Program-made: the position numbers and the translations under genes
Part shown: piece after piece, positions 1 through 64,000 of the stretch
How the letters are laid out: every line of letters starts with the position of its first letter
Position numbering within the stretch: position 1 is the stretch's first letter
Assembly: GCF_003334315.1 (NCBI RefSeq)
Contig: NZ_QOWR01000019.1
DNA: 64,000 bases
Reading direction: 5' to 3' (one strand)
From: Escherichia coli
GTDB taxonomy: Bacteria > Pseudomonadota > Gammaproteobacteria > Enterobacterales > Enterobacteriaceae
The notes under the pieces: generated by a model
What the model saw: the letters and a program-made list of their open reading frames with translations, nothing else
Told to the model about the DNA's origin: nothing
Database searches by the model: none

Positions 1-3
1 TAT

Positions 4-90
4 GTAGGCCGGATAAGGCGTCCCCGCCGCATCCGGCACAGGCACCGTGCTGATGTCTGATGCGACGCTGGCGCGTCTTATCAGACCTAC
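4..90. repeat. BIME: two REP (repetitive extragenic palindromic) units in opposite orientation, artJ-artM intergenic
   Basis: GC-rich palindromic units gccggataaggcgt..gccgcatccggca and tgatgcgacgctggcgcgtcttatcag..cctac match the E. coli REP family. Confidence 0.8.
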
Positions 91-120
91 AAAACCCCCC
101 GGCGAATGTACGCAGCCACA

Positions 121-789
121 TTAATTTCGCCGTTCGAATGCCAGCGCTTTGCGCTCGATCAGACGCATCATCAGCGTCAGCAGGCCGTTAACGACCAGGT
201 AAATAATCCCTGCCGCACCGAACACCATTACATCGTAGGTGCGTCCGTACAACAACTGGCTGTATCCCATCACTTCCATCAGCGTAATGGTGTATGCCAG
301 AGAGGTACTTTTGAATACCAGCACCACTTCGTTGGAATAAGAAGAGAGCGAGCGTTTAAAGGCATACGGCAGCAGGATCGCCAGCGTATCTTTTTTGCTC
401 ATTCCCAGGGCGCTACAGGACTGCCACTGACCTTCCGGGATCGCACGAATTGCACCGTAAAACAGCTGCGTGGTATACGCCGCACTATTCAGCGACAACG
501 CAATCAGCGCACATAACCACGGTTCTGACAACAAATGCCACAGTGCCGGATACTCCTGCAAAGTCGGAAACTGGCCCGGCCCGTAATAAATCAGGAAGAT
601 CTGCACCAGCAGCGGCGTACCGGTAAACAGCGTGATATAACCCCGCACCAGCCACACCAGCACCGGCGTTTTCAGCGTCAGGATGATGGTAAAAATCAAT
701 GCCAGAATCAGTGCCACAATCAGCGAGGCAACGGTTAGCGTCAGGCTGGTGTGTAGCCCTTTCATCAGTTCGGGTAAATACTCAAACAT
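121..789 (-). CDS. artM: arginine ABC transporter permease ArtM
   Basis: 222-aa multi-TM ORF; 1-nt start/stop overlap with artQ; conserved art operon order. Confidence 0.93.
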   Translation of the reverse strand: MFEYLPELMKGLHTSLTLTVASLIVALILALIFTIILTLKTPVLVWLVRGYITLFTGTPLLVQIFLIYYGPGQFPTLQEYPALWHLLSEPWLCALIALSLNSAAYTTQLFYGAIRAIPEGQWQSCSALGMSKKDTLAILLPYAFKRSLSSYSNEVVLVFKSTSLAYTITLMEVMGYSQLLYGRTYDVMVFGAAGIIYLVVNGLLTLMMRLIERKALAFERRN

Positions 790-1505
790 TAGCTGGGCCT
801 CCGCTCAAAACGTGTCGCGCGCAGGTCAATGCGTTTGAGAATGTACTGACTGAGCAGGGTGATCACCAGGTAAATCGCCGCCGCCACAATGTACCAGGTA
901 AATGGTTCCTGGGTACGAGTAGCGATGCTTTTTGTTTGCAGCATTAAATCATTCACACTAATCAAACTGACCAGCGCGGTATCTTTCAGCAGCACCAGCC
1001 ACTGGTTACCGAGGCCAGGCAGCGCATGACGCCACATCTGCGGCATCACCAGACGGAAAAAGATAGCCGATTTCGACAGCCCCAGCGCCTGACCAGACTC
1101 CCACTGACCCACCGGCACCGCTTTCAACGCGCCCCGAAGCGTTTGCGAGGCATAGGCGGCATACAGCAGTGACAGAGCGATGACACCACAAAGGAACGGG
1201 CTAACGTCGAAGTTCTCAATGTCCATCTGCACTGGGATCTGCACGAACCCAAGATTGATAGTGAAGCCATCCGAAAGCGTCAGCAGCAGCTGCGAGGAGC
1301 CAAAATAGATAAACAGCACCACCAGAATTTCTGGCAGGCCACGCAGAATGGTTACCAGCGCTGAACCTGCCCACGCGACAGGACGCCATTTTGCCGACTC
1401 CCATACCGCAAAGAACATCGCCAGCGCCAGCCCGACAATCAATGCACAAACGGCAAGGCCGACGGTCATCCCGGCGGCGCTTGCTAAAGGAAAAAATTCA
1501 TTCAT
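789..1505 (-). CDS. artQ: arginine ABC transporter permease ArtQ
   Basis: 238-aa multi-TM ORF directly upstream of artM in same operon. Confidence 0.93.
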
Positions 1506-1511
1506 CAGGAA

Positions 1512-2243
1512 TTACTTCTGGAACCATTTGTTGTAGATGGTTTCGTAAGTGCCATCTTTCTTCACTTTTTCCAGCGCAGTGTTGAGTTTCTGCTGCAGCT
1601 CAGTGTTGCCCTGACGTACCGCGATGCCGAGGCCAGTGCCGAAGTAATCTTTATCGGTCACTTTGTCGCCCACCGCCGCCAGTTTCGGGTTATCTTTCAG
1701 CCACTCAGTGACCACTGCGGTGTCACCGAAGACGCCGTCGATACGCCCGTTTTGCAGATCCAGTTTTGCGTTCTGGTAGCTGTCATACGGAACGGTAGTG
1801 ATTTCCGGGTGCTTATCCATAATGAATTTCTGGTGTGTCGTCCCGTTCTGTACGCCGACTTTTTTGCCTTTCAGCTGATCAACACTGGTGTATTTGCCTT
1901 GCTGACCCACAAACAGGGCAGAGTTGTCATAGTACGGGGTGGTAAACAGCACCTGCTTTTCACGCTCCGGAGTGATATCCATGCCCGCCATCACGGCTTC
2001 TACGCGACGGAATTTCAGGCTTGGGATCAGGCTGTCAAACGCCTGGTTAGAGAAAGTGCAGGTTGCATCAATCTCTTTACACAGCGCTTGTGCCAGGTCG
2101 ACGTCAAAACCAACGATCTGGTTGTTTGCATCAATCGATTCAAACGGAGGATAGGAGGCTTCGGTAGCAAAACGAATGGTTTCGGCAGCTGTGGCGGAAA
2201 GACTAAAACCTGCAATTAACGCGGCAATCAGAACTTTTTTCAT
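1512..2243 (-). CDS. artI: arginine-binding periplasmic protein ArtI
   Basis: 243-aa ORF with N-terminal signal peptide MKKVLIAALIAGFSLSATA; periplasmic binding protein fold; operon context. Confidence 0.93.
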   Translation of the reverse strand: MKKVLIAALIAGFSLSATAAETIRFATEASYPPFESIDANNQIVGFDVDLAQALCKEIDATCTFSNQAFDSLIPSLKFRRVEAVMAGMDITPEREKQVLFTTPYYDNSALFVGQQGKYTSVDQLKGKKVGVQNGTTHQKFIMDKHPEITTVPYDSYQNAKLDLQNGRIDGVFGDTAVVTEWLKDNPKLAAVGDKVTDKDYFGTGLGIAVRQGNTELQQKLNTALEKVKKDGTYETIYNKWFQK

Positions 2244-2260
2244 TGTTGTTATCCCGAATC

Positions 2261-2989
2261 TTAGTGAGAGAGATAGTTTTTAAATGCTTCGGTTTGCGGC
2301 TCGGTAAAGCAGCTCGCGTCGCCTTGTTCTACGATATGACCATTTTCCATATACACCACTCGGCTGGCGGTTTTACGCGCCACTTCAACTTCGTGGGTGA
2401 CGATCACCTGGGTAATATTCGTTTCTGCCAGCTCACGAATGATGCTGACGATTTGTGCCGTAATTTCCGGGTCCAGTGCGGCGGTCGGTTCATCGAACAG
2501 CAGTACCTGCGGTTCCATCATCAACGCACGGGCAATAGCAACACGCTGCTGCTGACCACCAGAAAGATGCAGCGGGTAACGATCGCTATAAGGTTTGAGA
2601 CGCAGACGTTCCAGCAGTTTTTCTGCACGGGCCAGCGCCTGATCTTTACTCAACCCCAGTACACGGCAGGGCGCTTCAATCAGGTTTTGCTGCACGGTCA
2701 GATGCGGCCACAGGTTGTATTGCTGAAACACCATGCCAACGTTACGACGCAAATCGCGAATCGCTTTGTCAGAGGGTGTTTTGGTGAAATCGAAATGGTT
2801 GCCTGCAATGTTGAGCGTACCGGAGCGCGGCATCTCAAGCAGATTGAGTACACGCAGCAGCGAGCTTTTACCCGCGCCGCTGGGGCCAAGTAACACCAGC
2901 GTTTCGCCCTGTGGGCAATCCAGCGTGATATCGAACAGCGCCTGATGCGCGCCGTAGAAGCAATTAATGCCGTTTAATTGAATACTCAT
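2261..2989 (-). CDS. artP: arginine ABC transporter ATP-binding protein ArtP
   Basis: Walker [10 protein letters not shown] and ABC signature [15 protein letters not shown]; supplied ORF is 5'-extended, start placed at internal ATG giving MSIQLNG (242 aa). Confidence 0.9.
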
Positions 2990-3046
2990 TGACACTCGTA
3001 TACTGGCAGTCTGATAGCTATTGAGGTCGAAGATAGTACCTTTGAC

Positions 3047-3060
3047 AGAATAATTATGCA
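3047..3060. promoter_or_regulatory. putative ARG box (ArgR operator) in artP promoter region
   Basis: tgaataattatgca resembles TGAAT-N4-ATTCA half-site pattern upstream of artP; art operon is known to be ArgR-repressed. Confidence 0.3.
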
Positions 3061-3206
3061 ATATTTCTGCTTTAAAAGTTAAAAGCAAAGCGCATTATTC
3101 AATAAACATAGCACAAAATAACGGGGGCGGTGGTCGGCGAGCATAAATGTCGGCATTCCTCACGAAATGCCGGACAATTTACGGGGTTTATTGGTTGATC
3201 AAGGCG

Positions 3207-3722
3207 TTAGCGATTCTCGATGGACTGACGGAGCGTACCCGCCGTGGCATGAACGCTACCGCCTAAGTAACGCACATCGTCGATGACCCAACACTGGCCT
3301 TCCTGAATCATTAACACTTCATCCTGCCAACCCTGGTCACCCTGTTTGAGATCCACGCGCAATGGAATGTTACGGGCATCACGATTAGGGATAGTCGATG
3401 CACTGGCAACGTGGGCGCTATCTGGCAAGGTGGTTCGACTGGAGAATGGATCGTTGGTCAGTAGTTCCCGATGGTTATTATCCCGGGAGGCATCGCTAAG
3501 CAGTGTCGCCAGTTTGTCGCTCAGATAAGGGCGCAAGGCGGTGATGTCGTTGCTGCGGTGCAAAATGCGGTAGTCATAAAATTGCTGGGCCACGTTATCC
3601 GGGCCTCCTTCAACGCAAGGACCACTGCGTGTGCCGTTATCTTTATAAGCTGGAGTGACTGTGGTGCAGGCACTGAGGAGCAGTGCGCAGGGGATAAGCA
3701 TTGTCAATTTGCTGTAGCGCAT
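3207..3722 (-). CDS. ybjP: lipoprotein YbjP
   Basis: 171-aa ORF with lipobox LLSAC after signal peptide. Confidence 0.9.
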   Translation of the reverse strand: MRYSKLTMLIPCALLLSACTTVTPAYKDNGTRSGPCVEGGPDNVAQQFYDYRILHRSNDITALRPYLSDKLATLLSDASRDNNHRELLTNDPFSSRTTLPDSAHVASASTIPNRDARNIPLRVDLKQGDQGWQDEVLMIQEGQCWVIDDVRYLGGSVHATAGTLRQSIENR

Positions 3723-3847
3723 AATGATTTCCTTATAAGCGATCGCTCTGAAAGCGTTCTACGATAATAATGATATCCTTTCAATAATAGCGTATCAGTC
3801 TGATAATGCTTTTGAGATCGAAGGCTTAGCAAACAAGGAGATCGATC

Positions 3848-4171
3848 ATGCAATTTTCTACAACCCCAACTCTGGAAGGCCAGACCATCGTTGAATATTG
3901 CGGTGTGGTGACCGGCGAAGCGATTTTAGGTGCCAATATTTTCCGTGATTTCTTTGCCGGTATCCGCGATATCGTTGGCGGACGTTCCGGTGCGTATGAA
4001 AAAGAACTGCGTAAAGCACGGGAGATCGCCTTTGAGGAATTAGGCTCCCAGGCGCGGGCGCTGGGGGCCGATGCCGTCGTCGGTATTGATATCGACTACG
4101 AAACGGTCGGGCAAAACGGCAGTATGCTGATGGTTAGCGTCAGCGGTACGGCGGTGAAAACGCGTCGATGA
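3848..4171 (+). CDS. ybjQ: UPF0145 family protein YbjQ
   Basis: 107-aa ORF with RBS aaggag upstream; 4-nt overlap with amiD. Confidence 0.9.
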
Positions 4172-4998
4172 GAAGAGTCTTCTGGCTGGTCGCTGCCGCT
4201 CTGTTATTGGCAGGGTGTGCAGGCGAAAAAGGCATTGTCGAGAAAGAGGGATATCAGCTTGATACCCGACGCCAGGCGCAGGCGGCGTATCCGCGCATTA
4301 AAGTGCTGGTGATCCACTACACCGCAGATGATTTTGATAGCTCGCTGGCGACACTGACCGATAAGCAGGTCAGCTCGCATTATCTGGTCCCTGCGGTACC
4401 ACCGCGATACAACGGTAAACCGCGCATCTGGCAACTGGTGCCGGAACAAGAACTGGCCTGGCATGCGGGGATTAGCGCCTGGCGCGGGGCAACGCGCCTT
4501 AACGACACCTCTATTGGCATTGAGCTGGAAAACCGTGGCTGGCAAAAATCGGCCGGAGTGAAATATTTTGCCCCGTTTGAACCGGCACAGATTCAGGCGC
4601 TTATTCCACTGGCGAAAGATATTATTGCCCGTTATCACATCAAGCCGGAAAACGTAGTGGCACATGCGGATATCGCACCGCAGCGCAAAGACGATCCGGG
4701 GCCATTATTTCCCTGGCAGCAACTGGCGCAGCAGGGGATTGGTGCCTGGCCGGATGCGCAGCGGGTTAACTTTTACCTTGCCGGGCGCGCGCCGCACACA
4801 CCGGTAGATACCGCGTCATTGCTGGAGCTTTTGGCGCGCTACGGTTATGACGTTAAACCTGATATGACACCGCGCGAGCAGCGGCGCGTGATTATGGCAT
4901 TCCAGATGCATTTCCGCCCGACGTTATATAACGGCGAAGCGGATGCAGAAACTCAGGCGATTGCCGAAGCATTGCTGGAGAAATACGGGCAGGATTAG
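4168..4998 (+). CDS. amiD: N-acetylmuramoyl-L-alanine amidase AmiD (lipoprotein, amidase_2 family)
   Basis: 276-aa ORF, lipobox LLAGCAG, amidase_2-type sequence. Confidence 0.9.
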
Positions 4999-6008
4999 CG
5001 CGGCAGTTTTCCGTGGTCGCGTAGCCAGGCGGCAGTTTTCTCGATACCTTCATCCAGGGTGATGACCGGCTGATAACCTAACTCTTCCTGCGCACGCGTA
5101 ATATCCAGCGTAAAGTCAAAATTCAACTTGGAGACGCCGTAGTGGGTCAGCGGCGGCTCTTTTGCTGACTTGCGGCCTAAACGCTCCATGCTGCGGGCGA
5201 TCATATCCAGCATCGGGTAGGGGACGGAACGAATACGACAGTCAATATTCAACTCGTCGATCAGCTTCTGCACGATGCTGCGCAGTGTGCGATGCTCGCC
5301 GTTGGTGATGTTGTACACACGCCCGGAAGGTAGCTTATCGCAGGCTTCCTGGCTTGCCAGCCACATTGCGTGCACGGCATTTTCATAGTAGGTCATATCG
5401 ACCAGCGCACTGCCGCCATGCGGTAACAGAATACTGCCGTAGTGGTGCATCATATGCGCCAGACGGGGAATAAAGACTTTATCGTGCGGTCCGAACAGAC
5501 TTTGTGGGCGCAGAATAGTAAAGCGCGTTTGTGGATTCGCCTGCGAAAGCATATTGATCACTTCTTCGCTGGCTGCTTTGCTGCGGGCAAACTCGTTGGC
5601 GAAGCGGTGAGGGCGAAAATCTTCTTTAATATCGCGATGGTGGTGATAATCGAAGTACAGGGAGGGGGAAGAGATATGAATAAAGTTACGCACACCCCAG
5701 GCGACAGCCCATTCACCCAGGCGGCGAGTGGCGCGAACGTTAGCCAGATCGAAAGCCTGTTGTGTCCCCCAGGGTGAGGTAAAGCTGGAGCAGTGCCACA
5801 GCGTATCAATGCCCGCGAGCATCACTTTAGCTTGTGATGAAACCAGCTCGGTCAGATCCGCCGGAACAAACTCTGCGCCCATTTTTTCCAGCAATTTGCC
5901 CATTGCCTCGTTGCGACCGGTCGCTCGCACGCTGATGCCTTTCTGGCATAAAAACTCTACCGCGTTTCGACCTAAGCCGCTGGTGGCGCCGGTAACCAGT
6001 ACCTTCAT
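4995..6008 (-). CDS. ybjS: NAD-dependent epimerase/dehydratase family protein YbjS
   Basis: Rossmann motif [13 protein letters not shown] at proposed start; supplied ORF 5'-extended by 21 codons. Confidence 0.85.
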
Positions 6009-6106
6009 ATCAATCCACTGTTGTTGAGAAAATAACGTGCGCATTCTTCCGTGATTTCCCCCATGATGCAATGGGAAACATGAAAGAATAACGCAGGTTT
6101 TGTCGA

Positions 6107-7537
6107 TTAATCTGTGCTTTGTTCTGCCAGTCTGGCGATTTGTTTTGCCATTCCGCGAAAAATAAACAGATGCGCGGGGATCATCAATAACCAGTAAAAC
6201 AGCCCCGGCATACCGTGCGGATGCCAGAAAGCGCGGACATCGATAGTACGATAGTCGCCTTTATCTTCCAGGCTAAAACACAGTCGTCCCAGCCCCGGCG
6301 CTTTCATGCCAAATAACAACGTAAGTTGTTTTTCCGGTTCAACGACAATCACTTTCCAGCTATCCACCGCATCGCCAGTCTGTAAATATTCGCGCTCCGG
6401 GCGGCCTTTCGCCAGCTTATGACCGATCGCGCGGTCCATCAACGCCCGTGTCTGCCACAAAATATTGCCAAAGAAATAACGCTCTTTACCGCCGATTTGG
6501 TTCACCACCTGCCATAAAGCCGCAAGGCTGGCGGACGTTTTAACGGTAAACCCCGCCTGTTTGGCGAAATAACCGTACTCCGGTCGCCAGCGGGCAAAGG
6601 CCTGAGCGTCGTAGCCCCAGTCGCTGGAGTTGACCAGTTTTTCTTCCTCTTTCAACGTGCTACGTACCGCGTCATCGAAAGCGATCAGCCGTTGTGGGAT
6701 GAGTGCACGTAGCGCGGTATCATCCGCCAGCAGATCGTGTTTCAGCCCCTGAATCAACGCCCTGGCGGTGGTGGGCGGTACGGAAGTAATCACATTGAGA
6801 AACCACACCGAAATCCAGCGGGTGGGGAGGGGGATGGGGATCAACCAGCGGCGCTTACCGCTCACCGCCATAAAATGTTCAAACTGTTGCTGATAACTGA
6901 GCACCTCTGGTCCGGCGGCTTCGAAGATGCGGTGTTCGCTGGCCGGATGATCTAACAACGCCACCAGATAGTGCAGCAAGTTTTCCAGCGCGATGGGCGT
7001 GGTGCGTGAACGTACCCAGCGTGGCGGCGTTAACACTGGCAGGTTGTAGACCATATCGCGCATGACTTCGAACGCCGCTGAACCTGCGCCAACGATAATT
7101 CCGGCCCGAAGTTCGGTCACAGGTACATTCGCTTCACGAAGAATGTCCGCCGTAGCCTGACGAGCACGCAGATGATCCGACTGCTCATGTGGCGGGGCCT
7201 GCAACGAACTGAGAAAGATTAATTGCTTAACTGGTACTTCACGTAGCGCATCGCGGACGTTGAGAGCCACCTGGCGCTCCTGAGCGATAAAATCGCCGCC
7301 TTCGCCCATGCTGTGCACCAGAAAATAGACGGTATCGATATCCTGCAACAGGGCCGGAAGGTTATCCGGCCAGCTGAGATCGACTTTATGGCAACTGACG
7401 TTTGCCAGTTGCAGCTTTGCAAGCCTGTCGACATGACGTGCCGCCGCCAGGATCTGATGCCCTTGCTGGCTGAGTGTGCGCACCAGATGCTGACCAATGT
7501 AGCCACTGGCACCGAGAACTAAAATGCGTTGCGGCAC
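6107..7537 (-). CDS. ybjT: NAD(P)-binding protein YbjT
   Basis: Rossmann motif [14 protein letters not shown]; start set at GTG giving 476 aa (inference). Confidence 0.8.
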
Positions 7538-7547
7538 GTCTCTCTCC

Positions 7548-8549
7548 TTAACGCGCCAGGAATGCGCGCCAGTGGGCGGCGACTTCCGCCAGTTGTTCGC
7601 GCGAGACGTCAAGATGCGTCACCAGGCGGACAATCGGCGAGGCGTTAATCAGCACGTTTCTCGCTTTCATGTATTCGCCTAACGCGGCAGCATTTTCTTC
7701 CCCGACGCGAACAAACAGCATATTAGTGTCCTGACGCATCACATCCGCGCCTGCTTCACGCAGTTGCTCCGCCATCCAGGCGGCGTTGTCGTGATCTTCC
7801 TGCAACCGTGCGACGTTATTTTTCAGGGCATACATCCCGGCGGCAGCCAGAATCCCGGACTGACGCATCCCGCCACCGGCCATTTTCCGCCAGCGGATGG
7901 CACGTTTAATGTAATCACGATTACCGACGAGTAATGAACCGACTGGCGTCCCAAGACCTTTCGACAGGCAAATGGTGAACGAATCACAATATTGCGTGAT
8001 CTCTTTCAGTTCGCAGCCGTAAGCCACCACGGCATTAAAGATGCGCGCACCGTCAACATGCAGCGCCAGATTGCGCTCGCGGGTAAATTCCCATGCTTCT
8101 TTCAGGTATTCACGCGGCAGCACTTTGCCGTTGTGGGTGTTTTCCAGACTGAGTAATTTGGTGCGGGCGAAATGGATATCGTCGGGTTTGATTTTCATCG
8201 CCACTTTATCCAGCGGTAGCGTGCCGTCGGCAGCCGCGTCGATGGGTTGCGGCTGAATACTGCCCAGCACCGCTGCGCCACCGGCTTCAAACAGATAGTT
8301 ATGCGCGGCCTGACCGACAATATACTCTTCGCCACGTTCGCAGTGACTGAGCAGAGCGACCAGGTTGGCCTGAGTGCCGGTAGGCAGAAAAATGGCGGCT
8401 TCTTTACCGGAAAGCTCTGCTGCATAGTCCTGCAGAGCATTAACGGTAGGGTCGTCTCCGTAAACGTCGTCCCCAACCGGGGCGGCCATCATCGCTTCGA
8501 GCATGGCGCGGCTCGGTCGGGTAACGGTATCACTGCGTAAATCAATCAT
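7548..8549 (-). CDS. ltaE: low-specificity L-threonine aldolase
   Basis: 333-aa PLP-dependent aldolase-like ORF; synteny. Confidence 0.9.
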
Positions 8550-8585
8550 GGCATGTCCTTATTATGACGGGAAATGCCACCCTTT

Positions 8586-10304
8586 TTACCTTAGCCAGTT
8601 CGTTTTCGCCAGTTCGATCACTTCATCGCCGCGTCCGCTGATGATTGCGCGCAACATATACAAGCTAAATCCTTTGGCCTGTTCGAGTTTGATCTGCGGT
8701 GGAATGGCTAACTCTTCTTTGGCGACCACCACATCCACCAGCACCGGACCGTCGATGGAGAAGGCGCGTTGCAGGGCTTCATCAACTTCAGACGCTTTTT
8801 CTACACGGATACCCGTAATGCCGCACGCTTCGGCAATGCGGGCAAAGTTTGTGTCGTGTAGTTCGGTGCCGTCAGTCAAATAGCCACCAGCTTTCATCTC
8901 CATCGCCACAAAGCCCAGCACGCTGTTGTTAAAGACGACAATTTTCACTGGCAGTTTCATCTGCACTACTGAGAGGAAATCGCCCATCAACATGCTAAAA
9001 CCGCCATCGCCGCACATGGCGACCACCTGACGTTCTGGCTCTGTCGCCTGCGCACCCAGCGCCTGCGGCATGGCGTTAGCCATCGAACCGTGGTTAAACG
9101 AACCTAACAGGCGACGCTTGCCGTTCATTTTTAGATAACGCGCTGCCCATACTGTTGGCGTGCCGACGTCACAGGTAAAGATTGCGTCATCGGCGGCAAA
9201 ATGACTAATTTGCTGCGCCAGATATTGCGGGTGAATGGCTTTCTCGCTCGGTTTAGCTAAATCGTCCAGCCCTTTGCGGGCATCGCGGTAATCTTCCAGC
9301 GCTTTATCCAGAAATTTGCGATCGGCTTTTTCTTCCACCAGTGGCAGCAATGCACGCAGGGTTGATTTGATATCGCCGACCAGCGCCATATCTACCTTGC
9401 TATGCGCGCCGATGCTGGCTGGATTGATATCAATCTGAATGATTTTGGCATCGGTCGGGTAGAAGGCGCGGTAGGGAAATTGCGTGCCGAGCAGCACTAA
9501 CGTATCGGCATTCATCATAGTGTGAAAACCTGACGAGAAGCCGATTAACCCGGTCATTCCAACATCATACGGATTATCGTATTCGACATGTTCTTTACCG
9601 CGCAGGGCATGAACAATAGGCGCTTTAATTTTCCCGGCAAACTCAACTAACTCTTTATGCGCCCCCGCGCAGCCGCTGCCACACATCAGGGCGATATTGC
9701 TGGAATAACGCAGCAGTTGCGCCAGTTTGCGTAACTCTTCTTCTTCCGGCGTCACGACTGGTTGTGGCGCATGATACCAGTGCATGGTTACCCCTTCTGG
9801 CGCAGGTTTTAACGCCACGTCGCCTGGTAACACGACAACCGAAACGCCACGGTTAAGCACCGCTTTGCGCATGGCAATCGCCAGTACTTGTGGGATCTGC
9901 TCCGGGCTGGAAACCAGCTCGCAATAGTGACTACATTCGCGGAATAGCTCTTGTGGGTGGGTTTCCTGGAAATAGCCGCTGCCAATTTCGCTGGAGGGAA
10001 TATGAGCGGCAATCGCCAGTACCGGAACGTGATTGCGGTGGCAATCGAACAGGCCGTTGATTAAGTGCAGGTTGCCGGGGCCGCACGATCCGGCGCAGAC
10101 CGCCAGTTCTCCGCTAAGTTGTGCTTCAGCGCCAGCGGCAAAGGCCGCCACTTCTTCGTGGCGGGTGGACATCCACTCGATGGTGCCCATGCGATTAAGA
10201 CTGTCACTAAGACCGTTCAGAGAGTCGCCTGTGACTCCCCAGATGCGTTTCACCCCTGCCGATTCGAGTGTTTTGGCGATATAAGCTGCAACCGTTTGTT
10301 TCAT
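8586..10304 (-). CDS. poxB: pyruvate oxidase (ubiquinone), TPP/FAD enzyme
   Basis: 572-aa ORF with TPP-binding GDG..N motif region ([14 protein letters not shown]). Confidence 0.93.
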
Positions 10305-10436
10305 GGTTCTCCATCTCCTGAATGTGATAACGGTAACAAGTTTAGTTCATCTGACGGAGGGGGAAGGGATGGGAGAGAAAGGAGGCACTAACGGTTAAAT
10401 AGCCCGATGAAAGGAATATCATCGGGCATAAGGCGA

Positions 10437-11405
10437 TTATGCGAGAACCAAATCCCCCTGCGGATGGCAGGAGCAGGCCAGTACGTAACCTTCAGCGATT
10501 TCGGCGTCGGTCAGCGTCATTGTGCTGCTCACCGTATATTCACCGGAAACCACTTTTGTCTTACAGCAGCCGCAAACACCCGCACGGCAGGCAGCGACAA
10601 CCGGAACGTTATTGCTTTCCAGCGCCTCCAGTAGCGTGGTGCCAACCGGGGCGTAAAATTCTCGTGCCGGTTGCAGTTTGGTGAATTTCAGACCGCTGGT
10701 CGCCGCTTCTGCTACTGGGGTGAAGAATTTCTCTTTAAAGAAACGCGTCACGCCGAGCGCTTTCACTTCCTGCTCTACCCAATCCATATACGGAGCCGGG
10801 CCGCAGGTCATCACGGTACGTGAAGCTAAGTCAGGTACACCTGCCAGCAGTTCGCGAGTGAGACGACCAGCGATAAAGCCTTCGGTAACGTTATTTTCTG
10901 CCACCAGCGTTACCGGATAGTTACGCCACTCATCGGCGAAAATAACATCCTGCGGCGTACGCACGTTGTAGATCACCCGCACATCGGCCTGTGGACGGTT
11001 CTTCGCAAGCCAGCGACGCATCGACATAATCGGCGTGACGCCGCAGCCTGCCGCCAGCAACAGGAATTTATCTTCTGCTTTATCGTCGCAGGTAAATTCC
11101 CCCATCGCGTCCGAAAGCCAGAGATAATCACCGCGTTTTACATCGCGCGTCAGCCACTGGGAGCCGACACCGTCATCAATCCGCCGCACGGTCAGGGTGA
11201 TATATTCACTCACGCCTGGCGTGGAGGAAATGGTGTAAGCACGCAGCGTTTCCGCTGAGTTTCGCACGCTGACCAGTGCATATTGCCCGGCGCGATATGG
11301 GTAGTAATCGTGGCAAATCAGGGAAATCGTCCACACATCCGGCGTTTCTTGCGTAATGTGATGAACCTGCATCCGCCACGGGCATTGATTCGTTGGCATC
11401 GTCAT
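10437..11405 (-). CDS. hcr: NADH oxidoreductase for hybrid-cluster protein (FAD/NAD, 2Fe-2S)
   Basis: C-terminal ferredoxin cysteine cluster CRAGVCGCC; start overlaps hcp stop (operon). Confidence 0.9.
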   Translation of the reverse strand: MTMPTNQCPWRMQVHHITQETPDVWTISLICHDYYPYRAGQYALVSVRNSAETLRAYTISSTPGVSEYITLTVRRIDDGVGSQWLTRDVKRGDYLWLSDAMGEFTCDDKAEDKFLLLAAGCGVTPIMSMRRWLAKNRPQADVRVIYNVRTPQDVIFADEWRNYPVTLVAENNVTEGFIAGRLTRELLAGVPDLASRTVMTCGPAPYMDWVEQEVKALGVTRFFKEKFFTPVAEAATSGLKFTKLQPAREFYAPVGTTLLEALESNNVPVVAACRAGVCGCCKTKVVSGEYTVSSTMTLTDAEIAEGYVLACSCHPQGDLVLA

Positions 11406-11416
11406 CGACAAACTCC

Positions 11417-13069
11417 TTACGCGCTCAACAGTTGCTTCATGTCTTCTTCAACAGTGGTGATAGAACGCAGGCCGAATTTCTCGTTCAGCACCGCCAGCAG
11501 GTCTGGTGTCAGGAAACCAGGTGCAGTCGGGCCGGTGACGATATTTTTCACGCCCAGAGAAAGCAGCGTCAGCAGAATGACGATCGCTTTCTGTTCAAAC
11601 CAGGAGAGCACCAGCGACAGCGGCAGATCGTTGACACCGCAGCCCAGTTTCTCTGCCAGAGTGACAGCCAGAATAATCGCTGAGTAAGCATCGTTACATT
11701 GACCTGCATCTACCAGACGCGGCAGACCTTCGATATCGCCAAACTCAAGTTTGTTAAAGCGATATTTACCACAGGCGAGGGTCAGGATCAGGCAGTCATC
11801 CGGCACGCTGGTGGCGAAATCGGTGAAGTAGTGGCGCTCGCCGCGTGCGCCGTCACAGCCACCAAGCAGGAAGATATGACGCAGTTTTTCACGGCTCACC
11901 AGATCAATCAGCGTATCAGCAGCGCCAAGCAGCGTCTGGCGACCAAAACCCACGGTGATAAGGTGCGGAATTTCGCTGTACGGGAAGCCTGCCATCTGTT
12001 GCGCCTGGGTGATAACCGCAGAGAAATCATCACCGTCCAGATGACGCACGCCAGGCCAGCCAACAATGCTGCGGGTCCAGATACGATCGTCATAAGCGCC
12101 TACGGTTGGGTCGATGATGCAGTTCGAGGTCATCACGATGGGGCCAGGGAAACGAGCGAACTCCACTTGCTGATTCTGCCAGCCGCTGCCGTAGTTACCG
12201 ACCAGATGCTTGAATTTACGCAGCTCCGGGTAGCCATGCGCAGGCAGCATTTCGCCGTGGGTGTAGACATTAACGCCCGTGCCTTCGGTCTGTTCCAGCA
12301 GGTTGTAGAGATCTTTGAGATCGTGACCGGAAATCAGAATGCATTTACCCGCCGTCGCTTTGACGTTGACCTGGGTTGGCGTCGGGTGACCGTATTTACC
12401 GGTTTCGCCTGCATCCAGAATGCTCATCACTTTGAAGTTCATCTGGCCGATTTCCATTGAACACTCAAGAAGCGCGTTCATATCGGCAGGCCAGGTCCCC
12501 AGCCACGCCATGATTTTATGGTACTGGGCATAAATATCGTTGTCGTATTGACCGAGAACATGCGCGTGTTCCATATAGGCCGCCGCACCTTTCAGGCCAT
12601 ACAGGCACAGCAGACGCAGGCCGAGAATGTTTTCGCCAATCGCCGCTTTATCTTTGTTAGGGGTAAATTCTGCTGCCTGACGTTGCAGCTCGCCGAGATC
12701 GTCGCTCACCAGTTGCAGGTCAGCCATCGGGTTATCGACGCGCGCGTTGGCATCTACAGCCAGGCATTGCGCTTTCAGCGCCTCGCGCAGGGCAATCGCT
12801 TCACGAGCGTAGCCGACAATACGCGGAGAATCGAAGTTAACGTTGGTCAGGGTTGAGAAAAAGGCACGTGGCGCGAAGCTGTCAACATCGTGGTTGATGA
12901 TGCCGTATTCACGCGCTTTTACCGCCCAGGCAGAAAGCCCTTGCAGCGCCGCGATGAGTAAATCCTGAAGGTCAGAAGTTTCCGCCGTTTTACCACACAT
13001 CCCCTGCGCGTATGAGCAGCCGTTTCCTGCCGGAGTACGGATAGTTTGTTCACATTGCACACAAAACAT
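11417..13069 (-). CDS. hcp: hybrid-cluster protein (hydroxylamine reductase)
   Basis: N-terminal cysteine cluster MFCVQCEQT; 550 aa from internal ATG. Confidence 0.92.
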
Positions 13070-13165
13070 GATCACACCTTTTAAAGTTATATTTAATATA
13101 CATGTTTAAGGTTAAGACGCTTAACGCGGGGATAAAAGGGATTTTTCATGCAACTTTAAGGGAGA

Positions 13166-13179
13166 TTGATTTAGCGCAA
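13166..13179. promoter_or_regulatory. FNR-like half-palindrome upstream of hcp
   Basis: ttgatttagcgcaa approximates TTGAT-N4-ATCAA about 100 bp upstream of hcp start; hcp is known to be anaerobically induced. Confidence 0.3.
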
Positions 13180-13212
13180 TTTTGGCGGCAGGGATCTACC
13201 GCCAGAGAGGTA

Positions 13213-14112
13213 TTACGCAGAGAAAAAGGCGATGAGGATCGGCACTAACAGGCTAAGAATAAAACCGTGAACAATTGCCGCCGGGACCATATCCAGCCCG
13301 CCAGTACGTTGAAGAACGGGCAGGGTGAAATCCATTGATGTGGCACCGCATAAGCCCAGTGCAGTAGAGCGGCTGCGGCGAATCAGCCCAGGGATCAACA
13401 TAATAGCAATCAGTTCACGGGCCAGATCATTAAAAAACGCCGCGCTCCCGATTACCGGGCCAAAAGATTCGGTCAATAAAATACCGGAAAGAGAATACCA
13501 GCCGAAACCGGAGGCCATTGCCAGCGCGGTATTGATGGGGAGATCAAGAATAAAGGCGTTAATTAAACCACCAATTAATGAACTGGCAACCACCACCACG
13601 GCGACAATCATTCCCCGGCGATTAAGGACAATCTGCTTTAAGGTCATGCCATTATTGCGCAACTGAATACCGACGAGGAAAAGTAGCAGAATTAACGTGT
13701 ATTCGCTGGCTTCGGTCGCGTGTTGTAAGAAAGCCAGTCCACTCAGACCAATGGCAAAACCAATCACTACTACGCCGCACAGTTTTAGCGACTCCAGCGC
13801 CATCGCAATACGCGACGGGAGTTTTTCTTGCTGATGGTGATTGCGCCATGGCAGGCCTCGCTCCAGCCACATCAGGGCGGCAATATTACATAGTAAAATA
13901 ACGGTAATACTGACAGCAGAATAATGCAGAATCGCCAACAGGTTACTGGCGAGGTTATCGAGAAACGCCAGACTGATACCCATAAAAAAGAGAATAAGGT
14001 AAACCATCCAGCTTAATAGCTGATTAATAACTTTTAATGCAGCTTTTTGGCGAAGCGGAATGAGGTAACCCACAATCAGGGGAACCAGAATGATTAACAG
14101 CCCAGAAAACAT
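13213..14112 (-). CDS. ybjE: inner-membrane lysine exporter YbjE/LysO
   Basis: multi-TM ORF; start placed at internal ATG (MFSGLLIIL) giving 299 aa. Confidence 0.88.
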   Translation of the reverse strand: MFSGLLIILVPLIVGYLIPLRQKAALKVINQLLSWMVYLILFFMGISLAFLDNLASNLLAILHYSAVSITVILLCNIAALMWLERGLPWRNHHQQEKLPSRIAMALESLKLCGVVVIGFAIGLSGLAFLQHATEASEYTLILLLFLVGIQLRNNGMTLKQIVLNRRGMIVAVVVVASSLIGGLINAFILDLPINTALAMASGFGWYSLSGILLTESFGPVIGSAAFFNDLARELIAIMLIPGLIRRSRSTALGLCGATSMDFTLPVLQRTGGLDMVPAAIVHGFILSLLVPILIAFFSA

Positions 14113-14567
14113 GAAAACCCAGTCCTTGCAAAGATGAAGTCGAAATGCGCGATGACACACTACTGAAAGCGGAAGGACGAGTAAAGTTGCAATTAAAAGG
14201 AAATGTTATGCATAAGGAGCAGTAGAGTATTCGTTTTCATTTAAAGATATTCTTGCGCTTTAATTACAAACTGCACCGATGTTGGTGGCGTCAAAATCGC
14301 CGAGGCGTTCCCTGAAGGCCGGGGCAGCCCACATGGATGTGGGCTGAGGGCGCGTTTTACAGGGATGTTACCTCGCGCCCGACCCGGTAGCCGTAAGGGA
14401 TAAGTCGAGGGCACCGCGCAGCGGCGATTTTGTTCGCCAGAGCCCGGGGGTGCAGGGGGCGGCGGCGATTGGCCGCCCCCTGCGCGCTCCTTGCGCCAGT
14501 GGCAATATGTGGCTTAGCTCATGAAAGGAGCGCAACAAGATGATGAATCAACATATAACAACATCTT

Positions 14568-14595
14568 AAAAAAAGGCCTGACATTACGCCAGGCC
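14568..14595 (-). terminator. rho-independent terminator of aqpZ
   Basis: hairpin ggcctg..caggcc preceded on + strand by A7 (U-run on minus strand) immediately 3' of aqpZ stop. Confidence 0.7.
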
Positions 14596-14606
14596 TTCTG
14601 CGTTAA

Positions 14607-15302
14607 TTAATCACGCTTTTCCAGCAGGGTCCGGTAAATCAGACCACCGATAATGCCGCCGACAATTGGCACCACCCAGAAGAACCACAGTTGTTCTAAT
14701 GCCCAGCCGCCCTGGAAGATAGCAACCGCGGTGCTGCGCGCCGGGTTAACAGAAGTGTTAGTCACCGGAATACTGATTAAGTGAATCAGGGTTAAGGCCA
14801 GACCAATAGCGATCGGCGCAAAACCTGCCGGAGCGAATTTGTCGGTTGCGCCGTGGATCACCAACAGGAAACCTGCACTCAATACCAGTTCAACTACCAG
14901 CGCGGAAAGCATGGAATAACCGCCTGGTGAATGCTCGCCATAACCGTTAGAAGCAAAACCGCTGGCTGCCGCGTCAAAACCCGTTTTACCACTGGCAATT
15001 AAATACAGCAGCGCTGCCGCAACAATACCGCCGACAACCTGGGCAATTACGTAGCCAACGACTTCTTTTGCCGGAAAACGTCCGCCAGCCCATAAACCAA
15101 TAGTGACCGCCGGGTTAAAATGACCACCAGAAATATGACCAACAGCAAAGGCCATCGTCAGAACGGTCAGACCGAACGCCAACGCCACGCCGGCAAAACC
15201 AATGCCTAATTCCGGGAAGCCTGCGGCCAGTACAGCACTACCACAGCCACCAAAAACAAGCCAGAAAGTACCAAAACATTCAGCTGCTAATTTTCTGAAC
15301 AT
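14607..15302 (-). CDS. aqpZ: aquaporin Z
   Basis: two NPA boxes ([14 protein letters not shown]) in MIP-family ORF; 231 aa from internal ATG. Confidence 0.95.
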
Positions 15303-15726
15303 ATCCACCTCAATTAAAAATTGACCCTGTGAAAAATATGGTCGTTTTATAGGGCCGTCGTAAAAAGTGACGACGGAAATAATGCGCGGCTATTTTAAAA
15401 ACGAAGGCGAGTCATTCACCAGATAAATAAATCCAGTAAATTTGATTTAGGGCAACAGCGGGTTACCCCATATAGTCGTTTGTCTGATTGACAGTGTAGT
15501 GCAAGCAAAAGATTTAATCCTTTAGGCGTAATAAAAAATAATTTATCATGCTAATTATTTGATTTTGTTATTTTTGCAGACTTATCAGCAAGAGGGAGTA
15601 TAACGCGATTATTCGCTCATTTTTCAGACATTTGCCATGCTTAAATGTGATGTCATCACGTATTAGCAAGGCCTTTCCCGTTATACTGCCAGCGTAAAGG
15701 ATAAGTCACATATTTCTGGAGGGGAT

Positions 15727-17385
15727 ATGATTCTTGAGCGCGTTGAAATTGTGGGTTTTCGCGGTATCAACCGTTTGTCGTTGATGCTGGAACAAAACAA
15801 CGTCCTGATTGGGGAGAACGCGTGGGGTAAATCCAGCTTGCTGGACGCCTTAACCCTGCTGCTATCGCCAGAATCAGATCTCTACCATTTTGAGCGCGAC
15901 GATTTCTGGTTCCCGCCGGGAGATATCAACGGGCGAGAACATCATCTGCATATTATTTTGACCTTCCGCGAATCGCTGCCAGGCCGACATCGGGTTCGCC
16001 GTTATCGGCCGCTGGAAGCGTGCTGGACGCCATGCACCGATGGCTATCACCGTATTTTTTATCGTCTGGAAGGGGAGAGTGCGGAAGACGGCAGCGTGAT
16101 GACACTGCGCAGTTTTCTCGATAAAGACGGACATCCGATTGATGTCGAGGATATTAACGATCAGGCACGCCATCTGGTGCGTTTAATGCCGGTGCTGCGC
16201 TTGCGTGATGCCCGTTTTATGCGCCGTATTCGTAACGGCACGGTGCCAAATGTCCCTAATGTGGAAGTCACCGCGCGCCAGCTCGATTTCCTCGCCCGTG
16301 AGTTATCCTCACATCCGCAAAATCTCTCTGATGGGCAGATTCGTCAGGGACTTTCCGCAATGGTACAGCTGCTTGAGCATTATTTCTCTGAGCAGGGGGC
16401 CGGACAGGCGCGATATCGTTTAATGCGGCGGCGAGCCAGCAATGAGCAACGAAGCTGGCGCTATCTGGATATCATCAACCGGATGATTGACCGACCTGGT
16501 GGGCGCTCGTATCGGGTTATTTTGCTCGGCCTGTTTGCTACTTTGTTGCAGGCAAAAGGCACATTGCGACTGGATAAAGACGCCCGTCCATTGTTGCTGA
16601 TCGAAGATCCAGAAACCCGTTTACACCCCATTATGCTTTCAGTTGCCTGGCATCTGTTGAATCTTCTGCCATTGCAGCGCATTGCCACCACCAACTCGGG
16701 TGAGTTGCTTTCGTTAACGCCGGTAGAGCATGTTTGCCGACTGGTACGTGAGTCCTCGCGCGTTGCCGCCTGGCGTCTGGGGCCGAGTGGCTTGAGTACC
16801 GAAGATAGCCGACGCATATCCTTTCACATTCGTTTTAACCGTCCGTCATCGCTGTTTGCACGCTGCTGGTTGCTGGTGGAAGGGGAAACGGAAACCTGGG
16901 TTATCAATGAACTGGCGCGTCAGTGCGGACATCATTTTGATGCCGAAGGGATCAAGGTCATTGAGTTTGCCCAGTCCGGGCTAAAGCCACTGGTTAAATT
17001 TGCCCGCCGAATGGGGATTGAATGGCATGTACTGGTCGATGGCGATGAAGCAGGGAAGAAATATGCCGCTACGGTACGCAGCCTGTTGAATAACGATCGG
17101 GAAGCCGAACGAGAACATTTAACGGCGTTACCGGCGCTGGATATGGAACATTTTATGTATCGCCAGGGATTTTCCGATGTGTTCCACCGCATGGCGCAAA
17201 TCCCGGAAAATGTACCGATGAATCTACGCAAAATTATCTCGAAAGCGATCCATCGCTCTTCCAAACCCGATCTTGCCATTGAAGTGGCAATGGAGGCAGG
17301 ACGTCGTGGTGTGGACTCCGTACCGACGCTGCTGAAAAAAATGTTCTCACGCGTGCTGTGGCTGGCGCGCGGTCGCGCGGATTAA
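15727..17385 (+). CDS. ybjD: OLD-family ATP-dependent nuclease-like protein (N-terminal ABC-type ATPase, C-terminal TOPRIM)
   Basis: Walker A GENAWGKSS near N-terminus; TOPRIM-like acidic motifs LLVEGETE and VLVDGDEAG in C-terminal third; 552 aa. Confidence 0.88.
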   Translation: MILERVEIVGFRGINRLSLMLEQNNVLIGENAWGKSSLLDALTLLLSPESDLYHFERDDFWFPPGDINGREHHLHIILTFRESLPGRHRVRRYRPLEACWTPCTDGYHRIFYRLEGESAEDGSVMTLRSFLDKDGHPIDVEDINDQARHLVRLMPVLRLRDARFMRRIRNGTVPNVPNVEVTARQLDFLARELSSHPQNLSDGQIRQGLSAMVQLLEHYFSEQGAGQARYRLMRRRASNEQRSWRYLDIINRMIDRPGGRSYRVILLGLFATLLQAKGTLRLDKDARPLLLIEDPETRLHPIMLSVAWHLLNLLPLQRIATTNSGELLSLTPVEHVCRLVRESSRVAAWRLGPSGLSTEDSRRISFHIRFNRPSSLFARCWLLVEGETETWVINELARQCGHHFDAEGIKVIEFAQSGLKPLVKFARRMGIEWHVLVDGDEAGKKYAATVRSLLNNDREAEREHLTALPALDMEHFMYRQGFSDVFHRMAQIPENVPMNLRKIISKAIHRSSKPDLAIEVAMEAGRRGVDSVPTLLKKMFSRVLWLARGRAD

Positions 17386-18374
17386 CCGCGAAACATCGTG
17401 GCCATTTGTGGCTGAATAGCGTCGAGCATCTCATAGCGCCGACGGTATTCAGCCCGTTTTTTACTGGCGATTTCGGCAATCTCTTTTCGTGCTATCTGTG
17501 CTGGAAGGCGGTAATGGCGTTCAGCATCACATACGCCGCCAACCGATTCCCAGAAAGCGTTGTAATCAGCGTGGATCTTGCCTTCTTTATCGCGATAACG
17601 CAGGCTGCGGTAAATATGCGTTTCATTGCTGACGGCAATAATCTGCTCTACCTGCAAACGTTGGGCAAACAGACAGGCCGCTTCCATCACGAGGCGTTTG
17701 GGAAATAGCCCGTGGCAGGCTTTCGTCGCATTCTGGATTTCCTGATGTGGAATTTCCCATTTTGCGCCTTGCAGTCCGCCAATAAACATCGTTCTTTTCC
17801 CCTGATATTCACACAGGGTAAACGTGATCTCTGCCAGAGGAATACCTTCGCTGTTGCGGAACAGGATTGTGCTGTCACCTTCTTTATCCATTGAGATCAT
17901 CATGGTCAGCTCAAGCGTGAACTGCTCGCCGTTTTTGCCTTCCAGCTTCGCCAGTTGCAGCCCGGGGGTATTCAAATATAAGCTGAATTCTTCCGCCGAC
18001 ATACATTCGCGGAGTAACGCATAATGGTAACGTAACGCCTCCAGCAATTGCTTACGGCTAAGATTCGCCGCAAGGTAAGGGCGATGCAGACGCACAGGCA
18101 GTCGCGGCTGGCGCGTTAACAATACATTGAGATTAGGCCAGTGGGAAAGTTCGTTCATCCACTCAACGCTTAAACGCGGCATAATCAACGAGCGCAGCAA
18201 AAATTTCTGGCGAAAACTACGGCGATGCCAGAATTTACCCGGCCGACACTGTCCACGTGCCAGACTAAGAAAAAGTGACAGGCTGCTGAGAGATTCAGAT
18301 GGCGTAAAGGTCCGTTCAGTTAGCTGCGACATATTCATGAAATCAATGGTTATACATGACGTCGATTTCACCAT
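17382..18374 (-). CDS. ybjX: DUF535/VirK-like protein YbjX
   Basis: ORF convergent with ybjD (4-nt overlap); true start may be an internal ATG (MSQLTER). Confidence 0.8.
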   Translation of the reverse strand: MVKSTSCITIDFMNMSQLTERTFTPSESLSSLSLFLSLARGQCRPGKFWHRRSFRQKFLLRSLIMPRLSVEWMNELSHWPNLNVLLTRQPRLPVRLHRPYLAANLSRKQLLEALRYHYALLRECMSAEEFSLYLNTPGLQLAKLEGKNGEQFTLELTMMISMDKEGDSTILFRNSEGIPLAEITFTLCEYQGKRTMFIGGLQGAKWEIPHQEIQNATKACHGLFPKRLVMEAACLFAQRLQVEQIIAVSNETHIYRSLRYRDKEGKIHADYNAFWESVGGVCDAERHYRLPAQIARKEIAEIASKKRAEYRRRYEMLDAIQPQMATMFRG

Positions 18375-18429
18375 TGCGTATCTTAACCAAACATCAATAG
18401 TGTGATTACTAACGTAAATTTTAGGGGTT

Positions 18430-18446
18430 TGTTGATATTTCGTTGA
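18430..18446. promoter_or_regulatory. PhoP-box-like direct repeat in ybjX-macA divergent intergenic region
   Basis: tgttga-N5-cgttga hexamer direct repeat resembles (T/G)GTTTA-N5-(T/G)GTTTA; PhoPQ control of ybjX/macA is reported in the literature. Confidence 0.35.
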
Positions 18447-18488
18447 AGTTAATGACCCGGATTGGCATATGGAGTATTCAGAATATTT

Positions 18489-19604
18489 ATGAAAAAGCGG
18501 AAAACCGTGAAGAAGCGTTACGTTATTGCGCTGGTGATAGTCATCGCCGGACTGATTACGTTATGGAGAATTCTTAACGCACCCGTGCCGACTTATCAGA
18601 CACTGATTGTGCGCCCCGGTGATTTACAGCAAAGCGTGCTGGCGACCGGAAAGCTGGACGCGCTGCGTAAGGTTGACGTGGGCGCGCAGGTCAGCGGTCA
18701 GTTGAAAACGCTGTCGGTGGCGATTGGCGATAAAGTAAAAAAAGACCAGCTTTTAGGGGTCATTGATCCTGAACAGGCTGAAAACCAGATCAAGGAGGTC
18801 GAAGCAACGCTGATGGAGCTACGCGCGCAGCGGCAGCAGGCGAAAGCGGAGCTGAAACTGGCGCGGGTGACGTATTCCCGTCAGCAACGTCTGGCACAAA
18901 CGCAGGCGGTTTCACAGCAGGATCTCGACACCGCCGCGACGGAGATGGCTGTGAAACAGGCGCAAATTGGCACCATTGACGCGCAAATCAAGCGCAATCA
19001 GGCTTCTCTCGATACGGCTAAAACCAATCTCGATTACACTCGCATCGTTGCCCCGATGGCCGGGGAAGTCACGCAAATCACCACTCTGCAAGGCCAGACG
19101 GTGATTGCCGCACAACAAGCACCGAACATTCTGACGCTGGCAGATATGAGCACCATGCTGGTAAAAGCGCAGGTTTCTGAAGCGGATGTAATCCACCTGA
19201 AGCCGGGGCAAAAAGCCTGGTTTACGGTGCTTGGCGATCCACTGACGCGCTACGAGGGGCAAATCAAGGATGTACTACCGACGCCGGAAAAGGTTAACGA
19301 CGCTATTTTCTATTACGCCCGTTTTGAAGTCCCCAACCCCAATGGTTTGCTGCGGCTGGATATGACTGCGCAAGTGCATATTCAGCTCACCGATGTGAAA
19401 AATGTGCTGACGATCCCTCTGTCGGCGTTAGGCGATCCGGTTGGCGATAATCGTTATAAAGTCAAATTGTTGCGTAATGGTGAAACACGCGAGCGTGAAG
19501 TGACGATTGGCGCACGTAACGATACCGATGTTGAGATTGTCAAAGGGCTTGAAGCGGGCGATGAAGTGGTGATTGGTGAGGCCAAACCAGGAGCTGCACA
19601 ATGA
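18489..19604 (+). CDS. macA: macrolide efflux membrane fusion protein MacA
   Basis: HlyD-family coiled-coil periplasmic adaptor; ATGA overlap with macB. Confidence 0.92.
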
Positions 19605-21547
19605 CGCCTTTGCTCGAATTAAAGGATATTCGTCGCAGCTATCCTGCCGGTGATGAGCAGGTTGAGGTGCTGAAGGGCATCAGCCTCGATATTTATGCGG
19701 GTGAGATGGTCGCGATTGTTGGCGCTTCGGGTTCCGGTAAATCGACCCTGATGAATATTCTCGGCTGTCTGGATAAGGCCACCAGCGGCACCTATCGCGT
19801 CGCCGGTCAGGATGTTGCCACGCTGGACGCCGATGCGCTGGCGCAACTGCGCCGCGAGCATTTCGGCTTTATTTTCCAGCGTTACCATTTGCTTTCGCAT
19901 TTAACCGCCGAGCAGAACGTTGAAGTACCCGCCGTCTATGCTGGTCTTGAGCGGAAACAGCGACTGCTTCGTGCCCAGGAGTTGCTGCAACGGCTGGGGC
20001 TGGAAGACCGTACAGAGTATTATCCGGCACAGCTTTCGGGTGGTCAGCAACAGCGCGTCAGCATCGCGCGGGCATTGATGAACGGTGGTCAGGTAATTCT
20101 TGCCGATGAACCAACCGGCGCACTGGACAGCCATTCTGGCGAAGAGGTGATGGCGATCCTGCATCAGCTGCGCGATCGCGGGCATACGGTGATTATCGTC
20201 ACCCACGATCCGCAGGTCGCTGCTCAGGCCGAGCGGGTGATCGAAATTCGCGACGGCGAAATTGTGCGCAATCCTCCCGCCATTGAAAAAGTGAATGTTG
20301 CTGGCGGGACGGAGCCTGTTGTCAACACGGTGTCTGGCTGGCGGCAGTTTGTCAGCGGTTTTAACGAGGCGCTGACGATGGCATGGCGGGCGCTGGCAGC
20401 GAATAAAATGCGTACTTTACTGACCATGCTGGGGATTATTATCGGTATTGCGTCGGTGGTTTCCATTGTCGTGGTGGGTGACGCCGCCAAACAAATGGTG
20501 CTGGCGGATATTCGTTCTATTGGTACGAATACTATTGATGTCTATCCCGGGAAAGATTTTGGCGATGACGATCCGCAATATCAACAGGCGCTGAAGTACG
20601 ACGACTTAATCGCCATCCAAAAACAACCGTGGGTCGCCTCAGCCACACCTGCCGTCTCGCAAAACCTGCGCCTGCGTTATAACAATGTTGATGTTGCTGC
20701 CAGTGCCAATGGCGTGAGCGGCGATTATTTTAATGTCTATGGCATGACTTTCAGTGAAGGGAACACCTTTAATCAGGAGCAGCTGAACGGTCGTGCGCAG
20801 GTCGTGGTTCTCGACAGTAATACTCGCCGCCAGCTTTTCCCCCATAAAGCAGATGTGGTTGGCGAGGTGATTCTGGTCGGCAATATGCCCGCCAGAGTCA
20901 TTGGTGTGGCGGAAGAAAAACAGTCGATGTTTGGTAGCAGTAAAGTGCTGCGTGTCTGGCTACCTTACAGCACGATGTCCGGGCGAGTTATGGGCCAGTC
21001 GTGGCTTAACTCCATTACTGTCAGGGTGAAAGAAGGATTTGACAGCGCCGAGGCGGAACAGCAACTCACGCGTTTACTTTCACTGCGCCACGGAAAGAAG
21101 GATTTCTTTACCTGGAACATGGACGGCGTCTTGAAAACTGTTGAAAAGACCACACGTACTTTACAACTGTTTCTGACGCTGGTGGCGGTGATTTCGCTGG
21201 TGGTGGGTGGTATTGGTGTAATGAATATTATGCTGGTGTCAGTGACCGAGCGGACACGGGAAATTGGCATTCGCATGGCTGTAGGTGCGCGAGCAAGCGA
21301 TGTTTTGCAACAGTTCCTGATCGAAGCCGTACTGGTTTGCCTGGTCGGTGGCGCGTTGGGAATAACACTGTCACTGTTAATTGCTTTCACCTTGCAGCTT
21401 TTCTTACCCGGCTGGGAGATTGGTTTTTCACCGTTGGCACTGCTGCTGGCGTTTCTCTGCTCGACGGTCACCGGGATTTTATTTGGATGGTTACCCGCAC
21501 GAAATGCGGCACGACTGGATCCAGTAGATGCTCTGGCACGAGAGTAA
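19601..21547 (+). CDS. macB: macrolide export ABC transporter ATPase/permease MacB
   Basis: N-terminal ABC ATPase ([24 protein letters not shown]) fused to FtsX-like permease; 648 aa. Confidence 0.94.
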
Positions 21548-21555
21548 TTTTTGAG

Positions 21556-21590
21556 ATAAAAATGCCAGCCGATCGGGCTGGCATTTTGCC
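21556..21590. terminator. bidirectional rho-independent terminator between macB and cspD
   Basis: perfect hairpin aatgccagcc-gatcg-ggctggcatt flanked by A-run and T-run. Confidence 0.75.
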
Positions 21591-21619
21591 TTTAGGATGT
21601 ACACAATGAGACAGAAGAG

Positions 21620-21844
21620 CTATGCGACTGCCGCTTCTACTTCGACGGGCACAATAACACTGGCGTGATTGCCTTTTGGCCCCTGGTGGACATCAAACTG
21701 AACGGATTGTCCAGCTTTTAGCGTTCTGTAACCATCCATCTGAATGGTGGAATAATGAGCGAAAATATCTTCGCCGCCGCCTTCAGGGCAGATGAAACCA
21801 AACCCTTTGGCATTGTTGAACCACTTAACAGTACCCTTTTCCAT
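21620..21844 (-). CDS. cspD: cold-shock-domain protein CspD (stationary-phase replication inhibitor)
   Basis: CSD motifs KGTVKWFNNAKGFGFI; 74 aa from internal ATG. Confidence 0.92.
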   Translation of the reverse strand: MEKGTVKWFNNAKGFGFICPEGGGEDIFAHYSTIQMDGYRTLKAGQSVQFDVHQGPKGNHASVIVPVEVEAAVA

Positions 21845-22166
21845 GCTTCGACATCCTTCGCAAATCTTATACAAGTAAGATGGAATAAACCGGGGTCAGA
21901 GAGGGGGCTGTTCAAAACCTCGCCAACTCTAGAAATACAATTTAGAGAATTAGGGCGAGCCGTCAAGCGTTTGACAGGGGCCAGGGGGCAGGTATGAATC
22001 AAAAATTTGAAGCAGTTAACGCTATTGACAGGAATGTGACAGATGTCGCTGATGCCAACGATAGATGATAGTTATCTATCATGTGGAGTAGATTGGTCAG
22101 GCAAATAAGCTCTTGTCAGCGGCAGGGCGTTCTGCCGATAACCGTAACCGAAGATGATAACTGACA

Positions 22167-22487
22167 ATGGGTAAAACGAACGACTGGCTGGACTTTGATC
22201 AACTGGCGGAAGAAAAAGTTCGCGACGCGCTAAAACCGCCATCTATGTATAAAGTGATATTAGTCAATGATGATTACACTCCGATGGAGTTTGTTATTGA
22301 CGTGTTACAAAAATTCTTTTCTTATGATGTAGAACGTGCAACGCAATTGATGCTCGCTGTTCACTACCAGGGGAAGGCCATTTGCGGAGTCTTTACCGCC
22401 GAGGTTGCAGAAACCAAAGTGGCGATGGTGAACAAGTACGCGAGGGAGAATGAGCATCCATTGCTGTGTACGCTAGAAAAAGCCTGA
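22167..22487 (+). CDS. clpS: ClpA adaptor ClpS
   Basis: 106-aa ORF immediately upstream of clpA. Confidence 0.93.
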
Positions 22488-22517
22488 ATGCAGGCATAAA
22501 AATTGGGGGAGGTGCCT

Positions 22518-24794
22518 ATGCTCAATCAAGAACTGGAACTCAGTTTAAATATGGCTTTCGCCAGAGCGCGCGAGCACCGTCATGAGTTTATGACCGTCGA
22601 GCACTTGTTACTGGCGCTGCTCAGTAACCCATCTGCCCGGGAGGCGCTGGAAGCGTGTTCTGTGGATTTGGTTGCGCTCCGTCAGGAACTGGAAGCCTTT
22701 ATTGAACAAACCACACCCGTTCTGCCTGCCAGTGAAGAGGAGCGCGATACACAGCCGACGCTGAGTTTTCAGCGTGTACTGCAACGTGCGGTCTTCCATG
22801 TCCAGTCCTCCGGTCGCAATGAGGTTACCGGTGCAAACGTTCTGGTCGCTATCTTTAGCGAACAGGAGTCGCAGGCGGCATATCTGTTGCGTAAACATGA
22901 AGTCAGCCGTCTCGATGTGGTGAACTTTATCTCTCATGGCACGCGTAAAGACGAGCCGACACAGTCTTCTGATCCTGGCAGCCAGCCAAACAGCGAAGAA
23001 CAAGCTGGTGGGGAGGAACGTATGGAGAATTTCACGACGAACCTGAACCAGCTTGCGCGTGTGGGCGGAATCGACCCACTGATTGGTCGTGAGAAAGAGC
23101 TGGAGCGTGCTATTCAGGTTCTCTGCCGTCGCCGTAAAAACAACCCGCTGCTGGTGGGGGAGTCTGGTGTCGGTAAAACCGCGATTGCAGAAGGTCTTGC
23201 CTGGCGAATTGTTCAGGGTGATGTGCCGGAAGTGATGGCTGACTGTACGATTTATTCTCTCGATATCGGTTCTCTGTTAGCGGGCACAAAATATCGCGGC
23301 GACTTTGAAAAACGTTTTAAAGCGTTGCTCAAGCAGCTGGAGCAGGACACTAACAGCATCCTGTTTATTGATGAGATCCACACCATTATCGGTGCGGGTG
23401 CAGCGTCTGGTGGTCAGGTCGATGCGGCTAACCTGATCAAACCGTTGCTCTCCAGCGGTAAAATTCGCGTAATTGGTTCGACAACCTATCAGGAGTTCAG
23501 CAACATTTTCGAGAAAGACCGTGCTCTGGCGCGTCGCTTCCAGAAAATTGATATTACTGAACCGTCGATCGAAGAAACTGTTCAAATCATCAATGGCCTG
23601 AAACCGAAGTATGAAGCGCACCACGACGTGCGTTATACCGCAAAAGCGGTGCGTGCGGCGGTAGAGCTGGCGGTGAAATACATTAACGATCGTCATCTGC
23701 CGGATAAAGCCATTGATGTTATCGACGAAGCGGGCGCTCGCGCACGTCTGATGCCGGTAAGCAAACGCAAGAAAACCGTTAATGTGGCGGATATTGAGTC
23801 CGTGGTGGCCCGTATTGCACGCATTCCAGAGAAGAGTGTTTCTCAGAGTGACCGCGATACCCTGAAAAACCTCGGCGATCGCCTGAAAATGCTGGTCTTC
23901 GGCCAGGATAAAGCCATTGAGGCGCTGACTGAAGCCATTAAGATGGCGCGTGCAGGTTTAGGTCACGAACATAAACCGGTCGGTTCGTTCCTGTTTGCCG
24001 GTCCTACCGGGGTCGGGAAAACAGAGGTGACGGTACAGCTTTCGAAAGCGTTGGGCATTGAGCTTCTGCGCTTTGATATGTCCGAGTATATGGAACGCCA
24101 TACCGTCAGCCGTCTGATTGGTGCGCCTCCGGGATACGTTGGTTTTGATCAGGGCGGTTTGCTGACTGATGCGGTCATCAAGCATCCACATGCGGTTCTG
24201 CTGCTGGACGAAATCGAGAAAGCGCACCCTGACGTGTTCAATATTCTGTTGCAGGTGATGGACAACGGTACGCTGACCGATAACAACGGACGCAAAGCGG
24301 ACTTCCGTAACGTGGTGCTGGTGATGACCACCAACGCCGGGGTACGTGAAACTGAGCGTAAATCCATTGGTCTTATCCACCAGGATAACAGCACCGATGC
24401 GATGGAAGAGATCAAGAAGATCTTTACACCGGAATTCCGTAACCGTCTCGACAACATTATCTGGTTTGATCATCTGTCAACCGACGTGATCCATCAGGTG
24501 GTGGATAAATTCATCGTCGAGTTGCAGGTTCAGCTGGATCAGAAAGGTGTTTCTCTGGAAGTGAGCCAGGAAGCGCGTAACTGGCTGGCCGAGAAAGGTT
24601 ACGACCGGGCAATGGGCGCTCGTCCGATGGCGCGTGTCATCCAGGACAACCTGAAAAAACCGCTCGCCAACGAACTGCTGTTTGGTTCGCTGGTGGACGG
24701 CGGTCAGGTCACCGTCGCACTGGATAAAGCGAAAAATGAGCTGACTTACGGATTCCAGAGTGCACAAAAGCACAAGGCGGAAGCAGCGCATTAA
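22518..24794 (+). CDS. clpA: ATP-dependent Clp protease ATP-binding subunit ClpA
   Basis: two AAA+ modules (GESGVGKT and GPTGVGKT Walker A); 758 aa from MLNQELE. Confidence 0.95.
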
Positions 24795-24818
24795 TCTGAT
24801 TGTCAGGTAGGTTGGTCA

Positions 24819-24856
24819 AGTCCGTAATCTCGAAAGAGGTTACGGACTTTTTATTT
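24819..24856 (+). terminator. rho-independent terminator of clpA
   Basis: hairpin agtccgtaa..ttacggact followed by ttttatttat. Confidence 0.7.
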
Positions 24857-25005
24857 ATGGGGTGGAACGGTGAAAACCCTATTTTTGGAGGTGAAGGTAA
24901 GTTGTTGATAATTAGTGCTGCTGGAAGGTAAGGATAAAAAAGGGTGCTGCAGGAGAATGGGATGGTTTTGCTTTATTAACAACGGGCTAAACGTGTAGTA
25001 TTTGA

Positions 25006-25210
25006 GTTCACTGCCGTACAGGCAGCTTAGAAAAACCTACCGTCTTGGCTAGCGGTTGCAGCGAACGTTCACTGCCGTACAGGCAGCTTAGAAAGGAACA
25101 ATCTTGCAAAGGCTGTGAAAGTTGGCGTTCACTGCCGTACAGGCAGCTTAGAAATTCACAGGTAACATACTCCACCCACCATGTTCACTGCCGTACAGAC
25201 AGATAAAATG
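25006..25210 (+). CRISPR. orphan type I-F CRISPR array remnant: 3 intact 28-bp repeats plus 1 degenerate terminal repeat
   Basis: repeat gttcactgccgtacaggcagcttagaaa at 25006-25033, 25067-25094, 25127-25154; degenerate copy gttcactgccgtacagacagataaaatg at 25183-25210; spacers of 33, 32 and 28 nt; no cas genes in window. Confidence 0.92.
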
Positions 25211-25211
25211 C

Positions 25212-25241
25212 GAAAAAAAAGCTCGCACTTTCGTACGAGCT
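25212..25241 (-). terminator. rho-independent terminator of serW
   Basis: hairpin agctcg..cgagct with A8 on + strand (U-run on minus) directly 3' of tRNA. Confidence 0.7.
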
Positions 25242-25253
25242 CTTCTTTAAATA

Positions 25254-25341
25254 TGGCGGTGAGGGGGGGATTCGAACCCCCGATACGTTGCCGTATACAC
25301 ACTTTCCAGGCGTGCTCCTTCAGCCACTCGGACACCTCACC
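25254..25341 (-). tRNA. serW: tRNA-Ser (long variable arm, 88 nt, encoded CCA)
   Basis: reverse complement reads ggtgaggtgtccgagtggctgaaggagcacgcctggaaagtgtgtatacggcaacgtatcgggggttcgaatccccccctcaccgcca. Confidence 0.95.
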
Positions 25342-25525
25342 AAATTGTTTTGCTGCCAAACCTCATGGGTGGCAACGGGGCGCTACTATAGGGAGTTGGA
25401 GTAAAACGGTCAAGAAGAATTTTAATGATAATTATTGTTTGCTCATACTGTAAACAACTTGTGCAGTATATCTACATCGAGACAAGTTATGGACTTATAC
25501 TTCCAAAGTACTTCATACATATCAC

Positions 25526-25556
25526 AAAATAAAAAGGCCGGTTAAACCGACCTTTT
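25526..25556 (-). terminator. rho-independent terminator of infA
   Basis: hairpin around ggccggttaaaccgacc followed by U-run on minus strand. Confidence 0.6.
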
Positions 25557-25594
25557 ACTCGTTCTTTCTCTTCGCCCATCAGGCGGTAAAACAA

Positions 25595-25816
<222 letters not shown>

Positions 25817-26097
25817 ATCCTCTGGGGTATCACTACCGTAATTTGAACCGGCAAGATAATGCCGAAGTTCTGTAAATAAGTAAAGATTTGCGCGCTAAAT
25901 CGCAACAAACAGGTTCGGCACATTACTCCGAAAACACACGGCTAAGCCGCACCAAAAGCGCAACGTATAAGGGAGCGGTGAGATAAACGATGGGCGTTAC
26001 CTGACGCGAAAAATTCCTTATCGGCAGCGGGGTAATGAGCGTAACCAACTCTGCGACCGCAATTATAACACTCTGGGGAGAAATGTGCCGAAAACAT

Positions 26098-26802
26098 TCA
26101 TTCTTGTGGTGAAAACAAGCACCGTGGTACCCAGAAATTATTCGGCAATCGTCCGAGGCGCATTTGATTGAGATAATTAAGGTAATCCCGGCGGGGAATT
26201 TCGCAGGCACCAAGCGATGCTGTGTGATCGTTAAGGACCTGGCAGTCGATAAGCTTACCGCCATGACCGATAAATTCCTCACAGAATACCAGAAGCGCCG
26301 TTTTAGACGCATTTTCCATCCGGCTGAACATGGACTCGCCACAAAATAGTGTTCCCTGGGCCACGCCGTACATACCGCCGACAAGCTCATCTTCACGCCA
26401 GACTTCAATGGAGTGGGCATGACCGAGTTCGTGAAGGCGATGGTAGGCTTCGACCACGCCACGCGTGATCCAGGTTCCTTCTTCGCGATCGCTGGCACAG
26501 CCTTCAATGACCTGACCAAAAGCGTAATTCATCGTGACACGATAGGGCGAGCGTTTATGAAATCGCTTCATACTACGGCTGATATGCAGTGATTCTGGCC
26601 ATAGCACCGCGCGGGGATCGGGCGACCACCAGAGGATGGGGTCGCCTGGAGAAAACCACGGAAAAATACCACGCTGGTAAGCCATTAACAGGCGCGCAGG
26701 GCTAAGATCGCCCCCAAGTGCCAGCAGGCCGTTAGGCTCACGTAATGCGCCTTCCGGGGAAGGGAAGGCTATTGAATGGCGAGAAAGCTGAACCAGGCGC
26801 AT
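26098..26802 (-). CDS. aat: leucyl/phenylalanyl-tRNA--protein transferase
   Basis: 234-aa ORF; synteny infA-aat-cydCD. Confidence 0.9.
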
Positions 26803-26843
26803 GACCGCAAAACTCCACGCAAGTCGGATCGTTCAATAATAGC

Positions 26844-28565
26844 TTACAAACCCTGCTTGAACTGGTAATAACGCCCCTGTCTGGCAAGCAGTTCTGCGTG
26901 AGTACCTTGCTCAATAATTTGCCCGTTGTCCATCACTATTATTTGTTGGAAACGAGAGAGTCCGCGAAGTCGATGGGTGACCATTAACACCGTTTTCTCA
27001 CGCATCATTTCTGCAAGCAATTCAAGGATCTGGCTTTCGGTTGTGGCATCTAAGCCTTCGGTAGGTTCATCCAGCAACACCAGTGGCGCATCATGTAACA
27101 GCGCACGGGCGATAGCCAGACGGCGCAGTTCACCACCGGAGAGCTGGCGTCCGCCTTCACCTAACCAACTGTTGAGACCTGCATCCTCGAGCAGCTTCTC
27201 CAGACCAACGCGACGCAAGATCTCCGACAGAGCCTCATCACTACTGCCAGGCGAGGCGAGTAACAGATTATCACGCAGCGTGGCGCTAAACAGATGCACT
27301 CGCTGAGGAACAACGCTGATGGTCTGTCGTAGAGCCGCTTCATTCAGGCTGGCTATGGGGCTATCGTTAAGCAAAATCTCGCCCTGTTGCGGGTCCCAAG
27401 CGCGGGTCAGCAGTTGTAACAGTGTTGATTTGCCGCATCCGGTTCGCCCGAGAATCGCAATATGTTCCCCGGCGTTTACCTGAAGAGAAATCCCTTTAAG
27501 TGCCTGTTGGGATTGCTCCGGATAAGTGAACTGAACATCCCGTAATGTCAGCGAAACGCGATCGGCAACATGAGTTTGGGTATCAGGGAAGGTGACTTCC
27601 GGTTTTTGATCCGTTAAATCAGTGATCCGAACGGCAGAGGCAATGACTTGCCCCAGATGCTGAAATGCACCCGTTACTGGTGCCAGTGCTTCAAACGCGG
27701 CTAACGCGCAGAAGATAAACAGGGCAATTAACGCGCCGGGTTGAGCATTGCCGCCAACGCCGCCAGACGCCATCCACAGCATCAGGATCACCGCTAACGC
27801 GCCAATGAGCAGCATTATCGCTTGCGACAATGCGGTCAGTTCAGATTGACGGCGTTGCGCTTCCAGCCATTGAATTTCTGTATTCTCTAGTTGCGTGCGA
27901 TAACGATCGCTGGCACCAAAAATGGTCAGCTCAGCTTGCCCTTGCAGCCAGGCCGTCAGTTGTTGGCGATACTGTCCGCGAAGATGAGTCAGATTTTGCC
28001 CGGTGCTTTTTCCCGCACGATAAAACAGCGGTGGCATCAGGAAAAGCGTCAGTAACATAATGCCGCCCAGCGTAAAGGCGAGGGTGAAATCAAGGAAACT
28101 TAACCCGATTGTCACCACCATAATCACCACAAAAGCGCCCACCAGCGGTGAGATAACGCGCAGGTAAAGATGATCGAGCGTATCAACATCCGCCACCACG
28201 CGGTTGAGCAATTCGCCCTGACGATAGCGCGCCAGTCCGGCAGGGGAGAGGGGCAACAATTTGCTGAAGGTGTAAATGCGCAGATGCTGCAACACGCGGA
28301 AAGTCGCGTCGTGACTTACCAGACGTTCAAAATAACGCCCGGCAGTACGGGTGATTGCTGCACCACGCACGCCCGCAGCGGGTAGCATATAGTTGAAGCT
28401 GTACAGTCCGGCAACCCCCGCAACCGCTGAGGCCGAGAGGAACCAGCCGGAAAGTGTCAACAGACCGATACTGGCGAGCAGCGTCACAATTGCCAGCACA
28501 ATACCAAGACTTAACATCCATTTATGACGTTTATACAGTGCCAGATAGGGTAGCAAAGCGCGCAT
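26844..28565 (-). CDS. cydC: cysteine/glutathione ABC exporter subunit CydC
   Basis: N-terminal 6-TM domain plus C-terminal ABC ATPase (GRTGCGKST, LSGGELRRLAIARAL). Confidence 0.93.
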   Translation of the reverse strand: MRALLPYLALYKRHKWMLSLGIVLAIVTLLASIGLLTLSGWFLSASAVAGVAGLYSFNYMLPAAGVRGAAITRTAGRYFERLVSHDATFRVLQHLRIYTFSKLLPLSPAGLARYRQGELLNRVVADVDTLDHLYLRVISPLVGAFVVIMVVTIGLSFLDFTLAFTLGGIMLLTLFLMPPLFYRAGKSTGQNLTHLRGQYRQQLTAWLQGQAELTIFGASDRYRTQLENTEIQWLEAQRRQSELTALSQAIMLLIGALAVILMLWMASGGVGGNAQPGALIALFIFCALAAFEALAPVTGAFQHLGQVIASAVRITDLTDQKPEVTFPDTQTHVADRVSLTLRDVQFTYPEQSQQALKGISLQVNAGEHIAILGRTGCGKSTLLQLLTRAWDPQQGEILLNDSPIASLNEAALRQTISVVPQRVHLFSATLRDNLLLASPGSSDEALSEILRRVGLEKLLEDAGLNSWLGEGGRQLSGGELRRLAIARALLHDAPLVLLDEPTEGLDATTESQILELLAEMMREKTVLMVTHRLRGLSRFQQIIVMDNGQIIEQGTHAELLARQGRYYQFKQGL

Positions 28566-30332
28566 TTAAATCTCCTCCTGACGATGGGCCAGTAATGTGG
28601 CGAATGGGCCACCAGCCACACTTAATTCCGCGTAACGTCCTTGCTCAATAATCCGGCCATCCTGCATAACCCAAATGACATCCCAGTCAGCAAGATCTTC
28701 TAACTGGTGGGTGACCATTAACGTTGTCTGGCGCAGAGAGGCGGCATTCAGCGCCTCCATTACGCGCTGTTCACTGTGAGCATCAAGGCTGGCAGCGGGT
28801 TCATCCAACAGTAATAGCGAACAGGGATTTAGTAACGCACGGGCCACCGCCACGCGCTGCGCCTGCCCCACGGAAAGGCGGGCAGCCTGGTCGCCAACAG
28901 GCGTATCAACGCCTTGTGGCAGGAGCAGTAGAAACTCGCTGACCCAGGCGTTATCCAGCGCTGCTTGTAATTCTTGTTCGCTGGCATCAGGTCGCGCCAG
29001 TAGTACGTTATCCCGTAATGTTGCTGCCGGTAATTGTGGGTTTTGCCCAACCCAGGAGAGATGTTTACGCCATGATTCTGGTGATAAATCGCGTAATTCT
29101 ATCCCGTTGATTCGTAATGATCCCTGATATGAGAGAAAACCAGAAAGCGCGTTCAGCAGTGAGCTTTTACCTGAACCGCTGCGACCAACCAACACTGCAC
29201 GTTGGCCTGCTGGCAAAGTAAAGTTCAGCGGTCCGGCCAGCGTTTTACCTTCCGGCGACGTGATAAACAGATCCTCGGCCTCAATGGTCAGCGGATCGGT
29301 TAATGCTAATTCCGCCTCACCGCGCTGCGGATGGGCGAGCGGGGTTTCCATAAACGTTTTCAGACTGTCAGCTGCACCAACAGCCTGGGCTTTAGCATGA
29401 TAAAACGTACCGAGATCGCGTAATGGCTGGAAAAACTCTGGCGCAAGGATCAGGGCCAGAAAACCCGCAGCCAGCGTCACGCCAGTATCGTAGTGACCAA
29501 AATCCAGCTCGCCGAGATAGGAAAAACCAAAGTAGACCGCCACCAGAGCAATTGACAGCGAGGTAAAAAATTCGAGAATGCCGGAGGATAAAAACGCCAG
29601 TCGTAGCACTTCCATTGTCCGTTGGCGGAAATCTTCCGAAGCAGAACGAATACTTTCAATTTCAGCTTCACCACGACCAAAAATACGCAATGTTTCCATG
29701 CCGCGCAGGCGATCGAGGAAATGCCCACTTAAGCGAGCAAGAGCGAGAAAGTTACGTCGGTTAGCATCGGCAGCCCCCATTCCAACCAGCGCCATAAACA
29801 ACGGAATTAGCGGTGCTGTGCCCAGCAGAATGAGCGCCGCAGCCCAGTTAGAGGGGAAGATCGCCACCACAATCAGCAACGGCACCGACACTGCCAGCGC
29901 CATTTGCGGCAGATAGCGTGCATAGTAATCATGCATATCGTCAATTTGCTCGAGTACCAGCGTCGCCCAGCTCCCCGCAGGTTTACCCTGAATCCACGCT
30001 GGCCCTGCTTGTTGCAGACGGTCGAGAACCTGACGGCGGATGGCAAAGCGGATATGCTGCCCGGCGTGATAACCCACCCGTTCGCGTAACCAGACCACCC
30101 ATGCGCGCAGTACAAAGGTCAGAACCAGTAACGTAAAGGGAAGCAGCAGGGCTTCACGGGGAATATTCTCCATAATCATATGTTGCAGAATTCGCGCCAT
30201 GAACCAGGCCTGGGCAATGATCAATATGCCGCTCACAAAGCCCAGCAGACGAGAAATATTCAGCCAACGTTGGGAGATGACGCTTTGCTGTTTTAACCAG
30301 CGGGTTAACTCTTTTTGACGAGATTTATTCAT
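28566..30332 (-). CDS. cydD: cysteine/glutathione ABC exporter subunit CydD
   Basis: TM domain plus ABC ATPase (GRSGSGKSS, LSVGQAQRVAVARAL); adjacent to cydC. Confidence 0.93.
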   Translation of the reverse strand: MNKSRQKELTRWLKQQSVISQRWLNISRLLGFVSGILIIAQAWFMARILQHMIMENIPREALLLPFTLLVLTFVLRAWVVWLRERVGYHAGQHIRFAIRRQVLDRLQQAGPAWIQGKPAGSWATLVLEQIDDMHDYYARYLPQMALAVSVPLLIVVAIFPSNWAAALILLGTAPLIPLFMALVGMGAADANRRNFLALARLSGHFLDRLRGMETLRIFGRGEAEIESIRSASEDFRQRTMEVLRLAFLSSGILEFFTSLSIALVAVYFGFSYLGELDFGHYDTGVTLAAGFLALILAPEFFQPLRDLGTFYHAKAQAVGAADSLKTFMETPLAHPQRGEAELALTDPLTIEAEDLFITSPEGKTLAGPLNFTLPAGQRAVLVGRSGSGKSSLLNALSGFLSYQGSLRINGIELRDLSPESWRKHLSWVGQNPQLPAATLRDNVLLARPDASEQELQAALDNAWVSEFLLLLPQGVDTPVGDQAARLSVGQAQRVAVARALLNPCSLLLLDEPAASLDAHSEQRVMEALNAASLRQTTLMVTHQLEDLADWDVIWVMQDGRIIEQGRYAELSVAGGPFATLLAHRQEEI

Positions 30333-30389
30333 TGCACGCTTAGCAGGTGAGTTATCAGAATTATTTGCAGAGCAATGTTACAACGGGGA

Positions 30390-30430
30390 AAAAATAAAGG
30401 CGACCCATAGTCGCATGGTGTCGCCTTCTT
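30390..30430 (-). terminator. rho-independent terminator of trxB
   Basis: hairpin aaggcgac..gtcgcctt with A-run on + strand. Confidence 0.65.
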
Positions 30431-30454
30431 TACTTTTGTTACTGATTTGTAAAA

Positions 30455-31537
<1,083 letters not shown>

Positions 31538-31964
31538 TCAAATTCTCCCGTCATTATCACCTCTGCTACTTAAATTTCCCGCTTTATAAGCCGATTAAAT
31601 GATGAATAAACGCCCCTGTTAATGAATATCTGGCATGTTGTACTAAAAATCGATGTTTTGCTTTGACAATCCCCTGGTGTTTTGCGAAAACATTCGAGGA
31701 AGAAAAAAAACAGTATTCTTATATGCGCATAACCATGCATGTAAATACCATGTTTACCGTGCTAGTGAAATCTACGTATGGCGTGGACAGACGCCATTCG
31801 TGATGTCGATAGCTGCCACAAGGCAACGGTCTTCTCACCGTAGACCCAGGCATTGCGCGCCGTGAATCTTCATGATTTCGGTCTATCGTGACGGGTAGCG
31901 ACTCTGAACAGTGATGTTTCAGGGTCAGACAGGAGTAGGGAAGGAATACAGAGAGACAATAATA

Positions 31965-32459
31965 ATGGTAGATAGCAAGAAGCGCCCTGGCAAAGATCTC
32001 GACCGTATCGATCGTAACATTCTTAATGAGTTGCAAAAGGATGGGCGTATTTCTAACGTCGAGCTTTCTAAACGTGTGGGACTTTCCCCAACGCCGTGCC
32101 TTGAGCGTGTGCGTCGGCTGGAAAGACAAGGGTTTATTCAGGGCTATACGGCGCTGCTTAACCCCCATTATCTGGATGCATCACTTCTGGTATTCGTTGA
32201 GATTACTCTGAATCGTGGCGCACCGGATGTGTTTGAACAATTCAATACCGCTGTACAAAAACTTGAAGAAATTCAGGAGTGTCATTTAGTATCCGGTGAT
32301 TTCGACTACCTGTTGAAAACACGCGTGCCGGATATGTCAGCCTACCGTAAGTTGCTGGGGGAAACCCTGCTGCGTCTGCCTGGCGTCAATGACACACGGA
32401 CATACGTTGTTATGGAAGAAGTCAAGCAGAGTAATCGTCTGGTTATTAAGACGCGCTAA
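31965..32459 (+). CDS. lrp: leucine-responsive regulatory protein Lrp
   Basis: AsnC-family HTH plus RAM domain; 164 aa from MVDSKKRPGK. Confidence 0.94.
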   Translation: MVDSKKRPGKDLDRIDRNILNELQKDGRISNVELSKRVGLSPTPCLERVRRLERQGFIQGYTALLNPHYLDASLLVFVEITLNRGAPDVFEQFNTAVQKLEEIQECHLVSGDFDYLLKTRVPDMSAYRKLLGETLLRLPGVNDTRTYVVMEEVKQSNRLVIKTR

Positions 32460-32593
32460 CACGGAACAGGTGCAAAATCGGCGTATTTTGATTACACTCC
32501 TGTTAATCCATACAGCAACAGTACTGGGGTAACCTGGTACTGTTGTCCGTTTTAGCATCGGGCAGGAAAAGCCTGTAACCTGGAGAGCCTTTC

Positions 32594-35500
32594 TTGAGCC
32601 AGGAATACACTGAAGACAAAGAAGTCACATTGACAAAGTTAAGTAGCGGCCGCCGCCTTCTGGAGGCGTTGCTGATCCTTATTGTCCTGTTTGCCGTCTG
32701 GTTGATGGCTGCCTTACTAAGCTTTAACCCTTCGGACCCCAGCTGGTCGCAAACGGCCTGGCATGAACCTATCCATAATTTAGGTGGGATGCCCGGTGCG
32801 TGGTTGGCAGATACGCTGTTCTTTATTTTTGGCGTGATGGCTTACACCATTCCCGTCATTATTGTCGGCGGTTGTTGGTTTGCCTGGCGTCATCAGTCCA
32901 GCGACGAATACATTGATTATTTTGCCGTTTCGCTACGCATCATTGGCGTTTTGGCGCTCATCCTTACCTCCTGTGGTCTGGCGGCAATCAACGCTGACGA
33001 TATCTGGTATTTTGCCTCCGGTGGCGTCATTGGCAGCTTACTAAGCACTACGCTACAACCACTGCTACACAGTAGCGGGGGAACTATTGCGCTGCTCTGC
33101 GTTTGGGCAGCGGGCCTGACGTTGTTCACCGGTTGGTCATGGGTGACCATTGCTGAAAAACTCGGCGGCTGGATTTTAAACATTCTCACCTTCGCCAGTA
33201 ATCGTACCCGTCGCGATGATACCTGGGTCGATGAAGATGAGTATGAAGACGACGAAGAGTATGAAGATGAAAATCACGGCAAACAGCATGAATCACGCCG
33301 TGCCCGTATTCTTCGCGGCGCGCTAGCGCGTCGTAAACGGTTGGCGGAAAAATTCATTAATCCGATGGGGCGGCAAACAGACGCTGCGTTGTTCTCCGGT
33401 AAGCGGATGGATGATGACGAAGAGATTACCTACACTGCACGCGGTGTGGCTGCCGACCCGGACGACGTCCTATTTTCGGGCAATCGTGCAACGCAGCCAG
33501 AATATGACGAATACGATCCATTATTAAACGGTGCGCCAATTACCGAACCTGTCGCTGTAGCAGCTGCTGCTACCACGGCGACACAAAGCTGGGCTGCGCC
33601 GGTTGAACCTGTGACTCAGACGCCGCCTGTTGCCTCTGTTGATGTTCCACCTGCGCAACCTACAGTAGCCTGGCAGCCTGTACCGGGTCCACAAACGGGA
33701 GAGCCGGTTATTGCTCCTGCACCGGAAGGTTACCCACAGCAGTCACAATATGCGCAGCCTGCATTGCAATATAATGAGCCGCTGCAACAACCAGTACAGC
33801 CGCAGCAGCCGTATTATGCACCTGCAGCTGAACAACCTGCGCAACAGCCGTATTATGCCCCTGCGCCAGAACAACCGGTGGCAGGTAACGCCTGGCAAGC
33901 CGAAGAGCAGCAATCCACTTTTGCTCCACAGTCTACATACCAGACTGAGCAAACTTATCAGCAGCCAGCCGCTCAGGAGCCGTTGTACCAACAGCCGCAA
34001 CCCGTTGAACAGCAGCCTGTTGTGGAGCCTGAACCCGTTGTAGAAGAGACAAAACCCGCGCGTCCGCCGCTTTACTACTTTGAAGAAGTTGAAGAGAAGC
34101 GAGCCCGTGAACGTGAACAACTTGCGGCCTGGTATCAACCGATTCCAGAACCGGTTAAAGAACCAGAACCGATCAAATCTTCGCTGAAAGCACCTTCTGT
34201 TGCAGCAGTACCTCCAGTAGAAGCCGCTGCCGCTGTTTCCCCGCTGGCATCTGGCGTGAAAAAAGCGACACTGGCGACGGGGGCTGCCGCAACCGTTGCC
34301 GCGCCAGTCTTCAGTCTGGCAAATAGCGGTGGACCGCGTCCTCAGGTCAAAGAGGGGATTGGTCCGCAGTTGCCACGACCGAAACGTATCCGCGTGCCAA
34401 CTCGTCGTGAACTGGCGTCTTACGGTATTAAGCTGCCCTCACAGCGTGCGGCGGAAGAAAAAGCCCGTGAAGCCCAGCGCAATCAGTACGATTCTGGCGA
34501 TCAGTACAACGATGATGAAATCGATGCGATGCAGCAGGATGAACTGGCACGTCAGTTCGCCCAGACACAGCAGCAACGCTATGGCGAACAGTATCAACAT
34601 GATGTGCCCGTAAACGCAGAAGATGCAGATGCTGCGGCAGAGGCTGAACTGGCTCGTCAGTTTGCGCAAACTCAACAACAACGTTATTCCGGCGAACAAC
34701 CGGCTGGGGCGAATCCGTTCTCGCTGGATGATTTTGAATTTTCGCCAATGAAAGCGTTGCTGGATGATGGTCCACACGAACCGTTGTTTACGCCAATTGT
34801 TGAACCTGTACAGCAGCCGCAACAACCGGTTGCACCGCAGCAGCAATATCAGCAGCCGCAACAACCAGTTCCGCCGCAGCCGCAGTATCAGCAGCCACAA
34901 CAGCCGGTTGCGCCGCAGCCACAATATCAGCAGCCGCAACAACCGGTTGCGCCACAGCAGCAATATCAGCAGCCGCAACAACCGGTTGCGCCGCAGCAGC
35001 AGTATCAGCAGCCACAACAGCCAGTTGCGCCACAACCGCAGGATACCCTGCTTCATCCGCTGTTGATGCGTAATGGCGACAGCCGTCCGTTGCATAAACC
35101 GACGACGCCGCTGCCTTCTCTGGATTTGCTGACACCGCCGCCGAGCGAAGTGGAGCCGGTAGATACCTTTGCGCTTGAACAAATGGCTCGTCTGGTGGAA
35201 GCGCGTCTGGCTGATTTCCGTATTAAAGCCGATGTCGTCAATTACTCTCCGGGGCCGGTTATCACTCGCTTTGAACTTAACCTGGCTCCTGGCGTAAAAG
35301 CGGCGCGCATTTCTAACTTGTCACGGGACCTTGCCCGTTCACTTTCGACGGTGGCGGTGCGTGTCGTTGAAGTTATTCCTGGCAAACCCTATGTAGGTCT
35401 GGAGTTACCAAATAAAAAACGACAAACCGTTTATCTGCGCGAAGTTTTGGATAACGCCAAATTCCGCGATAATCCGTCGCCATTAACCGTGGTGCTGGGT

Positions 35501-36583
35501 AAAGATATCGCCGGTGAGCCGGTGGTTGCCGATCTGGCGAAAATGCCGCACTTGTTGGTTGCGGGGACTACCGGTTCCGGTAAATCTGTCGGTGTGAACG
35601 CGATGATCCTGAGCATGCTTTATAAAGCACAGCCAGAAGATGTGCGTTTCATCATGATCGACCCGAAAATGCTGGAGCTTTCGGTGTATGAAGGCATTCC
35701 GCACCTGTTAACGGAAGTCGTTACTGATATGAAAGATGCCGCCAACGCGCTGCGCTGGTGTGTTAACGAGATGGAGCGTCGGTATAAACTGATGTCTGCG
35801 CTGGGTGTGCGTAATCTGGCGGGTTATAACGAAAAAATTGCTGAAGCCGATCGCATGATGCGTCCGATTCCAGACCCGTACTGGAAGCCGGGTGACAGTA
35901 TGGATGCCCAGCATCCGGTGCTGAAAAAAGAACCATACATTGTGGTGTTGGTTGACGAATTTGCCGACCTGATGATGACGGTAGGTAAAAAAGTGGAAGA
36001 GCTGATAGCACGTCTGGCGCAAAAAGCCCGTGCCGCGGGTATCCACCTCGTACTGGCAACTCAGCGTCCATCGGTTGATGTTATTACTGGTCTGATTAAA
36101 GCGAATATTCCGACCCGTATCGCCTTTACCGTATCCAGTAAGATTGACTCACGTACCATTCTTGATCAGGCTGGCGCGGAATCACTGCTGGGGATGGGGG
36201 ATATGCTCTACTCTGGGCCGAACTCCACGTTGCCGGTACGTGTCCATGGTGCTTTTGTTCGCGATCAGGAAGTTCATGCCGTGGTGCAGGACTGGAAAGC
36301 GCGTGGTCGCCCACAGTATGTTGATGGCATCACTTCCGACAGTGAAAGCGAAGGTGGCGCGGGCGGTTTCGATGGCGCTGAAGAACTGGATCCGTTGTTC
36401 GATCAGGCGGTGCAGTTTGTCACTGAAAAACGCAAAGCGTCAATTTCTGGCGTACAGCGTCAGTTCCGCATTGGTTATAACCGTGCAGCGCGTATTATCG
36501 AACAGATGGAAGCGCAGGGGATTGTCAGCGAACAGGGGCACAACGGTAATCGTGAAGTGCTGGCCCCACCGCCGTTTGACTAA
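32594..36583 (+). CDS. ftsK: DNA translocase FtsK
   Basis: N-terminal TM domain, long Pro/Gln-rich linker, C-terminal FtsK/SpoIIIE motor (GTTGSGKS) and gamma domain; TTG start; 1329 aa. Confidence 0.95.
34810..35042 (+). repeat. in-frame 39-bp tandem repeat x6 in the ftsK linker ([10 protein letters not shown][QP]QY units)
   Basis: six near-identical 13-codon units read directly from sequence. Confidence 0.85.
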
Positions 36584-36592
36584 TTAATGCAT

Positions 36593-36626
36593 TGCCGGAT
36601 AAGGCGCGGTAGCGTCGCATCCGGCA
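36593..36626. repeat. REP element in ftsK-lolA intergenic region
   Basis: tgccggataaggcgcggtagcgtcgcatccggca matches REP consensus. Confidence 0.8.
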
Positions 36627-36737
36627 CTCTATCAACTGAAAATTCAGTATTTTCTTCTTTCCTCAAGCTGATTATTAGCCTGGAATAGAGAGTAGAGGGA
36701 ACTCCCGATCGGGAGTGACGTAATTTGAGGAATAATG

Positions 36738-37349
36738 ATGAAAAAAATTGCCATCACCTGTGCATTACTCTCAAGCTTAGTAGCAAGCAGCGTTTGGGCT
36801 GATGCCGCAAGCGATCTGAAAAGCCGCCTGGATAAAGTCAGCAGCTTCCACGCCAGCTTCACACAAAAAGTGACTGATGGTAGCGGCGCGGCGGTGCAGG
36901 AAGGTCAGGGCGATCTGTGGGTGAAACGTCCAAACTTATTCAACTGGCATATGACACAACCTGATGAAAGCATTCTGGTTTCTGACGGTAAAACACTGTG
37001 GTTCTATAACCCGTTCGTTGAGCAAGCTACGGCAACCTGGCTGAAAGATGCCACCGGTAATACGCCGTTTATGCTGATTGCCCGCAACCAGTCCAGCGAC
37101 TGGCAGCAGTACAATATCAAACAGAATGGCGATGACTTTGTCCTGACGCCGAAAGCCAGCAATGGCAATCTGAAGCAGTTCACCATTAACGTGGGACGTG
37201 ATGGCACAATCCATCAGTTTAGCGCGGTGGAGCAGGACGATCAGCGCAGCAGTTATCAACTGAAATCCCAGCAAAATGGGGCTGTGGATGCAGCGAAATT
37301 TACCTTCACCCCGCCGCAAGGCGTCACGGTAGATGATCAACGTAAGTAG
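36738..37349 (+). CDS. lolA: outer-membrane lipoprotein carrier protein LolA
   Basis: 203-aa ORF with signal peptide [21 protein letters not shown]. Confidence 0.93.
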
Positions 37350-37359
37350 AGGCACCTGA

Positions 37360-38703
37360 GTGAGCAATCTGTCGCTCGATTTTTCGGATAATACTTTTCA
37401 ACCTCTGGCCGCGCGTATGCGGCCAGAAAATTTAGCACAGTATATCGGCCAGCAACATTTGCTGGCTGCGGGGAAGCCGCTGCCGCGCGCTATCGAAGCC
37501 GGGCATTTGCATTCGATGATCCTCTGGGGGCCACCGGGTACCGGCAAAACAACCCTCGCTGAAGTGATTGCCCGCTATGCGAACGCTGATGTGGAACGTA
37601 TTTCTGCCGTCACCTCTGGCGTGAAAGAGATTCGCGAGGCGATCGAGCGCGCCCGGCAAAACCGCAATGCAGGTCGCCGCACTATTCTTTTTGTTGACGA
37701 AGTTCACCGTTTCAACAAAAGCCAGCAGGATGCATTTCTGCCACATATTGAAGACGGCACCATCACTTTTATTGGCGCAACCACTGAAAACCCGTCGTTT
37801 GAGCTTAATTCGGCACTGCTTTCCCGTGCCCGTGTCTATCTGTTGAAATCCCTGAGTACAGAGGATATTGAGCAAGTACTAACTCAGGCGATGGAAGACA
37901 AAACCCGTGGCTATGGTGGTCAGGATATTGTTCTGCCAGATGAAACACGACGCGCCATTGCTGAACTGGTGAATGGCGACGCGCGCCGGGCGTTAAATAC
38001 GCTGGAAATGATGGCGGATATGGCCGAAGTCGATGATAGCGGTAAGCGGGTCCTGAAGCCTGAATTACTGACCGAAATCGCCGGTGAACGTAGCGCCCGC
38101 TTTGATAACAAAGGCGATCGCTTTTACGATCTCATTTCCGCACTGCATAAGTCGGTACGTGGTAGCGCACCCGATGCGGCGCTGTACTGGTATGCGCGAA
38201 TTATTACCGCTGGTGGCGATCCGTTATATGTCGCGCGTCGCTGTTTGGCGATAGCGTCTGAAGATGTGGGTAACGCTGATCCACGAGCGATGCAGGTGGC
38301 AATTGCGGCCTGGGATTGCTTTACTCGCGTTGGCCCGGCGGAAGGTGAACGCGCCATTGCTCAGGCGATTGTTTACCTGGCCTGCGCGCCAAAAAGCAAC
38401 GCTGTCTACACTGCGTTTAAAGCCGCGCTGGCCGATGCTCGCGAACGCCCGGATTATGACGTACCGGTTCATTTGCGTAATGCGCCGACGAAATTAATGA
38501 AGGAAATGGGCTACGGGCAGGAATATCGTTACGCTCATGATGAAGCAAACGCTTATGCTGCCGGTGAGGTTTACTTCCCGCCGGAAATAGCACAAACACG
38601 CTATTATTTCCCGACAAACAGGGGCCTTGAAGGCAAGATTGGCGAAAAGCTCGCCTGGCTGGCTGAACAGGATCAAAATAGCCCCATAAAACGCTACCGT
38701 TAA
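37360..38703 (+). CDS. rarA: replication-associated recombination protein A (AAA+ ATPase, MgsA)
   Basis: Walker [13 protein letters not shown] start; 447 aa. Confidence 0.92.
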
Positions 38704-38772
38704 TGTTATCGTTGCGGTAATGTTGTTACTGTATCCCTGTGGTCGCAGGCTGTGGCCACATCTCCCATTTAA

Positions 38773-40086
<1,314 letters not shown>

Positions 40087-40106
40087 TACCCAATTTTTCT
40101 GAATCT

Positions 40107-40133
40107 AAAAAGCGCCTGCGGGCGCTTTTTTTG
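40107..40133 (+). terminator. rho-independent terminator of serS
   Basis: hairpin agcgcc-tgcg-ggcgct followed by T7. Confidence 0.8.
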
Positions 40134-40140
40134 TCTCCCT

Positions 40141-40154
40141 TTGATACCGAACAA
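40141..40154. promoter_or_regulatory. FNR-type site upstream of dmsA
   Basis: ttgataccgaacaa approximates TTGAT-N4-ATCAA; dmsABC is a known FNR-activated anaerobic operon. Confidence 0.45.
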
Positions 40155-40324
40155 TAATTACTCCTCACTTACACGTAATACTACTTTCGAGTGAAAATCT
40201 ACCTATCTCTTTGATTTTCAAATTATTCGATGTATACAAGCCTATATAGCGAACTGCTATAGAAATAATTACACAATACGGTTTGTTACTGGAATCAATC
40301 GTGAGCAAGCTTGAGTGAGCCATT

Positions 40325-42769
40325 ATGAAAACGAAAATCCCTGATGCGGTATTGGCTGCTGAGGTGAGTCGCCGTGGTTTGGTAAAAACGACAGCGATCG
40401 GCGGCCTGGCAATGGCCAGCAGCGCATTAACATTACCTTTTAGTCGGATTGCGCACGCTGTCGATAGCGCCATTCCAACAAAATCAGACGAAAAGGTTAT
40501 CTGGAGCGCCTGTACAGTTAACTGTGGTAGTCGCTGCCCGCTACGTATGCACGTCGTGGACGGTGAAATCAAATATGTCGAAACGGACAATACCGGCGAT
40601 GACAATTACGACGGCCTGCACCAGGTTCGCGCCTGCCTGCGTGGGCGTTCCATGCGTCGCCGTGTCTACAATCCGGACCGCCTGAAATATCCGATGAAAC
40701 GAGTCGGGGCGCGCGGTGAAGGCAAATTCGAGCGCATTAGCTGGGAAGAAGCCTACGACATCATCGCGACCAATATGCAGCGCCTGATCAAAGAGTACGG
40801 CAACGAGTCTATCTATCTGAACTATGGCACCGGTACGCTGGGCGGCACCATGACCCGCTCCTGGCCGCCGGGAAATACCCTGGTCGCGCGGCTGATGAAC
40901 TGCTGCGGCGGCTATCTGAACCATTACGGCGACTACTCCTCCGCGCAAATTGCGGAAGGTTTGAACTATACCTACGGCGGCTGGGCAGATGGCAACAGCC
41001 CGTCGGATATCGAAAACAGTAAGCTGGTAGTGCTGTTTGGTAATAACCCTGGCGAAACGCGAATGAGTGGCGGTGGGGTGACTTACTATCTTGAACAGGC
41101 ACGCCAGAAATCTAATGCCCGCATGATCATCATCGATCCGCGCTATACCGACACCGGTGCCGGGCGCGAAGATGAGTGGATCCCTATTCGTCCGGGAACA
41201 GATGCCGCACTGGTTAACGGTCTGGCGTACGTCATGATCACTGAAAACCTGGTGGATCAGGCATTCCTCGATAAATATTGCGTTGGCTACGATGAGAAAA
41301 CCCTGCCAGTCAGTGCGCCGAAAAATGGCCACTATAAAGCTTATATTCTGGGTGAAGGGCCAGATGGCGTGGCTAAAACGCCGGAATGGGCCTCGCAAAT
41401 CACTGGTGTTCCGGCAGACAAAATCATCAAATTGGCTCGTGAAATCGGTAGTACCAAACCGGCGTTTATCAGCCAGGGATGGGGCCCGCAGCGTCACGCT
41501 AACGGTGAAATCGCAACCCGTGCTATCTCGATGCTGGCGATTCTGACCGGTAACGTTGGTATTAACGGAGGCAACAGCGGCGCGCGTGAAGGTTCATACA
41601 GCTTACCGTTTGTCCGTATGCCGACCTTGGAAAACCCGATCCAGACCAGCATTTCGATGTTTATGTGGACCGATGCCATTGAACGTGGCCCGGAAATGAC
41701 GGCGCTGCGTGATGGTGTACGCGGGAAAGATAAGCTGGATGTGCCGATCAAAATGATCTGGAACTATGCCGGTAACTGCCTGATTAACCAGCATTCTGAA
41801 ATCAACCGTACCCATGAAATCCTTCAGGATGATAAGAAGTGCGAGCTGATTGTGGTTATCGACTGCCACATGACCTCATCGGCGAAATATGCTGACATCC
41901 TGCTGCCTGACTGCACCGCTTCCGAACAGATGGACTTTGCGCTGGATGCATCCTGCGGGAATATGTCTTACGTGATTTTCAACGATCAGGTGATTAAACC
42001 GCGCTTTGAATGTAAGACCATCTATGAAATGACCAGCGAACTGGCAAAACGTCTTGGCGTTGAGCAACAGTTTACTGAAGGCCGTACCCAGGAAGAGTGG
42101 ATGCGGCATCTGTATGCCCAGTCGCGGGAAGCGATTCCTGAACTGCCAACGTTTGAAGAGTTCCGCAAGCAGGGGATCTTTAAAAAGCGCGACCCACAAG
42201 GGCATCACGTTGCTTATAAAGCCTTCCGTGAAGATCCGCAGGCAAACCCACTGACTACGCCATCGGGCAAAATTGAGATTTATTCGCAGGCGCTGGCTGA
42301 CATTGCCGCTACCTGGGAATTGCCTGAAGGCGATGTGATCGATCCACTGCCGATCTACACGCCGGGCTTTGAAAGTTATCAGGATCCGCTGAACAAACAG
42401 TATCCGCTGCAGCTTACAGGTTTCCACTATAAATCTCGCGTTCACTCAACTTACGGCAACGTTGATGTGCTGAAAGCGGCTTGCCGTCAGGAAATGTGGA
42501 TCAACCCGCTTGATGCCCAAAAACGCGGTATCCACAACGGCGATAAAGTCAGGATCTTTAACGATCGTGGTGAGGTTCATATTGAGGCGAAAGTGACGCC
42601 ACGAATGATGCCGGGTGTGGTCGCACTGGGTGAAGGTGCCTGGTATGACCCGGATGCAAAACGTGTCGATAAGGGTGGTTGTATTAACGTACTGACCACT
42701 CAACGTCCGTCTCCTCTCGCTAAGGGGAATCCGTCACATACAAACCTTGTTCAGGTTGAAAAGGTGTAA
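40325..42769 (+). CDS. dmsA: DMSO reductase catalytic subunit A (molybdopterin, Tat-exported)
   Basis: twin-arginine signal SRRGLVKTTAIGG; N-terminal Cys cluster CTVNCGSRCP; 814 aa. Confidence 0.95.
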   Translation: MKTKIPDAVLAAEVSRRGLVKTTAIGGLAMASSALTLPFSRIAHAVDSAIPTKSDEKVIWSACTVNCGSRCPLRMHVVDGEIKYVETDNTGDDNYDGLHQVRACLRGRSMRRRVYNPDRLKYPMKRVGARGEGKFERISWEEAYDIIATNMQRLIKEYGNESIYLNYGTGTLGGTMTRSWPPGNTLVARLMNCCGGYLNHYGDYSSAQIAEGLNYTYGGWADGNSPSDIENSKLVVLFGNNPGETRMSGGGVTYYLEQARQKSNARMIIIDPRYTDTGAGREDEWIPIRPGTDAALVNGLAYVMITENLVDQAFLDKYCVGYDEKTLPVSAPKNGHYKAYILGEGPDGVAKTPEWASQITGVPADKIIKLAREIGSTKPAFISQGWGPQRHANGEIATRAISMLAILTGNVGINGGNSGAREGSYSLPFVRMPTLENPIQTSISMFMWTDAIERGPEMTALRDGVRGKDKLDVPIKMIWNYAGNCLINQHSEINRTHEILQDDKKCELIVVIDCHMTSSAKYADILLPDCTASEQMDFALDASCGNMSYVIFNDQVIKPRFECKTIYEMTSELAKRLGVEQQFTEGRTQEEWMRHLYAQSREAIPELPTFEEFRKQGIFKKRDPQGHHVAYKAFREDPQANPLTTPSGKIEIYSQALADIAATWELPEGDVIDPLPIYTPGFESYQDPLNKQYPLQLTGFHYKSRVHSTYGNVDVLKAACRQEMWINPLDAQKRGIHNGDKVRIFNDRGEVHIEAKVTPRMMPGVVALGEGAWYDPDAKRVDKGGCINVLTTQRPSPLAKGNPSHTNLVQVEKV

Positions 42770-42779
42770 GGAGTAACCG

Positions 42780-43397
42780 ATGACAACCCAGTATGGATTT
42801 TTTATTGATTCCAGCCGTTGCACCGGTTGCAAAACCTGCGAGCTGGCCTGTAAAGACTACAAAGATTTGACGCCAGAAGTCAGCTTCCGCCGCATTTATG
42901 AATATGCTGGCGGCGACTGGCAGGAAGATAACGGTGTCTGGCACCAGAACGTGTTTGCCTACTATCTGTCGATTTCATGTAACCACTGCGAAGATCCGGC
43001 TTGTACTAAAGTCTGCCCGAGCGGTGCGATGCATAAACGTGAAGATGGTTTTGTTGTGGTCGATGAAGATGTGTGCATTGGCTGCCGCTACTGCCATATG
43101 GCTTGCCCGTATGGCGCACCGCAATATAACGAAACGAAAGGCCATATGACCAAATGCGATGGTTGTTATGACCGTGTTGCGGAGGGTAAAAAGCCGATCT
43201 GTGTTGAATCTTGTCCGCTGCGGGCGCTGGATTTCGGCCCTATCGACGAGCTGCGTAAAAAACATGGCGATCTGGCGGCCGTTGCGCCGTTGCCGCGAGC
43301 TCACTTTACCAAACCGAATATTGTGATCAAACCCAATGCCAATAGCCGCCCGACCGGGGATACCACTGGCTATCTGGCAAACCCGAAGGAGGTGTGA
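42780..43397 (+). CDS. dmsB: DMSO reductase iron-sulfur subunit B
   Basis: four ferredoxin-like Cys clusters (CTGCKTCELAC etc.). Confidence 0.95.
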   Translation: MTTQYGFFIDSSRCTGCKTCELACKDYKDLTPEVSFRRIYEYAGGDWQEDNGVWHQNVFAYYLSISCNHCEDPACTKVCPSGAMHKREDGFVVVDEDVCIGCRYCHMACPYGAPQYNETKGHMTKCDGCYDRVAEGKKPICVESCPLRALDFGPIDELRKKHGDLAAVAPLPRAHFTKPNIVIKPNANSRPTGDTTGYLANPKEV

Positions 43398-43398
43398 G

Positions 43399-44262
43399 AT
43401 GGGAAGTGGATGGCATGAATGGCCGCTGATGATCTTCACGGTCTTCGGGCAATGTGTAGCAGGTGGTTTTATCGTTCTGGCTTTGGCGCTGCTCAAAGGC
43501 GACCTGCGAGCAGAAGCCCAGCAGCGTGTTATCGCCTGCATGTTTGGTTTATGGGTGCTGATGGGCATTGGCTTTATCGCCTCTATGCTCCATCTTGGTT
43601 CACCAATGCGCGCTTTTAACTCGCTCAACCGGGTAGGGGCTTCAGCACTCAGTAACGAAATCGCCAGCGGTTCGATCTTTTTTGCCGTAGGCGGCATCGG
43701 CTGGTTGCTGGCAATGCTGAAAAAGCTGTCACCGGCATTGCGTACGCTGTGGCTGATAGTGACGATGGTTCTTGGCGTCATCTTTGTCTGGATGATGGTG
43801 CGTGTGTATAACAGCATTGATACCGTTCCGACCTGGTACAGCATCTGGACACCGATGGGCTTCTTCCTGACGATGTTTATGGGCGGCCCGTTACTGGGTT
43901 ACCTGTTGTTGAGTCTGGCTGGCGTCGATGGCTGGGCGATGCGTCTGCTGCCAGCAATTTCTGTACTGGCACTGGTAGTGAGTGGCGTGGTGTCAGTGAT
44001 GCAGGGCGCAGAGCTGGCGACTATTCATAGTTCTGTGCAGCAGGCCGCAGCGCTGGTGCCGGACTATGGTGCGCTGATGTCCTGGCGGATCGTGCTTTTG
44101 GCCGTTGCCCTGTGCTTGTGGATTGCACCACAGCTAAAAGGTTATCAGCCTGCGGTTCCGCTACTTTCTGTATCATTCATTCTGCTTCTGGCAGGGGAAT
44201 TAATCGGTCGCGGCGTATTCTATGGTTTGCATATGACCGTGGGGATGGCCGTCGCAAGCTAA
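43399..44262 (+). CDS. dmsC: DMSO reductase membrane anchor subunit C
   Basis: polytopic membrane ORF; 287 aa from MGSGWHEWPL. Confidence 0.92.
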   Translation: MGSGWHEWPLMIFTVFGQCVAGGFIVLALALLKGDLRAEAQQRVIACMFGLWVLMGIGFIASMLHLGSPMRAFNSLNRVGASALSNEIASGSIFFAVGGIGWLLAMLKKLSPALRTLWLIVTMVLGVIFVWMMVRVYNSIDTVPTWYSIWTPMGFFLTMFMGGPLLGYLLLSLAGVDGWAMRLLPAISVLALVVSGVVSVMQGAELATIHSSVQQAAALVPDYGALMSWRIVLLAVALCLWIAPQLKGYQPAVPLLSVSFILLLAGELIGRGVFYGLHMTVGMAVAS

Positions 44263-44269
44263 TCATAAC

Positions 44270-44305
44270 AACCGGGGTTTCGGCCCCGGTTCTCTTTTAT
44301 TTCTG
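44270..44305 (+). terminator. terminator of dmsC (overlaps ycaC 3' end)
   Basis: hairpin aaccgggg-tttcgg-ccccggtt followed by T-rich tract. Confidence 0.7.
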
Positions 44306-44923
44306 CTTCGTTAACGTGTCATAACTGGTCATCAAATTACGATAATCAGGAATGTGGTTAGAGAACAACGTCGCCAGTCCTTCAATATCATTACGCCAGT
44401 CGCGATGCAGCTCGCACGCCACGCCGAACCATGTCATCAATTGCGCACCAGCTTGCGACAAGCGATCCCATGCCGAATGCCGGGTAATTTCATTAAAGGT
44501 CCCTGACGCGTCAGTCACGACAAAGACGTCAAACCCTTCTTCAATGGCTGAAAGCGCCGGGAATGCCACGCAAACTTCGGTTACCACACCGGCAATAATT
44601 AACTGTTTTTTACCTGTCGCTTTGACAGCTTTTACAAAATCTTCGTTATCCCAGGCGTTAATATTTCCCGGGCGAGCAATGTAAGGTGTATCGGGGAATT
44701 GTGCTTTCAGTTCTGGAACTAATGGGCCGTTAGGACCGGTTTCAAAACTGGTGGTAAGAATAGTTGGTAAGTTGAAATACTTAGCCAGGTCACCCAGCGC
44801 CAGCACGTTATTTTTAAACTTATCGGGTTCGATATCCCGTACAAGGGAAAGTAAACCAGCCTGGTGATCAACAAGCAAAACGGCAGCATCATTTTTATCA
44901 AGACGAACATACGGTTTGGTCAT
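44297..44923 (-). CDS. ycaC: isochorismatase-family hydrolase YcaC
   Basis: 208-aa ORF, cysteine-hydrolase-like. Confidence 0.9.
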   Translation of the reverse strand: MTKPYVRLDKNDAAVLLVDHQAGLLSLVRDIEPDKFKNNVLALGDLAKYFNLPTILTTSFETGPNGPLVPELKAQFPDTPYIARPGNINAWDNEDFVKAVKATGKKQLIIAGVVTEVCVAFPALSAIEEGFDVFVVTDASGTFNEITRHSAWDRLSQAGAQLMTWFGVACELHRDWRNDIEGLATLFSNHIPDYRNLMTSYDTLTKQK

Positions 44924-45236
44924 CCTCTTCTCCTTTCGAGAGTCAGTGGTACGTCTGAAATCGATCAGACGCGATGCATTGCTCTGAAAGCATAGACGGG
45001 AAATATGAGTTTGCTGTGACCATGAAATTTTTCGACTGAACGAAGCGTATGAAATTTGTGTTAGTTCAATAAAAACAATCAGATGAGACTAATCATCTCT
45101 TCAGCATTAGCGTTATGAATGAGTAATATAAATCGATAATACCGCCGCTGGGATATCGCGTATTTTCACCCATTGACAATGTTTTTGGCGGTGGCATGAT
45201 GCGCATGAAATTTGAACTTCCTCACGGTTTTAATTC

Positions 45237-46385
45237 ATGTCCACGTATACCCGGCCTGTCATGCTTTTGCTGTCTGGCCTGCTTTTGTTGACTCTGGCGA
45301 TTGCGGTGTTAAATACACTCGTGCCGCTTTGGCTCGCCCAGGAACACATGTCCACATGGCAGGTAGGCGTTGTCAGCTCATCCTATTTTACCGGCAACCT
45401 TGTCGGTACATTGCTGACAGGGTATGTCATTAAGCGCATTGGCTTTAACCGCAGCTATTATCTGGCCTCCTTCATTTTTGCCGCTGGCTGTGCCGGCCTT
45501 GGCCTGATGATTGGATTCTGGAGCTGGTTGGCTTGGCGTTTTGTCGCGGGCGTCGGCTGTGCCATGATTTGGGTGGTTGTTGAGAGCGCGCTGATGTGCA
45601 GTGGGACGTCACGTAACCGTGGGCGTTTGCTTGCTGCGTATATGATGGTTTATTACGTGGGAACGTTTTTAGGCCAGTTACTGGTCAGCAAAGTTTCAAC
45701 CGAGCTGATGTCCGTATTGCCGTGGGTTACAGGTTTGACGTTGGCAGGGATCTTACCGCTGTTGTTTACGCGTGTGCTGAATCAGCAGGCTGAAAACCAT
45801 GATTCGACGTCAATTACGTCAATGCTAAAACTCCGTCAGGCGCGGCTTGGCGTGAATGGCTGCATTATCTCAGGAATCGTTCTGGGATCTCTATATGGCC
45901 TGATGCCGCTGTACCTCAATCACAAAGGGGTGAGCAATGCCAGCATTGGTTTCTGGATGGCGGTACTGGTCAGTGCGGGTATCCTTGGACAATGGCCGAT
46001 TGGACGTCTGGCGGATAAGTTTGGTCGACTGCTGGTGTTGCGTGTTCAGGTCTTTGTCGTCATTCTCGGCAGTATCGCGATGCTTAGCCAGGCGGCGATG
46101 GCCCCAGCGTTATTCATCCTCGGTGCCGCTGGCTTTACGCTATATCCGGTGGCGATGGCATGGGCTTGCGAGAAAGTTGAACATCATCAACTGGTGGCGA
46201 TGAACCAGGCCTTACTGTTGAGCTATACTGTGGGAAGTCTGCTTGGCCCGTCATTTACCGCTATGCTAATGCAGAATTTCTCCGATAATTTATTGTTTAT
46301 CATGATCGCCAGCGTATCGTTTATCTATTTGCTGATGCTGCTGCGCAACGCCGGTCATACGCCGAAACCCGTTGCTCACGTGTAA
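45237..46385 (+). CDS. ycaD: MFS transporter YcaD
   Basis: 12-TM MFS-like 382-aa ORF. Confidence 0.9.
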
Positions 46386-46392
46386 ATGAATT

Positions 46393-46434
46393 CAAGCAGA
46401 GTGTGAACTTACTGTTTCACACTCTGCTTTTTTG
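46393..46434 (+). terminator. strong rho-independent terminator of ycaD
   Basis: perfect 14-bp stem aagcagagtgtgaa..ttcacactctgctt followed by T-run. Confidence 0.85.
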
Positions 46435-46594
46435 TTTCTTCTATCTGACTTGCTTTATTCCAAATTTTATTCGTTTAAAAATAAAATGTGCAGCAGGTTA
46501 TAATTTTGCATTTCGCTATTTCCGCACTTCTTATTTGCCGCGCATAATCCCTCGTTTTACAGATGCCCCTTTAATTTTGGCGAAGGATTTGTCT

Positions 46595-48025
46595 ATGGCT
46601 GGGAATGTTCAGGAAAAACAGTTGCGATGGTACAACATTGCGCTGATGTCTTTTATCACTGTCTGGGGTTTTGGCAACGTTGTTAATAACTATGCCAACC
46701 AGGGGCTGGTGGTTGTTTTTTCATGGGTGTTTATCTTTGCACTCTATTTCACACCTTATGCGCTAATTGTTGGTCAGTTAGGCTCGACCTTCAAAGATGG
46801 GAAGGGCGGGGTCAGTACCTGGATTAAACACACGATGGGACCCGGACTGGCTTATCTCGCCGCGTGGACCTACTGGGTGGTGCATATTCCCTATCTGGCA
46901 CAAAAACCCCAGGCAATTCTGATTGCGCTCGGTTGGGCGATGAAAGGCGACGGTTCGCTAATCAAAGAATATTCAGTCGTAGCGTTACAGGGGTTAACGC
47001 TGGTGCTGTTTATCTTCTTTATGTGGGTTGCTTCACGCGGTATGAAATCGCTGAAAATCGTCGGTTCTGTGGCAGGGATTGCTATGTTTGTTATGTCGCT
47101 CCTGTATGTGGCGATGGCGGTAACCGCGCCTGCAATTACTGAAGTGCATATTGCGACCACAAACATTACCTGGGAAACGTTCATTCCTCATATCGACTTT
47201 ACCTACATTACCACTATTTCAATGCTGGTTTTCGCGGTTGGCGGAGCAGAGAAGATTTCTCCTTACGTTAATCAAACGCGCAACCCAGGAAAAGAATTTC
47301 CAAAAGGGATGTTATGCCTGGCGGTGATGGTTGCGGTTTGTGCCATTCTGGGCTCGCTGGCGATGGGGATGATGTTTGATTCGCGTAATATCCCGGATGA
47401 CTTAATGACCAACGGTCAGTATTACGCCTTTCAGAAGCTGGGCGAGTATTACAACATGGGTAATACTTTAATGGTGATTTACGCCATTGCGAATACCCTG
47501 GGACAAGTAGCGGCGCTGGTATTCTCGATTGATGCCCCGCTTAAAGTGCTATTAGGTGATGCTGACAGCAAATATATTCCAGCCAGTTTATGTCGTACCA
47601 ACGCTTCTGGTACGCCCGTTAATGGCTATTTTCTGACCCTGGTACTGGTGGCGATTCTGATTATGCTGCCGACTCTCGGCATTGGTGATATGAACAATCT
47701 CTATAAATGGCTGTTGAACCTTAATTCGGTAGTGATGCCGCTGCGTTATTTATGGGTATTTGTTGCATTTATTGCAGTCGTTCGCTTGGCGCAGAAATAT
47801 AAACCAGAATATGTCTTTATTCGTAATAAGCCTCTGGCAATGACCGTCGGGATTTGGTGTTTTGCCTTTACCGCCTTTGCCTGTTTGACGGGGATCTTCC
47901 CGAAAATGGAAGCCTTCACTGCAGAGTGGACCTTCCAGTTGGCGCTGAATGTTGCAACGCCGTTTGTGCTGGTAGGATTAGGACTGATATTCCCGCTGCT
48001 GGCGCGTAAAGCGAATAGTAAATAA
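46595..48025 (+). CDS. ycaM: APC-family amino acid transporter YcaM
   Basis: polytopic ORF; start at ATG 46595 (MAGNVQEK) gives 476 aa; supplied ORF is 5'-extended. Confidence 0.88.
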   Translation: MAGNVQEKQLRWYNIALMSFITVWGFGNVVNNYANQGLVVVFSWVFIFALYFTPYALIVGQLGSTFKDGKGGVSTWIKHTMGPGLAYLAAWTYWVVHIPYLAQKPQAILIALGWAMKGDGSLIKEYSVVALQGLTLVLFIFFMWVASRGMKSLKIVGSVAGIAMFVMSLLYVAMAVTAPAITEVHIATTNITWETFIPHIDFTYITTISMLVFAVGGAEKISPYVNQTRNPGKEFPKGMLCLAVMVAVCAILGSLAMGMMFDSRNIPDDLMTNGQYYAFQKLGEYYNMGNTLMVIYAIANTLGQVAALVFSIDAPLKVLLGDADSKYIPASLCRTNASGTPVNGYFLTLVLVAILIMLPTLGIGDMNNLYKWLLNLNSVVMPLRYLWVFVAFIAVVRLAQKYKPEYVFIRNKPLAMTVGIWCFAFTAFACLTGIFPKMEAFTAEWTFQLALNVATPFVLVGLGLIFPLLARKANSK

Positions 48026-48934
48026 TTATTGTGGTCGGTGACGCTGACTCTGGCAGATCTGACCCGTTTTTACATAATCGAGAAATGCGCGCAAGCCGCA
48101 GGACATATACTGGCGGTTTGGATAATAGATCTGGAAGCCTGGACGCTCTGTGCTCCAGTCTCCCAGTACACATTCTAAACGACCAGTATCAAGGTACTCC
48201 TTGATCTGTTCATAGAGCAGATACCCGATACCAGCACCCATCAAAACGGCCTCCAGTTCAGCATCAACATCATCCAGAATGATATTTCCTGCGACAGCAA
48301 TTTCCAGCTCCTTTGCAAATTGCTAGTGGAAAGGTTTGCCGCTGGGATAACGAAAAACAACACATTGATGATTAAGCAGATCATGAGGATGGCGGGGTTT
48401 GCCATATCTTGCAAAGTACTCTGGCGTTGCTGCTACACATAATTTCACTGGCGGGCCGATCGCCACGCTGATCATATCTTTTTCGACGATGCCACTAAGT
48501 CGAACGCCAGCGTCAAAGCCCTGTTGGACGATATCGACAAGAGAGTCGTCAGTTGTGAGCTCGACTTTAATATCAGGATATTCACGTGTGAAACCAACCA
48601 GTAAAGGCATTAAAAATATACGTGCAGCTACCCGGGCGGCATTGATTTTGAGCGTTCCTGTCGGTGTCAGACGAAAATCATTCATCTCATCTAACATGAT
48701 CTGAATTTCGTCGAAAGCTGGGCGCAATCGTTCATAGAGATTAGAACCCGCTTCCGTTAACGATACGCTTCGGGTTGTCCGATTGAATAAGCGAATTTTA
48801 AGACGTTGTTCCAGTGTTTTAATACTATGGCTAATGGCGGACGAGGATAAGCCTAATTCATCGCCCGCTGCACGAAAGCTTTGATTACGAGCCACGGCAA
48901 AGAAAGTGGCAAAGTCAGACATATTCATCCGCAT
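48026..48934 (-). pseudogene. ycaN: LysR-family transcriptional regulator YcaN interrupted by an in-frame amber (TAG) codon at about codon 204
   Basis: 203-aa N-terminal ORF (HTH MSDFATFFAVARNQSFRAAGDELGLSSSAISHSIKTLE) and 72-aa C-terminal ORF are in the same frame, separated by TAG at about 48322-48324 (+ strand cta). Confidence 0.75.
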
Positions 48935-49033
48935 TAGTGAAAATCCTTCATTAACTCATCCTGAATCATCACGTTTACAGGATTATGCCGCCTGCGTAAA
49001 GTGCGCTCCAGAACTTAACGTGGAGGTAAAATT

Positions 49034-49623
49034 ATGCAGTCTGAACGTATTTATTTGGTATGGGCCATCCTCGTCATGATTCATTGACCGCACATATTGC
49101 TGATGCGATCCATCAGCGGGCAATGGAGCGGAAAATACAGGTGACGGAACTCGATTTATATCGGCGTAATTTCAACCCAGTGATGACGCTGGAAGATGAA
49201 CCAGACTGGAAGAATATGGATAAACGTTATTCTCCAGAGGTTCATCAGCTTTATTCAGAGCTGCTTGAACATGACACGTTAGTGGTGGTTTTTCCTCTCT
49301 GGTGGTACAGCTTCCCGGCAATGCTAAAAGGATATATTGACAGAGTATGGAATAATGGGCTGGCTTATGGAGATGGGCAGAAATTACCATTCAATAAAGT
49401 TCGTTGGGTGGCGCTGGTTGGAGGAGACAAAGAATCATTTGTCCAGATGGGCTGGGAAAAAAATATAAGCGATTATTTGATAAATATGTGCAGTTATCTT
49501 GGTATTGAAGATGCCGATGTCACTTTCTTGTGTAATACAGTGGTATTCGATGGGCAAGAACTTCATGCGAGCTATTATCAGTCGTTATTATCTCAGGTAC
49601 GGGATATGGTAGATACACTATAA
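49034..49623 (+). pseudogene. ycaK: NAD(P)H:quinone oxidoreductase-family protein YcaK with apparent -1 frameshift in a C-run near codon 11 (or sequencing error)
   Basis: ATG at 49034 with RBS ggagg encodes MQSERIYLVWA then stops after 17 codons; the conserved frame (HPRHDSLTA...) resumes from ATG 49060 as the 187-aa ORF; a single extra C in gggcc would restore one continuous reading frame. Confidence 0.7.
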
Positions 49624-49661
49624 AATGTGTTAAAAACGCTGTAGCAGAATGAAGCGCGGAA

Positions 49662-49698
49662 TAAAAAAGCGGCAACTCAATAAAGTTGCCGCTTTACG
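49662..49698. terminator. bidirectional terminator between ycaK and pflA
   Basis: hairpin agcggcaact-caataa-agttgccgct flanked by A-run and T-rich tract. Confidence 0.75.
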
Positions 49699-49704
49699 GG
49701 GAAA

Positions 49705-50445
49705 TTAGAACATTACCTTATGACCGTACTGCTCAAGAATGCCTTTCACGCGTTCCATGGTCTCTTTCTTAGGTGGTTTAACACCGTCGAGTTTGTACTC
49801 TTCACCCATTGCCACCCATTTGTGTTTGCCCAGCTCGTGGTAGGGGAGGAGTTCGATTTTCTCAACGTTGCCCATATCACGGGTAAATTCACCGAGGCGA
49901 TGCGCTGAATCGTCATCGTCAGACCAGCCTGGGACAACAACGTAGCGGATCCACACCTTCACATTTTTGTTCGCCAGATATTTGGCGAACTCCAGCGTGC
50001 GGTGGTTGGAAACTCCAACCAGATTTTGGTGGATCTCGTCGTTCATCTGTTTGAGATCGAGCATTACCAGGTCGGTTACTTCCAGCAGTTCATCAATCAC
50101 CGGATCGTAACGACGAACAAAACCGTTGGTGTCCAGACAGGTATGAATGCCTTCTTTTTTGCAGGCGCGGAACCAGTCACGAACAAACTCAGCTTGTAGG
50201 ATTGCCTCACCGCCGGATGCGGTAACGCCGCCGCCGGAAGCGTTCATAAAGTGGCGATAGGTCACCACCTCTTTCATTAAATCTTCAACGGTAACTTCTT
50301 TACCGCCATGCGTATCCCAGGTGTCGCGGTTATGACAATACAGGCAGCGCATCAGGCAGCCCTGGAAAAAGGTGATAAAGCGAATACCCGGGCCGTCTAC
50401 GGTTCCACAGGATTCAAAGGAGTGAATGCGACCAATAACTGACAT
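49705..50445 (-). CDS. pflA: pyruvate formate-lyase activating enzyme (radical SAM)
   Basis: radical SAM motif [10 protein letters not shown]; 246 aa from internal ATG. Confidence 0.94.
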
Positions 50446-50636
50446 TGCGGTGTTTCTCCAGATGTGGCCCATCTGAGGCCGTGTTGGTGCGCAGCTCGAA
50501 GGCTACGTCGAGTCTGTTTTGGCAGTCACCTTAAAGTATAGATAGCTGACAAAAAAGGCTCTCGCGCTAAAAAAGGCCCCACTTTCGTGGAGCCTTTATT
50601 GTACGCTTTTTACTGTACGATTTCAGTCAAATCTAA

Positions 50637-52919
<2,283 letters not shown>

Positions 52920-52973
52920 GTAACACCTACCTTCTTAAGTGGATTTTTTATTTACTGCGTACTTCGACAACCA

Positions 52974-53831
52974 TTAATGGTGGTCGTTTTCACGCAGGTA
53001 AATGACCCAGTATGTCAACCCAACCAACAAACCACCACCGATAATGTTGCCGATCGTAACCGGAATCAGGTTATCAGTGATGAAATTCATCACGGTCAGG
53101 TGAGAAAAATTTTCCGGTGCAGAACCGACTGCGGTCCAAAATTCCGGGGATGCGAAGTCGCGGATTACAATACCCATCGGGATCATAAACATGTTTGCGA
53201 TACTGTGCTCAAAACCGCTGGCAACAAACATCGCGACCGGCAGCACCATAATGAACGCTTTGTCCATCAGGCTGCGGCCAGAATAACTCATCCATACTGC
53301 CAGACATACCATCAGGTTTGCCAGGATACCAAGACAGACGGCCTCAATAAAAGTATGGTGCACTTTGTGGTCGGCGGTTTGTAGGACGTTTAGTCCCCAT
53401 TGACCATTTGCGGTCATATACTCGCCGGAAAGCCACATTAAAAGTACAAACAGCAGTGCGCCGACCAGGTTGCCAAAATAGACATTTAGCCAGTTTTTCG
53501 CCAACTGACCCCAGGTGATGCGCCCACTCGCCTTAGCAACAACAATCAACACGGTGGAAGTAAAGAGATCGGCTCCGCAGACAACACAAAGAATCAGCCC
53601 CAGAGAGAAGCAAATGCCGCCAACCAGTTTTGCCATGCCGAAGGGCATTGTGCCTGTGCCAGTGGTTGCTGTGATATAGAAGACGAATGCGATTGAGATG
53701 AAAACACCGGCGGTAATCGCCAGATAGAAAGTCTTAAGCGGATGTTTCGTTGCTTTATAGACACCCGCCTCTTCGGCCACTTTGGCCATTGCAGCAGGAA
53801 GTAAAAGATCAAAAGGGTTGTCAGCTTTCAC
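52974..53831 (-). CDS. focA: formate channel FocA
   Basis: FNT-family membrane ORF; start placed at GTG (VKADNPF) giving 285 aa. Confidence 0.88.
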   Translation of the reverse strand: MKADNPFDLLLPAAMAKVAEEAGVYKATKHPLKTFYLAITAGVFISIAFVFYITATTGTGTMPFGMAKLVGGICFSLGLILCVVCGADLFTSTVLIVVAKASGRITWGQLAKNWLNVYFGNLVGALLFVLLMWLSGEYMTANGQWGLNVLQTADHKVHHTFIEAVCLGILANLMVCLAVWMSYSGRSLMDKAFIMVLPVAMFVASGFEHSIANMFMIPMGIVIRDFASPEFWTAVGSAPENFSHLTVMNFITDNLIPVTIGNIIGGGLLVGLTYWVIYLRENDHH

Positions 53832-54236
53832 ACTAACTCTCTCTTTATTAAGTCGGCGACGAGATACTAACAAAGCATTATAGATGAGAAATTGATATAG
53901 ATCATATCTCGCCTGGCTTATAGGCCCGTAACTCGCATGGTTTTTATGCAAATACGGAGTAAATATTTGATTATCCAAATAAAAATAAATTTTAAAAATT
54001 AACAAATGAGTTGAATTTTTTCCGCATCCTCCGCTAAAACAGTTAATTAAAAGGGAGCACCAGGCGAATAAAGTAACAATATCGATCGTATTTATTAAAT
54101 ACAAATTACCGATATTTAACCTTATAATTACAATTATTTTATTAATGCAAATATATGTAAAGCGGGGCATTAAAAAAACGCCCCGTAATATAACTCAGAC
54201 GAATCATTAAGCCTACATTGCGTAGGCTATTTGATT

Positions 54237-55997
54237 TTATTTTGCCCAGAATGCTGCTTTGGCGCGCTGCAGCTTTTCGTAGGCCTTCAACAGCGACTGA
54301 TGTGCAGCAAACGCGTGCAGATCGCTATCTACTGGTTGCAAGCCATAAAACGCCGCTTCGCCGCTCATTGCCGCACTGGCGGCTTCCACGGCATCTGCGC
54401 CGTACATGCGAACAAACGCATTCAGATATTGCAGCGGCTGGCGATCTTCTTCCTGCGCCAGTAATAACAACGTTTGCAGGCAGCGATAATAGTTGGCGCG
54501 TTCCGGGCTGAATACCGATGAGTTAAATTCCATCGTCCATTCGGTCCAGACCAGAGCCTGTTCCAGATCGCCACCAGCCAACGCCAGCATGGCTTTTAAT
54601 TCACCGATACGCAGGGTGTACCAACCGTTATCCGACCCGGTCGCCAGACCCAACAGCTCACGCACGCGGGTAAAGTCATCAAAACCTTCTTCATCCAGTT
54701 GCTCGATGAGGTTCAGGTAATCTTCTTTTTCCCACTCGCTGCCTGGTAGCGAAAGAATCGTTTCACGTAAATGGCTGCCCATACTGTTATTCGCGAGCCA
54801 CAGATCTTCAGCCGGATAAATATCGGACATGCCAGGCACGATAATACGGCAAGCATAAACGCCCAGATGCTCGTAATCGGCAATATAAACTTCTTTATCT
54901 TCTTTGTTGAAGATAGCCATCAGTGTGGCGAACTCTTCTTCCGTGGTGCCGGAGAAATTCCAGTCCACAAACGGATAATCGGCATCCTGCTTGAACAGGT
55001 CCCAGGAGATTAAACCGCTGGAATCGATAAAGTGCGTTTCGAGGTTGGTATGTTCAGCGACTTCTTCATCATCGAAGGTTGGCGGAGTAAACACATCCAA
55101 ATCTTTCAGGCCACGACCTTGCAGCAGCTCGGTCACGGTACGTTCCAGTGCTACGCCAAAATCAGGATGCGCACCGAAAGAGGCAAAGCAGGTACCGTTA
55201 GCAGGATTGAACAGTACCACGCAAATCACCGGATACTGGCCGCCAAGCGAACCGTCATAAGCGAAGATTGGGAAACCCTCCGCTTCCAGCGTTTCGATGG
55301 CTTCAACTACTGCTGGGTAACGCGCCAGCACGTCTGCCGGGATCTCTGGCAGGCTGATGCTTTCAGCAATAATGCGGTTTTTCACGTAGCGTTCGAAAAC
55401 TTCAGACAATCCCTGAACGCGTGCTTCGTTGCGGGTATTACCTGCGGACATACCGTTGGAGACGTACAGGTTACCAATGATATTCATCGGAATATAAACG
55501 GTCTGATTGTCGGACTGACGCGTAAACGGCAGGCCGCAAATACCACGATCTTCGTTACCGGATTGTAGGTCAATCAGCATGCTGCCGGTCAGTTCATTCT
55601 CCGGATCATAAAACGCGCGCAGACGGTCATCGAGCAGCCCTTCTGGCACATCGTCATTTTCGGTCAGTGGGAACCATTTTTCGTTGGGATAATGCACGAA
55701 CGGACCGTTGGCGATGGTTTCGCCCAGCCAGAAGTCCGCAAAAAAGTAGTTGGTTGAGAGACGCTCGAAATATTCACCGAGTGCAGAAGCCAGCGCCGCT
55801 TTCTTGGTTGCGCCTTTACCGTTGGTAAAACACAGTGCGCACTCTTTGTCGCGAATATGTACAGACCAGACGTTAGGCACGGGATTCAGCCAGGAGGCCT
55901 CTTCAATCTGAAAGCCGAGGTCTGAAAGTTTTTGCTGGAAGCGAGCGATGGAATCTTCCAGAGCGGCATCTTTGCCGGGGATAAATGTTTGCGTCAT
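54237..55997 (-). CDS. ycaO: YcaO-domain protein (ribosomal protein S12 methylthiolation accessory factor)
   Basis: 586 aa from internal ATG (MTQTFIPGKD); stand-alone YcaO, no adjacent RiPP partner genes. Confidence 0.9.
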   Translation of the reverse strand: MTQTFIPGKDAALEDSIARFQQKLSDLGFQIEEASWLNPVPNVWSVHIRDKECALCFTNGKGATKKAALASALGEYFERLSTNYFFADFWLGETIANGPFVHYPNEKWFPLTENDDVPEGLLDDRLRAFYDPENELTGSMLIDLQSGNEDRGICGLPFTRQSDNQTVYIPMNIIGNLYVSNGMSAGNTRNEARVQGLSEVFERYVKNRIIAESISLPEIPADVLARYPAVVEAIETLEAEGFPIFAYDGSLGGQYPVICVVLFNPANGTCFASFGAHPDFGVALERTVTELLQGRGLKDLDVFTPPTFDDEEVAEHTNLETHFIDSSGLISWDLFKQDADYPFVDWNFSGTTEEEFATLMAIFNKEDKEVYIADYEHLGVYACRIIVPGMSDIYPAEDLWLANNSMGSHLRETILSLPGSEWEKEDYLNLIEQLDEEGFDDFTRVRELLGLATGSDNGWYTLRIGELKAMLALAGGDLEQALVWTEWTMEFNSSVFSPERANYYRCLQTLLLLAQEEDRQPLQYLNAFVRMYGADAVEAASAAMSGEAAFYGLQPVDSDLHAFAAHQSLLKAYEKLQRAKAAFWAK

Positions 55998-56126
55998 GAA
56001 AATCACTTTAGTCGTACGGAAAGCGCGCAATAATACGGGTTTTATCTCAAAGGCGCTATCACCGCCGCCATGCCGATGAACTGTTGACTATGCTTTTAGC
56101 GGATAAACCACGTTAAGAGCATAAAA

Positions 56127-56819
56127 ATGAAGGCGTTCGATCTCCACCGTATGGCATTTGATAAAGTGCCTTTTGATTTCCTTGGCGAAGTTGCACTACG
56201 TAGTCTTTATACCTTTGTACTGGTCTTTTTGTTCCTCAAAATGACCGGAAGACGCGGTGTGCGGCAGATGTCGCTGTTTGAAGTTTTAATCATTCTGACG
56301 CTGGGATCAGCGGCGGGAGATGTGGCGTTTTATGATGATGTGCCGATGGTCCCGGTACTTATCGTCTTTATTACTCTGGCGTTGTTATACCGCCTGGTAA
56401 TGTGGTTGATGGCGCACAGTGAAAAACTGGAAGATCTTCTGGAAGGCAAGCCAGTTGTCATTATTGAAGATGGCGAGCTGGCCTGGTCGAAACTCAATAA
56501 CTCCAACATGACGGAATTTGAGTTCTTTATGGAGCTACGATTGCGTGGCGTGGAGCAGCTGGGGCAGGTACGTCTGGCGATTCTCGAAACCAACGGGCAA
56601 ATCAGTGTCTATTTCTTTGAAGATGACAAGGTGAAACCGGGTTTACTTATTTTACCCAGTGATTGTACGCAGCGTTACAAAGTGGTGCCGGAGTCGGCGG
56701 ACTATGCCTGTATTCGTTGTAGTGAAATCATTCATATGAAAGTGGGGGAAAAACAATTATGTCCGCGCTGTGCAAATCCAGAATGGACGAAGGCAAGTCG
56801 GGCAAAACGGGTGACCTGA
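56127..56819 (+). CDS. ycaP: DUF421-family inner-membrane protein YcaP
   Basis: 230-aa ORF with N-terminal TM helices. Confidence 0.88.
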   Translation: MKAFDLHRMAFDKVPFDFLGEVALRSLYTFVLVFLFLKMTGRRGVRQMSLFEVLIILTLGSAAGDVAFYDDVPMVPVLIVFITLALLYRLVMWLMAHSEKLEDLLEGKPVVIIEDGELAWSKLNNSNMTEFEFFMELRLRGVEQLGQVRLAILETNGQISVYFFEDDKVKPGLLILPSDCTQRYKVVPESADYACIRCSEIIHMKVGEKQLCPRCANPEWTKASRAKRVT

Positions 56820-57017
56820 CAGTAAAAACATCGGCTTTTTGCTAATAATCCGAGAGATTCTTTTGTGTGATGCAAGCCACATTTTTGCCCTCAACGGTTT
56901 TACTCATTGCGATGTGTGTCACTGAATGATAAAACCGATAGCCACAGGAATAATGTATTACCTGTGGTCGCAATCGATTGACCGCGGGTTAATAGCAACG
57001 CAACGTGGTGAGGGGAA

Positions 57018-58106
57018 ATGGCTCAAATCTTCAATTTTAGTTCTGGTCCGGCAATGCTACCGGCAGAGGTGCTTAAACAGGCTCAACAGGAACTGCGCGA
57101 CTGGAACGGTCTTGGTACGTCGGTGATGGAAGTGAGTCACCGTGGCAAAGAGTTCATTCAGGTTGCAGAGGAAGCCGAGAAGGATTTTCGCGATCTTCTT
57201 AATGTCCCCTCCAACTACAAGGTATTATTCTGCCATGGCGGTGGTCGCGGTCAGTTTGCTGCGGTACCGCTGAATATTCTCGGTGATAAAACCACCGCAG
57301 ATTATGTTGATGCCGGTTACTGGGCGGCAAGTGCCATTAAAGAAGCGAAAAAATACTGCACGCCTAATGTCTTTGACGCCAAAGTGACTGTTGATGGTCT
57401 GCGCGCGGTTAAGCCAATGCGTGAATGGCAACTCTCTGATAATGCTGCTTATATGCATTATTGCCCGAATGAAACCATCGATGGTATCGCCATCGACGAA
57501 ACGCCAGACTTCGGCGCAGATGTGGTGGTCGCCGCTGACTTCTCTTCAACCATTCTTTCCCGTCCGATTGACGTCAGCCGTTATGGTGTAATTTACGCTG
57601 GCGCGCAGAAAAATATCGGCCCGGCTGGCCTGACAATCGTCATCGTTCGTGAAGATTTGCTGGGCAAAGCGAATATCGCGTGTCCGTCGATTCTGGATTA
57701 TTCCATCCTCAACGATAACGGCTCCATGTTTAACACGCCGCCGACATTTGCCTGGTATCTATCTGGTCTGGTCTTTAAATGGCTGAAAGCGAACGGCGGT
57801 GTAGCTGAAATGGATAAAATCAATCAGCAAAAAGCAGAACTGCTATATGGGGTGATTGATAACAGCGATTTCTACCGCAATGACGTGGCGAAAGCTAACC
57901 GTTCACGGATGAACGTGCCGTTCCAGTTGGCGGACAGTGCGCTTGACAAATTGTTCCTTGAAGAGTCTTTTGCTGCTGGCCTTCATGCACTGAAAGGTCA
58001 CCGTGTGGTCGGCGGAATGCGCGCTTCTATTTATAACGCCATGCCGCTGGAAGGCGTTAAAGCGCTGACAGACTTCATGGTTGAGTTCGAACGCCGTCAC
58101 GGTTAA
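57018..58106 (+). CDS. serC: phosphoserine aminotransferase
   Basis: 362-aa PLP aminotransferase class [19 protein letters not shown]. Confidence 0.95.
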
Positions 58107-58125
58107 TGCCGAAATTTTGCTTAAT

Positions 58126-58152
58126 CCCCACAGCCAGCCTGTGGGGTTTTTA
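58126..58152 (+). terminator. intercistronic terminator/attenuator between serC and aroA
   Basis: hairpin ccccacag-ccagc-ctgtgggg followed by T5. Confidence 0.7.
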
Positions 58153-58176
58153 TTTCTGTTGTAGAGAGTTGAGTTC

Positions 58177-59460
58177 ATGGAATCCCTGACGTTACAACCC
58201 ATCGCTCGTGTCGATGGCACTATTAATCTGCCCGGTTCCAAGAGCGTTTCTAACCGCGCTTTATTGCTGGCGGCATTAGCACACGGCAAAACAGTATTAA
58301 CCAATCTGCTGGATAGCGATGACGTGCGCCATATGCTGAATGCATTAACAGCGTTAGGGGTAAGCTATACGCTTTCAGCCGATCGTACGCGTTGCGAAAT
58401 TATCGGTAACGGCGGTCCATTACACGCAGAAGGTGCCCTGGAGTTGTTCCTCGGTAACGCCGGAACGGCAATGCGTCCGCTGGCGGCAGCTCTTTGTCTG
58501 GGTAGCAATGATATTGTGCTGACCGGTGAGCCGCGTATGAAAGAACGCCCGATTGGTCATCTGGTGGATGCGCTGCGCCTGGGCGGGGCGAAGATCACTT
58601 ACCTGGAACAAGAAAATTATCCGCCGTTGCGTTTACAGGGCGGCTTTACTGGCGGCAACGTTGACGTTGATGGCTCCGTTTCCAGCCAATTCCTCACCGC
58701 ACTGTTAATGACTGCGCCTCTTGCGCCGGAAGATACGGTGATTCGTATTAAAGGCGATCTGGTTTCTAAACCTTATATCGACATCACACTCAATCTGATG
58801 AAGACGTTTGGTGTTGAAATTGAAAATCAGCACTATCAACAATTTGTCGTAAAAGGCGGGCAGTCTTATCAGTCTCCGGGTACTTATTTGGTCGAAGGCG
58901 ATGCATCTTCGGCTTCTTACTTTCTGGCAGCAGCAGCAATCAAAGGCGGCACTGTAAAAGTGACCGGTATTGGACGTAACAGTATGCAGGGTGATATTCG
59001 TTTTGCTGATGTGCTGGAAAAAATGGGCGCGACCATTTGCTGGGGCGATGATTATATTTCCTGCACGCGTGGTGAACTGAACGCTATTGATATGGATATG
59101 AACCATATTCCTGATGCGGCGATGACCATTGCCACGGCGGCGTTATTTGCAAAAGGCACCACCACGCTGCGCAATATCTATAACTGGCGTGTTAAAGAGA
59201 CCGATCGCCTGTTTGCGATGGCAACAGAACTGCGTAAAGTCGGCGCGGAAGTGGAAGAGGGGCACGATTACATTCGTATCACTCCTCCGGAAAAACTGAA
59301 CTTTGCCGAGATCGCGACATACAATGATCACCGGATGGCGATGTGTTTCTCGCTGGTGGCGTTGTCAGATACACCAGTGACGATTCTTGATCCCAAATGC
59401 ACGGCCAAAACATTTCCGGATTATTTCGAGCAGCTGGCGCGGATTAGCCAGGCAGCCTGA
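58177..59460 (+). CDS. aroA: 3-phosphoshikimate 1-carboxyvinyltransferase (EPSP synthase)
   Basis: 427-aa [38 protein letters not shown]. Confidence 0.96.
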
Positions 59461-59628
59461 ATGAACAACGGGCAATAAATAGCCAAATCTTTCTTTATCA
59501 AAACGTCGGCACATTGTCGGCGTTTTTTTTCGGACCTTGTGAGTCATTTTGATTAATGGTAGCGTCGCTTGTCAATGTAAGTTGTTGATACATAATATTT
59601 ATATATGATTAATCAACGGATGATTCAC

Positions 59629-60393
59629 ATGAAGAATACTAAATTACTGCTGGCGATTGCGACCTCTGCAGCATTACTGACAGGGTGTCAAAATACCCAC
59701 GGTATTGATACCAATATGGCTATCAGCTCCGGTTTAAATGCCTATAAAGCAGCAACATTAAGCGATGCCGATGCAAAAGCGATTGCCAATCAGGGCTGTG
59801 CCGAAATGGACAGCGGCAATCAAGTCGCAAGTAAATCCAGCAAGTACGGTAAACGTCTGGCAAAAATCGCCAAAGCATTGGGTAACAATATTAATGGCAC
59901 GCCGGTCAACTATAAGGTTTATATGACCAGCGACGTCAACGCATGGGCGATGGCGAACGGCTGTGTTCGTGTCTACAGTGGCCTGATGGACATGATGAAT
60001 GACAACGAAATTGAAGGCGTTCTGGGCCATGAACTGGGCCACGTCGCGTTGGGTCACTCGCTGGCTGAAATGAAAGCTTCTTATGCGATCGTTGCCGCAC
60101 GCGATGCCATTTCAGCTACCAGCGGTGTGGCTTCCCAGCTTTCCCGCTCACAATTAGGTGATATCGCAGAAGGCGCTATCAATGCTAAATACTCCCGTGA
60201 TAAAGAGTCCGAAGCAGATGATTTCTCCTTTGATCTGTTGAAGAAACGTGGCATCAGCACCCAGGGGCTGGTTGGCAGCTTTGAAAAACTGGCTAGCCTG
60301 GATGGCGGTCGCACCCAGTCCATGTTTGACTCTCACCCACCATCAACAGAGCGTGCGCAACACATCCGTGATCGTATCGCCTCTGGTAAGTAA
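59629..60393 (+). CDS. ycaL: M48-family metalloprotease lipoprotein YcaL
   Basis: lipobox LLTGC and zinc motif HELGH; 254 aa from second in-frame ATG. Confidence 0.9.
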   Translation: MKNTKLLLAIATSAALLTGCQNTHGIDTNMAISSGLNAYKAATLSDADAKAIANQGCAEMDSGNQVASKSSKYGKRLAKIAKALGNNINGTPVNYKVYMTSDVNAWAMANGCVRVYSGLMDMMNDNEIEGVLGHELGHVALGHSLAEMKASYAIVAARDAISATSGVASQLSRSQLGDIAEGAINAKYSRDKESEADDFSFDLLKKRGISTQGLVGSFEKLASLDGGRTQSMFDSHPPSTERAQHIRDRIASGK

Positions 60394-60565
60394 ATCATTG
60401 TCATCTTTCGGGCTGGTCTTCTGCCAGCCCGCTATAATTGCGCAATAAATCCCCATCTGAATACAGACAAAACTGGTTTTTGCACACAACGTTAACGATT
60501 TGTGGCGTCGGCGCGTATAATGCGCGCGGTTATGTTAACGGTACGCCTGTTTTAAGGAGATAAAG

Positions 60566-61249
60566 ATGACGGCAATTGCCCCGGTTATTACCATTGATGG
60601 CCCAAGCGGTGCAGGGAAAGGCACCTTGTGTAAGGCTATGGCGGAAGCGTTGCAATGGCATCTGCTGGACTCGGGTGCAATTTATCGCGTACTGGCATTG
60701 GCGGCATTACATCACCATGTTGATGTTGCGTCGGAAGATGCGCTGGTACCGCTGGCATCCCATCTGGATGTACGTTTTGTGTCGACCAATGGCAATCTGG
60801 AAGTGATCCTCGAAGGGGAAGATGTCAGCGGCGAAATTCGTACTCAGGAAGTGGCGAATGCAGCTTCACAAGTCGCGGCATTCCCACGCGTTCGTGAAGC
60901 ATTATTGCGTCGCCAACGCGCGTTTCGCGAATTACCAGGTCTGATTGCCGATGGCCGCGACATGGGAACGGTGGTATTCCCTGATGCACCAGTGAAAATT
61001 TTCCTTGACGCCTCCTCGGAAGAACGTGCGCATCGCCGCATGCTACAGTTGCAGGAGAAGGGCTTTAGTGTTAACTTTGAGCGCCTTTTGGCCGAGATCA
61101 AAGAACGCGACGACCGCGATCGTAACCGAGCGGTAGCGCCACTGGTTCCGGCAGCCGATGCTTTAGTGTTGGATTCCACCACCTTAAGCATTGAGCAAGT
61201 GATTGAAAAAGCGCTACAATACGCGCGCCAGAAATTGGCTCTCGCATAA
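60566..61249 (+). CDS. cmk: cytidylate kinase
   Basis: P-loop GPSGAGKGT; 227 aa. Confidence 0.95.
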
Positions 61250-61359
61250 GCGACCGAATTTGCAGTACCCCCGTTGCAATGGAATGACAGCGGGTATGTT
61301 AAACAACCCCATCCGGCATGGAGCCAGGTGGACGTTAAATATAAACCTGAAGATTAAAC

Positions 61360-63033
61360 ATGACTGAATCTTTTGCTCAACTCTTTGAAGAGTCCTTAAA
61401 AGAAATCGAAACCCGCCCGGGTTCTATCGTTCGTGGCGTTGTTGTTGCTATCGACAAAGACGTAGTACTGGTTGACGCTGGTCTGAAATCTGAGTCCGCC
61501 ATCCCGGCTGAGCAGTTCAAAAACGCCCAGGGCGAGCTGGAAATCCAGGTAGGTGACGAAGTTGACGTTGCTCTGGACGCAGTAGAAGACGGCTTCGGTG
61601 AAACTCTGCTGTCCCGTGAGAAAGCTAAACGTCACGAAGCCTGGATCACGCTGGAAAAAGCTTACGAAGATGCTGAAACTGTTACCGGTGTTATCAACGG
61701 CAAAGTTAAGGGCGGCTTCACTGTTGAGCTGAACGGTATTCGTGCGTTCCTGCCAGGTTCTCTGGTAGACGTTCGTCCGGTGCGTGACACTCTGCACCTG
61801 GAAGGCAAAGAGCTTGAATTTAAAGTAATCAAGCTGGATCAGAAGCGCAACAACGTTGTTGTTTCTCGTCGTGCCGTTATCGAATCCGAAAACAGCGCAG
61901 AGCGCGATCAGCTGCTGGAAAACCTGCAGGAAGGCATGGAAGTTAAAGGTATCGTTAAGAACCTCACTGACTACGGTGCATTCGTTGATCTGGGCGGCGT
62001 TGACGGCCTGCTGCACATCACTGACATGGCCTGGAAACGCGTTAAGCATCCGAGCGAAATCGTCAACGTGGGCGACGAAATCACTGTTAAAGTGCTGAAG
62101 TTCGACCGCGAACGTACCCGTGTATCCCTGGGCCTGAAACAGCTGGGCGAAGATCCGTGGGTAGCTATCGCTAAACGTTATCCGGAAGGTACCAAACTGA
62201 CTGGTCGCGTGACCAACCTGACCGACTACGGCTGCTTCGTTGAAATCGAAGAAGGCGTTGAAGGCCTGGTACACGTTTCCGAAATGGATTGGACCAACAA
62301 AAACATCCACCCGTCCAAAGTTGTTAACGTTGGCGATGTAGTGGAAGTTATGGTTCTGGATATCGACGAAGAACGTCGTCGTATCTCCCTGGGTCTGAAA
62401 CAGTGCAAAGCTAACCCGTGGCAGCAGTTCGCGGAAACCCACAACAAGGGCGACCGTGTTGAAGGTAAAATCAAGTCTATCACTGACTTCGGTATCTTCA
62501 TCGGCCTGGACGGCGGCATCGACGGCCTGGTTCACCTGTCTGACATCTCCTGGAACGTTGCAGGCGAAGAAGCAGTTCGTGAATACAAAAAAGGCGACGA
62601 AATCGCTGCAGTTGTTCTGCAGGTTGACGCAGAACGTGAACGTATCTCCCTGGGCGTTAAACAGCTCGCAGAAGATCCGTTCAACAACTGGGTTGCTCTG
62701 AACAAGAAAGGCGCTATCGTAACCGGTAAAGTAACTGCAGTTGACGCTAAAGGCGCAACCGTAGAACTGGCTGACGGCGTTGAAGGTTACCTGCGTGCTT
62801 CTGAAGCATCCCGTGACCGCGTTGAAGACGCTACCCTGGTTCTGAGCGTTGGCGACGAAGTTGAAGCTAAATTCACCGGCGTTGATCGTAAAAACCGCGC
62901 AATCAGCCTGTCTGTTCGTGCGAAAGACGAAGCTGACGAGAAAGATGCAATCGCAACTGTTAACAAACAGGAAGATGCAAACTTCTCCAACAACGCAATG
63001 GCTGAAGCTTTCAAAGCAGCTAAAGGCGAGTAA
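61360..63033 (+). CDS. rpsA: 30S ribosomal protein S1
   Basis: six S1 repeats; 557 aa; strongly biased codon usage. Confidence 0.97.
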
Positions 63034-63079
63034 TTCTCTGACTCTTCGGGATTTTTATTCCGAAGTTTGTTGAGTTTAC

Positions 63080-63108
63080 TTGACAGATTGCAGGTTTCGT
63101 CCTGTAAT
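63080..63108 (+). promoter_or_regulatory. sigma70-type promoter for ihfB
   Basis: ttgaca-17 nt-tgtaat upstream of ihfB. Confidence 0.5.
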
Positions 63109-63192
63109 CAAGCACTAAGGGCGGCTACGGCCGCCCTTAATCAATGCAGCAACAGCAGCCGCTTAATTTGCCTTTAAGGAACCGGAGGAATC

Positions 63193-63477
63193 ATGACCAA
63201 GTCAGAATTGATAGAAAGACTTGCCACCCAGCAATCGCACATTCCCGCCAAGACGGTTGAAGATGCAGTAAAAGAGATGCTGGAGCATATGGCCTCGACT
63301 CTTGCGCAGGGCGAGCGTATTGAAATCCGCGGTTTCGGCAGTTTCTCTTTGCACTACCGCGCACCACGTACCGGACGTAATCCGAAGACTGGCGATAAAG
63401 TAGAACTGGAAGGAAAATACGTTCCTCACTTTAAACCTGGTAAAGAACTGCGCGATCGCGCCAATATTTACGGTTAA
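63193..63477 (+). CDS. ihfB: integration host factor subunit beta
   Basis: 94-aa HU/IHF-family [14 protein letters not shown]. Confidence 0.96.
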
Positions 63478-63504
63478 GTTTTTTACTCAAACTTGAACGA
63501 GAGA

Positions 63505-63530
63505 AAAGCACCTGTCGGGTGCTTTTTTCA
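63505..63530 (+). terminator. rho-independent terminator of ihfB
   Basis: hairpin agcacc..ggtgct followed by T6. Confidence 0.75.
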
Positions 63531-63684
63531 TTTCTCTAATCTGGAACTGGAAGCTGCCTCGCAGAGTTTTGAACAGTTTTCACCCTTTCGTTAAATTCTT
63601 CTGAATATGCCTCGGGGAACGCAAAATTCCCACCAGACAACCGCTCAACAAAGTTGCACACTTTCCATAAACAGGGAGGGGTGC

Positions 63685-63801
63685 ATGAAAATAACGACAG
63701 TCGGTGTATGCATAATTAGCGGAATTTTTCCGTTGCTGATTTTGCCCCAATTGCCTGGGACATTAACCCTTGCGTTTCTGACTCTCTTCGCCTGCGGGTG
63801 A
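63685..63801 (+). pseudogene. ycaI: 5' fragment of ycaI (ComEC-family membrane protein) truncated by IS1
   Basis: ORF MKITTVGVCIISGIFPLLILPQLPGTLTLAFLTLFACG runs into the IS1 terminal inverted repeat and stops. Confidence 0.7.
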
Positions 63802-64000
63802 TGCTGCCAACTTACTGATTTAGTGTATGATGGTGTTTTTGAGGTGCTCCAGTGGCTTCTGTTTCTATCAGCTGTCCCTCCTGTTCAGCTACTGACGGGG
63901 TGGTGCGTAACGGCAAAAGCACCGCCGGACATCAGCGCTATCTCTGCTCTCACTGCCGTAAAACATGGCAACTGCAGTTCACTTACACCGCTTCTCAACC
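63797..64000 (+). mobile_element. insA: IS1 left end (terminal inverted repeat plus 5' part of insA), continues beyond window
   Basis: ggtgatgctgccaacttactgatttagtgtatgatggtgtttttgaggtgctccagtggcttctgtttctatcagctgtccc is the IS1 terminus; downstream frame encodes InsA N-terminus [42 protein letters not shown]. Confidence 0.92.

Follow-up and report, generated by a model that had tools for sequence, protein, structure and literature searches.

The GC-rich, inverted-repeat-dense DNA between lysO (ybjE) and aqpZ in the 64,000-nucleotide stretch of Escherichia coli DNA analyzed here (referred to as the window) is very probably RRS-lysO, a Replication Risk Sequence whose folded G-rich strand, as lagging-strand template, arrests the polymerase so that a post-replication gap remains. 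The element has already been named and was studied experimentally in 2023-2026, so that its detection here is a rediscovery.

Identity and Location of the Element

The non-coding repeat unit occupies positions 14263-14545 (+ strand) of the window, between the start of lysO (14112, − strand) and the stop of aqpZ (14607, − strand). In alignments these limits were common to all full-length copies, namely the lysO and dusC copies in both orientations and the diverged copies referred to here as type 2. A first-pass annotation, made from the sequence alone, had placed an element at 14285-14530; the element is real, and the true unit is slightly larger than that interval. The sharp contrast in composition that had drawn attention to it was confirmed, with a GC content of 0.57-0.73 across 14250-14549 and 0.36-0.41 in the flanking intergenic DNA. 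Its reported lack of any real ORF also held, as the ORFs overlapping it are all mechanical ones of 37-57 aa. Among the matches listed for complete E. coli genomes, the genome records carry no annotated feature under the RRS.

The identification as RRS-lysO follows from a combination of sequence identity, coordinates, motif content and pairing. The lysO-aqpZ region of the window is 99.8% identical to that of K-12 (NC_000913.3) over 521 aligned bp. The extended lysO RRS clone (Pham et al., 2024), given as 168-434 bp upstream of lysO, corresponds to 14280-14546 (+) when counted from the lysO start at 14112, and within it the RRS proper (222 bp, about 14281-14502, +) is nearly identical to a partner copy at dusC. 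The published G-quadruplex (G4) motif GGGGGTGCAGGGGGCGGCGG has a single exact match in the window, at 14446-14465 on the + strand. The RRS were described as a pair of GC-rich 222-bp repeats, almost perfect, of which one lies by lysO and the other by dusC, both at ~650 kb from dif (Pham, Wood, Dunbar, Cox, and Goodman, NAR 2024, PMC11194060). In locus, lysO-relative coordinates, G4 motif and dusC partner our element is the one treated in that series of reports (NAR 2023, PMC10287960; NAR 2024, PMC11194060; bioRxiv 2026, 10.64898/2026.06.16.732529), with no sequence difference from the published description. As cited in PMC11194060, the same three-copy repeat, two copies full and the third partial, had earlier been named TRIP1 in the repeat survey of Rudd (1999), and a function was never attached to that name. 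The RSA repeat (150 bp, 6 copies) was an earlier candidate identity, and RRS was adopted instead.

At 0.915 Mb of K-12 the gene order is colinear with that of the window, whose + strand has a GC skew of +0.031, from which we infer that the + strand is the lagging-strand template. The G-rich strand of RRS-lysO is likewise assigned to the lagging-strand template by PMC11194060.

Published Replication Behavior and Proposed Mechanism

By ssGap-seq, Pham et al. [quoted passage not shown] In vitro, Pol I, II and IV halt at the G4 on the G-rich strand, and the RRS G4 strand impaired M13 replication ~two-fold (PMC11194060). After double inversion in the laboratory, the RecA/SSB gap peaks were absent at the inverted loci and supercoiling was shifted much as by double deletion, both changes altering it genome-wide (Pham et al.). 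Clean deletion of both copies proved unobtainable, at least one copy being reported as conditionally essential, and no apparent effect was reported for single deletions (Pham et al.). In a single-molecule assay, gap formation was observed and was less frequent in the reverse orientation (bioRxiv 2026, 10.64898/2026.06.16.732529).

A DNA-level mechanism, as published, is the best supported for RRS-lysO. As the fork unwinds the RRS, the G-rich strand (+, lagging-strand template) would adopt a G-quadruplex along with stable hairpins. At this folded strand the lagging-strand polymerase would stall, release and restart downstream, and a gap of up to ~2 kb, loaded with SSB and RecA, would be left behind. 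At the Ter macrodomain's edges, such gaps may work as topological relief valves; the relief valve, or a role as Ter macrodomain boundary, is an explicit hypothesis of the RRS authors. According to the same authors, the only other example of a gap-triggering bacterial G-quadruplex is the pilE G4 of Neisseria gonorrhoeae, which by description differs from the RRS in sequence and serves pilin antigenic variation.

Copies in E. coli and Relatives

When 5426 complete E. coli genomes were searched with the element by megablast, matching places were recovered in every genome (5426/5426), 1-8 per genome with a median of 3, and 2-4 copies occupy the same loci throughout. Four family members were found in K-12 MG1655. 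The first is the full lysO-aqpZ copy. The second, also full, lies across dif from the first, between yohP and dusC at 2,229,115-2,229,386 on the minus strand, in the opposite orientation, and is 94% identical over 272 bp; the corresponding partner in the genome of the window falls outside the 64 kb. The third, between putP and efeU, has lost its central 125 bp, and the fourth, a diverged type 2 copy lying between yegH and asmA, is represented by its 3′ portion. A full type 2 copy is present at yegH-asmA in 1485 of the 5426 genomes; that of strain EC958 (L135, 2501-2784) combines a core like that of the TwoAYGGAY RNA family, discussed below, with a G-rich hairpin that has the same loop as in the RRS. 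In the K-12 remnant (L174, about 3487-3700), 178 bp of the 5′ part are deleted between TACCCAAT and TACCCGAT. A REP-like sequence was observed after the type 2 element at yegH-asmA.

Recurrence at matching places in all 5426 genomes bears out an initial suggestion that the element is a class of intergenic repeat distinct from REP. The model for the REP-derived, nucleoid-associated RNA naRNA4/CssrE gave no match in the region even at E up to 10. The same model detected a copy elsewhere in the window, at 7-87 (+), with 75.5 bits (gathering score 59.5), and near-threshold naRNA4/CssrE-like matches adjoin yohD in two of the extracted loci (L001 and L002). REP/BIME elements resemble the RRS in being structured and dispersed among intergenic regions, often immediately downstream of a gene, and in having proposed roles in DNA topology. 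REP units are, however, much shorter than the RRS and have copies in the hundreds. By description, boxC is a GC-rich intergenic repeat of E. coli like the RRS, but it is 56 bp long, has ~33 copies and carries an intrastrand triplex motif, whereas the RRS is ~280 bp long with 2-4 copies.

Two further observations were made among these copies. In two unrelated strains an IS1A stands inside an RRS-bearing intergenic region, that of lysO-aqpZ in H1 (H31) and that of yohP-dusC in ES2 (H108), where it splits the match by ~780 bp. Pseudocitrobacter faecalis has a full RRS (L086, 1853-2141, −) and, ~160 bp away in the opposite orientation, a partial second copy (2299-2432, +) that covers profile positions 143-278.

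Natural Orientation Polymorphism

At lysO-aqpZ, the K-12 arrangement was found in 4027 of the 5426 genomes (at ≥80% coverage), and in 1048 (~19%), including EDL933 and other O157:H7 strains, the element is reversed. The reversed lysO allele is ~91% identical, has other short spacers on both sides and lacks the aqpZ terminator hairpin. For the yohP-dusC locus, the K-12 arrangement was found in 3319 genomes and the reverse in 1999 (~37% of 5426). Since these 1999 exceed the 1399 genomes that remain when the K-12-type lysO arrangements are subtracted (5426 − 4027), at least ~600 genomes must have the dusC copy reversed and the lysO copy in the K-12 arrangement. Flipping through a large inversion between the two RRS copies was considered and rejected, as lysO-RRS-aqpZ and yohP-RRS-dusC are neighbors in every arrangement.

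In O157:H7 PV15-279, the one genome of this lineage followed at both loci, both copies are reversed and gene order is as in K-12. The local GC skew is +0.048 at lysO and −0.026 at dusC, with signs matching K-12, so that the G-rich strand lies on the leading-strand template at both loci. This arrangement is that of the laboratory double inversion, in which gap peaks are absent and supercoiling resembles that of the double deletion. Both the lack of conservation of the arrangement in nature (lysO copy inverted in 1048/5426 genomes, dusC copy in 1999/5426) and the doubly inverted O157:H7 genome with K-12-like local GC skew speak against the G4/lagging-strand model as it stands. The occurrence of both orientations at both loci, with a major pathogen lineage doubly reversed, offers a ready-made test of whether lagging-strand G4 gaps are a selected function. 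In the searched text of the RRS papers we found no mention of natural orientation variation or of the type 2 copy at yegH-asmA.

Secondary Structure and Its Conservation

Folded as single-stranded DNA, 14263-14545 reached −82.4 kcal/mol on the + strand and −78.7 kcal/mol on the − strand, compared with shuffle means of −57.8 and −52.5 (z = −6.2 and −6.4; 0/200 shuffles as stable). Folding of both strands had been named in the first-pass annotation as a check, and at z about −6 it supports a structured element. All four inverted repeats listed there lie where they had been placed, three of them perfect (10, 12, and 9 bp) and one of 16 nt with 88% complementarity. The last of these forms the closing helix P1, with the 5′ arm CAAAATCGCCGAGGCG at 14292-14307 (+) and the 3′ arm CGCAGCGGCGATTTTG at 14417-14432 (+). 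In the consensus structure P1 is extended by an outer helix, and the two together enclose a multi-branch junction. Hairpin 1 (14325-14346, +) has a perfect 10-bp stem, CAGCCCACAT/ATGTGGGCTG, and its loop 10-mer ACATGGATGT (14331-14340, +) is invariant in 11/11 aligned copies. Hairpin 2 (14348-14380, +) has the stem GGGCGCG/CGCGCCC and the loop 10-mer ACAGGGATGT (14359-14368, +), replaced in other alleles by ACAAGGACGT or ACAGGACGT, with GGA always kept. Downstream of P1, the published G4 motif on the lagging-strand template (14446-14465, +) is overlapped by the 5′ arm of hairpin 3 (14452-14483, +), a perfect 12-bp stem of a G-rich and a C-rich arm, GCAGGGGGCGGC/GCCGCCCCCTGC, with the 8-nt loop GGCGATTG. 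Hairpin 4 (14484-14533, +) pairs GCGCTCCTT (14484-14492) with AAGGAGCGC (14525-14533) over a perfect 9 bp around a variable 32-nt loop.

Conservation of this fold was assessed in an alignment of 11 copies, comprising two type 2 copies, the lysO and dusC copies of K-12, O157-type alleles, and copies from E. albertii, Pseudocitrobacter and a representative of an E. coli clade. Of the 76 pairs in the consensus structure, 10 are kept through changes on both sides, which answers positively the search for compensatory changes across relatives that had been proposed at the outset. In the type 2 copies, P1 changes from CAAAAT/ATTTTG to GTAAAT/ATTTAC and the stem of hairpin 4 from GCGCTCC/GGAGCGC to CGTTCAC/GTGAACG. 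The stem of hairpin 3 co-varies as well and its loop is conserved, being near-invariant among the 11 copies with C for T in a single one. Because the type 2 copies exchange whole helix halves in a compensating manner, folding as a single strand is under selection, be it as DNA or as RNA. Invariance is greatest in the two GGA hairpin loops and not in the G-runs. The G4 model leaves this invariance unexplained, and the invariant loops, together with the resemblance to TwoAYGGAY described below, suggest a sequence-specific partner outside that model.

Several other features of the fold were considered as candidates. At the right edge of the element, a Shine-Dalgarno-like AAAGGAG is followed after 8 nt by a 9-codon ORF, ATGATGAAT...TAA (MMNQHITTS; 14540-14569, +). 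It was rejected as a gene, since each copy has a different version of it (9 aa, 3 aa, 12 aa, or none) and its AAGGAG is half of a co-varying helix in which the change of AAGGAGCGC to AAGTGAACG in type 2 copies is compensating. A tRNA-like CCA end on the − strand (GACGCCACCA) was set aside as no T-arm was seen. Domain V of a group II intron and a retron msd were also discarded as readings of the 12-bp hairpin, the bulge being absent and no reverse transcriptase lying nearby.

Resemblance of the Core to TwoAYGGAY and CsrA-Type Sites

An additional or ancestral role of the core, compatible with the DNA-level one, deserves mention as possible though rather unlikely. The segment 14291-14430 (+) would be, or derive from, a TwoAYGGAY-type RNA, in which two hairpins with CsrA/RsmA-type sites stand at the tip of a long helix, are transcribed with the 3′ region of a neighboring gene, and bind a CsrA dimer or another loop-reading protein. 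In the Rfam scan, TwoAYGGAY (RF01731, clan CL00106) was the best match to this segment over the full model (1-168), with 30.6 bits and E = 0.017. Counting the window, three diverged copies have it as their best match, in each case along the full model and with the GGA strand, and the scores of the window, of the copy of type 2 (31.5 bits) and of an O157-type copy from dusC (25.9 bits) are all below the gathering score of 43; the RRS are accordingly classed here as resembling TwoAYGGAY and not as members. The Rfam clan CL00106 holds both TwoAYGGAY and CsrB.

The likeness extends to layout. TwoAYGGAY RNAs (RF01731; Weinberg et al., 2010) have two adjacent GGA-loop hairpins inside a long P1 and occur as multi-copy repeats in gamma-proteobacteria. 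In the RRS the P1 helix closing two hairpins is present in the same way, with its 16-nt arms, outer helix and compensatory changes. Loop 1 reads AUGGAU and fits AYGGAY; loop 2 reads AGGGAU, with a purine at Y. In addition to the sub-threshold score and this second loop, the RRS differ in having two extra hairpins, one of them G-rich, which are absent from non-enterobacterial relatives. In the alignment of Weinberg et al. (2010), Psychromonas ingrahamii has this layout in a repeat of several copies, with AGGGAC in the second loop, and there an AT-rich hairpin follows where the RRS has the G-rich one.

Both loops also resemble binding sites of the CsrA family. The loop 10-mers ACAUGGAUGU and ACAGGGAUGU, at predicted hairpin tips, fit 10/10 positions of the RsmE consensus A/U-CANGGANG-U/A, and the second loop, as UACAGGGAUGU, fits the CsrA SELEX consensus RUACARGGAUGU (both consensuses as quoted in PMC6849547). 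The GGA motifs in hairpin loops fitting the CsrA/RsmE consensus are a feature in common with CsrB, CsrC and RsmZ (clan CL00106), but the RRS has two exposed GGA sites whereas 13-22 GGA motifs are given for CsrB and CsrC.

Species-representative genomes were then scanned for the two loop 10-mers 14-30 nt apart. At least 120 loci were recovered, in Vibrio, Psychromonas, Shewanella, Colwellia, Acinetobacter, Xanthomonadaceae, Firmicutes and Spirochaetota, and as the pattern was taken from the loops of the window itself, these loci illustrate a family and are no independent proof of homology or common descent. Among the matches listed, the loop pair sits on unrelated stems, often in several copies per genome, and the long flanking helices appear to co-vary between copies in the few compared by eye. 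Internal wobble pairs counted on the GGA strand in 98 distinct cores among the matches listed were 29 G-T and 5 A-C, an excess which indicates that the GGA strand is the folded one. With a whole-unit nhmmer profile, the full RRS architecture was recovered at the sequence level only from enterobacterial loci among the matches listed, and the non-enterobacterial relatives listed have only the core in common with it. A canonical G4 lies nearby in 2/116 of the non-enterobacterial loci among these matches, which again speaks against a G4-centered account of what is conserved. A general link of the wider family to the lagging-strand template was considered and is unsupported, as flanking GC skew among the matches listed was positive at 37 and negative at 48 loci (p = 0.28). 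By crude ORF calls, the core relatives listed tend to sit downstream of a co-oriented ORF (39 vs. 21).

Position within transcription units points in both directions for an RNA. The GGA strand is sense and 43-70 bp downstream of a gene in 3/4 E. coli arrangements (dusC in K-12; yohP and aqpZ in O157), but in the window it is antisense to both neighboring genes. Neither strand of the element yielded a consensus promoter or terminator. In the gene table of a CsrA CLIP-seq study (Potts et al., 2017), which is ordered by gene and not by intergenic region, ybjE and dusC are marked ‘No’ in 4/4 yes/no columns, taken here as peak calls. Selection on folding of single-stranded DNA would, moreover, keep the same base pairs. 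The structured non-coding RNA that had been among the first suggestions is thus backed by its compensatory helices and by the sub-threshold 30.6-bit Rfam match, and disfavored by the missing promoter and terminator and by the CLIP-seq table, which flags neither neighbor; the Rfam scan itself returned a best match that stays under its gathering score.

We further propose, with low confidence, that in the RRS we may see how the TwoAYGGAY family is represented in enterobacteria, as a branch of its own. Selection would then keep the CsrA-type GGA loop pair on its long helix, which a loop-specific protein would read in RNA or in single-stranded DNA, and the G-rich hairpin and the gaps would be a lineage addition or by-product. 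If so, doubly reversed strains such as O157:H7 would not be defective but normal. Through its invariant loops and the sub-threshold match, the RRS is tied to a large family of unexplained structured repeats grouped by Rfam with the CsrA decoy RNAs. Neither a link of TwoAYGGAY or CsrB to the RRS nor the sharing of the core alone by non-enterobacterial relatives was found in the portion of the literature covered by our search.

Three arrangements of related hairpins were noted during the scans. In some marine gamma-proteobacteria the double-hairpin unit occurs in tandem at two loci (L087, 12805-12895; L089, 2076-2412), with 2-3 pattern matches at constant spacing. Another locus (L031, 3526-3569) has tandem copies of one hairpin unit. 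These tandem arrays differ from the dispersed pattern of the other loci. Two viral contigs from IMG/VR (L153 and L167) contain three consecutive small hairpins, each with the ACATGGATGT loop (ATAT-ACATGGATGT-ATA...), which resembles a compact multi-GGA RNA on a phage genome.

Possible Spread of the Repeat and Possible Effects on Neighboring Genes

To the DNA-level mechanism we also compared the idea that the element is a decaying copy of a structured repeat spread by mobility or recombination, MITE-like or REP-like, with replication effects as a by-product of its stability; this we consider improbable. It would agree with dispersed copies at four loci, with the occurrence of both orientations at one locus between different spacers, with a full type 2 copy in only 1485/5426 genomes and with the multi-copy nature of core-sharing relatives in other genera. 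Deletion derivatives are also present. The copy of strain SA186 is without 14303-14381, that of MS7163 is without the core and part of hairpin 3, and the putP-efeU and K-12 yegH-asmA variants are internal deletions between short direct repeats, which in the full element bound the segment missing at putP-efeU. However, at the RRS loci examined there were no terminal inverted repeats, target-site duplication or transposase, and no empty site was found at lysO-aqpZ or yegH-asmA among the genomes sampled. Direct evidence of RRS transposition was thus not found at the loci examined. The constancy of just 2-4 copies at the same loci in 5426/5426 genomes, the maintenance of helices by compensatory change and the conditional essentiality of at least one copy according to the RRS papers are equally at odds with decay. 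An association with phages was rejected, as the 35 pattern matches in viral contigs (IMG/VR) were almost all coding sequence or tandem repeats and included no (0) RRS-like copy.

A cis-regulatory leader of lysO (ybjE), as the first-pass annotation had suggested, or a 3′ element of aqpZ is extremely improbable: the element does lie between both genes, and in O157-type strains it directly follows aqpZ with no terminator-like hairpin detected between them by our scan, but the same element in near-identical copies adjoins unrelated genes (yohP-dusC, putP-efeU, yegH-asmA), it takes either orientation between lysO and aqpZ among strains with neither gene lost, a separate aqpZ terminator-type hairpin (14573-14597) precedes it in the window, and single deletions are described as having no apparent effect (Pham et al.).

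Other Structured Features in the Window

Two further features of the 64-kb window were recovered in the Rfam scan. The enterobacterial sRNA family STnc130 matched strongly at 40100-40234 (−) with 140 bits (gathering score 55). Beside a tRNA gene, three CRISPR-DR4 direct repeats ~61 bp apart, with 50.1 bits each (gathering score 35), were detected at 25006-25154 (+) and 25257-25341 (−). The CRISPR-DR4 repeats at 25006-25341 look like the small orphan type I-F array near clpA-infA of E. coli.

Follow-up and report, generated by a model that had tools for sequence, protein, structure and literature searches.

ybjD of Escherichia coli, a core-genome, stand-alone OLD-family ATPase–Toprim gene related to Gabija gajA

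Described OLD proteins and published work on YbjD

P2 Old and the Vibrio cholerae OLD (Vc OLD) are, like YbjD of Escherichia coli, single-gene ATPase–Toprim proteins of 500–600 aa, and the first two have proven anti-phage activity. Vc OLD requires its ATP-binding residues (PMC12392090). P2 Old, which is carried by a phage, kills recBC cells and requires both of its domains, whereas recBC-ts cells are not killed by YbjD, whose phenotype is Toprim-independent (PMC13261556); P2 Old and YbjD are ~28% identical over only one third of the protein. The Class 1 OLD of Thermus scotoductus (Ts OLD; PDB 6p74) is 17–21% identical to YbjD. In sequence, profile and fold searches alike, YbjD matched Gabija GajA best, a Class 2 OLD (PDB 8sm3/8u7i; PDLC00094): one genuine GajA is 31% identical to YbjD over the full length, and the Pfam family DUF2813 matches both proteins. 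However, GajA is accessory and mobile, whereas ybjD is a core gene. A precedent for a cellular role is provided by Cran1, an OLD-family ATPase/nickase of the Sulfolobales that is conserved in its lineage and apparently non-antiviral (PMC12796447). Cran1, which we set beside YbjD by description, is archaeal, essential and cell-cycle regulated, whereas ybjD is non-essential.

YbjD itself served as the query that defined the OLD classes (Schiltz 2019, PMC6755086), and the gene, which is expressed and non-essential, has since been named oldB (Atahualpa 2026, PMC13261556). In the latter study, a ybjD knock-out caused no change with 68 phages, while induced ybjD lowered plaquing of Bas18 and Bas20 and gave smaller plaques of Bas64–68. 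The ATPase domain was required for this effect, and the K35A variant kept the phenotype and was more toxic; mutation of three acidic Toprim residues or deletion of the Toprim domain changed nothing (PMC13261556). No knock-out phenotype of any kind has been reported, and a search of the literature yielded neither biochemistry on YbjD nor functional data in the other ybjD papers. The published YbjD/OldB is the gene analyzed here, as its construct numbering (K35, Toprim from residue 378) fits our sequence. Since gene, family and class had all been published before, none of them is a discovery of this work. New in this analysis are the core status, synteny, base composition, near-absence from phage, plasmid and viral collections, dN/dS and the conservation peak in the Toprim domain; neither Schiltz 2019 (PMC6755086) nor Atahualpa 2026 (PMC13261556) contains core status, synteny, a selection analysis or the DUF2813/GajA link.

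Domain architecture and class of YbjD

The window, a 64,000-nucleotide stretch of E. coli DNA, contains a 552-aa open reading frame with an ATG start on the plus strand. An initial sequence-only reading had interpreted its product as an OLD-family ATPase/Toprim protein from three motifs, all of which were recovered at the expected places (GENAWGKSS, residues 29–37; LLVEGETE, 382–389; VLVDGDEAG, 435–443), and this interpretation was supported by Pfam, PADLOC and PDB searches and by an AlphaFold model. RefSeq labels the identical sequence 'ybjD: ATP-dependent endonuclease'. The features of the coding sequence are as follows.

15727..17385, + strand: ybjD coding sequence, 552 aa plus stop; b0876; proposed name oldB; 100% identical to RefSeq ybjD
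15727..16851, + strand: ABC-type ATPase region, residues 1–375 (Pfam DUF2813)
15811..15837, + strand: Walker A / P-loop GENAWGKSS, residues 29–37, with Lys35 (motif and family conservation)
16207..16566, + strand: helical insertion in the ATPase, residues ~161–280, predicted dimerization domain (AF2 model)
16591..16629, + strand: Walker B and D-loop LLLIEDPETRLHP, residues 289–301, with Glu293 and His300 (conservation and GajA alignment)
16684..16710, + strand: H-loop region ATTNSGELL, residues 320–328, aligning with GajA 'STHSPELL'
16852..17382, + strand: OLD-type Toprim domain and C-terminal helices, residues 376–552 (Pfam OLD-like_TOPRIM)
16879..16893, + strand: EGETE, Glu385/Glu387/Glu389, Toprim glutamates and candidate metal A / metal B ligands
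17038..17046, + strand: DGD, Asp438/Asp440, Toprim DxD motif, metal A; aligns with GajA 'DND'
17140..17148, + strand: DME, Asp472/Glu474, candidate for the other half of the metal B site
17263..17265, + strand: Lys513, invariant lysine and candidate catalytic lysine

DUF2813 spans residues 1–375 (E=3.5e-160), and the Walker A, Walker B, D-loop and H-loop elements of an OLD ATPase were all found in this region. Conservation was scored over 65 family representatives of 28–90% identity. In Walker A, G29 and G34 are near-invariant and residue 35 is lysine in 58/65 and arginine in 6/65. E293 is kept in 59/65 and H300 in 64/65; the segment LLLIEDPETRLHP aligns with 'IYLIEEPEISLH' of GajA, and the spacing from Glu to His (+7) equals that of E276/H283 in Ts OLD (PMC7049728). 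In the H-loop, Asn323 replaces the usual histidine, which is present in Ts OLD; N323 is invariant in five aligned Enterobacterales sequences, and across the family this position is N in 39, Q in 10, H in 10 and Y in 5. We considered the exchange as a novel feature and rejected this idea, as Asn variants among Class 1 OLDs had already been described (Schiltz 2020, PMC7049728).

The AF2 model (pLDDT 85.9, pTM 0.83) predicts a helical insert in the ATPase fold, with helices 177–195, 202–220, 241–255 and 260–277 lying between ATPase strands and low-confidence loops at 162–176 and 222–241; it aligns with both full-length Ts OLD and GajA. This insertion is the least conserved segment of YbjD (0.29 over the 65 representatives). 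Its counterpart in Ts OLD is the dimerization domain (PMC7049728), and we infer from the model that YbjD may dimerize in the same way.

Pfam OLD-like_TOPRIM spans residues 376–440 (E=7.8e-16), which bears out the proposed C-terminal Toprim domain, and the conserved glutamate, the DxD motif and the acidic residues for a second metal are all in place. Its catalytic residues are more conserved than any other part of YbjD: E385, E387, E389, D440, E474 and K513 are invariant (65/65), and D438 and D472 are each kept in 64/65. P514, next to K513, is likewise invariant (65/65). The spacing within EGETE equals that of E377/D381 in Ts OLD and E398/E402 in P2 Old (PMC7049728). By position relative to D541/E543 of P2 Old and S478/E480 of Ts OLD (PMC7049728), DME would be a half-site for metal B, and K513 is the putative equivalent of P2 Old K550. 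DME is followed by ~78 residues with four predicted helices in YbjD, as opposed to ~48 residues in Ts OLD. As 164 of the 204 residues in the C-terminal region of the Class 2 Bp OLD align with this part of the model, the YbjD C-terminus looks closer to Class 2 OLD than to Ts OLD.

Among the PADLOC profiles, YbjD matched the GajA model PDLC00094 (6.8e-80) and the Old model (1.9e-24); a PDB profile search gave GajA at 6e-12 and Ts OLD at 8e-9; and Foldseek with the AF2 model gave GajA (2e-18), Ts OLD (4e-16) and, at 1e-13, the OLD protein of retron Eco8. Once OLD proteins were set aside, structure comparison placed the ATPase fold nearest the heads of SMC, Rad50 and RecF. NCBIfam models matched the P-loop only, far below every curated cut-off, and provided no curated family name; the retron Eco8 effector model, for example, reached 20.6 bits, where its cut-off is 250. 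The match to PDLC00094 was partial (267 bits, whereas one genuine GajA reached 757 bits in a full-length match), and on these scores YbjD is best regarded as a relative, and not a member, of that GajA subfamily.

We assign ybjD to Class 1 (stand-alone) OLDs because it lacks a helicase, retron or AriB partner. Its length of 552 aa lies within the ~500–600 aa of that class, whose members are shorter than Class 2 OLDs and do without the C-terminal helical domain of Class 2, towards which the YbjD C-terminus leans. A UvrD-like GajB helicase gene, which in Gabija adjoins and usually overlaps gajA, is missing beside ybjD both in the window and in the recovered Enterobacterales loci, whereas in a positive control, locus L096, a 31%-identical YbjD relative precedes a GajB helicase that scored 882 bits in the same search. 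Retron-associated (Class 3) OLDs are marked by an adjacent reverse transcriptase and an msr/msd non-coding RNA; no reverse-transcriptase gene was found among the neighbours of ybjD, and the split of ATPase (AriA) and Toprim (AriB) into separate proteins that characterizes PARIS (Class 4) does not apply to ybjD. The claim that no second component lies nearby held for the neighbours lysO, aqpZ, ybjX and macAB, with no PADLOC match in the four genes searched (lysO, aqpZ, ybjX and macA). Nor is any adjacent partner conserved, as about 20 of the examined loci lack ybjX and several lack aqpZ. The overlapping stop codons made ybjX a candidate hidden partner, which we rejected given these losses, its 46–77% identity where present, its distance of 137 nt in Yersinia and the lack of a PADLOC match.

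Locus, conservation and selection

The gene lies between divergent aqpZ upstream (14607–15302, minus strand) and convergent ybjX downstream (17382–18338, minus strand), with macAB beyond, in agreement with the setting described from the sequence. The AT-rich stretch noted upstream is also real, with a GC content of 0.36–0.38 compared with 0.51 for the window. The non-coding features are as follows.

15303..15726, no strand: divergent aqpZ–ybjD intergenic region, 424 bp, AT-rich, with the RefSeq aqpZ start as boundary
15682..15687, + strand: -10-like hexamer TATACT, likely ybjD promoter element, conserved in the alignment
15718..15722, + strand: Shine-Dalgarno GGAGG, conserved in the upstream alignment
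17382..17385, no strand: TTAA, overlapping stop codons of ybjD (+) and ybjX (-) (sequence)

An alignment of 14 Enterobacteriaceae sequences (the E. coli window and 13 further loci) showed that the intergenic region is mostly unconserved across the family. The sole conserved block upstream of the ribosome-binding site is 'CG(C/T)TATACT', ~40 nt 5' of the ATG, and TATACT is therefore likely a ybjD promoter element. A consensus scan found no full sigma-70 consensus in the intergenic region, no LexA-like box that would hint at SOS control was seen upstream of ybjD, and Rfam had no match in the intergenic region and only one sub-threshold unrelated match between 13000 and 19000. At the other end, the convergent ybjD/ybjX pair has been listed as an 'excludon' (PMC12288877); the stop-codon overlap is not conserved, with 137 nt between both genes in Yersinia.

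Among complete E. coli genomes, 5425 of 5426 carry ybjD, usually as one copy, which settles as core the core-versus-accessory question raised by the sequence-only reading. Synteny and identity were surveyed in the 80 Enterobacterales species retained for their top matches. In these best-matching species the block hcp-lysO-(aqpZ)-ybjD-(ybjX)-macAB recurs, ybjD identity follows that of macA, macB and lysO, and in nearly all of them the frame is intact at ~550 aa, with the match spanning residues 1–552 or nearly so. GC and GC3 are like those of the neighbours, consistent with native base composition. The dN/dS of ybjD is 0.009–0.017 within Escherichia, with a median of 0.040, compared with 0.037 for hcp and ~0.057–0.058 for macA and macB. 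Within the gene, the value is lower for the Toprim domain (0.029) than for the ATPase region (0.046).

The sole match to ybjD in the GenBank phage set was P2 old, at 28% identity, and 2.9 million viral contigs gave only two matches. One of these, 100% identical, proved to be host flank carrying aqpZ, ybjX and macA, and high-identity 'plasmid' matches were mostly megabase-sized records or pieces with the ybjD-ybjX chromosomal context; both kinds of match were discarded. In PHROGs, phrog_4747 matches YbjD at 4.6e-116; its source was not traced to the GenBank phage set and corresponds to at most one distant viral contig.

With genuine Gabija GajA proteins in the same DUF2813 branch and a strongly matching family in PHROGs, it is plausible that ybjD arose in defence and possibly still serves it.

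ybjD is a chromosomal, vertically inherited gene and shows none of the patchy distribution, variable position, mobile links or fast turnover of an accessory, mobile defence gene. It behaves as a strictly conserved housekeeping gene, not as a typical mobile phage-defence gene.

Possible native functions of YbjD

We hold with good confidence that YbjD is a single-gene OLD with a putative nuclease, whose native job is probably cellular nucleic-acid surveillance or maintenance and probably not typical accessory phage defence. Mechanistically, YbjD would be an SMC/Rad50/RecF-like ABC ATPase with a helical insertion, the dimerization domain in solved relatives, followed by a putative two-metal Toprim nuclease with a complete acidic set (D438 and D472 in 64/65, the rest invariant) and a conserved lysine. 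By analogy with Ts OLD, GajA and Vc OLD it is most likely a homo-oligomer, in which nucleotide binding at the ATPase heads may gate or restrain the assembly while its Toprim site may nick or cleave nucleic acid. For YbjD, the nuclease and ATPase activities, the substrate and the oligomeric state are thus predictions from homology and from the modelled structure. The gating is a model taken over from relatives, since in the one functional study of YbjD neither mutation nor deletion of Toprim had any effect and the K35A variant retained the phenotype (PMC13261556). The selected function of YbjD probably uses the nuclease, and the published overexpression assay probably misses it. Because selection is strongest on the nuclease, which is dispensable for the published phenotype, the native job is probably a conserved cellular task. 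The knock-out has no reported phenotype that would speak directly for a 'housekeeping' role, and conservation shows that a function is selected, not which one. The sequence-only reading had held that strict core conservation with no phage phenotype would point to housekeeping; core conservation and a knock-out without a phage phenotype (PMC13261556) were indeed found, but induced expression weakly inhibits a few phages.

That inhibition is the starting point for regarding YbjD as a dedicated anti-phage protein (Class 1 OLD 'OldB') that senses infection, acts by ATPase-driven toxicity or abortive infection and is maintained by selection for this activity. Induced expression affects Bas18, Bas20 and Bas64–68, the ATPase domain is needed and K35A is more toxic (PMC13261556); all characterized bacterial relatives (P2 Old, Vc OLD, GajA and the retron Eco8 OLD) are defensive; the top PADLOC matches are the GajA and Old models; and one Gabija GajA shows 31% full-length identity, with phrog_4747 matching at 4.6e-116. 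However, the knock-out was unchanged with 68 phages, and the effect is one of overexpression, on few phages and independent of the Toprim domain and Lys35 (PMC13261556). The gene is also core in E. coli, syntenic in the best-matching 80 species and essentially absent from phages, true plasmids and viral contigs, and its dN/dS is just as low as in the housekeeping genes around it, with the phenotype-dispensable nuclease most constrained. Those Class 1 OLDs that are counted as defence are present in only 0.45% of genomes (PMC12392090), and the YbjD lineage therefore behaves differently. We consider a dedicated anti-phage role rather unlikely. Equally doubtful in our judgement is a specific genome-maintenance or chromosome enzyme, a bacterial Cran1 counterpart working as an ATP-regulated nickase on host DNA in replication, repair or recombination. 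The housekeeping-like conservation pattern fits such an enzyme, as does the proximity of the ATPase fold to SMC, Rad50 and RecF heads after the OLDs; distant DUF2813 relatives stand alone among folE, moeA and PTS genes on a Vibrio-type contig and beside cysS and nrdAB on another, and Cran1 shows that a non-defence, cell-cycle role is possible in the OLD family (PMC12796447). On the other hand, ybjD is non-essential, with no DNA-damage or growth phenotype reported, lacks a LexA-like box upstream and a conserved repair-gene neighbour, and its product is, unlike P2 Old, not lethal in a recBC-ts background (PMC13261556).

The substrate might also be RNA instead of DNA, with the Toprim site cleaving tRNA anticodon arms or processing rRNA or tRNA, for example. 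P2 Old cuts the tRNA anticodon arm (PMC12445682), PARIS AriB is a tRNA-cleaving Toprim nuclease (PMC12409363) and OLD proteins have an active site that mirrors the one in RNase M5 (PMC6755086). We regard an RNA target as improbable, as Ts OLD, Bp OLD, GajA, Vc OLD and Cran1 cleave or nick DNA in vitro and the C-terminal region of YbjD is structurally nearest the DNA-cleaving Class 2 OLD domain, although the YbjD sequence does not discriminate between substrates. Decay is a further reading, in which ybjD would be a functionless relic of an old defence system (GajA minus GajB), as the knock-out without phenotype (PMC13261556) and the relatedness to Gabija GajA might suggest. It is effectively refuted by the selection analysis: dN/dS is 0.01–0.04, the frame is intact in nearly all of the best-matching 80 species, both active sites have kept their catalytic residues, and the upstream alignment shows the likely -10 element and the ribosome-binding site to be conserved as well. 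Within the preferred cellular reading, we tentatively propose, as a possibility short of an even chance, that the YbjD lineage is a domesticated vertical offshoot of the GajA-like (DUF2813) OLD branch with a Toprim-dependent cellular function, analogous to Cran1, and that its anti-phage effect is a by-product of ATPase overexpression. The mismatch between a weak, overexpression-only, nuclease-independent phage effect and a locus and catalytic residues fixed across Enterobacterales is worth keeping in view. If the native role is cellular, ybjD would leave one gene fewer in the uncharacterized fraction of E. coli and would provide a tractable model in this species of a defence-type ATPase–nuclease in host use.

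The ybjD gene and its surroundings

The window derives from the E. coli chromosome, and ybjD and its adjoining features are arranged as follows.

Features of ybjD, its neighbours and its product
14607-15302, minus strand: aqpZ, divergent neighbour of ybjD
424-bp stretch directly upstream of ybjD: aqpZ-ybjD spacer, AT-rich (GC 0.36-0.38)
15682-15687: -10-like TATACT
15718-15722: ribosome-binding site of ybjD
15727-17385, plus strand: ybjD, 552 aa, 100% identical to RefSeq ybjD "ATP-dependent endonuclease"
17382-17385: TTAA, four bases common to the ybjD (plus) and ybjX (minus) stop codons
17382-18338, minus strand: ybjX, convergent neighbour of ybjD
YbjD residues 29-37: GENAWGKSS motif
YbjD residues 382-389: LLVEGETE motif
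YbjD residues 435-443: VLVDGDEAG motif

The reading frame, motifs, neighbours and AT-rich upstream stretch described in the sequence-only reading were borne out in every detail, as was its description of a single gene without a helicase or second component. The vicinity of ybjD contained no gene for a helicase, a reverse transcriptase or a separate Toprim protein, and none of the four neighbours checked (lysO, aqpZ, ybjX and macA) matched any PADLOC model. As a positive control, an identical search detected the GajB helicase (882 bits) adjoining a 31%-identical relative in the comparison locus L096.

Owing to the overlap of the ybjD and ybjX stop codons, there is no space for a terminator between these genes. 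The shared TTAA is a palindrome, and the pair has been catalogued as a convergent "excludon" (PMC12288877). The overlap is not conserved; 137 nt separate both genes in Yersinia.

The aqpZ-ybjD spacer was mostly unconserved, with just the TATACT and the ribosome-binding site common to 14 aligned Enterobacteriaceae sequences, and it contained no Rfam family, LexA-like box or full sigma-70 consensus. It is best read as regulatory space common to the divergent aqpZ and ybjD. In E. coli GABEEC10 (L002), this spacer harbours a Mu-like prophage with genes of the Gam, Mor and gp16 families, approximately 260 bp upstream of an intact ybjD and at a site equivalent to ~15309-15630 of the window. Upstream of the Edwardsiella ybjD orthologue lies one of the two strongest peaks for the xenogeneic nucleoid protein EnrR (PMC9023278), and in uropathogenic E. 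coli a cathelicidin-type peptide mildly induces ybjD alongside arn and mar genes (PMC6737244). The lysO-aqpZ spacer (14161-14606) is unusually GC-rich (up to 0.61), with inverted repeats of 16 nt (14292-14307 / 14417-14432) and a short direct repeat, and may be a REP-type extragenic repeat; its match to Rfam TwoAYGGAY scored 30.6 bits, below the cut-off of 43.

Protein family and relationship to Gabija

Pfam assigned YbjD residues 1-375 to DUF2813 (E=3.5e-160) and residues 376-440 to the OLD-like Toprim domain (E=7.8e-16), and ABC/SMC-type P-loop families also matched the N-terminus. PADLOC matched YbjD best to models of GajA (PDLC00094, 6.8e-80) and Old (1.9e-24), and the AriA model covered just residues 1-51. 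Among solved structures, a profile of five Enterobacterales orthologues matched GajA (6e-12) and Thermus scotoductus OLD (8e-9). The AlphaFold model, with 65 diverse relatives as input, was confident (pLDDT 85.9, pTM 0.83). Taken together, these results identify YbjD as an OLD-family ATPase-Toprim enzyme, in agreement with the N-terminal ABC-type ATPase and C-terminal Toprim domain proposed previously. The proposed likeness to P2 Old, GajA and AriA held overall but failed for AriA: in PARIS, AriA is ATPase only and the Toprim domain lies on AriB (PMC12409363), whereas YbjD holds both in one protein.

YbjD (b0876) served as the query defining Class 1 and Class 2 OLDs, with E. coli placed in Class 1 (Schiltz et al., 2019, PMC6755086), and Atahualpa et al. 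(2026) characterised ybjD and proposed the name oldB (PMC13261556). Therefore, the earlier interpretation is correct but not new; the feature is real and already known. Class 1 is also where ybjD falls when the published definition, which is based on gene context, is applied.

DUF2813 also matched the genuine GajA of L096 (205 bits versus 534 for YbjD), and of the 150 top-ranking family representatives, roughly half were at least as close to this GajA as to YbjD. No helicase was found downstream of five distant representatives with informative contigs, whose neighbours are unremarkable, for example folE, moeA and PTS genes, or cysS and nrdAB. Thus, the DUF2813 branch, whose named members come from Vibrio, Motilimonas, Tatumella and Acidobacteria, is a mix of Gabija-type and stand-alone members, and YbjD is a stand-alone member fixed in Enterobacterales.

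The predicted viral contig L096 (IMG/VR contig 3300021604_000070) carries a full Gabija locus at 3503-7131, in which GajA (570 aa, 31% identical to YbjD) and GajB (639 aa) overlap by 4 nt; an ORF of 1120 aa immediately precedes them. One group of DUF2813/OLD-Toprim proteins is very long, at 1046-1867 aa (representatives P0150 and P0162-P0196; locus L091); in P0170, a ~225-aa insertion splits the ATPase and ~350 unannotated aa follow the Toprim domain.

Core status and vertical inheritance

ybjD was present in 5425 of 5426 complete E. coli genomes at ≥95% identity, usually in single copy, and on the core-versus-accessory question raised earlier it is core, not accessory. With one genome scanned per species, relatives were found in at least 492 species; the best 80 were all Enterobacterales, in which the hcp-lysO-(aqpZ)-ybjD-(ybjX)-macA-macB block recurs almost without exception. 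YbjD identity to E. coli (~91% in Citrobacter, 64% in Yersinia, 56% in Proteus) parallels that of macA, macB and lysO, and its GC and GC3 match those of its neighbours.

In the phage collection, P2 old was the sole match, aligning over one third of the protein at 28% identity. High-identity "plasmid" matches were mostly megabase-sized records or pieces with the ybjD-ybjX chromosomal context, and the two matches among 2.9 million viral contigs were an E. coli host flank and the L096 Gabija locus. When counted as defence systems, Class 1 OLDs are reported from 0.45% of genomes (PMC12392090), and the ybjD lineage clearly behaves differently from these. The PHROGs family phrog_4747 (function unknown, profile length 610) matches YbjD at 4.6e-116; no close relative was found in the GenBank phage set or IMG/VR, and the family may stem from prophages that carry Gabija or from prophage predictions extending into host DNA.

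Selection and native role

Using the Nei-Gojobori method, with each sequence compared against E. coli, the median dN/dS of ybjD over 13 comparisons was 0.040, beside 0.037 for hcp, 0.044 for lysO, 0.044 for aqpZ, 0.058 for macA, 0.057 for macB and 0.072 for ybjX. Against other Escherichia, where dS is unsaturated, values were 0.009-0.017. These selection data exclude a relic. Within ybjD, constraint was stronger on the Toprim domain (0.029) than on the ATPase region (0.046). Among 65 representatives of 28-90% identity, 16 of 18 invariant columns, including E385, E387, E389, D440, E474 and K513, lay at residue ≥362, in or just before Toprim, and D438 and D472 were kept in 64. The ATPase motifs were more variable: seven of the 65 have Arg or Ser in place of Walker A Lys35, and the H-loop position holds Asn, Gln, His or Tyr. 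The H-loop Asn was rejected as a novelty, having already been reported (PMC7049728).

Published assays showed that ybjD is expressed and that its Keio knock-out leaves susceptibility to 68 BASEL phages unchanged; arabinose induction reduced plaquing of Bas18 and Bas20 and made Bas64-68 plaques smaller (PMC13261556). This effect was abolished by deletion of the ATPase domain, unchanged by Toprim deletion or acidic-residue mutation, and kept by K35A with higher toxicity; unlike P2 Old, YbjD did not kill a recBC-ts strain (PMC13261556). The best-protected part of YbjD is therefore the part dispensable for the published phenotype, from which we infer a selected function in which the nuclease takes part and which differs from what the overexpression assay measures. 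We weigh a conserved cellular function, for which archaeal Cran1 is a precedent among OLD-family proteins (PMC12796447), slightly above dedicated defence. This stand-alone OLD nuclease is very strictly retained, yet its knock-out is not known to have a phenotype.

By homology, YbjD would most likely assemble as a homo-oligomer via its helical insert, with nucleotide binding at the ABC heads probably restraining or gating the complex, consistent with the greater toxicity of K35A. The two-metal Toprim site would then most likely nick or cleave nucleic acid, which may be DNA, as in Ts OLD, GajA, Vc OLD and Cran1, or tRNA, as in P2 Old and AriB.

ybjX was rejected as a partner of ybjD because about 20 of the 80 best-matching loci lack it and it diverges much faster. 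This VirK/YbjX family gene outpaces every neighbour (46-77% versus 80-95% identity), with dN/dS of up to 0.3 (comparison loci L003-L085), and the loci lacking it include Klebsiella, Raoultella and Proteus.

Follow-up and report, generated by a model that had tools for sequence, protein, structure and literature searches.

A cas-less type I-F CRISPR array between clpA and serW of Escherichia coli carries spacers matching I-F cas genes

The window analysed, a stretch of 64,000 nucleotides (64 kb) of Escherichia coli core chromosome from artM to ycaI, contains a short CRISPR array between clpA (22503-24794, + strand), its upstream flanking gene, and the tRNA-Ser(GGA) gene serW (25254..25341, - strand); infA (25595-25813, - strand) lies beyond serW. 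clpA is followed by an intrinsic terminator (24818..24849, + strand) with a 14-bp stem and a T run (RNA fold -21.9 kcal/mol, z -5.7), to which the role of insulating the array from clpA read-through is assigned. On the serW side, the array is bounded by the serW terminator (25213..25248, - strand), located by terminator scan. A preliminary description of this DNA had the array jammed between the two terminators. It does lie between them, but on the clpA side a CRISPR leader of 156 nt (24850..25005, + strand) intervenes.

Exact-string searches of both strands found the perfect 28-nt I-F repeat GTTCACTGCCGTACAGGCAGCTTAGAAA three times in the 64-kb window, each time on the + strand, and no further exact copy on either strand. 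Sequence reading, Rfam and exact-string search placed repeat 1 (I-F/CRISPR-4) at 25006..25033, repeat 2 at 25067..25094 and repeat 3 at 25127..25154. Each is followed on the + strand by a unique spacer: S1 (33 nt, AACCTACCGTCTTGGCTAGCGGTTGCAGCGAAC) at 25034..25066, S2 (32 nt, GGAACAATCTTGCAAAGGCTGTGAAAGTTGGC) at 25095..25126 and S3 (28 nt, TTCACAGGTAACATACTCCACCCACCAT) at 25155..25182. S1 and S2 were assigned as anti-cas2-3 spacers from their matches to cas3f, and S3 as a decayed anti-cas1 spacer from comparison with the K-12 spacer and its match to cas1f. The array closes with a degenerate terminal repeat, R4 (GTTCACTGCCGTACAGACAGATAAAATG, 25183..25210, + strand), in which the first 16 nt are intact and six mismatches to the repeat fall mostly toward the 3' end. 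Three perfect repeats with one 3'-degenerate copy, within 25006-25210, and spacers of 33, 32 and 28 nt had been reported in the preliminary description, and both observations were reproduced exactly. A repeat search of the window returned this single 4-copy family (spacing 61/60/56). The array was not reported by Tandem Repeats Finder, as expected for spaced repeats.

The Rfam family CRISPR-DR4 (RF01317) matched the three perfect copies on the + strand with 50.1 bits each (E 1.3e-9); since the gathering score is 35, the array is not a chance arrangement. The repeat fits the GTTCACTGCCGTAyAGGCAGCTwAGAAA type of I-F systems and is identical to the repeats beside cas1f in strains JA0266 and B7A. 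Its RNA folds into the hairpin CUGCC-GUACA-GGCAG with a 5-bp stem and a 5-nt loop (-8.6 kcal/mol). In R4, the exchange G17A, which is also present in K-12, breaks a stem pair and weakens the fold from -8.6 to -1.4 kcal/mol. As in other arrays of this class, unique spacers of ~32 nt are framed by a leader and, at the opposite end, a degenerate repeat. The array reads from left to right, as shown by the + strand of the Rfam matches, by the conserved leader next to clpA and by the degenerate repeat towards serW. S1 is leader-proximal and therefore the newest spacer; S3 is the oldest.

Leaders of this class are defined as A/T-rich and situated at one array end. An alignment of the present one with JA0266, B7A and K-12 shows near identity over the last ~110 nt and no variation in the final 33 nt. 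The leader presumably includes the promoter as well as the signals for integration. A strict sigma-70 scan of the leader found no + strand site; in a relaxed scan, the best candidate was a weak TTGGAG-16-GATAAT at 24885-24912 (8/12).

Several annotation features of the region were recorded. Mechanical ORFs of 53-55 aa cross the array at 25008-25175 (- strand) and 25045-25206 (+ strand). In strain 3347558, a RefSeq 'hypothetical protein' (WP_012602745.1) overlaps the homologous orphan array on the other strand (L011, 1633-2031), and in strain CP53 the mini-array carries no CRISPR feature. The ORF call and the missing CRISPR feature are annotation artefacts or gaps. That RefSeq skips such mini-arrays, or in one strain puts a hypothetical protein there, is a practical annotation issue.

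Over 63.8 kb, the window is 99.89% identical to CP53, and the array region is 100% identical. The 52 SNPs relative to CP53 are not evenly spread and lie in a few patches (35191-37554, 41310-42685 and 47644-47989), a pattern that suggests small recombination tracts. At 59605-60393 (+ strand) the window has an intact ORF of 262 aa; its CP53 counterpart, ycaL, is annotated as frameshifted and has 7 extra nt (CCTGATT) at the equivalent of window position 59814. ftsK contains in-frame tandem repeats of 39 nt (13 codons, Gln/Pro-rich; 5.7 copies, 88% matches) at 34811-35031 and 33801-33876, as well as a 12-nt insertion relative to CP53 at 34283-34294; repeats and insertion are consistent with the variable FtsK linker. 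cspD with its 5' region (21556-21949, - strand) gave a sub-threshold match to the Rfam cspA thermoregulator (41.6 bits, gathering score 78, E 4e-8).

For detection of cas genes, the six I-F Cas proteins of JA0266 were compared with the 64-kb window by tblastn. Nothing was found below E 0.1, in agreement with the earlier statement that cas1, cas2-3 and csy are absent from the 64 kb. The Cas2-3 matches closest to significance (E 0.13 and 0.87) were S2 and S1 themselves, translated as Cas2-3 peptide fragments. The annotation of the same 64 kb in CP53 lists core genes only. In JA0266 and B7A, the I-F operon sits between the clpA-side array and serW; in the window this site is empty, and the sequence becomes homologous to the cas-positive locus again at 25213, the serW terminator, which corresponds to position 23444 of that locus (L001), just 3' of cas6f. 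As cas1, cas2-3, csy1-3 and cas6f are missing beside it, the array is filed as an orphan, located between clpA and serW/infA at a site without I-F cas genes. A remnant of the second array of cas-positive strains, between serW and infA, was also considered and rejected, as the window has no repeat-like sequence there; 25423-25530 stands in place of the ~1.2 kb of leader and array of JA0266.

Spacer targets were sought in the cas-positive locus of JA0266 and, for the second E. coli allele group, in that of B7A. The E. coli I-F PAM is a leader-proximal GG on the other strand, i.e. 5'-CC (PMC3506596). The preliminary description mentioned that some spacers of orphan I-F arrays at clpA-infA match I-F cas genes and left open whether those of the window do; all three match I-F cas1 or cas2-3 of cas-positive E. 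coli. S1 matches cas3f (cas2-3) of B7A at 31/33 positions (L003, 4582-4614, minus strand) and that of JA0266 at 29/33, in both cases with CC directly 5'. S2 matches B7A cas3f at 31/32 positions (L003, 4664-4695, plus strand) with CC directly 5', and JA0266 cas3f at 29/32 positions with TC as flank. The target of S3 is cas1, on the minus strand and after CC. Relative to B7A, the mismatches of S1 (positions 11 and 33) and S2 (position 19) are all outside the PAM-proximal seed; relative to the LF82/JA0266-type allele, position 2 of the S1 seed is mismatched. The mismatches of S3, at positions 4 and 6, are PAM-proximal. S1 and S2 have their protospacers on opposite strands in cas2-3, separated by ~50 bp and lying ~1.45 kb from that of S3.

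As a control, 300 shuffles per spacer were searched. The best shuffled matches had 10-12 mismatches for S1 and 10-11 for S2, compared with 1-2 observed, and 6-9 for the ungapped 28-nt S3. Concatenated spacers gave nothing meaningful against 72,556 plasmids (one chance match in Streptomyces, 24 nt, E=9) and no match against 50,697 phages. In the search against I-F cas genes, phages and plasmids that had been proposed earlier, the best spacer matches lay in I-F cas genes from related strains, next to 5'-CC, and the spacers had no other targets. A degenerate S2 pattern, run against 100,044 species-representative genomes, retrieved one third cas2-3 allele, from Escherichia sp. E1V33, which has CC PAMs and is 2 nt off S1 and 2 nt off S2. 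No perfectly matching cas donor allele for S1 or S2 was found in the two E. coli allele groups (1-4 mismatches) or in E1V33, and S1-S3 are absent from the arrays of JA0266 and B7A themselves. Escape evolution at the protospacers was considered and rejected, as divergence between the JA0266 and B7A alleles is not enriched there: seven anti-cas protospacers with their PAMs differ at 13/239 positions (5.4%), compared with 5.8% over cas1-cas2-3 as a whole, and the 10 differences in 114 nt of the S1-S2 block are equalled or exceeded by 22% of sliding windows.

The irregular spacer lengths had been ascribed to decay or recombination. This applies to S3, but not to S1. The K-12-derived strain MFDpir has a single spacer of 32 nt (TTCACAGGTAACATACTCCACCCGCCCACCAT) at this locus, from which S3 of the window differs by the loss of 4 internal nt (CGCC) inside a CCAC/CCCAC repeat. 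With CC directly 5', the full-length 32-nt spacer aligns with cas1f at 30/32 positions in JA0266 and 29/32 in B7A; the 28-nt length of S3 is therefore a product of decay. All 33 nt of S1 are contiguous with the protospacer directly after CC, and the 33rd base agrees with two of three alleles, so S1 looks like an ordinary 33-nt acquisition and not like a damaged spacer. Judged by these alignments, S3 is the only one of the three spacers whose length reflects decay.

For comparison of array content across strains, as proposed earlier, eleven orphan arrays were sampled from other strains. All eleven share a common leader and the terminal repeat tail ...CAGATAAAATG; the clpA-proximal array of cas-positive strains ends ...CAGTATTCACA instead. 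Content varied: S1-S2-S3 occurs in CP53 and FDAARGOS_1277, S2-S3 in DSM 101139, S2 alone in UPEC132, S3 alone in K-12 and F1 E4, S1 alone in ETEC1722, and other spacers in S42, AR_0104 and 3347558. S1 and S2 are identical across several divergent strains. All nine distinct spacers (9/9) match cas1f or cas3f, always after CC and with 0-3 mismatches to the better-matching cas allele. The interval that separates the orphan array from serW carries one or two annotated 'RtT sRNA' elements in ETEC1722 (L012, 1860-1994) and some other strains, and none in the window.

The population set comprised 5,426 complete E. coli genomes. I-F cas1/cas2-3 is present in 241 of them (about 4%), 201 being within 1% of JA0266/LF82 and 40 at ~94.8% (B7A type). 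The 244 cas1/cas2-3 matches in these genomes are all chromosomal, usually with one per genome. The three-spacer array (at least 80% of it) occurs in about 348 of the 5,426 genomes, and in a spread sample drawn from the 2,839 genomes that matched, the K-12-type array with S3 only was the most frequent class. Array matches were found at 2,974 places in the E. coli collection, one of them on a record labelled plasmid.

We consider it likely that the orphan I-F array is aimed at the I-F cas genes themselves and keeps the cell free of I-F systems. For the source strain, we infer transcription, processing and interference from the locus and from the literature, as follows. The array alone would do nothing, because the host is presumably without Cas6f, Csy complex and Cas2-3; the conserved leader would drive its transcription. 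Upon delivery of an I-F cas operon by a mobile element, the incoming Cas6f would cut the resident transcript at the repeat hairpins, with predicted crRNAs of ~60 nt consisting of CUUAGAAA, the spacer and a 20-nt hairpin. The incoming Csy complex would take up the S1 and S2 crRNAs, Cas2-3 would be recruited to the protospacers next to CC in the cas1 and cas2-3 genes of that operon, and the incoming DNA, which itself encodes Cas2-3, would be degraded. Primed acquisition of additional spacers would reinforce the defence. With incoming DNA degraded and further spacers acquired, the cell would stay without I-F systems.

The three spacers are not expected to contribute equally. S1 and S2, with perfect repeats on both sides, intact seeds and a CC PAM, seem competent to act on a B7A-type operon. 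The commoner LF82-type operon appears to be a poorer target, for S1 because of its position-2 mismatch and for S2 because of its TC flank, which under the PAM rules of PMC3506596 should be poor for interference. Since the S1 seed mismatch and the S2 TC flank concern the LF82/JA0266-type allele (201 of the 241 cas-positive genomes), protection may be allele-specific. S3 is probably impaired by its 4-nt deletion, its PAM-proximal mismatches and the weakened hairpin of its 3' repeat.

More tentatively, S1-S2-S3 could be a stepwise record of repelled invasions, in which the old cas1 spacer S3 primed the acquisition of S2 and then of S1; S1 and S2 both fit the minority B7A-type allele best. We regard this extension as rather doubtful. 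If it is true, transient I-F systems continue to add spacers to orphan arrays in nature, protection is allele-specific, and the common LF82-type allele partly escapes via the S1 seed mismatch and the S2 TC flank. Laboratory work has already demonstrated that spacers are acquired from cas plasmids by priming, so such a record would extend known biology and would not represent a new kind.

Three other explanations of the array were weighed. According to one, which we judge unlikely, it is an inert fossil: anti-cas spacers were gained by accident under a resident I-F system, self-targeting selected for cas loss, and the remainder is functionless and slowly decaying. Such decay would account for the 4 nt missing from S3 and the stem-breaking G17A in the terminal repeat; the leader is without a strong promoter match, the spacers are 1-4 nt off every cas allele sampled, and loss by self-targeting has been suggested before (Diez-Villasenor et al. 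2010, as cited in PMC2886076). However, repeats 1-3 are perfect, the leader is conserved to the last base beside repeat 1, and S1 and S2 have stayed identical in several divergent strains. The terminal repeat common to orphan arrays, unlike that of cas-positive strains, argues against many independent recent deletions (argument in PMC2886076), and interference by native orphan arrays has been reported experimentally, according to the review PMC8616872. A self-targeting origin and present-day protection can both hold and are not exclusive.

It is far less probable, indeed very improbable, that the array is not an orphan and that an I-F cas operon outside the window, in another part of the genome, serves it. 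In favour of this, the view of the genome is limited to 64 kb, and Pseudomonas aeruginosa has isolated arrays far from their cas genes (PMC13142298). Nonetheless, the usual E. coli operon site between array and serW is empty in the window, only 241 of the 5,426 genomes have any such genes, with matches that are exclusively chromosomal and usually single, and the spacers would target a resident I-F system. The chance of dealing with fortuitous or non-CRISPR repeats, such as REP-like elements or a coding repeat, is close to nil. The mechanical ORFs across the array and the RefSeq 'hypothetical protein' in 3347558 could be cited in its favour, but it is refuted by three CRISPR-DR4 matches well above the gathering score, by the identity of the repeat with those of cas-adjacent arrays and by the spacer matches to cas genes at the PAM. 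The reading retained is that of an orphan array directed against I-F cas genes. More generally, the system shows that an array can be maintained in the absence of cas genes as a weapon against CRISPR-Cas, and it helps explain why I-F cas genes occur in only about 4% of complete genomes. To this, the window adds a worked example, with three spacers mapped to cas1/cas2-3 together with their PAMs and a 28-nt spacer explained, and a hint that one of the two cas allele groups is the better fit for the array.

Among known systems, the complete E. coli I-F system (LF82, UTI89, B7A, JA0266) is arranged as clpA - array - cas1, cas2-3, csy1-3, cas6f - serW - array - infA. It shares the repeat, a homologous leader and the chromosomal site with the window, which in contrast lacks all six cas genes with their terminator, has no second array and ends in a different terminal repeat. 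The arrays of the complete system have 10-15 spacers of 32 nt, none of them equal to S1-S3. Orphan or isolated I-F arrays of P. aeruginosa likewise occur away from or without cas genes and have conserved leaders (PMC13142298). They differ in being described as horizontally moved arrays that serve a resident I-F system, or as remnants, and targeting of cas genes is not reported for them in PMC13142298.

Touchon & Rocha 2010 (PMC2886076) described, at the same locus and under the name 'CRISPR3 anti-CRISPR', short arrays with only cognate-cas-matching spacers in genomes without those genes, and proposed that such arrays stop invasion by elements bearing a functional system. As relayed in PMC8616872 and PMC13142298, Almendros et al. 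2016 showed that native orphan arrays interfere with plasmids bearing the full I-F cas set and prime the acquisition of more spacers; the former source, a review from the Mojica laboratory, also describes native orphan arrays as constitutively expressed. The term 'remnant' used in the preliminary description undersells the locus, since in the literature such arrays count as functional anti-cas elements and not as debris. The closest known counterparts are the E. coli orphan CRISPR4 'anti-cas' arrays (Almendros, Guzman, Garcia-Martinez & Mojica 2016, Nat Microbiol 1:16081), which share with the window the species, the clpA-serW/infA locus, the 28-nt repeat, the degenerate terminal repeat, the lack of adjacent cas genes and the cas1/cas2-3 spacers at the I-F PAM. 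There is no categorical difference: the window has the S1-S2-S3 variant with S3 shortened by 4 nt, and K-12 has S3 alone. The array is confirmed as a member of this already known E. coli orphan CRISPR4 anti-cas type, which was described in 2010 and tested in 2016.

Follow-up and report, generated by a model that had tools for sequence, protein, structure and literature searches.

The closest described counterparts of the locus studied here are the tellurite-resistance and adherence islands of E. coli O157:H7, namely OI-43 at serW and OI-48/SpLE1 at serX. In strain EDL933, OI-43 and OI-48 are flanked by perfect 14-bp repeats, TGGCGGTGAGGGGG, which correspond to the last 14 bp of the tRNA gene. 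The Shigella SRL island has identical repeats, and the integrase belongs to the P4 family (PMC3064760). Precise excision between the two repeats gives back an intact serW and takes place at a detectable frequency in O157 cultures (PMC3064760). The Int protein of SRL-PAI integrates at serX and serW (PMC2297512; PMC7545054). The SRL-PAI has the same 14-bp repeat and a near-identical P4-family integrase, and its integration has been reported for either or both of the two paralogues (PMC3064760; PMC2297512; PMC7545054).

In the present study, we analyzed a 64-kb stretch of the E. coli chromosome, which is hereafter called the window. The window carries the same 14-bp core as OI-43 and OI-48/SpLE1, and it shares the chromosomal site with OI-43. 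Its sequence equals what is obtained when the island is removed in silico from an O157 serW locus. The O157:H7 loci are occupied, having an island of 74-88 kb, an integrase and two copies of the core, whereas the window has one copy of the core and is unoccupied. In comparison with the SRL-PAI, the host and the island cargo are different, and our search of the window for island DNA was performed with O157-type DNA only.

The serW locus of K-12 MG1655 (b0883, between clpA and infA) resembles that of the window even more directly, with the same tRNA, terminator, promoter flank and gene order; in both, the att site is empty and an orphan type I-F array is found toward clpA. The K-12 array differs in that it has one spacer fewer (2 repeats versus 4 in the window) and a 4-nt indel in the shared spacer, but the att site is functionally alike.

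An empty serW attB in E. coli is thus already known and is the usual state. From the results described below, it is very probable that the 3' end of serW in the window is an intact, single-copy and unoccupied attB for islands with P4-type tyrosine integrases (SRL-PAI, OI-43/OI-48, CP4-like).

Structure of the serW locus

The window aligned from end to end with the chromosome of strain HS30-1 (NZ_CP029492.1) at 99.97% identity, and the positions of IS1 were the only difference between the two. The left end of an IS1 (GGTGATGCTGCCAACTTACTGAT...) is located at window 63798-64000 and runs off the window end; it is 38 kb from serW and unrelated to it. HS30-1 has no IS1 at the position of window 63798 but has one within ycaC instead, a gene that is uninterrupted in the window (about 44830-44839). 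In the PGAP annotation of HS30-1, the gene order is artM, poxB, macAB, cspD, clpS, clpA, tRNA-Ser, infA, aat, cydCD, trxB, and further on lrp, ftsK, serS, dmsABC, pflB, aroA, and rpsA to ihfB. This annotation lists only core genes in the span of the window from artM to ihfB, with no recombinase, phage or island gene. The GC profile of 21-29 kb also showed no foreign block, only the expected intergenic dip. Two RNA elements apart from serW gave Rfam matches above the gathering score, that is, naRNA4 (a REP-derived nucleoid-associated RNA) at window 7-87 on the plus strand and the sRNA STnc130 at window 40100-40234 on the minus strand.

The features of the locus are as follows.

22518..24794, plus strand: clpA, core gene and terminator-side boundary of the locus (mapped from the HS30-1 annotation; ORF list)
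25006..25211, plus strand: orphan type I-F CRISPR array with three perfect repeats, one degenerate terminal repeat and three spacers (three matches to Rfam CRISPR-DR4)
25205..25248, minus strand: predicted intrinsic terminator of serW, a hairpin with a U-run, forming the B' arm of attB (terminator scan and fold)
25254..25267, minus strand: 14-bp attB core, TGGCGGTGAGGGGG on the plus strand, equal to the 14 nt that end the tRNA, CCA included (single copy, 0 mismatches to the published and FRIK944 14-mer)
25254..25341, minus strand: serW, intact tRNA-Ser gene with anticodon GGA (ARAGORN; annotated as tRNA-Ser in HS30-1)
25385..25413, minus strand: promoter-like site for serW, TTGACC, 17-nt spacer and TATAGT (consensus scan, 10 of 12 matches; putative promoter)
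25595..25813, minus strand: infA, core gene and boundary on the tRNA 5' side (HS30-1 annotation; ORF list)

ARAGORN found one tRNA gene in the window, and the Rfam tRNA model matched it at 25257-25341 with 53.8 bits. Its sequence was base-for-base equal to both serW and serX of K-12 in the alignment. Since this tRNA-Ser(GGA) gene is located between clpA and infA, it is serW. The serW-specific 5' flank, in which the promoter-like site is found, is unlike the flank of serX, and we used it to tie the population counts described below to the serW locus.

The terminator hairpin occupies 25248-25213 on the minus strand and starts 6 nt past the 3' end of the tRNA. It has a 16-pair stem, a 4-nt loop and a tract of eight U residues. 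Its folding energy is -21.3 kcal/mol (z = -5.2), a value that was not reached by any of 200 shuffled sequences. That is, a GC-containing hairpin and then a U-run are present downstream of the tRNA gene on the same strand, as in an intrinsic (Rho-independent) terminator, and the structure is predicted from its sequence to be active as such. The downstream region of serX has the same terminator, so that the tRNA and about 47 nt of terminator are common to serW and serX.

Beyond the terminator, the perfect type I-F repeats start at 25006, 25067 and 25127, and the degenerate terminal repeat at 25184-25211 abuts the terminator. This array is the known cas-less CRISPR3, alias CRISPR4.1-2 (PMC2886076; nomenclature in PMC3903273), and it lies next to the att site without belonging to it. 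In E. coli N47, cas3f was matched by the spacers at 25034-25066 and 25095-25126, each with 3 mismatches, and cas1f contained an exact 17-nt match to the spacer at 25155-25183. Spacers against type I-F cas genes are those of the 'anti-CRISPR' CRISPR3 array published by Touchon and Rocha (PMC2886076). The original prediction had placed the 3' end of serW at 25254, followed by its terminator and then by a CRISPR remnant, and all three elements were found there by ARAGORN, the terminator scan and Rfam.

When the window was searched with a 25-mer and a 19-mer taken from the 3' end of the tRNA, allowing up to 3 mismatches, no match was obtained except the tRNA itself. The search for the 14-bp core with up to 2 mismatches gave one further match at 6857-6870, which has 2 mismatches and the opposite orientation. 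This 14-mer lies among core genes and about 0.4 such matches are expected by chance, and we therefore rejected it as a second att copy. The integrase of the FRIK944 island, a serW island described in the next section, was compared with the window by tblastn; no homologue was detected, and the best match, 27 residues inside clpA, had an E value of 0.054. About 68 kb of the FRIK944 (O157-type) island gave no match in the window by blastn.

It had been claimed from the sequence that the site has no integrase, no direct repeat of the tRNA 3' end, and no foreign DNA. The claim about the integrase agrees with both the core genes annotated in HS30-1 and the tblastn result, and that about the repeat agrees with the searches by 25-mer and 19-mer. 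The claim about foreign DNA held for island DNA, as judged by blastn, but was too broad as worded, because the CRISPR array is the vestige of a mobile defence module and an IS1 is present at 63798. Taken together, the window has, as an empty attB does, the 3' end of tRNA-Ser(GGA) with the exact core in a single copy joined to the native flank, and neither an integrase nor island DNA. The marks of an occupied or decayed site, that is, a second tRNA 3' segment with island flanks and an integrase gene or pseudogene, were both lacking in the window.

Islands at serW and serX in other strains

In strains with a broken clpA-serW junction, the homology to the window ends 4-7 nt past the 3' end of the tRNA, and an island end with DUF4942, CbtA/YeeU and Ag43-type genes adjoins the tRNA. 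As the first occupied example we took AR Bank #0346, the island of which extends over more than 69 kb and combines IS elements, blaCMY-2 and malX-type modules in a mosaic; this strain was replaced by O157:H7 FRIK944.

In FRIK944, an island of 74,091 bp is located exactly between the last 14 nt of the tRNA and the native terminator, and it is bounded by two copies of TGGCGGTGAGGGGG. Reading from the clpA side, the CRISPR array is followed by the native terminator, TGGCGGTGAGGGGG and the island, with the integrase gene (400 aa) about 160 nt on. On the infA side, a DUF4942 gene is followed by a hairpin terminator of the island (-17.4 kcal/mol), TGGCGGTGAGGGGG running into a complete serW, and infA. 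The native terminator is thus displaced by about 74 kb from serW and lies beside the integrase. The integrase contains the domains Arm-DNA-bind_3, Phage_int_M and Phage_integrase; it is a tyrosine integrase of the P4/CP4-57 type and corresponds to NCBIfam PRK09692 at the domain level. When the island was excised in silico, the FRIK944 locus aligned with window 25127-25603 without interruption across the junction, at 98.1% identity.

The junction anatomy of FRIK944 independently reproduces the published account of OI-43/OI-48 (PMC3064760). The island of EDL933 at serX also has the same 14-mer and the same terminator at its integrase-side junction. The original prediction had proposed both that the 3' end of serW is an integration site for islands and that a comparison with strains carrying islands at serW would be informative. 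This comparison resolved both junctions in FRIK944 and supports the former proposal, together with the 282 of 5426 genomes described below and the published OI-43. That the site in the window is unoccupied, as had also been proposed, is in line with its single core copy, the lack of an integrase homologue, and the match of the excised FRIK944 locus to its junction.

The FRIK944 island contains paired GGCATAC motifs with a spacing of 12 nt. One pair is located about 135 nt inside the integrase-side end (retrieved locus L013, 1418-1436), and another is found about 60-75 nt inside the tRNA-side end (retrieved locus L011, 19840-19858). These pairs may be candidate arm-type binding sites for the integrase.

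A phage collection contained no coliphage attP matching the 3' end of serW. The matches obtained from it were only Burkholderia and Xanthomonas phages with attP of the tRNA-Ser(GGA) type, and tRNA-Ser genes encoded by phages.

Frequency of the empty and occupied states

In order to count the two states at serW specifically, we used a chimeric query that joins the terminator and the tRNA 3' end to the serW-specific 5' flank. The coverage of this query is 100% where serW is empty, and it does not exceed about 72% at an occupied serW or at any serX. The occupied class was counted with the reciprocal chimera, in which an island end and the tRNA 3' end are joined to the serW flank.

The empty configuration was found in 5139 of 5426 complete E. 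coli genomes (94.7%; chimeric query, word size 11), and an independent contiguous query of 226 nt from a different haplotype found the empty junction in 5138 genomes. The genomes with the empty state include K-12, BL21, HS, Nissle and UTI89, and cover all lineages sampled. The junction with an island end was found in 282 complete genomes (5.2%), including EDL933, many O157 and O111 strains, and other strains. The two classes cover all but about 5 of the 5426 genomes.

Two other ways of counting were rejected. A 151-nt query consisting of the terminator and the tRNA gave 5321 genomes; because both elements are also present at serX, an occupied serW goes unnoticed in this count when serX is empty, and the value is misleading. 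The chimeric query in megablast mode gave 4602 genomes, which is an undercount, because terminator SNPs of the Nissle type leave no 28-nt seed, though no island is present there.

The empty state is the majority state, and for this reason it says nothing of the strain beyond the lack of an island here; serX, the second attB and paralogue of serW, is located outside the window. That the strain has no OI-43- or SRL-type island at serW matters little alone.

Proposed mechanism of integration

Given the anatomy of the locus, the uniqueness of the core, the absence of an integrase and an island from the window, the occupied counterparts and the frequencies, all of which were observed as described above, the use of the site can be considered as follows. 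The tyrosine integrase of the island would exchange strands within the 14-bp identity of attP and the tRNA end, a catalytic step that we take from the literature. The tRNA gene would be unchanged by the insertion, because the core is identical in attP and attB and is the very end of the tRNA. Only the downstream context of serW would be swapped, so that a hairpin terminator borne by the island would then follow the tRNA, and the native terminator with a 14-bp stub of the tRNA would be found beside the integrase gene, at a distance of tens of kilobases. In the window, either no insertion would have taken place or an insertion would have been reversed without a scar. The attB of the window is presumably competent for integration, as suggested by its identity with sites shown to be used.

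History of the site

It is very unlikely, in our judgment, that serW of the window once held an island of the OI-43/SRL type that was later precisely excised, so that the empty state would be secondary and not ancestral. A site from which an island had been precisely excised would have the same sequence as one that was never occupied, and the two histories look alike to any sequence test. Such excision is a real process, since integrase-mediated excision detectable in O157 cultures restores a serW equal to the never-occupied sequence (PMC3064760). Against this history, the empty state is found in 94.7% of the genomes and across all lineages sampled. Moreover, the window is 99.97% identical to a commensal strain that has only core genes in this region, and it contains no island fragments. 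Because the empty state is so widespread and island fragments are absent, parsimony favours a site that was never occupied.

Even more improbable is the idea that the CRISPR array is the scar of an island that entered via serW, in which case a degraded type I-F CRISPR-Cas element would be the occupant of the site. Where cas-F genes are present, the type I-F module does bracket serW. E. coli N47, for example, has a complete type I-F system in the order array, cas1f to cas6f, serW, second array and infA (retrieved locus L016, 5028-14630), and in the window the terminal repeat of the array abuts the terminator. The CRISPR module, however, has neither a direct repeat of the tRNA end nor an integrase in its cas-less or its cas-bearing state. 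The array is also located beyond the native terminator, whereas att-mediated insertions land between the tRNA and the terminator. In addition, the cas-less array is found in nearly all E. coli and has been argued to be older than the cas genes (PMC2886076). In the cas-bearing haplotype itself, both the serW allele and the flanks are diverged, a pattern that points to homologous recombination as the means of exchange. In N47, this allele shows a compensatory change of G-C to C-G in the T-stem, by which the att core becomes TGGCGGTGAGGCGG, with one mismatch; at least 99% identity to the N47 haplotype was found in 229 of the 5426 genomes.

The view that serW is just a tRNA gene with a terminator and that the att reading over-interprets a generic tRNA rule, which could appeal to the fact that the original prediction argued from the general rule only and to the lack of a coliphage attP matching the 3' end of serW, is already refuted by the 282 complete genomes in which an island end is joined to serW precisely at the 3' end of the tRNA and by the 14-bp repeat found with an integrase at both FRIK944 junctions, as published also for EDL933 OI-43 (PMC3064760).

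Repeats linked to the tRNA gene and typing of the site

The 3' segment of the tRNA is duplicated in some strains that have no island at the site. In K-12, serX is followed by three full tRNA-linked repeats of 181 bp, each of which opens with the final 19 nt of the tRNA, and the 14-bp att core is therefore present in four copies there (retrieved locus L008, 1023-1568). At serW, two 181-bp units are present in strains OkiPb01690 and cS51a (retrieved loci L014, 13826-14250, and L002, 19648-20074). It had been suggested beforehand that a duplicated tRNA 3' segment near serW would indicate a past or present insertion. This sign is not specific: the three repeats at K-12 serX, each with a core, are free of an island, and so are the two units at serW in OkiPb01690 and cS51a.

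The window resembles these RtT-like repeats only in part. Its terminator module (25208-25256) and the final 49 nt of the 181-bp unit share 98% identity, but the 3'-terminal 19 nt of the tRNA are not repeated in the window. That is, the window has the terminal 49 nt only, and it contains no complete RtT-like unit, no Rfam RtT match, and no second tRNA 19-mer.

We considered whether the repeat arrays and the att system are mechanistically linked, in which case the tRNA and single terminator of the window would be a collapsed product and not the primitive state. Every full repeat unit holds a complete 14-bp core, and arrays would in this case multiply the attB sites. Recombination from core to core, either integrase-mediated or homologous, would then repeatedly build arrays, collapse arrays and excise islands. 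We regard such a link as unlikely.

Occupancy of serW is already typed by PCR across clpA-serW in O157 work, and the serW site of the window, which we regard as an unoccupied attB, is useful as a clean reference sequence for such typing. For automated island callers, the tRNA and terminator shared by serW and serX, and the repeats that duplicate the core, can give false attL/attR assignments or mask occupancy.

In the 'EDL933' assembly GCF_029962285.1, the chromosomal regions of the serX and serW islands are filed as 'plasmids' of 212 kb (NZ_CP124742.1) and 287 kb (NZ_CP124741.1), respectively. These 'plasmids' are probably the result of mis-assembly across the duplicated OI-43/OI-48 islands.

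Follow-up and report, generated by a model that had tools for sequence, protein, structure and literature searches.

A coding 39-bp tandem repeat in the linker of Escherichia coli FtsK is the MLVA locus CVN001

The ftsK gene and the repeats in its linker

The window, the 64,000-nt stretch of Escherichia coli DNA that was analyzed, carries ftsK, an essential gene. Two tandem arrays of in-frame 39-bp units lie within its coding sequence, of which the longer, array B, is the main subject here. The features are as follows.

32594..36583, plus strand: ftsK coding sequence, 1329 aa with a TTG start, stop codon counted (from the open reading frame list, NCBIfam, and Pfam)
33803..33880, plus strand: array A, two in-frame 39-bp units, FtsK residues 404-429, in the same linker as array B (from Tandem Repeats Finder)
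34811..35044, plus strand: array B, six in-frame 39-bp (13-codon) units, FtsK residues 740-817 (from Tandem Repeats Finder and unit-by-unit reading)
34811-34849, 34850-34888, 34889-34927, 34928-34966, 34967-35005, and 35006-35044, plus strand: the six units of array B, in the ftsK frame
35045..36580, plus strand: C-terminal translocase of FtsK, residues 818-1329, starting with the first codon past array B

By its sequence, the product of the open reading frame at 32594..36583 is the DNA translocase FtsK. It reaches 3048 bits with the NCBIfam equivalog NF007615 ("DNA translocase FtsK"), for which the cutoff is 1566, and residues 1-1329 align end to end to profile positions 1-1355. The Pfam domain set comprises FtsK_4TM, FtsK_alpha (residues 840-940; 1.8e-29), FtsK_SpoIIIE (948-1161; 1.1e-87), and FtsK_gamma (1264-1324; 4.4e-28), as found in a run on residues 130-1329 with a 129-residue offset added to the positions. 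All genomes fetched have a RefSeq ftsK annotation at the homologous place, and in K-12 KLY and other strains the RefSeq coding sequence is 3990 nt long as well.

Array B falls between FtsK_4TM and FtsK_alpha and forms the final part of the FtsK linker. The preliminary description had placed the repeat in this linker, and the NCBIfam match, the Pfam boundaries, and the RefSeq annotation all bear this out. The E. coli linker (FtsKL) joins FtsKN to FtsKC over approximately 600-650 residues, the last 78 of which are array B. Chain A of PDB 2IUS, the crystallized 512-aa C-domain of E. coli FtsK, aligns to residues 818-1329, and the published FtsK-deltaC construct is defined as amino acids 1-818 (PMC3870252).

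Six tandem in-frame 39-bp repeats had been described here at 34810..35042. The repeats stand, with ends that need to be moved by 1-2 nt on each side. Tandem Repeats Finder reports 34811-35031 with a period of 39, 5.7 copies, 88% matches, and a score of 344, along with an alternative period of 117 at 94% matches. The six units share a mean pairwise identity of 87% at the nucleotide level and 90% at the amino acid level, and the encoded peptide is 50% Gln and 28% Pro. The period-39 self-match of 0.872 lies far above the 0.50 +/- 0.03 (maximum 0.65) obtained in 2000 codon shuffles, and composition therefore does not explain the periodicity. Variation among the units is confined to 11 of the 39 columns, 8 of which are third codon positions.

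Array A is reported by the same program at 33801-33876 with a period of 39 and 1.9 copies. It is likewise polymorphic, with two, three, or four copies among E. coli alleles; the counts in 60 genomes are 20, 18, and 22, respectively. The summed length of the two arrays ranges from 104 to 169 residues in natural alleles. Length compensation between the arrays was considered and rejected given this range and the tendency of a long array A to accompany a long array B.

The antisense reading frame

A long reading frame runs on the opposite strand across array B.

34439..35182, minus strand: 247-aa antisense open reading frame (from the open reading frame list), judged non-coding

This frame is listed exactly where the preliminary description put it, and the description of it as spurious also holds. 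It is judged non-coding, a by-product of CAG/CCG-rich codons. An alternative is that it represents a real overlapping gene to which the repeat belongs, as might be suggested by its length and by the fact that the frame is open over 254-306 aa in all E. coli alleles examined. However, array B is stop-free in five of six frames, and this openness comes purely from its CAG/CAA/CCG composition. In E. albertii the frame is interrupted, and its longest open stretch is 110 aa. Over the 369 aligned nucleotides to the left of array B, the substitutions relative to E. albertii comprise 47 synonymous and 17 non-synonymous changes when read in the ftsK frame; read in the antisense frame, they comprise 14 and 50, respectively. 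A BLAST search with the short piece on the right gave no match to the E. albertii locus. The same synonymous bias in the ftsK frame is found among E. coli alleles. No NCBIfam family matched the antisense product, which is predicted to be a Leu/Arg low-complexity sequence, and in each of the genomes fetched ftsK is the sole RefSeq annotation here. The chance that this is a real gene is vanishingly small. Open reading frame callers can nevertheless output a 250-300-aa antisense frame at array B, and suppressing it is advised.

Copy number across strains and the CVN001 locus

Searching the window with published primers placed array B within an established typing locus.

34698..34716, plus strand: CVN001 forward primer AACCGGCTGGGGCGAATCC (PMC8143711, Table 1), exact and single match
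35123..35142, minus strand: CVN001 reverse primer GGCGGCGGTGTCAGCAAATC (PMC8143711), exact and single match

Because both published primers match exactly on either side, array B is the already known MLVA locus CVN001, an identity that the preliminary description had missed. The two share a 39-bp repeat and show no biological difference. The location of CVN001 in ftsK is not stated in the open-access papers covered here, and the link is made by the primer mapping given here. CVN001 belongs to the generic E. coli MLVA scheme GECM-7/GECM-10, as relayed from Lindstedt et al. 2007 by two later papers (PMC8143711, PMC5217547). Its published alleles 4, 5, 6, 7, and 8 occur at 1, 40, 40, 13, and 5% (PMC5217547). 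The predicted amplicon at 34698..35142 is 445 bp, for which the published formula, (445-250)/39, returns allele 5, whereas array B holds six units. The size formula thus gives one unit fewer than is really there, and for in-silico MLVA the true count is the CVN001 allele number plus one. Once shifted by one unit, the published allele spectrum is that of array B in complete genomes.

In those genomes array B is a variable-number tandem repeat, with a fixed period, a count that differs between strains, and published primers flanking it. Natural alleles that were fetched hold 5, 5.4, 5.8, 6, 6.4, 7, 8, or 9 units. Alleles with differing counts encode FtsK proteins of 1329-1394 aa that are approximately 99% identical elsewhere, and all remain in frame. 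Taking the length in each genome as the joined span between matches of flank-only queries, 59 complete genomes gave six units in 24, seven in 24, eight in 5, and irregular arrays in 6; the lengths were 234 bp (24 genomes), 273 bp (24), 312 bp (5), 249 bp (4), 210 bp (1), and 225 bp (1). This sample was evenly spread; like the samples of 60, it was drawn by rank from a BLAST list and is not random. A query that contained the array aligned through in one piece in 2357 of 5426 genomes and did not do so in 3069, a comparison that separates six-unit-like arrays from the rest and carries no unit counts. The copy-number change predicted for this tract is therefore seen as a range of 5-9 units across E. 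coli, which refutes identical counts everywhere.

The possibility that the six-unit array is an assembly artefact, with the repeat collapsed or expanded, was raised in the preliminary description and arises naturally with a 234-bp tract that exceeds a typical short read. No sign of collapse was seen, and several findings argue against an artefact. K-12 KLY has the identical unit order a-b-c-d-e-f. A 651-bp region that includes the array recurs at 100% identity in independent complete genomes, and at 99.8% in many K-12 and B derivatives. The 11 variable columns of 39 give assemblers anchor points, and the agreement between the length spectrum in complete genomes and PCR fragment sizing (PMC5217547) speaks against a systematic problem. 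An artefact is extremely unlikely.

The preliminary description had also considered the array hypervariable, and this part fares less well. The count does differ between lineages, but it is constant within some of them. Among O157:H7-type genomes with identical flanks, array B is exactly 273 bp (seven units) in 60 of 60 sampled, ST131 shows no variation at the locus (PMC5217547), and all K-12-derived laboratory strains in the samples have six units. These observations bear on whether array B might be a hypermutable contingency locus that changes inside clones in the manner of phase-variable simple-sequence repeats. In favor of this idea, the generic MLVA scheme counts CVN001 among its more variable loci (PMC5217547, PMC8143711), and unit number differs on nearly identical flanking haplotypes: in O43 RM10042, TUM9754, and ECO8855 the flanks are 0-1 nt apart over 2050 bp, and the arrays have seven, six, and eight units. 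Against it stand the constancy within the three groups above and the 87% identity of the units, which disfavors slippage. In addition, 39 bp is divisible by 3 and the array sits within ftsK, which makes on/off switching impossible. A contingency locus is very unlikely, and array B is not hypermutable.

Maps of the units in natural alleles show a 78-bp duplication ("k l"), a single-unit duplication ("w w"), and a hybrid unit, p, whose head comes from g and whose tail comes from h. Slippage or unequal crossover would be expected to leave such footprints. TUM9754 and O43 RM10042 have identical flanks, and the unit content of their arrays is largely different, which is at least as compatible with recombination between alleles as with simple slippage.

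A probable length-variable spacer and its relatives

The reading that best accounts for array B is, with high probability, a coding minisatellite (VNTR) in ftsK. The FtsK linker is described as unstructured, Pro/Gln-rich, of species-dependent length, and needed for normal FtsK activity (PMC5357621, PMC5391129, PMC3870252). The linker literature covered here handles it as one whole and gives no role specific to residues 740-817. Pfam and PDB searches found no domain and no solved structure for residues 192-817. Taken together with the composition of the repeat and the reviews, this suggests that array B probably encodes an unstructured Pro/Gln-rich spacer. The linker tethers the N-terminal domain, which is anchored in the membrane and the divisome, to the hexameric DNA translocase that starts at residue 818. 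Array B may act there as a flexible, extended spacer, with every unit lengthening its reach by 13 residues, a role modeled on the linker literature.

Under this coding-minisatellite reading, whole units are probably gained or lost by replication slippage or unequal recombination, as the hybrid units and the 39- and 78-bp duplications in natural alleles indicate. The frame is kept because each unit is 13 codons, and the outcome is FtsK proteins that differ in length and still work. Such events outpace point substitutions in the surrounding 2 kb and are still rare enough to leave one allele per clone, which is what makes CVN001 usable as an MLVA marker. Judging from the bias toward synonymous sites and from the comparison across species, selection appears to keep the unit composition, the amino-acid motif, and a range of approximately 5-9 units rather than the exact sequence.

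The synonymous bias also invites a different explanation, since it could mean that the 13-residue motif itself is recognized by a partner, beyond its composition. Array B would then be a multivalent docking array whose units bind a divisome protein or FtsK, with copy number setting the valency and its variation amounting to functional tuning. The differences between units are mostly synonymous (the 8 of 11 columns noted above), approximately 40 DNA unit variants across 15 alleles reduce to about ten peptide variants, and parts of the linker contact FtsQ, FtsL, FtsI, and FtsZ according to a review (PMC5357621). However, a constraint on composition alone explains the bias, given that Gln and Pro codons differ mostly at third positions, and healthy natural isolates range freely from 5 to 9 units. 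Among the loci compared, the motif is not conserved beyond Escherichia and Citrobacter, whereas the flanking sequence is conserved; related genera have 14-, 15-, or 3-residue units or no repeat, and poly-Ala stands in place of much of the tract in E. albertii. A docking array is on balance quite unlikely. A related and unlikely proposal is that the combined length of arrays A and B tunes how far the FtsK motor can reach from the septum or that the motif is a multivalent divisome ligand. If reach tuning were true, array length would measurably affect when or how efficiently chromosome dimers are resolved, or how stable the divisome is, and the lengths typical of each lineage would be adaptive, not neutral.

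The length variation has practical consequences. In 13-residue steps at two sites, the length of E. coli FtsK legitimately varies between 1329 aa and 1394 aa or more, so ftsK annotations that differ in length are not in error. Typing schemes that work gene by gene, and pangenome clustering, will split or misalign ftsK alleles at arrays A and B. Array B also offers a natural allelic series for testing the effect of linker length. It suggests no new mechanism and is a real but ordinary, known locus.

Comparison with relatives covered at least 80 loci from a contig scan, with Salmonella, Klebsiella, and Shigella absent among the loci listed. Other Enterobacteriaceae carry a P/Q/Y tract at the position of array B with differing periods. 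The Citrobacter linker shares the 39-bp period of array B, in contrast to periods of 42 bp in Enterobacter sp. Bisph1, 45 bp in Superficieibacter electus, 51-54 bp in one MAG, and 9 bp in Photorhabdus caribbeanensis, which has 12 perfect QQP units. Several other genera have no clear tandem repeat at this position. Like array B, the tracts in relatives lie directly N-terminal of a conserved (D/E)(T/S)L(L/I)HP(L/F)LMRNG motif, and their units resemble those of their own species more than those of others. Because the periods differ and several genera lack tandem structure, the linker repeats look like independent expansions, judging from these sequences, and not one conserved repeat.

The published counterpart of array B is the Salmonella 39-bp VNTR in ftsK, STTR7/SENTR2, which lies within a "variable PQ repeat region" (PMC2430564, PMC8627665). 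The likeness is drawn from the literature, and STTR7/SENTR2 could correspond in position to array B or to array A. It serves MLVA in several Salmonella serovars and shows 84- and 195-bp in-frame deletions between isolates (PMC2430564, PMC8627665, PMC6137255). It has 9.3 copies in S. Enteritidis NCTC 13349, more than array B. When the 84-bp ftsK repeat indel was swapped between two strains of S. Enteritidis, survival in egg white was unchanged (PMC6137255).

The repeat at the end of the FtsK linker

The gene that carries the repeat is ftsK. Its product aligns end to end with the NCBIfam equivalog model for DNA translocase FtsK (3048 bits, against a cutoff of 1566) and contains the Pfam domains FtsK_4TM, FtsK_alpha, FtsK_SpoIIIE and FtsK_gamma, and ftsK is the sole annotation at the homologous place in every RefSeq E. 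coli genome fetched. The region was matched in all 5426 complete E. coli genomes, which identifies the window as E. coli. The reading frame opens with TTG at 32594; RefSeq ftsK coding lengths fit (e.g., 3990 nt in K-12 KLY), so TTG rather than ATG appears to be accepted as the start codon.

Features of the locus
32594..36583, + strand: ftsK ORF, 3990 nt (ORF listing, NCBIfam and Pfam)
33803..33880, + strand: array A, two in-frame 39-bp units, residues 404-429 (Tandem Repeats Finder, 33801..33876)
34541..34582, + strand: 14-residue linker motif, copy 1, residues 650-663
34646..34687, + strand: 14-residue linker motif, copy 2, residues 685-698
34811..35044, + strand: array B, six complete in-frame 13-codon units, close variants of one peptide (read in the ftsK frame)
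34439..35182, - strand: antisense ORF, 247 aa (ORF listing)

The six tandem 39-bp in-frame repeats of the preliminary description are present; the start given there is one base out and the end two bases. Tandem Repeats Finder places array B at 34811-35031 (period 39, 5.7 copies, 88% matches). Mean identity among the units is 87%, third codon positions make up 8 of the 11 variable columns, and the period-39 self-match is 0.87, compared with 0.50 +/- 0.03 in codon shuffles of the tract. The in-frame units and a self-match far above the shuffles confirm the array.

Array B encodes FtsK residues 740-817 (50% Gln, 28% Pro), and a Pfam search found no domain in residues 192-839. PDB 2IUS, the crystal structure of the E. 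coli C-terminal translocase, aligns to residues 818-1329 and FtsK-deltaC comprises residues 1-818 (PMC3870252), so array B is the final linker segment, adjoining the motor. Reviews describe the linker as unstructured, low-complexity and Pro/Gln-rich, differing in length among species, required for normal FtsK activity and contacting divisome proteins through some of its parts (PMC5357621; PMC5391129; PMC3870252; PMC2680272). We infer that the tract is disordered and acts as a spacer.

The long antisense ORF had been called spurious, and this holds. Five of six frames are stop-free across array B because none of CAG, CAA, CCG or their complements includes a stop. The frame is indeed open, yet no NCBIfam match was found for it, and in E. 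albertii it is open for only 110 aa. Outside the repeat, the 369 nucleotides of the ORF left of array B that align with E. albertii carry 47 synonymous and 17 non-synonymous substitutions when read as ftsK, versus 14 and 50 when read as the antisense ORF; the bias is the same among E. coli alleles. On composition, lack of a family, the broken E. albertii frame and substitution bias, the ORF is rejected as a gene.

Upstream of array B, the 14-residue motif occurs twice, 35 residues apart. Among the matches listed, this ELARQFAxxQQxRY-type doublet is recognisable across Enterobacteriaceae and Hafnia, unlike the P/Q arrays; Erwinia, Pantoea and Yersinia have less exact versions and Rodentibacter has one copy. 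Such conservation suggests that the doublet may be a functional linker element.

Variation among E. coli strains

When the query included the array, an unbroken alignment was obtained in only 2357 of 5426 genomes; in the others it was interrupted at the repeat. A flank-only query, in which the distance separating the two joined parts gives the array length, was applied to an evenly spread sample.

Array B units in fetched alleles
5: 23CRST044
5.4: PT62
5.8: GABEEC10
6: window, K-12 KLY
6.4: ATCC 25922
7: O157:H7, JJ1887 (which we take to be ST131)
8: ECO8855, N32
9: O121:H19 FWSEC0006

Array B length by flank-only query (n=59 genomes)
210 bp (5.4 units): 1/59
225 bp (5.8 units): 1/59
234 bp (6 units): 24/59
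249 bp (6.4 units): 4/59
273 bp (7 units): 24/59
312 bp (8 units): 5/59

Copy number thus changes across strains, as had been proposed, with 5-9 units in fetched alleles and six length classes in the sample; related genomes do not share a single copy number. A systematic assembly-length problem is disfavoured, since the window's unit order (a-b-c-d-e-f, letters denoting DNA unit types) recurs in K-12 KLY, independent complete genomes carry a 651-bp region including the array at 100% identity, and genome-derived lengths agree with PCR sizing.

How the array changes is seen when alleles are spelled out in unit types. Two-unit (78-bp) duplications are seen in ECO8855 ('k l k l m') and O121:H19 ('k J k J m') relative to O43 RM10042 ('k l m'), N32 has a one-unit duplication ('w w'), hybrid unit p joins the head of g to the tail of h with one unit lost, and 15-bp partial units occur. 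At the level of unit strings, these duplications, hybrids and partial units show the footprints that would be expected from slippage or unequal exchange. Flanking ftsK shows only 0-1 nt differences in 2050 bp among O43 RM10042, TUM9754 and ECO8855, yet these have 7, 6 and 8 units, so array B changes faster than flank substitutions accrue. TUM9754 (locus L094) and O43 RM10042 (locus L092) have no flank differences in 2050 bp; the former reads a-b-c-d, a head equal to the K-12 type, and the latter k-l-m-g-h, each followed by the same two-unit tail. TUM9754 looks like a mosaic of K-12-type head and O43-type tail with its breakpoint inside the array, and recombination between alleles probably contributes to change.

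Variation lies between lineages, and the array is stable within a clone: all 60 genomes listed with flanks 100% identical to a query built from O157:H7 have exactly 273 bp, and K-12 derivatives all have 234 bp in both samples. The proposed copy-number variation (5-9 units) therefore stands between lineages, but hypervariability does not, and a hypermutable array is rejected on this uniformity. An on/off switch is likewise rejected, since 39 is divisible by 3.

Array A is also polymorphic, with 2, 3 and 4 copies in 20, 18 and 22 genomes of a spread sample of 60; arrays A and B together account for FtsK lengths of 1329-1394 aa. Flank queries also match 8 places on plasmid-labelled records. Strain CRE10 (NZ_CP034404.1) matches at two places, the best covering only query positions 343-800; ftsK may be split or rearranged there, or the record may start within the gene.

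The same position in other species

In loci from a scan of species-representative genomes, the region upstream of the conserved motif (D/E)(T/S)L(L/I)HP(L/F)LMRNG was translated. Among the matches listed, Enterobacteriaceae always have a P/Q/Y-rich tract at this position, differently organised.

Tandem structure at the array B position
Citrobacter werkmanii: 39 bp x 5.1 (97% matches)
Citrobacter sp. FP75: 39 bp x 2.7
Enterobacter sp. Bisph1: 42 bp x 7.4
Superficieibacter electus: 45 bp x 6.8
Photorhabdus caribbeanensis HG29 (locus L030, 2891..2997): 9 bp x 11.9, 100% matches, (QQP)12
E. albertii NBRC 107761 (locus L012, 2884..2924): about two degenerate units plus GCTGCC x7 (run of ~11 Ala)

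Among those matches, Pluralibacter, Mangrovibacter and others have no tandem structure there, and in Vibrio, Pasteurellaceae and Pseudomonas the linker is short and lacks a P/Q/Y tract. The Photorhabdus array directly precedes the conserved translocase domain start and, being perfect and short in unit, makes a likelier site of rapid slippage than array B of E. coli. Units are more alike within than between species, a pattern that suggests a spacer constrained in composition, which has repeatedly expanded and been homogenised locally, and not a conserved motif.

Correspondence with known typing loci

The preliminary reading of the repeat was correct, and array B is CVN001, an already known coding VNTR that forms the last part of the FtsK linker. 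CVN001 belongs to the generic E. coli MLVA scheme, with a 39-bp repeat, primers AACCGGCTGGGGCGAATCC and GGCGGCGGTGTCAGCAAATC, and alleles given by (product size - 250)/39 (PMC8143711). Each primer has a single exact match in the window.

34698-34716, + strand: CVN001 primer site
35123-35142, - strand: CVN001 primer site

The predicted amplicon is 445 bp, or allele 5. Only 211 bp of it lie outside array B, so the MLVA number falls one short of the actual number of units. Swedish ESBL isolates carry alleles 4/5/6/7/8 at 1/40/40/13/5%, with allele 6 in all O25b-ST131 isolates (PMC5217547). Adding one unit to this spectrum reproduces the genome length spectrum and the 7 units of JJ1887. To the known locus are added here its explicit assignment to residues 740-817 of FtsK, the one-unit shift of the MLVA count, unit-level allele maps and the polymorphism (2, 3 or 4 copies) of array A, for which no typing-locus name was found.

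In Salmonella, an 84-bp repeat indel swapped between two S. Enteritidis strains left egg-white survival unchanged (PMC6137255). Like E. coli array B, the Salmonella locus STTR7/SENTR2 is a 39-bp VNTR within ftsK (PMC2430564).

Follow-up and report, generated by a model that had tools for sequence, protein, structure and literature searches.

The periplasmic lipoprotein chaperone LolA is essential, and cells adjust its level under envelope stress. Just upstream of the lolA start codon, in the 64-kb stretch of Escherichia coli DNA analysed here (the window), stands a perfect palindrome with a GATC sequence at its centre. An earlier note on this DNA had suggested two uses for such symmetry, as the operator of a dimeric regulator or as a short stem-loop in the lolA leader. 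Which of these, if either, does the palindrome serve? We approached the question by setting the palindrome against published transcription starts, against its alleles in complete E. coli genomes and against the lolA loci of related genera.

The palindrome and its genomic setting

The window derives from the E. coli chromosome: a 201-nt query over the site found its match at the ftsK-lolA junction in all 5,426 complete genomes of the species. The same palindrome sequence is found at 937335–937350 of K-12 MG1655 (NC_000913.3), where lolA is annotated from 937372. The features around the site, in window coordinates, are as follows.

36583: end of ftsK, followed in gene order by a spacer of 151–154 nt, lolA and rarA
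about 36594–36629, no strand assigned: REP element after the ftsK stop, from repeat finding and weak, sub-threshold naRNA4/REP matches; outside the hairpin
36701–36706, + strand: 5' arm of the predicted stem-loop, ACUCCC
36707–36710, + strand: loop, GAUC
36711–36716, + strand: 3' arm, GGGAGU
36717–36720, + strand: GACG tail directly 3' of the stem (within GGGAGUGACG), with column identities of 0.72–0.97 against a neutral 0.48
36728–36731, + strand: Shine-Dalgarno sequence GAGG; AGGA is invariant in alignment A1
36735 and 36738, + strand: in-frame ATG codons of lolA, the latter being the annotated start; stop at 37349

The two ATG codons are adjacent (36735–36740), and lolA is annotated either as a 204-aa form (MMKKIA...) or as a 203-aa form. 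The 14-mer ctcccgatcgggag lies at 36702–36715; the earlier note had its sequence right and its position (36703–36716) one base off, and the perfect symmetry extends one base further on each side, giving a palindrome of 16 bp, ACTCCCGATCGGGAGT, at 36701–36716. Its 5' end is 34 nt upstream of the ATG at 36735 and 37 nt upstream of the ATG at 36738, and its 3' end falls 18 nt before the former and 21 nt before the latter. The Dam site GATC (36707–36710) is the exact centre of the palindrome in both the window and K-12, and forms the loop of the hairpin.

The REP element that had been described as adjoining the palindrome is indeed in the same intergenic region, but about 72 nt upstream. It is in the REP region (36584–36630) that the spacer varies most among E. 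coli strains, through a 4-bp indel and several substitutions, and the 110 nt downstream of it are near-invariant, the hairpin loop excepted. Other genera differ in this part of the spacer. Most carry a conserved module, TTGCAAAG-N-(T/A)GGGTAAATAAG, just past the ftsK stop and about 95–125 nt upstream of lolA (loci L008, L010, L024, L026, L027, L033, L039 and others), and in E. coli and Salmonella the REP element takes its place. This module might be a second promoter, with TTGCAA as the -35 element, or a binding site. Buttiauxella izardii (L061) and Enterobacteriaceae bacterium ESL0689 (L100) have an ftsK-lolA gap of only about 15–30 nt, and the upstream box and -10 hexamer described below are absent along with the hairpin, so that lolA in these two must rely on ftsK-internal or read-through transcription.

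Palindromes of this size are expected in a sequence of this length. Perfect palindromes of at least 16 bp numbered one in the window versus 1.1 expected from Markov shuffles, and those of at least 14 bp numbered seven versus 4.5 ± 2.2. The pattern CTCCCN4GGGAG, with up to one mismatch, occurred once versus 0.79 expected, and there was no second copy at this stringency in the 64 kb. The count is thus at chance level and the mere presence of the palindrome is no evidence of function; its non-randomness rests on conservation in other genomes. A 30-mer at the site has a median of one location per E. coli genome, and the site thus belongs to no repeat family.

Position relative to the lolA transcription start

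Whether the palindrome belongs to the promoter or to the transcript depends on where lolA transcription begins. A Cappable-seq study (Ettwiller 2016, PMC4782308) gives a start at U00096.2 936551 on the + strand (score 4.17, enrichment 3.7), which we carried to the window by way of the lolA start, U00096.2 936592 corresponding to window position 36735. Together with the alignment, this start defines the following promoter features.

36640–36658, + strand: conserved stretch AAAATTCAGTATTTTCTTCT, which includes the conserved box TCAGTATTTTCTTC (36645–36658), a candidate RcsB box centred near -42.5
36681–36686, + strand: putative -10 hexamer TGGAAT, from alignment A1; it ends 7 nt before the mapped start and is non-canonical, with no A at position 2
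36694, + strand: proximal lolA transcription start, the A of GTAGAGG, from Cappable-seq (a single dataset with a low score)

With the start at 36694, the palindrome occupies +8 to +23 of a 44-nt lolA 5' UTR and is not in the promoter; the end of the hairpin is 11 nt from the GAGG of the Shine-Dalgarno sequence. The mapping of the start, which the earlier note had proposed as the way to tell promoter from leader, therefore places the palindrome in the leader by this one published dataset. Of two further sources, the Kim 2012 supplement gives lolA starts only inside ftsK, without the proximal start at 36694, and in the part of it covered here contains no Klebsiella lolA start; in the Mendoza-Vargas 2009 supplement lolA appears only as a primer.

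Transcription of this stretch is not confined to the proximal start. On the + strand Cappable-seq lists starts in the 3' part of ftsK at U00096.2 936182 and 936358 (window 36325 and 36501), the first of which is also in Kim 2012, and a start inside lolA at U00096.2 936642 (window 36785), which Kim 2012 assigns to rarA. Longer transcripts from the ftsK-internal starts thus also reach lolA, and the pattern suggests that the ftsK-lolA-rarA stretch has several internal promoters.

A consensus scan of 36400–36900 returned no sigma-70-like promoter, and we infer the proximal promoter from the alignment and the published start because it is non-canonical and missed by such a scan. The -10-like hexamer is TGGAAT in Escherichia, Citrobacter and Salmonella, and TAGAGT, TACATT, TACAGT or CAGAAT elsewhere; its positions 4 and 6 are invariant (alignment A1). 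A sigma-E promoter of the form GGAACT-N16-GTAAT was considered and rejected, as its -10 element is mismatched and its start would land on the Shine-Dalgarno sequence.

The conserved upstream box resembles an RcsB site

The box in AAAATTCAGTATTTTCTTCT is conserved at the equivalent position in nearly all Enterobacteriaceae (loci L001–L099), and its distance to the -10-like hexamer is 22 nt in all five genera counted (E. coli, Kosakonia, Enterobacter, Klebsiella and the genus of locus L097). Compared with the published RcsAB box consensus, TaAGaatatTCctA (PMC3950696), it agrees at 9 of 14 positions in E. coli and at 11 of 14 in Enterobacter (TAAGCATATTCTTC). The pattern alone is not significant, as a search with a degenerate RcsB pattern gave 448 matches versus about 600 expected. 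According to a title cited in PMC5651002 (Tao et al. 2012), lolA is induced via the Rcs phosphorelay, and a candidate RcsB box upstream of lolA fits this reported induction. The box is probably the site of Rcs induction of lolA.

Other symmetric sequences are found in this neighbourhood. The imperfect palindrome ACTGAA-AA-TTCAGT (36635–36648), with a GA-N4-TC core, extends into the 5' part of the conserved box; no such core is present in the 16-bp palindrome at 36701–36716. In Klebsiella, Raoultella, Enterobacter, Leclercia and Silvania (loci L039, L041, L046, L048, L059 and L075), GC-rich hairpins of unrelated sequence, for example CCTGCC-TTCG-GGCAGG, occupy the spacer between box and hexamer, where E. 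coli has none. These promoter-spacer hairpins may be 3'-end structures of ftsK.

Conservation of the arms across genera

For comparison between genera we used 80 lolA loci (one genome per species) and 13 loci of more distant relatives, together about 90 loci of Enterobacteriaceae and Erwiniaceae. Four conserved items stand upstream of lolA in this set: the box AAAATTCAGTATTTTCTTCT, the -10-like hexamer, the hairpin arms followed by GACG, and the Shine-Dalgarno sequence. What is preserved at the palindrome is the pattern CTCCC, 3–5 variable nt, GGGAG(T/C)GACG.

Column identities were computed as mean pairwise identities over 71 distinct Enterobacteriaceae leaders, with the four-fold degenerate sites of lolA in the same genomes as the neutral reference. 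The columns of the 5' arm stood at 0.76, 0.64, 0.94, 0.77 and 0.97, those of the 3' arm at 0.94, 0.97, 0.94, 0.97 and 0.90, and those of the loop at 0.38–0.66; the 43 four-fold degenerate sites averaged 0.48, with 2% of them reaching 0.9. Arms at 0.64–0.97, set against this neutral level and against the loop, indicate purifying selection on the arms and not on the loop. Conservation is stronger in the 3' arm and the GACG tail than in the 5' arm, a possible sign of a further constraint on the sequence as such.

The loop varies in both length and sequence. It measures 3–5 nt between genera and up to 8 nt in Erwinia, and reads GGTC, CGTC, CATC, CGTT, GCGTC and others outside Escherichia, the only genus with the perfect palindrome and its GATC. 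Conservation in close relatives, on which the earlier note had made its reading depend, therefore holds for the hairpin arms and fails for the perfect symmetry and the GATC. The hairpin itself was absent in Trabulsiella (a clean loss), Mixta, strain ESL0689 and Buttiauxella izardii, and the element is thus dispensable. In the Enterobacter clade only CCC/GGG (three G-C pairs) is left of the helix, along with C·A mismatches, which on the - strand would be wobbles.

Alleles within E. coli

We surveyed the alleles of the palindrome in 5,427 E. coli records (5,426 complete genomes).

ACTCCC-GATC-GGGAGT: 3,900 records
GCTCCC-GGTC-GGGAGT: 791 records
ACTCCC-GATT-GGGAGT: 469 records
ACTCCC-GGTC-GGGAGT: about 260 records
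other alleles: about 7 records; a rare GTTC loop is seen at locus L004

Both GATC and perfect symmetry are missing in about 28% of E. coli genomes (about 1,520 of 5,427 records). Changes in the sequenced variant alleles are confined to the second and fourth positions of the loop and to the outermost pair, and the 10 core stem positions are untouched. In the outermost pair G·U replaces A-U, and it can pair only in the RNA of the + strand. The Dam site pointed out at the centre of the palindrome is thus present and not conserved: about 28% of E. coli genomes lack it, as do all non-Escherichia genera examined; the perfect 16-bp symmetry with its central GATC is an Escherichia-specific accident of the loop sequence.

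Evidence for a stem-loop in the RNA

Folding of the RNA gave a 6-bp stem with a 4-nt loop (-11.7 kcal/mol for a 24-nt context), a fold in which the Shine-Dalgarno sequence stays single-stranded. Taken leader by leader, the z-scores of folding were modest (p = 0.013 in E. coli, p > 0.1 in many others). Among the 71 close relatives a covariation test was not significant, with 86.7% of cells paired and the same figure in the shuffled control; it is uninformative there because the arms barely vary. RNAalifold recovered only three pairs on the close relatives.

The more distant lineages carry altered helices at the same distance from the ATG, the 3' end of the stem lying 19–28 nt upstream. These comprise GGCCCC/GGGGCC, in which three pairs are changed on both sides relative to ACUCCC/GGGAGU; UUCCCG/CGGGAA; GCUCCC/GGGAGC, which completes a path from A-U through G·U to G-C; CGGCCCC/GGGGUUG; UCCCUG/CAGGGA in Pantoea; CCAUC/GAUGG in the Cedecea group; and an extended CUCC-GCGCC...GGCGC-GGAG helix in Izhakiella. 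Compensatory helices are found at loci L097, L036, L056/L062 and L098, that is, in a handful of lineages and in a comparison fitted to the hairpin: the pairs were taken from hairpin-anchored tables, which lean towards structure, as MAFFT placed no gaps across the differing loop lengths and left the arms out of register.

In Salmonella, Kluyvera, Klebsiella and locus L098, U·G or G·U pairs favour the helix of the + strand over that of the - strand in stability, at -6.6 versus -3.4 kcal/mol in Salmonella and -6.9 versus -3.1 kcal/mol in Kluyvera. The short stem-loop that had been suggested for the lolA leader is therefore supported: the published start places it in the 5' UTR, its arms are kept as its loop varies freely, and compensatory and wobble changes preserve the helix.

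Searches for known elements at the site were negative. No terminator-like site appeared in the scan of 36400–36900, and Rfam at permissive thresholds returned over the palindrome only chance-level matches (snoR130 and HOXB13-AS1, E about 1–3) far below the gathering scores; its REP-like (naRNA4) matches, at 36593–36655 only, are outside the palindrome. Full-text searches of the literature library used found no paper on the lolA leader.

Two other features upstream of the lolA start codon deserve mention. The octamer TTCCTCAA (36659–36666) is the perfect complement of TTGAGGAA (36725–36732), which holds the lolA Shine-Dalgarno sequence 58 nt further downstream. By complementarity, TTCCTCAA could mask the Shine-Dalgarno sequence in ftsK read-through transcripts; we set this pairing aside, as it is not in the predicted minimum-energy fold and is limited to Escherichia, Citrobacter and Salmonella. 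A mini-ORF in the leader, GUG-ACG-UAA, was likewise rejected, having no spacing to a Shine-Dalgarno sequence and a frame that is not conserved.

A stem-loop of the lolA leader as the best explanation

Our preferred reading, which we hold to be moderately probable, is that the palindrome codes for a stem-loop of the lolA leader RNA whose structure is conserved. The palindrome would be the DNA template of a short RNA stem-loop, with a G+C-rich stem of 5–6 bp and a loop of 3–5 nt, in a leader transcribed from a weak proximal promoter that would bear the RcsB-box-like element, and selection would keep the two arms able to pair in the mRNA of the + strand. The role of the stem-loop is probably that of a putative element for mRNA stability or for insulation of the ribosome-binding site. 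In the predicted leader a 7-nt tail would precede the hairpin on its 5' side, and an A/U-rich stretch (GUAAUUU) beside the Shine-Dalgarno sequence would follow it. In E. coli mRNA decay, a 5' hairpin beside an A/U-rich stretch and a Shine-Dalgarno sequence is an arrangement that hinders attack or scanning by RNase E or insulates the ribosome-binding site. The lolA hairpin could likewise hinder 5'-end-dependent RNase E attack or scanning, or could keep the ribosome-binding site free of pairing with upstream sequence; the latter gains plausibility from the two sources of lolA transcripts, the proximal start and the starts inside ftsK.

A more specific version of this reading, to which we assign a low probability, is that the hairpin and the conserved 3' segment GGGAGUGACG form a dedicated cis-regulatory element, recognised by a protein or a small RNA or acting as a hairpin-stabilised pause at the Shine-Dalgarno sequence. 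Were it true, LolA synthesis would be tuned post-transcriptionally to lipoprotein trafficking or envelope stress, as a second layer over Rcs control.

Alternative explanations

The simplest alternative is that the hairpin has no function of its own, the region being conserved for other reasons (as initially transcribed sequence, for its Shine-Dalgarno-like GGGAG, or through slow divergence), with the hairpin as a by-product and the palindrome as chance. The chance-level count of palindromes, the lack of significant covariation among close relatives, the modest folding z-scores and the several lineages without the hairpin or with a 3-bp remnant all agree with this. It has difficulty, however, with arms that are far above synonymous-site conservation when the 4 nt between them are not, with helices that are re-paired or replaced at the same position in independent lineages, and with 10 core stem positions that every sequenced E. 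coli variant allele avoids; on balance we find it rather unlikely. Binding of a dimeric regulator to CTCCC-N4-GGGAG at +8 to +23, blocking or modulating lolA transcription, would draw on the strong conservation of the arm sequence itself, and not of pairing alone, in Escherichia, Citrobacter, Klebsiella and Kosakonia, above all of GGGAGTGACG, and a repressor can act from just downstream of +1. An operator should nevertheless hold its half-sites at one spacing, and here they are 3, 4 or 5 nt apart between genera and 8 nt apart in Erwinia; arms of unrelated sequence still pair in some lineages, G·U-type substitutions spoil the symmetry of the DNA while preserving pairing in the RNA, and the site has no second copy in the window and, as a 30-mer, a median of one place per E. 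coli genome. To our knowledge the palindrome matches no known regulator motif. The operator put forward in the earlier note thus fares poorly, on its spacing, on its unrelated arms and on a position downstream of the transcription start, and we consider it improbable. A Dam switch, with protein binding or transcription governed by the methylation state at the centre of the palindrome, is hardly credible: GATC does stand at the exact centre in the window and in K-12, but it gives way to GATT or GGTC in about 28% of E. coli genomes and is gone from all other genera examined while the arms persist, it is a lone site and not part of a cluster, and since an even-length perfect palindrome must have one of 16 palindromic tetramers at its centre, GATC would turn up there one time in 16.

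Two further alternatives accept the hairpin and give it other work. RNA polymerase could be held at the Shine-Dalgarno sequence, while a ribosome loads, by a hairpin-stabilised class I (his-type) pause at U36726/G36727. The elemental pause consensus known from the NET-seq literature is G-10 Y-1 G+1, and the geometry read from the sequence agrees with it, with G36717 (conserved at 0.89) at -10, U36726 at -1, G36727 at +1 and the end of the stem (36716) at -11. Against this, a G-N8-YG match is expected by chance about once in 32 positions, and in many genera UUAAGG, with A at +1, replaces UUGAGG, which leaves the pause decidedly improbable in our estimate. The hairpin might instead serve the upstream gene, as a 3'-end or processing element of ftsK read-through RNA that terminates transcription, blocks exonucleases or is cut by an RNase, and transcripts that start inside ftsK do carry it. 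Yet no U-tract follows the stem and the terminator scan of 36400–36900 was empty, the proximal promoter elements precede the hairpin, whose distance from the lolA ATG is fixed, and the Term-seq supplementary files covered here (Adams 2021) have no 3' end in this spacer; we take such a role to be very unlikely.

A leader stem-loop, the reading that we prefer, would make the sequence between the start site and the ribosome-binding site a handle, easy to mutate, for asking if lolA is subject to post-transcriptional control. It also removes a false lead, the perfect palindrome and the Dam site being lineage-specific and not a conserved operator or an epigenetic switch. In other respects the lolA leader hairpin is ordinary and leaves current understanding unchallenged.

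Comparison with known systems

The palindrome lacks the defining features of an intrinsic terminator, a REP element, an Rfam family and a Dam-regulated operator, and is none of these. As an intrinsic terminator it was rejected on the sequence that follows the stem, GACGUAAUUUG, which has no U-tract. Like REP and BIME sequences it is intergenic and G+C-rich, and it shares its spacer with a true REP; unlike them it is single-copy and placed relative to the lolA start in all genera, and its sequence shows no relation to that of the REP 72 nt upstream. With the Dam-regulated operators of pap and agn43 it has in common a GATC in symmetric sequence near a promoter, but their GATC sites are clustered, and that of lolA is single, in a variable loop, and not conserved even within E. 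coli. The likeness to RcsB-activated promoters, whose RcsB or RcsAB box directly precedes the -35 region, concerns the promoter box only, which is 14 bp long, at a fixed 22 nt from the -10 hexamer and centred near -42.5; the palindrome, unlike an RcsB box, has no GA-N4-TC and lies downstream of +1. As at class I (his-type) pauses, the stem ends 11 nt upstream of a match to G-10/Y-1/G+1, though for lolA the downstream consensus is not conserved in many genera.

The nearest likeness in build is to 5' stabilising hairpins. The lolA element would act in the manner of 5'-UTR hairpins known from other enterobacterial mRNAs, its place in the strict ompA-type class of 5'-terminal stabilisers being less certain because of its long unpaired 5' tail. 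In classical 5'-terminal examples 0–4 unpaired nt precede the stem. Hairpins of the ompA type stabilise E. coli mRNAs, and hairpins obstruct the 5'-end-dependent access or scanning of RNase E, as studied by Belasco and colleagues. The lolA hairpin differs in that 7 unpaired nt precede its stem in E. coli (predicted stems in other genera start at +1 to +10 from a start placed there by inference) and in being weak or absent in some lineages. Like the ompA-type hairpins it is short, stable and G+C-rich, near the 5' end of an mRNA for an envelope protein and upstream of an A/U-rich segment and the Shine-Dalgarno sequence, with a structure conserved across enterobacteria.

Follow-up and report, generated by a model that had tools for sequence, protein, structure and literature searches.

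A premature amber codon at Trp204 of the LysR-type regulator gene ycaN in a small clade of Escherichia coli

Introduction

Does an in-frame amber codon in the middle of ycaN inactivate this LysR-type regulator, or is the codon decoded so that a full-length protein is still made? The question is raised by a 64,000-nucleotide stretch of E. coli DNA, the whole of which is referred to here as the window, where a preliminary description had noticed a TAG separating an N-terminal and a C-terminal part of the gene. The window is chromosomal, spans artM to ycaI and has the same orientation as the 900-964 kb region of MG1655. About 300 positions separate it from MG1655, and 17 SNPs in 64 kb separate it from its closest complete genome, the pig isolate PI12.

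In systems-level work on seven LysR regulators that had not been characterised before, the role of YcaN was given as 'unknown' (PMC9068703). That study found six ChIP-exo sites and reported ycaC and ycaD as the targets of YcaN, and in a BW25113 ycaN deletion mutant the adjacent genes ycaC, ycaD and focA were differentially expressed and a negative formate-utilisation phenotype was observed (PMC9068703). Furthermore, ycaM and ycaN of K-12 have been described as forming a convergent excludon (PMC12288877).

Results

Layout of ycaN and its premature stop

The features of the locus are as follows.

46595 to 48025, plus strand: ycaM, APC permease, intact, convergent with ycaN
48026 to 48934, minus strand: ycaN pseudogene, LysR-type regulator, orthologue of b0900, 302 codons of which codon 204 is an internal TAG
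48326 to 48934, minus strand: translated N-terminal part of ycaN, 203 codons, comprising the HTH, the linker helix and, counted from its start, 113 residues of the effector-binding domain
48323 to 48325, minus strand: premature amber codon TAG (ancestral TGG, Trp204), plus-strand CTA
48026 to 48322, minus strand: untranslated C-terminal remnant of ycaN, 98 sense codons and the natural TAA, in frame
48935 to 49033, no strand assigned: ycaN-ycaK divergent intergenic region, 99 bp, presumed shared promoter/operator
49034 to 49623, plus strand: ycaK, NAD(P)H oxidoreductase, frameshifted by loss of one C from what is a CCC run in MG1655

Translation of the minus strand from 48934 to 48026 gave 203 residues, a stop, a further 98 residues and the natural TAA, with the context ...YPSGKPFH*QFAKELEIAV... 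around the stop. The sum of 203, 1 and 98 codons is 302, as in K-12 YcaN. The amber codon seen earlier is therefore present and in frame, but its position of 48322-48324 has to be moved one base further right. Likewise, the C-terminal ORF of 72 codons lies in the same frame as the N-terminal part, but its extent is mechanical as it begins at a TTG inside the frame (48244); the frame is open over all 98 codons that follow the TAG, and the expectation that the two parts together amount to about 302 residues holds. This arrangement is not a product of chance because the 909-base gene differs from an intact allele at this one base only. The stop codons of ycaM and ycaN abut with no spacer between them.

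An RNA family or a gene on the opposite strand at codon 204 was also considered and discarded. No Rfam hit was found near 48.3 kb, and the plus-strand ORF of 40 residues that overlaps the codon is a mechanical one and has no other support.

Direction of the change

The best complete-genome matches to the ycaN of the window, in strains CP53 and PI12, were identical at 908 of 909 bases. In the 81-base stretch around codon 204, TGG in CP53 against TAG in the window is the sole difference, and the CP53 gene translates into an unbroken protein of 302 residues with Trp204. A base-by-base comparison with PI12 places the change at plus-strand position 48324, where C is replaced by T; on the ycaN coding strand this is a G to A transition which gives W204*. 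The intact allele, WP_001242678.1, is carried by CP53, PI12 and many other strains. It shares every base with the window except the one in codon 204, and the ycaK frameshift background of the window is also present in CP53 and PI12. The 98 codons of the remnant past the TAG are identical to those of the intact allele. The suggestion of a single point change such as TGG to TAG was thus correct, and the proposed alignment with orthologues identified TGG (Trp204) as the ancestral codon. A naturally short protein was the other outcome envisaged, but the orthologues carry TGG at this position and run to 302 residues.

Comparison with K-12 ycaN (b0900), annotated as the putative LysR-type transcriptional regulator YcaN of 302 residues, leads to the same assignment. 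The locus and the synteny ycaD-ycaM-ycaN-ycaK-pflA are shared with the window and the K-12 (MG1655) copies of ycaN are 99.3% identical to it in nucleotide sequence, such that both the place of the gene between ycaM and ycaK and its near-identity put it in the ycaN orthologue group. The HTH_1 and LysR_substrate layout and the length of K-12 YcaN match those of the window if the TAG is read as a sense codon. Unlike K-12, the window has TAG in place of TGG204 and its coding capacity is limited to residues 1-203. In close relatives the codon at the position of the stop is a sense codon and the product is longer, which is what defines a nonsense pseudogene.

Frequency and reality of the TAG allele

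Alleles were counted in 5,426 complete RefSeq E. coli genomes by using a 41-mer centred on codon 204 in megablast, which seeds a hit only when the centre matches. TAG at ycaN codon 204 was found by this search in none of the 5,426 genomes and TGA in one, JNEC-KY175 (NZ_AP045171.1). Consistent with this, each of the 3,314 complete genomes that have the 81-base stretch around codon 204 shows one or more mismatches to the window there. In a much larger assembly collection, the exact 203-residue YcaN product was found in 54 index blocks. Ten of these places were read, of which two have TAG, five have TGA and three have products cut by a contig end.

Both TAG-bearing places are very close to the window. 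The first, the GenBank draft GCA_004172665.1 (L007), shows 100% identity to the window across 6,612 bases, and its contig is present in four samples. The second, the Logan assembly of SRR14867000 (L011), has one mismatch to the window in 5,426 bases. As judged from these sequences, the TAG allele is restricted to a small clade made up of the window, GCA_004172665.1 and SRR14867000.

An allele that departs from the nearest complete genomes at one base and is missing from all 5,426 complete genomes is also what a sequencing or assembly error would look like, in which case the true genome would have TGG and an intact ycaN. However, the identical TAG occurs in the draft and in the Logan data, which were re-assembled independently from another run, and two independently assembled public datasets with the same allele make an assembly error unlikely. 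The change is moreover a substitution and involves no insertion or deletion within a homopolymer. We consider an error to be extremely improbable.

Suppression or readthrough

The preliminary description left two outcomes open, namely an inactivated or truncated regulator and readthrough in an amber-suppressor background. The first of these is favoured and the second found no support. Decoding of the TAG by an amber-suppressor tRNA of the supE, supF or supD type, or by efficient natural readthrough, would yield full-length YcaN and would agree with the 98 intact, in-frame codons past the stop, although a very recent mutation would look alike. Several observations speak against it. No tRNA with a CUA anticodon was found in the 64-kb window, where the single tRNA is serW with its normal GGA anticodon. 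The orthologous codon is TGG and not a conserved stop, and none of the 3,314 complete genomes compared over the 81 bases has TAG. TAG serves as the ordinary native terminator of amiD, cspD and lolA, and the strains most closely related to the window are wild isolates of porcine, human and other animal origin. Amber suppression in the source strain is therefore unlikely, and we regard production of full-length YcaN by either route as highly improbable. Wild-type E. coli reads through UAG at a basal level of no more than about 1%.

Programmed recoding, as in conserved readthrough or pyrrolysine-type decoding, involves a stop that is conserved across orthologues. Here, TAG is limited to a few near-identical assemblies, and there is no conserved recoding at codon 204 because orthologues have a sense codon. 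The TGG-to-TAG change in an otherwise intact gene resembles the classical laboratory amber mutants that are kept in supE, supF or supD hosts. Unlike those mutants, the window shows no sign of a suppressor tRNA within its 64 kb and has a background like that of wild isolates. A laboratory or recoded strain could be ruled out: the distances to MG1655 (about 300 positions) and PI12 (17 SNPs) indicate a wild-type lineage and not a K-12 suppressor strain, and the native TAG stops show that the window is not from a recoded strain.

Consequence for the YcaN protein

A Pfam search with the repaired YcaN gave HTH_1 (PF00126) at residues 7-63 (E=2.2e-20) and LysR_substrate (PF03466) at residues 91-290. 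HTH_1 lies upstream of the stop, so the helix-turn-helix expected of a LysR-type transcriptional regulator (LTTR) is kept in the 203-residue product. The stop removes residues 204-302, which include 87 of the 200 LysR_substrate residues or about 44% of the effector-binding domain, and the product therefore has no complete C-terminal effector-binding domain. The start of ycaK lies 99 bp from that of ycaN on the opposite strand, in the arrangement with a divergent neighbour that is familiar from LTTRs. The window ycaN is thus an LTTR gene by descent, but the protein it encodes falls short of a complete LTTR because it ends at residue 203 without those 87 residues.

Solved full-length LysR structures (3mz1, 3hhg and 3t1b) align to YcaN through about residue 290-297. 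In LTTRs, the effector-binding domain is built from two regulatory subdomains, RD-I and RD-II, with the polypeptide crossing back from the second into the first close to the C terminus. On this architecture, the 203-residue product would be without much of RD-II and without the returning strand. We infer from the sequence that the truncated YcaN is probably misfolded or non-functional; the HTH-bearing fragment could nevertheless retain DNA binding.

Recurrence of stops at codon 204

At least four separate origins of W204* can be distinguished, one of TAG (the window, L007 and L011) and three of TGA, each in a background of its own. The TGA backgrounds, represented by L006/L009/L012, by L008 and by L010, differ from each other at 32-75 positions in 4 kb. 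Most of the TGA-bearing places (L006, L008, L009, L010, L012 and JNEC-KY175) were observed to have an intact ycaK of 196 residues. As controls, exact products truncated at other ycaN codons that are one transition away from a stop were looked up likewise, with the following outcome.

203 residues, W204*: 54 blocks, 12 of them with contigs above 20 kb
144 residues, R145*: 45 blocks, none with contigs above 20 kb
189 residues, Q190*: 22 contigs, none above 20 kb
204 residues, Q205*: 14 contigs, none above 20 kb

These counts could be taken to mean that codon 204 is a recurrent, selected target and that loss or truncation of YcaN is adaptive, for example through an effector-blind or dominant-negative DNA-binding fragment or through Rho polarity that relieves convergent transcription into ycaM. 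The independent origins, the complete genome that also has TGA, the higher count of the 203-residue product with its 12 blocks on longer contigs and the reported ycaM-ycaN excludon all agree with such a reading. On the other hand, the search design itself picks stops at codon 204, and a transition can turn TGG into a stop in two ways but each control codon in one way. The counts are only about 1.2- to 4-fold apart and include products cut by contig ends, many of which were likewise found at the control lengths. A stop at codon 204 occurs in 1 of 3,314 complete genomes, and whole-gene deletions and an IS insertion show that any kind of loss is tolerated. Selection at codon 204 is hence a doubtful explanation with a slight chance of being correct. 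In its convergent form, where Trp204 would be selected for a 203-residue fragment that binds DNA and ignores the effector, or for loss of ycaC/ycaD/focA control, possibly with less antisense transcription into ycaM, we consider it very unlikely. We take the counts to be at most a weak enrichment that a few small clonal expansions explain, and to speak for neither a hotspot nor selection.

Mutational causes at this codon were examined in a similar manner. A Dcm methylation hotspot was ruled out, as the local plus-strand sequence is GCCAGTGG and not CCWGG, and a strong mutational hotspot is not supported by the control look-ups (54 versus 45, 22 and 14). A deletion or IS breakpoint at codon 204, which three contigs ending at codon 203/204 had suggested, was rejected because the deletion remnant found in other strains starts at gene base 797 and IS1 is inserted near codon 38.

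The isolate contigs L013 (GCA_040800585.1), L014, L015 and L019 end 0-5 bases from ycaN codon 204, one of them being 144 kb long. Such ends could reflect an insertion in some lineage or an effect of the exact-length search. In L013, about 400 bp are also deleted from within ycaK.

Loss of ycaK and ycaN across E. coli

The ycaK gene next to ycaN is itself disrupted in the window. CC is found at 49065-49066 where MG1655 has CCC, and an ORF of 187 residues restarts at the ATG at 49060. PGAP labels ycaK as 'frameshifted' in CP53, PI12 and 2018-11-3CC, and a 41-mer specific for the frameshift was found in 136 of the 5,426 complete genomes. The ycaK frameshift is older than the ycaN TAG because the former is present in these 136 genomes and the latter in none. 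All 50 of the other annotated protein genes checked in the window were intact.

Loss of ycaN is common in the species. Of the 5,426 complete genomes, 3,309 match the gene over 80% or more of its length; only bases 797-909 (the last 113) are kept in about 1,049 (~19%), and 1,068 (~20%) have no match. As an example, in the O157:H7 strain 86-24 (L016) pflA is directly followed by a ycaN remnant of about 111-113 bases and then by ycaM. The direct junction of pflA with the remnant indicates that a joint deletion, in the region corresponding to 48026-49700 of the window, removed ycaK along with most of ycaN. The loss of ycaK and of all but those 113 bases of ycaN applies to O157:H7 and to the about 1,049 complete genomes alike. 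In strain 2018-11-3CC, ycaN is interrupted by IS1 near codon 38. The TGA form of W204*, found in JNEC-KY175 and in several draft or metagenome contigs, leaves the same 203-residue product as the TAG of the window. The TGA alleles, the IS1 insertion and the ycaK-ycaN deletion all inactivate the same dispensable regulator, but they are mutational events separate from the TAG of the window and occurred in different backgrounds.

Other features of the window

Several further features were observed in the window. On the plus strand, homology to MG1655 ends at 63796 (63796-64000), and ycaI (ComEC family) is interrupted by IS1A from about 63852 to past the window end, which is also the case in PI12. 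A small orphan CRISPR array with no cas genes nearby is located between clpA and serW (25006-25154, plus strand). It contains three Rfam CRISPR-DR4 repeats of 28 bases, 60-61 bases from start to start, and its repeat or spacer number differs from that of K-12 because the MG1655 alignment breaks across 25034-25126. Within ftsK (32594-36583), a repeat-length polymorphism was noted in the linker (34811-35041, plus strand), a region that holds 6 of the 17 SNPs relative to PI12; ftsK has 1,329 codons in the window and in MG1655 and is 117 bases shorter in PI12. The start codon of ltaE at 8547 (minus strand) is ATG in the window and ATT in PI12, the oddity being that of PI12. In addition, Rfam matches were found to the sRNA STnc130 between serS and dmsA (40100-40234, minus strand) and to naRNA4, a REP-derived nucleoid-associated RNA (7-87, plus strand).

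Discussion

W204* in ycaN is an ordinary nonsense pseudogene of a dispensable LysR regulator. It very probably represents a recent, lineage-restricted loss of function that forms part of the decay of the ycaN-ycaK pair. In this lineage, ycaK was frameshifted earlier and the stop in ycaN then followed, by a G to A change on the coding strand (C to T at plus-strand 48324) which turned the TGG of Trp204 into an amber codon. Translation would stop after residue 203, with the HTH and the linker kept and residues 204-302 lost. The truncated protein would probably fail to fold or to assemble into the normal LysR tetramer, and may be non-functional or degraded. In many other E. coli lineages, both ycaN and ycaK have been deleted. 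No further mutations are found downstream of the stop in ycaN and the event is therefore young.

The loss of regulatory function would, on this reading of the sequence, have been close to neutral. It may not be strictly neutral because the K-12 deletion mutant shows transcriptome changes and a formate-utilisation phenotype.

The relevance of the finding lies mostly in annotation, where ycaN of this strain is a pseudogene (W204*) and not two ORFs, and the adjoining ycaK is a pseudogene as well. It also adds one small data point to the view that ycaN-ycaK is dispensable and has been lost repeatedly, by deletion, IS insertion, frameshift and nonsense mutation. Furthermore, members of the small TAG clade are natural ycaN nulls and could be used for studying this poorly characterised regulator.
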